A stretch of 20,203 bases of DNA from Pseudobacteriovorax sp. Its GTDB lineage: Bacteria; Bdellovibrionota_B; Oligoflexia; Oligoflexales; Oligoflexaceae. Shown piece after piece: positions 1-20,203 of this stretch; the first letter of the stretch is position 1, and each line of letters begins with the position of its first letter. The notes beneath the pieces are model-generated. The model worked only from the letters and a program-made list of their open reading frames with translations. It was not told the origin of the DNA and did not search any database. A program made the translations under genes and the position numbers. Location of the stretch: the NCBI GenBank assembly GCA_050293845.1, contig JBNKNM010000091.1, forward strand, positions 1-20,203. The letters are read 5' to 3'.

Positions 1-2
1 CG

Positions 3-377
3 TATTTTCTAGATTGTTTTCGCAAATTCAAGGAATTAATAAGTCAAAAATCCAAATTTGTTTTCTGGACGTCTATAACAAACAGCTGGCAGTTGATCCT
101 CATTGCCAAGAAAAAAGGATTAACATATGATAAAATTAGAGCCTGGATTGACAAAAAGAATTTTCGCCCCATCAAAGCAGATTACATGACAAAAACAGGA
201 CGTAAAATTAAGCATGTTGAATTTATTAAATTTGACAATCTAGCTGGAGGCTTGCGACCATCAAAGATGGTGATCACCGATGCTACAGATAGTTCCAAAA
301 GCTCTATATTACGAATTGAAAAAATGTGGAAAACTTCCATTCCCTCGTCATTCTTTGTCACAGAGAACCTAAAATAG
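3..377 (+). CDS. Outer-membrane lipoprotein-sorting (LolA-like) protein, C-terminal part; 5' end outside window
   Basis: Frame is open from base 3 to TAG at 375-377. WQLILIAKKKGLTYDKIRAWIDKKNFRPIKADYMTKTGRKIK...RPSKMVITD...IPSSFF resembles the C-terminus of LolA-like sorting proteins. Directly upstream of an OM barrel gene, the usual arrangement. Confidence 0.7.
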   Translation, partial: YFLDCFRKFKELISQKSKFVFWTSITNSWQLILIAKKKGLTYDKIRAWIDKKNFRPIKADYMTKTGRKIKHVEFIKFDNLAGGLRPSKMVITDATDSSKSSILRIEKMWKTSIPSSFFVTENLK

Positions 378-1624
378 TGAAAACCTTAATTATAATCTGG
401 GGAATGTTATTTATCTCCAGTTGGGGCTTGTCACAGCATGAAGAATATCTTTCTCAAGTAACACATAAGTCAAAGCGTGAAATAGGATACTATAACGTTT
501 TTGATACTAGTGAAGGCTCCCAAAATGATGTCATCTATTATGAGGAAGATAGTCGTATCGTAAATAAAGCAGACTACAAAGCTTGGTCGCTACACTTTCG
601 TTTGCGACTACGATACGACTTTCGGGATCAAATGTCTGGTTTTTCACTATCCCATCATAACATTAGCCGCGAACTTCTATATGCATCAAAAAACTTTGAT
701 GATTCATCGTTAATTATTGGCTTACAAGAACTAACTTGGGGCGAGTCACTGATTTTTCCGATTATGGATATTGTTAATCCTAGAAATGTTCACTATCCGA
801 AAGGATTTTTGGACAGCGACTCAAAGATATCGGTACCAATGATAAACTTTGAAATTTATAGTGCTTGGGGCAACCTACAGCTACTTTATATTCCTATCAT
901 TCGTGCCACAGAGCTACCTGAGGAAATTGGTGATTATAGTGTTGAGAGGCAAAAATCTCCAGAGCTGCTTGATGATCAAGAGTTCGGTTTGCGCTATAAA
1001 TTTCCCTTTGATAGCTTAGACTTAAGGCTTTATGCACTCAGACATCGGAATCGGGAGCCTAGCTTTAGATTCAAACCATTCAGTGATGGCACTGACCTTA
1101 AAATTTCCCATAATGAACTCACAACCATTGGTTTAAGTGGCTCCATGGGAACTTTAACTCGGGTTTGGAAGCTCGATACCAGACATACCCCGGATCAAGT
1201 ATTATCCGGCATAGTAAGACGAACGGTAATCCGCAACCTGACACAAACTATGATCGGAATGGATCAAGCCATGGGCATCGATCATACCTTGGGGTTCGAG
1301 TTGCATTTTGATAACTGGGGACTGATGCCTGAAGCATACAACGACAGTGCTTTTGCGCAACCTAAAGATATTGATGGCAACCTAATATGGATGGGTGTCA
1401 ATCTACGCTTCAATCTCTTCAATCAAAAGCTGAAACCCCAAATTATTCATTTTCAAGGCATCAATAATCAAGATCGATTTAGTAGGATTAAAGTGACAAG
1501 TGAATTAGCTGATCGTCTTCAACTTACCATCGAGTATCAAGACGCCGAAGTCGACAGTTCCAGTCCCAAATTCATATTAAGCAAAGCAAAACGTATCCTT
1601 ACAGAAATTAAAATCTACCTTTAG
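377..1624 (+). CDS. Putative outer-membrane beta-barrel (DUF1302-like)
   Basis: Likely GTG start at 377 overlapping the upstream stop (ORF track starts at 326). Signal-peptide-like N-terminus, IGLQELTWGES...MDIVNPR motif, alternating beta-strand pattern, C-terminal EIKIYL. Confidence 0.65.
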   Translation: MKTLIIIWGMLFISSWGLSQHEEYLSQVTHKSKREIGYYNVFDTSEGSQNDVIYYEEDSRIVNKADYKAWSLHFRLRLRYDFRDQMSGFSLSHHNISRELLYASKNFDDSSLIIGLQELTWGESLIFPIMDIVNPRNVHYPKGFLDSDSKISVPMINFEIYSAWGNLQLLYIPIIRATELPEEIGDYSVERQKSPELLDDQEFGLRYKFPFDSLDLRLYALRHRNREPSFRFKPFSDGTDLKISHNELTTIGLSGSMGTLTRVWKLDTRHTPDQVLSGIVRRTVIRNLTQTMIGMDQAMGIDHTLGFELHFDNWGLMPEAYNDSAFAQPKDIDGNLIWMGVNLRFNLFNQKLKPQIIHFQGINNQDRFSRIKVTSELADRLQLTIEYQDAEVDSSSPKFILSKAKRILTEIKIYL

Positions 1625-1795
1625 GGCCTAATGCTGGCAAGAAGCCACTAGATAACCAGCTTAACATACTATATTTATTTAATAAGTTGAGAAATATGGC
1701 TTTTGACTGCCGGATTCACAAGCAATTTCAATTGCTAGTTTATTATATTTTCTCTGCATTTTCACACATATAACCAAACCTACCAAGAAAAAACT

Positions 1796-1811
1796 TGGCC
1801 TATCCTATGCA
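1796..1811 (+). promoter_or_regulatory. Candidate sigma54 (-24/-12) promoter of the cytochrome c/DUF1501 operon
   Basis: TGGCCT-ATCCT-ATGCA with exact GG-N10-GC spacing, about 35 nt before the start codon. Confidence 0.5.
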
Positions 1812-1844
1812 TATCCCAAAGCAACGACTAAAAAGGTGTTTACT

Positions 1845-3350
1845 ATGGTCTACCAATCAATGGTGGCAATTTTTCTCGTCATAAATGCTTGTACGGCCTA
1901 TGCAAAACCGCAAGGCCCCCATCTATTTTGTCAGGCAAATGCAGATTTTCCTTCCTGCGCAGGAACTGCGATAGCCTGCAATTATTGCCACTTATCGCAA
2001 CCTCCAGCCTTTAATCCTTTTGGAAAGTGTTTTCAGGCCACGCTCATTAATGAAGGTCTATTGTTCCCTTCTAGTAAAGAGGATATGTCGTCGGCTCTCA
2101 GTATGTTGGCAGCTCAAGATTGCGATGAAGATGGGATTAAAAATGAAGAAGAGATTCGTCGTGGCAGCCTCCCAGGAGATCCTAGCAGCCAGCCCAGCTC
2201 AAATCCTTGTATTAATGGGGGAACATTTGAGGATGATAGCGCTTATAAAACATGTAGCTACGATCAAGATTATGTTTACAAAAAAGTCTGGATTGATTTT
2301 TGCGGAGAATCACCCACCTTCGATGAGTACCACGAGTTCAAACAACTTTCCAGTCAGAATAAGACCTTGGAAATTGATCAGGTTTTGGATAAGTGCTTCG
2401 ACTCAGACCATTGGCTGGGAAAAGATGGTGTGATCTGGCAAATAGGGCACTACAAGATTAGACCAGTCGGCTCAGTCAAGCTTGGTGAGGACGAGGGATT
2501 GATTCCCATCGTCGATTACTATGCAGATTTCAACCTTTTTGTTTGGAGTCAAATCGATAATAACGATGCCCGCGACCAATTGTTAGCAGATTTCACTGTA
2601 ACAAGGTCTGGGGGCAAAGGAATACCAACACGCTATTCTCAACAAACACCGAGCAGACTACTGGATGGTCAAGTTATGCAAGAAGATCGTCGCGTTGGCC
2701 TTCTTACCACTTTTTGGAATTTAGGATTCTACTTGAATTATACAGCGGTAGCGCGCGTACTTGTGGCACAAGCTTTCAGAGCTTACCTCGGCATTAGTAT
2801 GTCCAAAATGCAAGGACTCAATCCTCCTCCCATAGAGGACAGCTTATTTCAGGATTATGATGCAAAAGGTGTCGACCGCCCTGAGTGTGCTGTTTGTCAC
2901 ACCACCATAGATCCTATTGCCTACCCTTTTCGTAATTACAATGGTTTAACAGGAACAAGTTCAGTCCTTCAGGGACAGAATGCTTCAGGGCTTTCAAGCG
3001 TATCTAATTTAGGTGACGAGGAAAACCTTACTCCCCTATCCTATTCACTACCTCGGCTTGAATTTTATGAAGATGTTATGCCTGGTATCTCAAAAATGCC
3101 TGAAGCTGGCTTTATTATGGGTAAGAGGGTGGAAAACCTTTACCAATGGGCGGAGATACTTGTTAACAGCGATCAGTTTGCTGCTAATTCTGTACGAGAT
3201 TATTGGAAAGTTCTTATCGGCTCAGACGTTAAGTCCTATCAGCAAAAAGAGTTTAAAAAGCTCTGGGAAAATTTTAAATCTGGTCACAGCTATTCTATTG
3301 AAGCGATGCTTCGTGAACTAGTTAAAACGGAGGCATACGGTGTACCTTAA
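1845..3350 (+). CDS. Exported protein with two c-type heme motifs (CNYCH, CAVCH); related to DUF1501-associated cytochrome-like proteins
   Basis: Signal peptide ending AYA|KP, two CxxCH motifs, acidic DCDEDGIKNEEE..G.LPGD loop, C-terminal AMLRELVKTEAY. ATG 1845 follows AAAAGG (ORF track uses GTG 1836). Confidence 0.7.
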   Translation: MVYQSMVAIFLVINACTAYAKPQGPHLFCQANADFPSCAGTAIACNYCHLSQPPAFNPFGKCFQATLINEGLLFPSSKEDMSSALSMLAAQDCDEDGIKNEEEIRRGSLPGDPSSQPSSNPCINGGTFEDDSAYKTCSYDQDYVYKKVWIDFCGESPTFDEYHEFKQLSSQNKTLEIDQVLDKCFDSDHWLGKDGVIWQIGHYKIRPVGSVKLGEDEGLIPIVDYYADFNLFVWSQIDNNDARDQLLADFTVTRSGGKGIPTRYSQQTPSRLLDGQVMQEDRRVGLLTTFWNLGFYLNYTAVARVLVAQAFRAYLGISMSKMQGLNPPPIEDSLFQDYDAKGVDRPECAVCHTTIDPIAYPFRNYNGLTGTSSVLQGQNASGLSSVSNLGDEENLTPLSYSLPRLEFYEDVMPGISKMPEAGFIMGKRVENLYQWAEILVNSDQFAANSVRDYWKVLIGSDVKSYQQKEFKKLWENFKSGHSYSIEAMLRELVKTEAYGVP

Positions 3351-3984
3351 GTTAACATTGCTTTTGAGCCTTTTACTGTATGGTTGCAATTTGAATAACT
3401 TTCAATCTAAGAAAAAGGAATCTTCGCCTGCAACATTCGATTCATCGAATGTTGCCAGGTCGCAAAAACTACAAGTAAAAAAGAAAAGAACCAATCAAAT
3501 TACGAGAAGTCTTTCTAAGATACTAGGAATGACTACGAATCAATTATGCCTCGAACTCGGTAAAATTCCGTGTGCGAACATAGTTCATAATGTAAGCCTA
3601 GGAGGCATGGATGCTTATTCTAATAGTCAGTATGAACTTGCCGAAAAAGATCCTATAACAGCTCCTATGGCTCTAGATCGATTAGTATTAGCTGCATGTT
3701 CCACCCGGGCATCCATTGATATTATTAATCCCAATCAAGGGGTTATCTTCAGAAATATCAAACTCACCGATGATGGTCGTCTAACGAGAAATGATGCTTT
3801 TTATAATTCCATAGACCGTCTATACCAAAGATCTTTTCTGAGAAACCCCAGTTTTGAAGAAGTTAAAGCTATGGAAAACCTTTATGTAGATATATACGAG
3901 GAAAACCCCATAGGAGCTGCTAGAAACTGGGCTGTATTAAGTTGTTATGTAGTGTTATCCAGCATCGAATTTATTTTTTACTAG
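3340..3984 (+). CDS. Lipoprotein of the cytochrome/DUF1501 cluster
   Basis: Lipobox LLYGC. IDRLYQRSFLRNPSFEEV and C-terminal VLSSIEFIFY resemble DUF1595/DUF1553-type helical segments. Overlaps the upstream gene by 11 nt. Confidence 0.65.
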   Translation: MYLKLTLLLSLLLYGCNLNNFQSKKKESSPATFDSSNVARSQKLQVKKKRTNQITRSLSKILGMTTNQLCLELGKIPCANIVHNVSLGGMDAYSNSQYELAEKDPITAPMALDRLVLAACSTRASIDIINPNQGVIFRNIKLTDDGRLTRNDAFYNSIDRLYQRSFLRNPSFEEVKAMENLYVDIYEENPIGAARNWAVLSCYVVLSSIEFIFY

Positions 3985-3994
3985 AGGAGCTTTA

Positions 3995-5530
3995 ATGAAA
4001 AAATCCTATAATCGTAGAGAATTAGTCACGCGTCTGAGCCTACTGGGCCTTAGCTCTCATATTTTGTTGCAAGGCTGCATTAAAAACGAAATGATCGATA
4101 AAAGATCAGGTTCGCAGCAAGGTTTTGGAGCCTTAGGCTATAAAAACGATCCCAAGTTTCTTTTTGTTTTTGGTGCCATGGGGGGAGCTTCCATAAACGA
4201 TAGTTTTCTAGCAGTTCGCCAGTCGGAGTCTGATTTTGCCAGTGAATTAAACACATTTCCTGATGATTGGGTTAAATCCATTGAAGGTACTCATTTGCGA
4301 GCTGTGGATCTTTCCATGAATGATATAGGTCCGCTGCCCTTTCCGGTAAGATCGAACCAGTCACTTTTTTTAGAAAAACATTTTCGTGACATCCTAGTTG
4401 CTACAGTAGAACACTCCACTGTTAGTCATCCTCTTGGCCAAAAAAGAATACTTACCGGAAATGATGCCTGGTTAGGACGAACATTACAGGAAGTTGTAGC
4501 CCTTGAATATGGGAGTGACATGGCTATTCCGAATGTAAATATGTCCTCTCTAGGTTTTGCCGAAGCCGGTTCCGATAGTAGTATTCAGAATGAAGCCGTA
4601 GCCGAAGTAATATCCAATCCAAACTTTTTTACTTTGGGTTTACACGGATATAAAGGAGTGCCTGGAGCTCCAGAAGGTCGTTTGGTGGATATTGCTAGGC
4701 GCTACCGTAAACAACTTGATAAAAATAGTGAATTTTATAAGACATTTAGCAATGCCGACAAAATTCAAGATTGGCTACTATTACGCCAAGAACGCCAAAA
4801 ACGTATTGAAACATTAAGCCTCATTGATAAACTGAATATGTTTGAAGAGACCAGCGATCTACCCTTTTCAGACTTTGGCTTGCATCCTAACCCCAGGGGT
4901 GATGCCATACGAGAAATGTTTCCTGACTTGGGTGCTGATCCATTACAAACTCAGGCAGCATTAGCTTATATGTTGATTAGTCAGGGTATTTCCACTACAG
5001 CTACCATCGGCCTCGGAATGAACGTTACCATAAATGGCAATGATGCTGACAACCCGCTTTTGACCAACACGCCAACAGGCTTCGATTACTCTCACAATGC
5101 TCATCGTGGTACTCAGGCTCTGCTTTGGAATCGATCATTGGATATTATTGATAGATTAATCACCCTTTTGCAGAGAACTGAGTATAAAAAAGGTGACAGT
5201 CTATGGGATCGTAGTTTAATTTTGATTGCTACTGAATTCGGTCGCGATAAATCTCGTCCTATGGATGCCGAAGAATTCACATCAGGACATAACCAAAATA
5301 ACGGCATCACTATAATTTCACCCATGGTTAATGGGGGTAGGATACTGGGTGGCGTTGACCCCAATACTCTTTTAACTTATGGTTTTAACCCAGAAACTGG
5401 AGCACCTGATCCTCAGCGTAAAATGACAGAAAAGGAGATTTTTTCTGGAATTCTCCAAGCAATAGGTATTGACACCAGCGAAGCAAAACTACCAGATATG
5501 AGCGCCATGAGAAAGAGGGGGGTGATATGA
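3995..5530 (+). CDS. DUF1501-like protein with twin-arginine signal
   Basis: RBS GAGGAG. YNRRELV Tat motif then LLQGC (possible lipobox). Motifs GAMGG, FDYSH, LIATEFGR, H..., GGRILG typical of DUF1501. Confidence 0.8.
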   Translation: MKKSYNRRELVTRLSLLGLSSHILLQGCIKNEMIDKRSGSQQGFGALGYKNDPKFLFVFGAMGGASINDSFLAVRQSESDFASELNTFPDDWVKSIEGTHLRAVDLSMNDIGPLPFPVRSNQSLFLEKHFRDILVATVEHSTVSHPLGQKRILTGNDAWLGRTLQEVVALEYGSDMAIPNVNMSSLGFAEAGSDSSIQNEAVAEVISNPNFFTLGLHGYKGVPGAPEGRLVDIARRYRKQLDKNSEFYKTFSNADKIQDWLLLRQERQKRIETLSLIDKLNMFEETSDLPFSDFGLHPNPRGDAIREMFPDLGADPLQTQAALAYMLISQGISTTATIGLGMNVTINGNDADNPLLTNTPTGFDYSHNAHRGTQALLWNRSLDIIDRLITLLQRTEYKKGDSLWDRSLILIATEFGRDKSRPMDAEEFTSGHNQNNGITIISPMVNGGRILGGVDPNTLLTYGFNPETGAPDPQRKMTEKEIFSGILQAIGIDTSEAKLPDMSAMRKRGVI

Positions 5531-6504
5531 GGATTCAAACATTTATTATATTCATTACATTTATAGTGTTTCTTACATCTTGTTCTACAATCGCTCAGTG
5601 GGCAGCACCTGCAAAAGCAAAAAAAGTATCACATGGAAAAGAATATAAGCAAGCTGAGAAAATTTTCTGGAATGCTTTCCATAGCGGACAATACCAAAAA
5701 ATTCCTTACTTACTTGAAATATACAAAAAGATTTATATTGAAAATCCAAATCACTACGAGGCAGCGGCACGCATCGGATTTCTTCACACTTGGGCGCTTT
5801 CTGAACGAAGGCGACTAAAAATAATATTACCCTCGATTATAGATAACGCCACTTTGTGCCAGAAGTATTTTAATGAAGCCTATCATATGAAAGCCGATCC
5901 ACGGTACTTAGGATTTTGGGCGTCATGTATTCTGGCAGAAGCTGAAATTCATGGTCAAGAGAGGGATCTTCGCAAAGGTTTTTTTCTCATGAAAGACGCT
6001 ATTTCAAAGTGGCCCGAATTTAATAACTTTACCGGAGGCTATGTCTTGAGTAACCAAGAGCATAGTAGTGAATTTCTAAACTTGGCGGTTGAATGGCAAT
6101 GGGACAATCTTGATGTTTGTACTGACGAGAAAGTAAATCGTAAAAACCCTGACTATGAGAAATATTTAGACCAGGAGGTCAAAAGAGGGCGCAAACGTGC
6201 CTGCTGGAATTCTAAGATCGCACCCCATAACTTCGAGGGTTTCTTCCTTAATATGGGGGACCTGTTGGTTAAAAATGGTGAACCGGAAAAGGCCAAAAAA
6301 ATTTATGCGAATGCGAAACTGTCGAAAAGCTACAGCGCGTGGCCATTTGCTAAAGTGTTAGAAGCAAGAATAGCGAATGCTAAGAAAAACGTGATTGAAT
6401 TTCGCAAAGAGTTTTCATCTGGAGAAATTCCCTCTCACCCCATTATGATGTTCAATACCAGTTACTCCTGCATGGCTTGTCATCAAAAAAAAGGTCCGGA
6501 ATAG
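5527..6504 (+). CDS. Helical lipoprotein with a C-terminal c-type heme motif (CMACH)
   Basis: ATGA overlap with the upstream stop, lipobox FLTSC, TPR-like helices (LNMGDLLVKNGEPEKAKKIYANA), CMACH near the C-terminus. Confidence 0.7.
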   Translation: MRIQTFIIFITFIVFLTSCSTIAQWAAPAKAKKVSHGKEYKQAEKIFWNAFHSGQYQKIPYLLEIYKKIYIENPNHYEAAARIGFLHTWALSERRRLKIILPSIIDNATLCQKYFNEAYHMKADPRYLGFWASCILAEAEIHGQERDLRKGFFLMKDAISKWPEFNNFTGGYVLSNQEHSSEFLNLAVEWQWDNLDVCTDEKVNRKNPDYEKYLDQEVKRGRKRACWNSKIAPHNFEGFFLNMGDLLVKNGEPEKAKKIYANAKLSKSYSAWPFAKVLEARIANAKKNVIEFRKEFSSGEIPSHPIMMFNTSYSCMACHQKKGPE

Positions 6505-6539
6505 CCCTTAATATTAAGCTTTTCCTGACCCAAATAAGC

Positions 6540-7583
6540 TTAGTGACTGCACAGCTTCGTTTGTAAAGATGAGATTTGGTAAGTTCTATCTAAATGCCAA
6601 GGATCAACAAGGACTTCAGGTGTTTGATATATTCTTGGAGTCTTATAAAGCCAATAGAGTGCTTTGCCGTGGCTTGGGGCGACATAATACTCCCCATAGT
6701 ACTGTTTCAACCAACTGCGAATTTGCGGCGTTTGGCTCCAATTCATAGCAGGAAACAGATGATGCTCAATATGATGACTGAAATTAAAATGCAAAAAATC
6801 AATCCACCGTGGAGCATTGATGCTCATTGAATTTAGAAGCGGATGAGGTGATTGAGGCATTAAAAAGTGGTTGGTTGCGATATATGACATTATAGTAAAG
6901 TTACCTAGCATCATAGGAATAATGATGATAAATAGCGCATTATAGGGTCCAAGAAAAGCTCCTAAACTCACCCACCCCACCAGCATTAGCATAGACTCAA
7001 TAATCGCTCTCGTTCTGTTGAACCCTCTAAATGCATAAGCATGCTTACTTTGAATCCATAGAACAACCTGTCCGTGAAAGCTGAACCAGTAAAATAGAAA
7101 TAAATAGCTCAGCCAATGTCCGCTTCCAGGAGCTAGTTTGGTAACAAGCCTTGTAGAACGAACCCGGTTACACCTCTCTAAAGTTCCGAAACTATCGGGG
7201 TCAAAATTTCCCTGATTAGTATGTCCATGATGAGCTTTATTGTGCCAAAATCTCCATAGCTGAGGAGAAACAAGAAATGCAGAAAGACCGATATAACCGG
7301 CTATGTTTTGTAAAACCCTATTCCTGGTAACACTACCATGGAGGGTTTCATGAGCTAAAAATGCAGCGGCACCTGCCAGTACAGCCAAAAGAACCGATCC
7401 TATTAACATTACATACCATGGCCCCGAGTAAATATACATCAAAGATCCCAAGGCGAGGATTAAAACTGTAATAGGAAGATATAACCAAATTTGAGCTGGC
7501 CGTCTGGTAAAAACATTCTCGGGTAGCTCCCGCATGATAGTGCGACGCATATTGAGAGGTGAAGGAAGGGATGCATTTTCCAT
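6540..7583 (-). CDS. Membrane-bound fatty acid desaturase (Bacillus Des-like)
   Basis: Three His boxes HETLH, HNKAHH, HIEHH, several hydrophobic segments, GGAG RBS. Confidence 0.92.
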   Translation of the reverse strand: MENASLPSPLNMRRTIMRELPENVFTRRPAQIWLYLPITVLILALGSLMYIYSGPWYVMLIGSVLLAVLAGAAAFLAHETLHGSVTRNRVLQNIAGYIGLSAFLVSPQLWRFWHNKAHHGHTNQGNFDPDSFGTLERCNRVRSTRLVTKLAPGSGHWLSYLFLFYWFSFHGQVVLWIQSKHAYAFRGFNRTRAIIESMLMLVGWVSLGAFLGPYNALFIIIIPMMLGNFTIMSYIATNHFLMPQSPHPLLNSMSINAPRWIDFLHFNFSHHIEHHLFPAMNWSQTPQIRSWLKQYYGEYYVAPSHGKALYWLYKTPRIYQTPEVLVDPWHLDRTYQISSLQTKLCSH

Positions 7584-7619
7584 TGGTAAATCTCCATAAT
7601 TAGTCTATACCCAGCTATA

Positions 7620-7635
7620 AGCAATCAATAGACCA
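7620..7635 (-). promoter_or_regulatory. Candidate sigma54 promoter of the desaturase
   Basis: Minus strand TGGTCT-ATTGA-TTGCT, GG-N10-GC, about 36 nt before ATG. Confidence 0.55.
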
Positions 7636-7783
7636 ATTAAGTTTGCTGACATTTGTTTTACAAACACGAGCTAGACCTATTGACTACCATGAATTTACAG
7701 ATAAACGCGGAGGATCTATTTAAGCTCCTATTTCGACCTTGATTGATTTGCTGCAATGAGCAGTGAGAAAAGACACAAGGATC

Positions 7784-7816
7784 ATGCAAAACCAGCTTCC
7801 TTGGCTGGTTTTGCAT
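7784..7816. repeat. Perfect 13-bp inverted repeat between divergent promoters
   Basis: ATGCAAAACCAGC-ttccttg-GCTGGTTTTGCAT. Confidence 0.8.
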
Positions 7817-7858
7817 AGTAAATACAGATAATCTATTTTTGCTAAACTCATATTTGTT

Positions 7859-7874
7859 TGGTATAGTTGTTGCT
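7859..7874 (+). promoter_or_regulatory. Candidate sigma54 promoter of the Cip1-like lipoprotein
   Basis: TGGTAT-AGTTG-TTGCT, GG-N10-GC, 40-50 nt before the start. Confidence 0.55.
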
Positions 7875-7915
7875 CTTAATTCCAAACCGGCAGCTTTAAC
7901 TTCCAACAACACGAG

Positions 7916-8773
7916 GTGAGTTTTATGGTTCCAAATTTCAAAGTACTATTATCAGTTGGTATAGGATGTCTTCTTGTAAATTGTTCACAGCTATCCACAG
8001 ACAACGCAAAAGACTCCACTGAACAATCTATACCAGCTACTGATAACAATGACAAAACTACACCAACTTCAAATGAAGAAACAAAAACGGACGCTTCTGA
8101 TTCTACTACTCAGGAAGAAGCCAGTCTTTGCGCTGATGCCAATTTACTGCTTTGCCTAGATTTTGAAGACCTCAGCCCTGGACAAACCCCACAAGGAACA
8201 CAGATTGGTGCTAATATAACAGTAGTCAATGACACTGCTAACAGTGGAACAAAGTCTCTACGATTCACCACCAACAATTCCGGATTTCCCTATCAAAGTA
8301 GTTATATAAGGGTAAATAATATCCCTGGATCTCACTGGGGTCGCATCTTCTATCGGGTAGAAACTGTTAGCAACCCCGCTGAATACACCCATATTAGTTT
8401 TGTCGCTGCGATTACTCCAGATTATGAAGTAAGACTTGTCGACACAGTTCGAGGTCCCGATGCTACCCATCAGTATCTTTATAATTTTAGTGATGATGTG
8501 GGAGGAAAAGGTTCTTCTTACAATTGGAGATTTGATGATAGTTGGGTCTGTGCCGAGTGGATGGTGGACAATACTAGCCAAGAGTATCAATTTTATCGTA
8601 ACGGTCAGCTGGTGGAAGAAATATCAGGTTCAGTAGCTGGGGATCATACTGGTATTCCTCAAACATACCAATGGCTGGGTTTTGGAGCACAAGTATACCA
8701 AAACGGACCAGAAATTACGGGGTGGATCGACGATGTCGCCCTTAGTGACAGTCGTATCGGCTGTGAACGATAA
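7916..8773 (+). CDS. Lipoprotein with S/T/D-rich linker and Cip1-like/concanavalin-type beta-sandwich domain
   Basis: Lipobox LLVNC, low-complexity linker, LC...LLCLDFE, HWGRIFY, WVCAEW and WIDDVALSDSRIGC motifs. ATG 7925 after GAGG is an alternative start. Confidence 0.65.
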   Translation: MSFMVPNFKVLLSVGIGCLLVNCSQLSTDNAKDSTEQSIPATDNNDKTTPTSNEETKTDASDSTTQEEASLCADANLLLCLDFEDLSPGQTPQGTQIGANITVVNDTANSGTKSLRFTTNNSGFPYQSSYIRVNNIPGSHWGRIFYRVETVSNPAEYTHISFVAAITPDYEVRLVDTVRGPDATHQYLYNFSDDVGGKGSSYNWRFDDSWVCAEWMVDNTSQEYQFYRNGQLVEEISGSVAGDHTGIPQTYQWLGFGAQVYQNGPEITGWIDDVALSDSRIGCER

Positions 8774-8795
8774 TGCGTTTCTTTTGACAATACTT

Positions 8796-8833
8796 TCTAC
8801 TACATACAATAACTAAGCATTGTATGTAGTAGA
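8796..8833 (+). terminator. Perfect 15-bp hairpin after the lipoprotein gene, probable terminator
   Basis: TCTACTACATACAAT-aactaagc-ATTGTATGTAGTAGA, 22 nt after the stop; AT-rich stem, only a weak U tract. Confidence 0.5.
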
Positions 8834-9286
8834 TCGCGTTTATTATCGGTAGTGAGACAACTACCATCCTTGTGGGCAAACCTAATTTTTTTGATTAGTG
8901 GGTTATACCCTTGCTGTTTCAATTGTGGACAATTCTTTTCCAGTAATAATGAAAAATCTGGGCACATCAATAAAACATAGTTTTAATAGCAGTGCAAAAT
9001 TCGGACGTCTATTGAAACTCCAAATCTGTTCTTGTCCTAATTAATCTAATAAAAACAATATATTAGATAGATAGGATGCAAAAAATGAGTCTTAAGAGCT
9101 ATCTTATAATCACTTTATTTTCAGTATTATTTTTACAGTTAATCTCGTATGAGAGTCCAAAAGAGAGCCCTTCCGTGAAATTATTCGCATTTCACAACCT
9201 GAAGACGCTGAAGTATCTGACTTTGGAGATCAGATATAGAATAAATATGTTTTTATAATCATCTTTTTGTTTTAAGTGAGATTATT

Positions 9287-9838
9287 ATGAGTTTTATTTC
9301 AAAAAAAGTTATCGCAGTACCCATATTTCTGTTTGTAACAGAGCCGCTATTAGCTGAAGATTTTCACTGGAAATTGCGAGCACGAGAAAGTTACGATATT
9401 CTGAGGGTTCATCGCGATACTCATGCCGCTGAATATCCCAGCTTTTCCCATACTATCAATTTGTTCTATGAAAAACCTTTTGATAGGGCTTTCGGATTGG
9501 CTATTGGTCCCTTTGGATTTTCTTATTCTATAAAAAAACAGTCCCGCTATTTTTCGGAAAAACTGAGGTTAATCAGTTATGGTTTCGAATATAAAACTTG
9601 GTGGCCTTCACAGTTTTTTATACGAGCCGGTCTATACTACAATTACATGAATACAAACACTGTAGATGATGGTGTGCTACATGGCGGATCCATTTACCTT
9701 GGGGGCGGATATGAATGGAATATCAAAGATGTTGGACTAGCCGTAGAAATAGGGCATCGCCGCCACTTTTTCCCTTCAAATTGGAGTATAGAAAATAATT
9801 CAGTAGCATTAGGAGTTCATTTTTATCCCATGTTATAA
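9287..9838 (+). CDS. Small outer-membrane beta-barrel protein
   Basis: Signal peptide (LLA|ED), aromatic/glycine beta-strands (YLGGGYEW, LAVEIG), ends ALGVHFYPML. Confidence 0.65.
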   Translation: MSFISKKVIAVPIFLFVTEPLLAEDFHWKLRARESYDILRVHRDTHAAEYPSFSHTINLFYEKPFDRAFGLAIGPFGFSYSIKKQSRYFSEKLRLISYGFEYKTWWPSQFFIRAGLYYNYMNTNTVDDGVLHGGSIYLGGGYEWNIKDVGLAVEIGHRRHFFPSNWSIENNSVALGVHFYPML

Positions 9839-9893
9839 GTAAATTACTTGGATATAGTGAAAGATATACAGTTACCATCAATCATCATCTGGC

Positions 9894-11153
9894 TTACCCT
9901 TTTGATTTTAAACGTCTAAACCATCGAACGATGTTAAAAAAGTGAATTATTTTTTTAATAAATGAAATCTTTCTGGCAGATTCCATCTGTAGATGAGAAC
10001 GCATGATGGCCATATACAAAACAAATGGCAAAGACTGTTTGGGCCTGGCTTTTGTCAGTTGAAAAGCTGCAAAAGCTCCTGCAAGACCAATGCTAACAGG
10101 ACCAAATAAAAGGCCCAAGGCTGATGTCATAGAACTAAAGGCAGCAAGACCTACTCCTCCAGATATGGAGGCCAAGCCACTACTTGCGGCGAGATAAAGA
10201 CCTAAGCCCGAAAGTCTACCTCCCACTAAGGCACCAGTCATGAGCAAAGATTTTGAGCCGTCCTTCCAGTACCGATCAGCCATTTGGGATCGAACTAAGG
10301 TTTCATACTCTTTAAGCTTTTCGGGGGGGATATCTTTAACGTTATCAGCGAAAACTTTCCTTACAATTTTACCTTCTAGGTCTTCTACTGATTCTGACAT
10401 CTCGTACTTGGGAACTTGCAGCTCACTACACAAGTTAAAAAGAATATTTTTATAACTGGGTGGTTCAGCCCAAATTTTCTGAACTTTATTATAATAAGAA
10501 TTGCTAAGGATTCCGAAAATTTCTTTTCTTAGCCTTTCCTCATCCCACTTCAACTTCGCATCAATATTCAAATATAAAGCCAAGTCTCTCAACCGGTCCA
10601 TGCCAAAGCTATCAAATAGGGGATCAAACTCTATGATGGCTTTTTGTGCCTTTTGATACCCTTTCTCATCATAGTAGATTTCTAAAGCTACTTGACCTGC
10701 TAACCAAACTCCTGATGACCTAGCCAAGGGAGCCCCACTATATTTCAAACCAAACTTTCTAACAATGGGTCCAAAATTTCCAGAGCAGGCTGCTCCTACG
10801 CTGTAAACATAAGAAAAAATGTTAACATAATTCTCTGTCTTCTTGTATAAATTGAGCGATCGTGTGATAGATGAATATCTCAATCTAGAGATACCTACTT
10901 TCCCTAGTAAGGCTTTAAGTTTATCTTGAGCTCGCTCCAAATCATCAATGGAAATCGCTGTAACATCCCTGTCGTAAATCTTTGCCAATGTATTGCACAT
11001 CCTCAAAACTAAAGCTCTCGTTTGATCGGGATTTTCTGAAGGCCAAACGGCCTCAAGGCAATAGCGCCTAATGATAGCTTCGCCTGCCTGCCTAGCTTTC
11101 TTCTCCAAGTCATCACAGTCAGGTTTAGATATTTCTTTTTCCAAGGATTGCAT
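9894..11153 (-). CDS. Protein with C-terminal YaaW/UPF0174-like domain and unknown N-terminal domain
   Basis: SYKNILFNLCSELQV...SVEDLEGKIVRKVF followed by a Gly/Ala-rich hydrophobic stretch with LLFGPV and LPFVLYMAIMR, as in YaaW-like proteins. Confidence 0.6.
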   Translation of the reverse strand: MQSLEKEISKPDCDDLEKKARQAGEAIIRRYCLEAVWPSENPDQTRALVLRMCNTLAKIYDRDVTAISIDDLERAQDKLKALLGKVGISRLRYSSITRSLNLYKKTENYVNIFSYVYSVGAACSGNFGPIVRKFGLKYSGAPLARSSGVWLAGQVALEIYYDEKGYQKAQKAIIEFDPLFDSFGMDRLRDLALYLNIDAKLKWDEERLRKEIFGILSNSYYNKVQKIWAEPPSYKNILFNLCSELQVPKYEMSESVEDLEGKIVRKVFADNVKDIPPEKLKEYETLVRSQMADRYWKDGSKSLLMTGALVGGRLSGLGLYLAASSGLASISGGVGLAAFSSMTSALGLLFGPVSIGLAGAFAAFQLTKARPKQSLPFVLYMAIMRSHLQMESARKISFIKKIIHFFNIVRWFRRLKSKG

Positions 11154-11283
11154 TCCTACAATTGCAGATTTACTATTCAGAGATCCTATCTCTATAAAGC
11201 CTATGTGGATTATCGGCAGAAAGAGCTAATTCATAATGGGGTTTTGCTCCCATAAACGTGGAAAGGTTTCATTAGGCTTGGAT

Positions 11284-11316
11284 ATCAATTTCCCGACCCT
11301 AAAGGATCGGGTTTCC
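11284..11316 (+). repeat. Solo hairpin resembling an IS200/IS605-superfamily subterminal end
   Basis: ATCAATTTCCCGACCCTAAAGGATCGGGTTTCC: imperfect palindrome centred on CTAAAG; no transposase nearby. Confidence 0.45.
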
Positions 11317-11492
11317 TAGAAATATTAGATGAAAAATGCTCCTACTCTGTGTCGCTTTAGCAAAAAAATCGCTCTCATTCACGAATGATTAGCCTTGGCG
11401 ATTTTTCCGGGATTAGAGATGAGGTGCATTTTCGCTTCCGTTCGCTTATTGCTTTCTGAGAAATTTCCAGACTAAATTTTTCAAATCCTGGC

Positions 11493-13010
11493 TTAATTCC
11501 TTGGTTTCTGGGAAAAAGATTCTAGCTTCAAGCCATGCAAGGCAATTTTCAGGAGTTTGACTGGGGAACTGATATAGAGAGCGGCAATAAACTTTTTGAA
11601 TAATTTATATTTCATGTTTGTATAGGGATACCAATTAGCTTCAATTTTATCGCTACCAGCATCAATAAGAACCGACTTAGCCCGTGTGAATCCTAGAAGA
11701 CCTTCCGCTCCTCGCAACTTCCCAAACCCAGACTTTTTCGCACCTCCAAAGGGCAGGCCAGGGTTTCCTTCAGTCATATTAACATTGTTAATAGACACAC
11801 CACCAACATCTAACGACCGAGTAACGCGCATGGCTCTTTCTTTATCATTAGTGAAAATGCTAGCACAAAGTCCATATTCCGAGTTGTTTGCTATTCTAAT
11901 AGCCTCCTCTTCACTAGCAAATGTCATGATGGGAAGTATAGGACCAAAAGTCTCATCTTTCCACACTTTCATGTCGGGCGTCACTCCTGAAAGGATCATA
12001 GGAGTAATACTCAAATCTTCCCGACTAGGAATAGATCCATGTTCGAGTCTTGCTCCCTTAGCCAGGGCATCTTCTAATTGATCTACAACCTTTTGCTTTT
12101 GAAATAAAGTTGTCATCCGGCCAATATCAGCATCCCCATTATCTCCAACTTTTACAATTATTTTAGATGCTTGGTTTAGTAACTCTGCTAGGAATTGGGA
12201 ATAAATTTTTTCGTGGACAAGCAATCTTTCGACGGCACTGCAAGACTGACCAGCATTAGAAAATGCTCCCCATAGGGTGGCAGCTGCTGCCCGTTTAATA
12301 CTGGTATCCTCAAAGGCAATCAAAGGATCTTTCCCCCCCAATTCCAACTCAATGGGAATTAAAGATTCTGAAGCTTGGACCATAATCTTCTGACCCGTAG
12401 CACCACTTCCAGTGAAAAATATTTTACCAGGACCTTGCGCGATCAACTGACTCCCCAAAGCTCCATCACCATAAGCAATACGAACAGAGTCCTTTAAGAT
12501 GGGAGCTGCTTCTAATATACTCTCTACTAAACCATAGCAAGGAGAGTGCTCAGATGGTTTATACACGACAGCATTTCCTGCAATAAATGCAGCTACCATT
12601 CCAGTGATGGCATTATGAAATGGATAGTTCCATGGACAGATTATCAGGACAACTCCAAAAGGCTCATGGAAAATCATAGATTTTTTGCCCAGCAAAGTAA
12701 TGGGAGTTTTGACCTTTTCAGGTGACAATATTTTCTTCGCGTTATCCTCCAACCACTGAATCCAATCCATAGTTCCCAGGACTTCAGCAACTAAAGCATC
12801 CGTTCGTGATTTACCAAGGTCACGAGTTAAAACATCTATAATCACTTCCTGTTCTGCAAAAATCTTATCTTTCACTTTCCCAATTTCTGCAATACGCGCC
12901 TCTAAAGATAGATCACGGTATTTTTCAAAGGATGATTGAGCTTCGCTAAAAAGGCTTTCTGGTGCTGCCTGATCCTTTGTAACAAGCTTTTGACGTTCGG
13001 TTTGGTTCAT
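11493..13010 (-). CDS. NAD(P)-dependent aldehyde dehydrogenase
   Basis: PWNYP, KPSE, FTGS, ELGGKD (catalytic Glu), NAGQSC (catalytic Cys), ETFGP, PFGG..SG.G. Confidence 0.96.
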   Translation of the reverse strand: MNQTERQKLVTKDQAAPESLFSEAQSSFEKYRDLSLEARIAEIGKVKDKIFAEQEVIIDVLTRDLGKSRTDALVAEVLGTMDWIQWLEDNAKKILSPEKVKTPITLLGKKSMIFHEPFGVVLIICPWNYPFHNAITGMVAAFIAGNAVVYKPSEHSPCYGLVESILEAAPILKDSVRIAYGDGALGSQLIAQGPGKIFFTGSGATGQKIMVQASESLIPIELELGGKDPLIAFEDTSIKRAAAATLWGAFSNAGQSCSAVERLLVHEKIYSQFLAELLNQASKIIVKVGDNGDADIGRMTTLFQKQKVVDQLEDALAKGARLEHGSIPSREDLSITPMILSGVTPDMKVWKDETFGPILPIMTFASEEEAIRIANNSEYGLCASIFTNDKERAMRVTRSLDVGGVSINNVNMTEGNPGLPFGGAKKSGFGKLRGAEGLLGFTRAKSVLIDAGSDKIEANWYPYTNMKYKLFKKFIAALYISSPVKLLKIALHGLKLESFSQKPRN

Positions 13011-13531
13011 ATATGATTCCTTAATTTCTAAGAGGTCTAATATTTTATGACACCCTTCTGTAGAATGAGGCTGATTTATAAAACTAATACTGTATAGAAC
13101 ATAAAATACTTCTAAATCAAGGGACTGAGGTGAATGCTAGACCTTGCAACCACAAATTTCACCTCCTACATGTTATAAGATAGAAAAGTTCTATTATTCA
13201 TAATAGTTAACGGAAATTCATCCAGCACTATATCGCTTTTTGTCTCCAGAGTAGCAGTAATTACGTCAGTCACAAAACCCATTCAAATACAAGCAGTTCA
13301 AATCTGAAATCATTCTTTTGCGCGTCATATATTACCCAAGGTTTGCTCTGCCTTACCGGGATTTAACTGAAATGAATGCTTCACATCCTCCAGCTATAAT
13401 TCCTATCTTACTACATTTATAATACATATAATCATGTTTGATCGATAGACCAAAACACCTTTGATATACACAATTTGTTGCGTTATATTGGCATATAATA
13501 AGTCACATTCGCCATTTGAACTTTCTATAAA

Positions 13532-13771
13532 ACGGAGCTCCGAAGTCTAACAAGTTCTGATATTGATTCCCTTCTCCCTTGGAGTTGGGAGGCTGATTCA
13601 TCACGTCTCAAAATCTCGTCCTCTGAAGATTATATCGAGCAGGATTATCCCATAGAGCTTCTGATCAAAAAGCTTGGTCTTGAAGAGAGGTTTATTTTGA
13701 TGAGTCATCTAGCTTTCCAGACCAATCGATCCAATCATCTGAAATGGCAGCATTATCTCCTTGATTTTTGA
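13532..13771 (+). pseudogene. Probable IS66 transposase C-terminal remnant
   Basis: Open frame TELRSLTSSDIDSLLPWSW... that begins after an upstream stop; IDxLLPWxW is the characteristic IS66 TnpC C-terminal motif. Confidence 0.45.
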
Positions 13772-13853
13772 AAATTCAATCAAATTTAGGCTAGGAATTA
13801 CTTGGCCATGGTGAGGTACGCTTTGCTATATTAGGTGGATCGGAGGGACACAG

Positions 13854-14379
13854 AATATCGACAAAGATGGCAATTTGGTTTGCGGTGGACTCTGTGTAAT
13901 GGGTCTAATAGGTGGAGGGCTGCTTTGGTGTCTGCTGGTAAAGAGTTGTGGGAAGACTACAAGCAAAACGATCAGATCACAGCCGGGGGTGCTGTCAAAG
14001 CATCAGTGTCAGGAGTAGTATCTGGCACTAAAGCCGTTGTGCATGCAGGTGCTTTCGCAGTGGGAGGAGTTGCCAGAACAGTTGCGGCAACGGGACTAAC
14101 GGCACCAATGACCTTTGTAGAAAGTGTCACTAAAGACGTTATCGATGGCAAAGAAGCAAATATGAGCAAAGCGTTGACTAAGACAGGGATTGGAGTGGTG
14201 TTGGGCCCTGCTTTAACCATCGTAGGTGGTGGTGGTCCTCTTGGAAGTAAGATCTCTCAAGAAACTGTCAAATCTGAATTTAAAACTTGACTAAGTCTGA
14301 AATTAAAGAGGTTTCAAAGATACTTAGTGAACAAGGGGCTAGAAAAACAGTTCTGGAAGAAGGAGGTACCAGTAGATGA
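13854..14379 (+). pseudogene. Frameshifted Rhs/polymorphic toxin C-terminal remnant
   Basis: NIDKDGNLVCGGLCVMGLIGG from 13854, shift near 13915-13920 into the 13835-14290 ORF (AALVSAGKE...), second shift near 14282-14287 into LTKSEIKEVSKILSEQGARK...TGA at 14377-14379. DxDG followed by Gly/Ala-rich helices is typical of the Rhs core/tip junction. Confidence 0.55.
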
Positions 14380-14504
14380 ATTTGTAATCGATGATAAAGT
14401 CGATGAAAGGTACTCGGATTGAACTTCTTTTTAGTGACGATAATAACTTATCTAACTTGAATTAGTTTTGACCTAATCTGCTATGTGATTTGTTAATCAT
14501 TCTG

Positions 14505-14690
14505 CACGAGTACAATTGCCCTACAATCTGCTATTCGAGGTCGCGATCGTGATCGCGCCTAAAGTTTCTTTTTCGTATCCAATTGATTGGCACCCCTAAC
14601 TGACACCCGTGGTACTCAAAAAGCTCACTGATTAGGTCACGAGGTTACCAAAGAACCGATGTTATCGTTTTGCAACTTGTATTCATATAA
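14505..14690 (-). ncRNA. Predicted bridge RNA/seekRNA of the IS110 element (ends approximate)
   Basis: Two internal loops, each with two guide segments matching the empty target site and the circle junction, flanked by complementary stems (see findings). Confidence 0.8.
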
Positions 14691-14708
14691 AAATATTTTT
14701 AAACTTCG

Positions 14709-15773
14709 TTAAACACCTGCTAGACCTTCCTTATTGATAACATAGAAAGTGTTTTGCTTTAAGCAGCTTCTAATTCTACCTATCAGCTTTCTTGCAATAG
14801 CAACGATTGCCCGATTACCGCCTCTTCTAATTGAAATATTTTCATACATTTTTTTAAGAGACGGATCGTCTCTGATTGCACGCCACGCTGCTTCCACCAT
14901 CAAGTTCCTTAGCCGAGGAGGACCTTGACGGCTTATGTTTCCTCTACGAACTTTGTCACCTGATGAATATTCACAGGGCGTAAGCCCAGTATAGCTAAAT
15001 AGTTGTTTTTCATTTTTGAATCTAGACATATTACCAAGTTCAGCTATTAGGTATTGGCTCGAAATTTCACCGATACCTGGTACGCTTCTGTAGATTGGTT
15101 CTATATTCGATTTTTTAGCAGCGGATCGTATTCTCCTACGAATGCTAAACAATTTTCTTGTCAGAAAAATCCAGTTATCGAAAAGCAAATCCATGCTGAA
15201 TACTATTTCATCTGGTAAATTTCTTAATCTAGTCTTCAACTCTTTAATATACTTGATCGAGATTTTTCTCGTTTCGCAGCATTCAATTTTTCCGAGATAA
15301 GTAAGCTTTGATTTTATCTGATTTGCTACCTTTGCTCTTTGCTTAGAAATTTGCTCACGAGTTCTAAGAAGTATTCTATGGGCTTCCTGGAGTTCATTCG
15401 GAACGTAAATAGGTCTGAGTCTGTTATAGTAGAGTTCCATAGCTAGCTTCACAGCATCTTTCTTATCTGTTTTTACTCTGTTGTTCGCTTCGATATTTAT
15501 TGATGCGGGATTTACAACAATACTGCTAAATCCCGCATTCTTGAGCATTCTGTGCAAACCAAAACCGCAAAATCCAGCTTCATACACTGTTCGCACTTCG
15601 TTCGCTTCGTTAAAGTTTTTTTTGATATAGTTGGTTAGGTTACTTGGCTTTGCTTCCATACTAAATTTACGCGCAACAGTTCCTTCAAGGACTACGGCCA
15701 CTACATAGTTTCGTTTATGAACATCGACTCCGATAAAAATTGTATGCCCAGTATAGTCAGTATTTGTTCTCAT
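14709..15773 (-). CDS. IS110-family DEDD transposase/recombinase
   Basis: GVDVHK, YEAG, KTDKKDA (DEDD), SVPGIG, YTGLTP.EYSSG (catalytic Ser region), AIVAIARKL; RBS AAGGAG. Confidence 0.96.
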   Translation of the reverse strand: MRTNTDYTGHTIFIGVDVHKRNYVVAVVLEGTVARKFSMEAKPSNLTNYIKKNFNEANEVRTVYEAGFCGFGLHRMLKNAGFSSIVVNPASINIEANNRVKTDKKDAVKLAMELYYNRLRPIYVPNELQEAHRILLRTREQISKQRAKVANQIKSKLTYLGKIECCETRKISIKYIKELKTRLRNLPDEIVFSMDLLFDNWIFLTRKLFSIRRRIRSAAKKSNIEPIYRSVPGIGEISSQYLIAELGNMSRFKNEKQLFSYTGLTPCEYSSGDKVRRGNISRQGPPRLRNLMVEAAWRAIRDDPSLKKMYENISIRRGGNRAIVAIARKLIGRIRSCLKQNTFYVINKEGLAGV

Positions 15774-15885
15774 TGCGTAGCTCCTTATAATAAAGTTGCT
15801 CCACTAAAAGAGATAACAACTTTTTCTCCAAGGTTTCCACACAAATCAACATAGAAACTGACAAAACCCTCAAAAATAGAGCGCT

Positions 15886-15963
15886 GAACAAAGCACGAAT
15901 CACAGAAGATAAAGAAAATATAATTCCTCTTTCCGTCCAAGTTGATACCGAACAAATCACGAA
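15886..15963 (+). repeat. 14-bp direct repeat pair, candidate integrase arm-type sites
   Basis: GAACAAAGCACGAA (15886-15899) and GAACAAATCACGAA (15950-15963), one mismatch, within about 200 bp of the att core. Confidence 0.45.
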
Positions 15964-16086
15964 CAGTCCAGCCAGAAACACCCGGAAAATGACGGAAACA
16001 GAGGAACAATCTTGAAGCAGCTAAGTTGTTAAATTACTTATCTAAAACACTGAAATTACTATAACTTTCTGTAATTACTTCTAAAA

Positions 16087-16107
16087 TTCGATTCCCGCCG
16101 CCTCCAC
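16087..16107 (+). other. att core: duplicated 3' end of tmRNA (ssrA)
   Basis: TTCGATTCCCGCCGCCTCCAC matches the T-loop/acceptor 3' end typical of tmRNA. The 5' half of the T stem is absent, so this is a fragment. It lies about 150 bp from the integrase stop. Confidence 0.8.
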
Positions 16108-16253
16108 TGGTATAACCAGTGGATATCATTAATAAAAATTGACTGCATTATTCAGAACCCTTGCTTTTTCCATGCTACCCAATTTTTATTAATAATAACA
16201 GCGAGTTAAATTAATACATTTATGTAGCTTCTACTTCCTATCCCTTACTAGGT

Positions 16254-17339
16254 TTAGTCCCAGGACATTGTTTCGACTCTAGATTGATCGTGATGATGAT
16301 ATTTAGACATGGTCGTTTTAATATCGCTATGACCCAATATTTTATAAAGCATGTAAATATCCCCTCCCCTTTTCATATACCAAGTTGCGAATGTATGCCT
16401 TAATCCATGATATGTGATTCGAGGTAGTTCCAGTCTTGAGACCCATTTTTGAAATACTTCATTCGATAATTTCGAAGGCGCAATTGGCTTACCAGTTCTA
16501 GTGTTAAATAGACCTGGTAAATGGGAGTCAACTCTGACCTTTTCCTCCAGCCACTGATGAAGTCGACTTCTTCGTTTAAAACGTAGTAGACGCGACTCAT
16601 AGTTCTTAGTGGGTTCAACCTGCTTTGACTTCTCGTTATAAGTCTTAATGACAGATATAGTACAGTCACTAAAATCGATATCCGATTTAAGTAAAGCTGT
16701 CACTTCTCCAAGTCTCATTCCCGTTTCAAGGGGGAGAATTAGTGCAGCCCTATATGGTTCGAAATTACCTTTTCCGTCCACTCTAGCTTTTTGTAATTCA
16801 AGTCCTGAATAAAAGGTTTCAATATGGTTTTTAGTTTTCCACCAATTGTCATCACTCGTTTTAACAGTTTTAAGAGGTTTTATTTTGACAGGGTTTTCGC
16901 TTAAATAGCCCCATTCAACTGCCTTACTTAAAATTGAACTTAAAGTTGCAATACAGTTATTGATCGATTTAGGTTGTATTTTCCCAATTAGTTTACTCCT
17001 AAAAAACTCAATTCGCTTCGGAGTAATTGAATCTAGCTTCGAATACCCAAATTCTCTAGTCAACCGAAGATCGATATCAAGTCTATATCTCATTTGTGTG
17101 CGGCTCTTTAGTGTTGGTAAGTGAGCTGTACAGTACTCTCTTACTAATCTCTCCCAGCGAATTTCCTCATAGAAATAACTTGCTTTTGAATTACTTTTAT
17201 ACATTTCTAGATAAGCAATAGCGGCTCTTTGGGTTTCAAAACCTTCTTTATAAACAGGTTTTCCTGATACTTTTGTATTGACCTTATATCTAGTTCCTTT
17301 ATTTATCCGATACTTTGTAATTCCCTTTATTAAAGCCAT
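16254..17339 (-). CDS. int: Phage tyrosine integrase
   Basis: ETGMRLGE (Arg), PTK (Lys), YHGLRHTFAT (HxxR), LGHSDIKTTMSKY (His, Tyr); N-terminal arm-binding and SAM-like regions. Confidence 0.95.
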   Translation of the reverse strand: MALIKGITKYRINKGTRYKVNTKVSGKPVYKEGFETQRAAIAYLEMYKSNSKASYFYEEIRWERLVREYCTAHLPTLKSRTQMRYRLDIDLRLTREFGYSKLDSITPKRIEFFRSKLIGKIQPKSINNCIATLSSILSKAVEWGYLSENPVKIKPLKTVKTSDDNWWKTKNHIETFYSGLELQKARVDGKGNFEPYRAALILPLETGMRLGEVTALLKSDIDFSDCTISVIKTYNEKSKQVEPTKNYESRLLRFKRRSRLHQWLEEKVRVDSHLPGLFNTRTGKPIAPSKLSNEVFQKWVSRLELPRITYHGLRHTFATWYMKRGGDIYMLYKILGHSDIKTTMSKYHHHDQSRVETMSWD

Positions 17340-17344
17340 TTTTG

Positions 17345-17545
17345 TTACTTTCCTTTTCTAATCCAAAGTAATACTTCGATTTTTGGAAACCAAAGCTTAC
17401 CCCTTACTTTTATATGAGGAATTCCTTCACCAACCCATTTATAAATAGTCCATTTACTATATTGATTCTTAAGATGATTTAAAAGTTCTTGAAGAGTAAA
17501 ATATTCTTCAGGATTGAACAATTCATTTGTCTGTTTCCGCTGCAT
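17345..17545 (-). CDS. Excisionase-like helix-turn-helix protein
   Basis: YFTLQEL...SKWTIYKWV..GIPHIKVRGKLWF....V..W pattern; GAGG RBS before ATG 17545; 5 nt upstream of int. Confidence 0.8.
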   Translation of the reverse strand: MQRKQTNELFNPEEYFTLQELLNHLKNQYSKWTIYKWVGEGIPHIKVRGKLWFPKIEVLLWIRKGK

Positions 17546-17683
17546 GATAAACCTCAATAGATCAAGTGTTGCAAAGGAATTTTGCGAAGAATGAATATTG
17601 AAGATTCGAAGGCATATTGATCAGCCATCCATGGTGATCAATTAACGAATAAAACGAATGTACTTAAAAGGCAATAGAAAATT

Positions 17684-18424
17684 CTACCTTTGATCCTCAT
17701 GATCAATTATAGAAGCGGGAGAAAGACTGTCATATTTGAACTGATTTATAATTCCAGCTCTTACAACCGGAAATAGTTTTTCTGAAGATCCATTCGATCG
17801 TTTAGACAAAAGATCTTGTATTTCCTTTTGATGCTCATTTTCTAAGCTAATTATCTTTCTAAAAGTTTCCTCGCCTGCCGCACCATAGTTAAAATAATTT
17901 TCACCTCCTTGCGCTTTATGTACAATCCAATCTATTAGACGTTTTTGCTCTATCTTTGAACGAAACTTGATTCCGGAGTCTCCTTTTCTCTTAATAATAC
18001 CTGAATTAGTGACATACACCATATCCAACTGAAGCAATAAGGTAATGATATTTTCAGCATTAGACCCAAATGTGAAGTAAATATCACTCTCATAGTACAG
18101 CCCTAGGAAACATAGCAGAGCTATCTCGATTGAAACTGGGTCCTGTAAAATTTTTACTAATGCACTAGGTGGCGCATTATTAGTAATCTCAACATGACCA
18201 TCCGCAACAGAGCTTGAAACATACCCTTTGATAAATCCGATGAATGCGGCAATCTTTTCATCTATCTTGAGAGTCCGCGTTTCACCTCTAACAAACCTTC
18301 GGATCTTATTTCCAGTAGTGACATCTAAACTATGCAATTCATACAAATCAATCCATTTCAAATTTTCCTTTTCCAGATAATGTTCAACATTAGCTTTAAA
18401 AACCCCATCTAATTCATACAACAT
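17684..18424 (-). CDS. Putative prophage repressor-like regulator (N-terminal HTH-like region, unknown C-terminal domain)
   Basis: ATG 18424 preceded by GGAG (ORF track starts at TTG 18505). KIRRFVRGETRTL resembles an XRE recognition helix; divergent from Cro-like genes. Confidence 0.5.
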   Translation of the reverse strand: MLYELDGVFKANVEHYLEKENLKWIDLYELHSLDVTTGNKIRRFVRGETRTLKIDEKIAAFIGFIKGYVSSSVADGHVEITNNAPPSALVKILQDPVSIEIALLCFLGLYYESDIYFTFGSNAENIITLLLQLDMVYVTNSGIIKRKGDSGIKFRSKIEQKRLIDWIVHKAQGGENYFNYGAAGEETFRKIISLENEHQKEIQDLLSKRSNGSSEKLFPVVRAGIINQFKYDSLSPASIIDHEDQR

Positions 18425-18504
18425 TCTTCTCCAAGACAATTCAGTTATTCCAATAGAACTCACTATAGATAGGAGAATACAATCTATATTGCAGATTTGC
18501 TTCA

Positions 18505-18725
18505 AATTCTGTTTCTGACTTATCTAATAATTTCATGATTATAGGTTGAAAATAGGGCTAATTCTGTTTCTTAATTTGGTAAAATTTTAGGCTAGCGACA
18601 GAAATAAGAAGAATAAATTTTTTTTCCGGTCGATTTTTAACTCTGATTGAACACTAGAAAAGATAAGTACCTAAAAACAGGTAACGCATATTTTCTAAAC
18701 TCATAGAATTCTTAGAAACAGATTT
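18505..18725. promoter_or_regulatory. Three copies of a 12-bp motif in the divergent switch region, candidate operators
   Basis: AATTCTGTTTCT at 18505-18516 and 18560-18571; inverted AGAAACAGATTT at 18714-18725 (one mismatch). Confidence 0.45.
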
Positions 18726-18851
18726 TTGACGCGTCTTTACTCTTTAAAAACCTGCTGATAACTTTCTTTATCGAGTCAGGCATCGAAAACTTCTTAAGCC
18801 TAGTCTCAGAAAAACTTTAACCAAATAACTAATATTTTTTTGGATATAAAA

Positions 18852-19181
18852 ATGTACTTCGAAAAAAGTCTTCCTTTTAATAGGGAAGCTTCGCTCGGCA
18901 ATGTCGCCTTGCATAAAAAATTTGCGAAATTAACTGCTGACTATGATTTTCTGGACGATCCAAAGTTCAGGTTAGAACTCGTATTAGCTGGGTTACTGAT
19001 CAATGAGTATGTGGACAAGGATTTATTATCTACACGATCATTTTCTAATTTAAGACATTTTTTAAATCATAAGGGACGTATAAATTTCATGGAGTGTTCC
19101 ATCGTAGCCGCCTTGATTAAGGATCACTATCAAGCAATTGAAATCAATGGCGCTCTCTATGTGAAGTTTAGGTTCAAGTAA
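18852..19181 (+). CDS. Hypothetical phage protein
   Basis: Open frame, first gene of the rightward unit; ATG 18852 or TTG 18840; no recognised motif. Confidence 0.55.
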   Translation: MYFEKSLPFNREASLGNVALHKKFAKLTADYDFLDDPKFRLELVLAGLLINEYVDKDLLSTRSFSNLRHFLNHKGRINFMECSIVAALIKDHYQAIEINGALYVKFRFK

Positions 19182-19204
19182 TTTTTCATTCAAGGAGATG
19201 TGCC

Positions 19205-19459
19205 ATGGGAAAAGTAAGGCTTATTAACTTCTTAGATACTGCCTCAATTATCGATCGTCTTGAGCTTGAAGCAAGGAAAGCCGGTATGAACTTGGAGGAA
19301 TTATGGGGTCGTATCAAATTAGATACCCGAACTATGAATACATGGCGAACGGGACAGCATACACCTAGCCTTAGTAGTTTACAACATATTCAGTCGGTAA
19401 TTAACGACTATATACGCGAAAAAAATTCAAATGGGGAGTTGGTATATGATAACAAATAG
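19205..19459 (+). CDS. Cro/XRE-type helix-turn-helix protein
   Basis: RBS AAGGAG; GMNLEELWGRIKLDTRTMNTWRTGQHTPSLSSL is an XRE HTH signature. Confidence 0.85.
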   Translation: MGKVRLINFLDTASIIDRLELEARKAGMNLEELWGRIKLDTRTMNTWRTGQHTPSLSSLQHIQSVINDYIREKNSNGELVYDNK

Positions 19460-20203
19460 ATGGTATGGCCCCGTAGATTATATGCTTTATCATGAAAAAA
19501 TGGCTGAATATCACCGTAAATGGTGGTGGCTGAGTAAGTCTGTCATTGATTTGATTCTGTCGTCACCAAGACATTTTCAATACAAATTCTTGAATCCTAA
19601 AAGCTATCGAGTATCAGAGTCAAAAAGTCAATCAAGGGGTACAGATGTTCATACAATGCTTCTTGAACTTTCCATTTTTAAGTCTCGCTATCTTTGTGGC
19701 CCAGAGGGTAAGAATCGTAATCATGTACCCTTTAAAAACATGGTTATGGAAAACCCTGACAATATGGTCCTTCCTTTTACCGAATATAAGATGTTAGAGG
19801 CTATTTACGATTCCGTGTTTCAACAAAAGCTTGGTCGCTACTTTCTCCAACTTGAAGGCAGTCCGGAAGTATCTTGTTATTGGATCGATCCAGAATTTAA
19901 TCAGCCCTTAAAGTGTCGTCCCGATAAACTTATTGAAACTGAAAAGATCGTTGTAGACATTAAGACCACCTCTATCCTAGGGAAATTCAAGTTTGAGCGT
20001 CATGCTTCAGATCTAAACTATCATCGCTCTGCTGCCTTAACCTTGCGTGGTCTTAAGTTACTTACTGGCAATGATTATACGTACATATTTCTCGTAGTTG
20101 AAACAAAACCACCCTTCAATGTGGCTTGCTATTCATACTGCGAAGACGATATTGCCACCGGTAATTTGGAAATTGATAAAGCTATAAAAAAATACCAAGA
20201 GTG
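19446..20203 (+). CDS. RecE/exonuclease VIII-like PD-(D/E)XK nuclease (DUF3799-like), 3' truncated by window
   Basis: Not in the ORF track because it has no stop. My translation from ATG 19446 (RBS GGGGAG): MITNRWYG...EYH...LSKS...SPRHF...GTDVHTMLLE...EVSCYW...KCRPDKL...VVDIKTT...YHRSAA...FLVVETKPPF. Confidence 0.9.
   Translation, partial: MITNRWYGPVDYMLYHEKMAEYHRKWWWLSKSVIDLILSSPRHFQYKFLNPKSYRVSESKSQSRGTDVHTMLLELSIFKSRYLCGPEGKNRNHVPFKNMVMENPDNMVLPFTEYKMLEAIYDSVFQQKLGRYFLQLEGSPEVSCYWIDPEFNQPLKCRPDKLIETEKIVVDIKTTSILGKFKFERHASDLNYHRSAALTLRGLKLLTGNDYTYIFLVVETKPPFNVACYSYCEDDIATGNLEIDKAIKKYQE

Follow-up and report, generated by a model that had tools for sequence, protein, structure and literature searches.

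The locus raises two questions: does the non-coding DNA downstream of its IS110-family transposase encode an RNA that directs the insertion of the element, and at which dinucleotide would the strands be exchanged? The preliminary description, made from the letters alone, had answered the first with a target-loop/donor-loop bridge RNA and the second with an AA/TT core differing from the CT core of IS621. In the window, i.e., the whole stretch of 20,203 nucleotides that was analysed, we read positions 14478-15857 (minus strand) as an intact insertion sequence (IS) of the IS1111 group with a DEDD/serine recombinase, a bridge RNA of approximately 139 nt and a CT core, and we give this reading a probability of close to nine in ten. 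The first answer of the preliminary description is upheld by our data, the second is not. The features on which the reading is based are collected in Table 1.

Table 1. Positions of the insertion sequence, its predicted bridge RNA and its target halves in the window, with the basis for each assignment.
Feature	Position	Strand	Basis
IS110-family, IS1111-group insertion sequence	14478..15857	-	1380 bp including one copy of the AG/CT core
Left half of target, TGTC (GTGTC in C172 and C288)	15860..15863	-	flank comparison
Putative core AG (CT on the plus strand), left-junction copy	15858..15859	-	AG before the left terminus in 12/12 families
Left subterminal inverted repeat	15841..15855	-	complementary to 14493-14481 with one extra base; direct reading
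Transposase / predicted bridge recombinase, 354 aa	14709..15773	-	PF01548 E 1.3e-18, PF02371 E 6.5e-26
Predicted bridge RNA (long seekRNA), ~139 nt, target-binding loop then donor-binding loop	14513..14651	-	MFE fold, 14-homologue consensus
Predicted guide 1, 5' side of target loop: UGACCUAAU + core-binding C-A	14629..14639	-	pairs with the transposase-sense strand of the right flank
Predicted guide 2, 3' side of target loop: GUGUC + AG core + UU handshake	14598..14606	-	left-flank matches, covariation
Predicted guide 3, 5' side of donor loop: AGAAA + CU core	14563..14569	-	7-nt match; pairs with the IS left end
Predicted guide 4, 3' side of donor loop: AUAGC + AG core + A(UU) handshake	14525..14534	-	10-nt match; identical to the IS right end
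Right subterminal inverted repeat	14480..14493	-	direct reading
Putative core AG, right-junction copy	14478..14479	-	AG after ..ATAG(C/T) in 12/13 families; GG in L017
Right half of target, ATTAGGTCA	14469..14477	-	flank comparison, C393 paralogue

The bounds of the element were obtained by comparing the window copy with four fragments of the same genome, all at contig ends, of which two hold a left end (C172, C288) and two a right end (C138, C264). Inside the element these are 97-100% identical to the window copy, and outside it their flanks diverge; the termini are also homologous to those of 13 related IS families. The genome has at least three near-identical copies of the element. It is likewise present on assembled contigs from three other public runs, and a fourth right flank occurs in two of the four public runs examined (X1 and X6, from different studies). 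Among the public runs listed as containing the element there is none of RNA. The element reads as a member of the IS1111 group because of its subterminal inverted repeats and because the non-coding end downstream of tnp, on the right (231 nt, 14708-14478), is far longer than the left one (84 nt, 15857-15774), as is expected in this group. The inverted repeats (15855-15841 versus 14493-14480, approximately 13/14 complementary) are inset from the ends, lie in the range of 7-17 bp that characterises IS1111 elements, and are kept in the homologues. Insertion is sequence-specific and is accompanied by no target duplication beyond the core, AG alone being common to both junctions, which is a further property of the group.

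The transposase combines the DEDD (RuvC-like) N-terminal domain with the PF02371 C-terminal domain, as do the proteins of IS110 and IS1111 elements. Residues D17, E65, D103, D106, S270 and G272 are invariant in all 14 aligned transposases (that of the window and 13 relatives), and S271 is conserved in at least 90%. The motif GLTPCEYSSG (G263-L264-T-P266-C-E-Y-S-S271-G272) has the form GL-P----S(t)G with the catalytic serine, which is the motif given for IS1111-type transposases by Siddiquee et al. (2024, PMC11187229), and it aligns to GLTPRRYESG of ISCro4. By sequence, the relatives with a solved structure are the transposases of ISCro4 (9t56) and IS621 (8wt6) only, and of both the C-terminal domain alone aligns. 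ISCro4 is the best such match (residues 226-307, including the GLTP..Y.SG catalytic loop, E 4.9e-11), with a confident alignment restricted to the C-terminal region and a comparison that concerns the protein alone; for IS621 the similarity is detectable in the C-terminal domain only (E 2.6e-10). The nearest transposases in species-representative genomes and plasmids are 42-46% identical. The closest among 5.8 billion proteins is at most 51% identical, which we interpret as an indication of a separate lineage. With an open frame, conserved DEDD residues and Ser-Gly motif, and several near-identical copies, the element looks intact, in accordance with what the preliminary description had supposed.

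The four strings which the preliminary description had taken for guides are present in the right non-coding end on the transposase strand (TGACCTAATC at 14639-14630, TGTCAGTTAGG at 14605-14595, AGAAACT at 14569-14563 and ATAGCAGATT at 14534-14525), and so are the enclosing stems and inner hairpins of both loops, in the sequence as well as in the MFE fold. The second string stands where it had been placed, but its AGG does not belong to the guide, being made up of an unpaired A and of bases in the first two pairs of the outer target stem, which covaries. The MFE fold of the 139-nt piece yields all four helices, namely the outer target stem (14651-14641 / 14596-14587, 10 bp), the inner target hairpin (14628-14609), the outer donor stem (14585-14575 / 14524-14513) and the inner donor hairpin (14560-14538). 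Folded as a single sequence, the region does not stand out by its energy (z = -0.73 for 236 nt and -1.07 for 139 nt). A scan of positions 14300-16100 against Rfam returned six matches; the models concerned are without exception eukaryotic snoRNAs or lncRNAs, and none of the matches comes near the gathering score (E 0.21-6.9).

Compared with the two observed junctions, guides 1 to 4 match over 10, 8, 7 and 10 nt, respectively. As a measure of chance, 2000 dinucleotide-preserving shuffles of the 209-nt non-coding region were compared with both observed junctions. A 10-nt match to the bottom strand of the right junction was reached by 5/2000 shuffles and a 10-nt match to its top strand by 12/2000, while 154/2000 reached the 8-nt match to the top strand of the left junction and 569/2000 the 7-nt match of guide 3 to its bottom strand, which alone is at chance level. 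The summed match of the four guides, 35 nt, was reached by none of the 2000 shuffles, whose maximum was 31. The four matches are jointly beyond chance; the 7-nt and 8-nt matches are weak if taken singly. Guides 2, 3 and 4 include the full core (AG, CU and AG), whereas guide 1 has C-A in place of the expected C-U, and its predicted pairing with the core is one base short (A for U). The sequence of guide 4 recurs at the right end of the element as a direct repeat. The target loop and the donor loop each hold predicted guides for both DNA strands. That the 3' non-coding region encodes, on the transposase strand, a two-loop bridge/seekRNA whose first loop holds the target guides and whose second loop holds the donor guides is supported by covariation in the structure and by covariation between guides and insertion sites in 12-13 homologous families, and the architecture proposed in the preliminary description is thus probably the correct one.

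The structural covariation was studied in homologues. Among 80 related loci collected, the 31 closest (L006-L036) all carry the conserved motif of guide 4 with the exception of L026, and the 30 motif-bearing loci collapse to 13 distinct RNA families besides that of the window, with transposases that are 42-46% identical. The labels of their records are Flavobacterium, Chitinophaga, several Chlamydiota, two Gammaproteobacteria and Verrucomicrobiales, by which the hosts of the homologues would fall into Chlamydiota, Bacteroidota, Gammaproteobacteria and Verrucomicrobiota. The motif is absent, bar one weak match, from the 49 distant loci L037-L085 (33-39% identity), which were excluded from the tests.

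RNAalifold recovers from the 14 aligned RNAs the target outer stem, the target inner hairpin and the donor inner hairpin (the latter counted as two helices in the pair count), and all four guide regions sit in unpaired loops of this consensus. Standard pairs occupy 94.8% of the 363 cells, and in 18 of the 26 base pairs both partners have changed. On each of the five measures of RNA structure all 500 shuffles stayed below the observed value, and pairing falls to 30-50% in a control in which the partners are slid by 1-3 columns. Many of the pairs are G-U in several homologous RNAs and are compatible with the transposase strand only, not with its complement. The homologues do not share the outer donor stem CAAUUG..UAC / GUA..CAAUUG of the window RNA; in them, the donor loop appears to be closed further downstream via an additional hairpin. 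This is in line with Durrant et al. (2024, PMC11208160), according to whom the donor-binding bases of many IS1111 orthologues are located in a multi-loop; the donor guides of the window RNA are, by contrast, located in a simple internal loop.

A bolder proposal would be that the window RNA and its 13 homologues constitute an uncatalogued bridge-RNA scaffold, without a match in Rfam, in which the window element is an unusually simple, IS621-like 3'-end form with two internal loops, a CT core and a deliberate A-for-U mispair in the core of guide 1, and with a recombinase of a lineage at most 51% identical to any that has been sampled. We regard this as unlikely. Supplementary Table 5 of Durrant et al. 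(2024), which contains predictions per ISfinder element, may already cover the clade. If the proposal were true, the core mispair of guide 1 might tune the balance between insertion and excision, and the element would represent a compact new orthologue for programmable recombination as well as a natural test case for the effects of core mismatches.

The guides of related elements covary with the sites into which these elements are inserted. For this comparison the guide letters were taken from fixed alignment columns and the flanks from beside the conserved termini; the ends of single-copy families were placed via the homology of the termini and not by comparison of copies. The six nucleotides of guide 2 before AG share 58.9/72 identities with the six nucleotides of the left flank in 12 families (permuted mean 21.75), a score attained in 0/20000 permutations. 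Similarly, the nine nucleotides of guide 1 share 73.31/117 identities with the reverse complement of the 9-nt right flank in 13 families, compared to a permuted mean of 35.83 and a permuted maximum of 63.31, so that here, too, 0/20000 permutations attained the observed score. Because many families of Chlamydiota share a GAT.. target, the test of guide 1 was rerun on the seven families with unrelated targets, in which the true pairing alone reaches the observed score (1/5040 orderings). Two loci were dropped from the guide tests, L024 (a right end followed by a partial internal copy) and L006 (the contig ends at the junction); L026, in which there is no RNA motif, was kept out of the right-flank test, and L006 and L021, whose contigs start inside the element, out of the left-flank test.

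Within the family of the window, guide 1 matches the three right flanks at 9/9 (the window itself), 8/9 and 7/9 positions, and guide 2 (GGUGUC) matches the left flank over four contiguous bases from the core in the window and over five in both C172 and C288. In several single-copy homologues guide 1 matches just 3-5 of the core-adjacent bases, which fits natural off-target insertion or drift and weakens those rows. The preliminary description had named copies that end at other positions, and guides that do not covary with insertion sites, as outcomes that would speak against the RNA; both were checked, and in both cases the outcome favours the RNA.

The position of the core is less evident from the window alone. 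On the transposase strand its junctions read ..TGTC-AG-TT-TCTATG.. and ..CATAGC-AG-ATT-AGGTCA, in which AG and TT are both repeated. The 'empty target' and 'donor' strings of the preliminary description were built on a chosen AA cut, and AG (CT on the plus strand) is repeated at both junctions as well. With a TT/AA core the same bridge RNA would belong to an element at 15855-14475 with the empty site TGTCAG-TT-AGGTCA, its circle of 1381 bp would have the junction ...CATAGCAGA-TT-TCTATG..., and handshake bases would follow guides 1 and 3. Such a core is attractive in that TT occurs at both junctions of the window copy and also in the C138 and C264 copies, that the match of guide 2 to the predicted empty site would extend over 11 contiguous bases, and that guide 4 would equal the right end plus the core without any extension. 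The AGG which gives guide 2 this additional length is, however, the very stretch assigned above to the unpaired A and the outer stem.

The related families argue for AG. The termini of the families are conserved as TT(G/T/A)CTATG ... ATAG(C/T), and junctions were counted in those families whose ends are on the contig, i.e., 12 left ends and 13 right ends. AG is the sole dinucleotide common to both junctions in all multi-copy families. In the chlamA family (seven usable copies) the right junction is without TT, and gammaA would need a different right end under a TT core. The guide regions agree with the junctions: that of guide 1 has, in 12/14 RNAs, a CT separated from the inner hairpin by no more than one spacer base, that of guide 2 reads N5-6-AG-TT in 13/14, and that of guide 4 reads AATAG(C/T)AG in 14/14, while guide 3 of the homologues ends in ..CT, and in ..CAACU where the left end is TTG.. 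instead of TTT... The conserved ends of the guides are CT and AG, not AA and TT, and we thus interpret them as constant core-binding bases.

Further evidence comes from the target. Three left flanks end with (G/T)TGTC-AG and four right flanks begin with AG-AT, three of which continue as ATTA(G/C)GTC. The sequence that is targeted is a repeat, in which a terminator-like hairpin and a T-run are followed by ..GAGGG(C/T)T(G/T)TGTC-AG-ATTAGGTC(A/G)... One uninterrupted but diverged copy of this repeat, C393, with T for G in the core, is found in the same genome. Up to position 56 it aligns with the occupied left flanks, its position 57 (T) stands opposite the core G, and the right flank of the window aligns from position 58 (base 14477), with no gap and no overlap. 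This is what an AG core predicts, whereas a TT core needs a deletion of one nucleotide. The fourth right flank, that of X1 and X6, reads ..ATAGC-AG-ATC.. and is likewise without TT.

The exact empty site, which the preliminary description had suggested looking for, was found neither in the genome nor in related genomes or metagenomes. The sequence TGTCAGTTAGGTC is absent from the genome, where seven matches with one mismatch lie in unrelated contexts, and a search with 3 kb around the element detected no orthologous uninterrupted locus in 41 genomes (G000 and 40 related ones). In 22 genomes of the family a degenerate pattern of the empty site is about as frequent as its reversed control, and of its matches C393 alone belongs to the target repeat. 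A scan of metagenomes with a degenerate pattern of 21-22 nt yielded two loci that are identical in sequence and lie in an unrelated, GC-rich context, and the contigs assembled from four public runs contain no excised site and no circle junction. Since no exact empty target was found, the core call rests on one diverged paralogue, the homologues and one extra junction.

Taken with these junctions and guide ends, the evidence favours AG on the transposase strand as the core, which corresponds to the CT core of IS621, and we consider a TT/AA core to be very unlikely. Under a TT/AA core the handshake bases would also follow the 5'-side guides, in contrast to IS621, in which, according to Hiraizumi et al. 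(2024, PMC11208158), the right target guide and the right donor guide are each followed on the 3' side by a handshake guide. With AG as the core, handshake-like bases are predicted after the AG of guides 2 (UU) and 4 (AUU), the 3'-side guides of the two loops, while the UC and CU after guides 1 and 3, for which the preliminary description had suggested a handshake role, are mostly the core itself. The first base after the AG of guide 4 equals the first base of the right flank in 12/13 families; the second and third bases agree with the flank in just 2/13 and 5/13. The families resemble IS621 in this regard, for which a single covarying handshake position has been reported, with the first base only.

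Least probable of all is that the guide-like strings are a dead relic, inherited from an ancestor or produced by an internal duplication of the right end, and directing nothing now, for which one could cite the core mismatch of guide 1, the absence of a promoter-like site in 14400-15950 and the repetition of the element's own end in guide 4, but against which stand the open reading frame with its conserved catalytic residues, at least three copies with 97-100% identity and different flanks, the fourth flank in other runs, and the matches of 9/9, 8/9 and 7/9 between guide and present insertion sites, which are not expected if targeting had decayed.

From the observed anatomy and conservation of the element, its multiple copies and the covariation of its RNA and of guides and sites, a mechanism of transposition may be proposed, for which RNA expression, protein binding, chemistry and programmability are extrapolated from the work on IS621 and ISEc11-type elements. 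Excision would give rise to a circle of 1380 bp, with ...CACATAGC-AG-TTTCTATG... at its junction, and precise excision would leave TGTC-AG-ATTAGGTC behind. The circle junction would join a -35-like box of the right end to a -10-like box of the left repeat with a 17-nt spacer, and the recombinase and the RNA would then be made from the circle. The -35-like TTAACA (14496-14491, TTGACA at this place in the homologues) overlaps the start of the right inverted repeat and the -10-like TATGTT (15853-15848) lies inside the left one, both identified by eye; the spacing would agree with the junction promoters that a review describes for the IS110 family. No sigma-70-like promoter was found in 14400-15950 (0 versus 4.2 expected), where the sigma-70 type may not be that of the host.

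The RNA would subsequently bridge the circle junction and a (G)TGTC-AG-ATTAGGTC site in the small repeat just downstream of the terminator-like hairpins. In the target loop, guide 1 (UGACCUAAU-C) would pair with one strand of the right target half and guide 2 (GUGUC-AG) with the other strand of the left half; in the donor loop, guide 3 (AGAAA-CU) would pair with the left end of the element and guide 4 (AUAGC-AG) with its right end. The bases that directly follow the core, UU in guide 2 and A in guide 4, would match the non-cognate partner in the manner of the handshake guides of IS621, and strand exchange at the core would insert the element without duplication of the target.

For 93.0% of IS1111 elements a bridge RNA has been predicted, located in the right end, and three IS1111 examples were decoded by hand (Durrant et al. 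2024, PMC11208160), and the function of seekRNAs was demonstrated for four IS1111 members (Siddiquee et al. 2024, PMC11187229). The window element shares with the IS1111 seekRNA elements ISEc11, ISPa11, ISKpn4 and ISPst6 the motif GL-P----SG, subterminal inverted repeats and a long non-coding region downstream of tnp, a likeness that is drawn from descriptions and not from direct sequence comparison. The order of the matches is also the same, the match that pairs with the top strand being located 5' of its bottom-strand counterpart, as is described together with the downstream non-coding region for IS1111 elements (Siddiquee et al. 2024, PMC11187229). All of these elements target a specific repeated sequence, although the target sequences differ. 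The window RNA of approximately 139 nt resembles the long forms of four IS1111 seekRNA elements, for which the table of a review gives 148-172 nt, and the transposase, with 354 aa, is slightly larger than the 330-350 aa quoted for the IS1111 group. As far as can be judged from the letters, the window element has every feature of IS1111 elements and bridge RNAs that we examined at the sequence level, except for one core base of guide 1.

With IS621 the element would have in common two internal loops with guides for either strand, all four of which reach the core, the CT core itself, a DEDD and serine recombinase, and, in either loop, handshake bases that follow the 3'-side guide on its 3' side. 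When the opposite strand is read, guide 1 takes the place of the left target guide of IS621, and the pairing covers 9 nt of the left target and 4-5 nt of the right target, as in IS621. The subterminal inverted repeats of the window element are, in contrast to IS621, long (13-14 bp). The RNA of IS621 is located in the left end, whereas the window RNA is located in the right end, downstream of tnp, and therefore the order of the guides and the strand of the core are reversed relative to tnp (AG on the tnp strand). Between the IS1111 and IS110 types the order of the matches is reversed according to Siddiquee et al. (2024, PMC11187229); reading the other strand gives the arrangement of IS621 and would therefore explain this reversal. 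In this clade, accordingly read, the core would be the same CT as that of IS621 seen from the other strand, which reconciles the reversed order of seekRNAs with the IS621 model.

The picture of bridge RNAs established in 2024 is unchanged by the window element. Its additions are modest, namely that covariation with the target is limited to the first handshake base, as for IS621, and that the target repeat adjoins terminator-like hairpins. In practical terms, it provides one more candidate orthologue with decoded guides for the screening of bridge recombinases. As a minor observation, made by eye only, three Cyclobacteriaceae families among the distant loci L037-L085 have junctions and non-coding regions that also fit an AG core.

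In L024, a homologous IS copy in a Chlamydiae MAG, the 3' end of the element is partly repeated in tandem. Immediately after its right end (..CACATAGC-AG) comes the element-internal sequence that is normally located 3' of guide 4, a donor guide. The right end shares ~9 identical nt with the guide-4 DNA inside the element, and the repeat looks as if these two sites had recombined with each other.

The junctions of L017, a copy in a Gammaproteobacteria MAG, have AG as the core dinucleotide at the left but GG at the right (..CACATAGC-GG-GTACGG..), and the two core copies of this element are therefore unequal. Guide 1, the target guide pairing with the right flank, matches that flank at 8/9 positions. 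This difference might have arisen if the element inserted at a target whose core was mismatched.

Tandem target motifs adjoin the insertion in two further homologues, with two copies of GGGTTAGGGAGA in the right flank of L011 and three copies of CCCTAAAGGCAT in the left flank of the more distant L082. Both elements lie within arrays of their own target repeats.

Other features of the window are listed in the table. To the right of the IS, a 150-nt segment at the start of an ORF has further copies on two other contigs of the same genome (86-89% identity) and is a repeated gene or element. A tRNA 3'-end-like sequence (T-arm and acceptor, ..TTCGATTCCCGCCGCCTCCA..) is located between the IS and a phage-type tyrosine integrase gene; the distance from the end of this gene to the left end of the IS is ~390 bp. 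ARAGORN found no whole tRNA in the window, and the tRNA-like sequence beside the integrase has the appearance of an att remnant bordering an integrated element.

Coordinates of the features discussed
Feature	Sequence	Position	Strand
Five successive ORFs (214-511 aa), no Pfam match at E <= 0.001	window	326-6504	+
Repeated segment	window	13700-13851	
Copy of segment	C322	385-536	
Copy of segment	C447	370-522	
ORF	window	13835-14290	
tRNA 3'-end-like sequence	window	~16095-16135	+
Tyrosine integrase (PF00589, PF14659)	window	16254-17339	-
DUF3799 PDDEXK-like gene	window	19431-20201	
Partial tandem repeat	L024	~3039-3560
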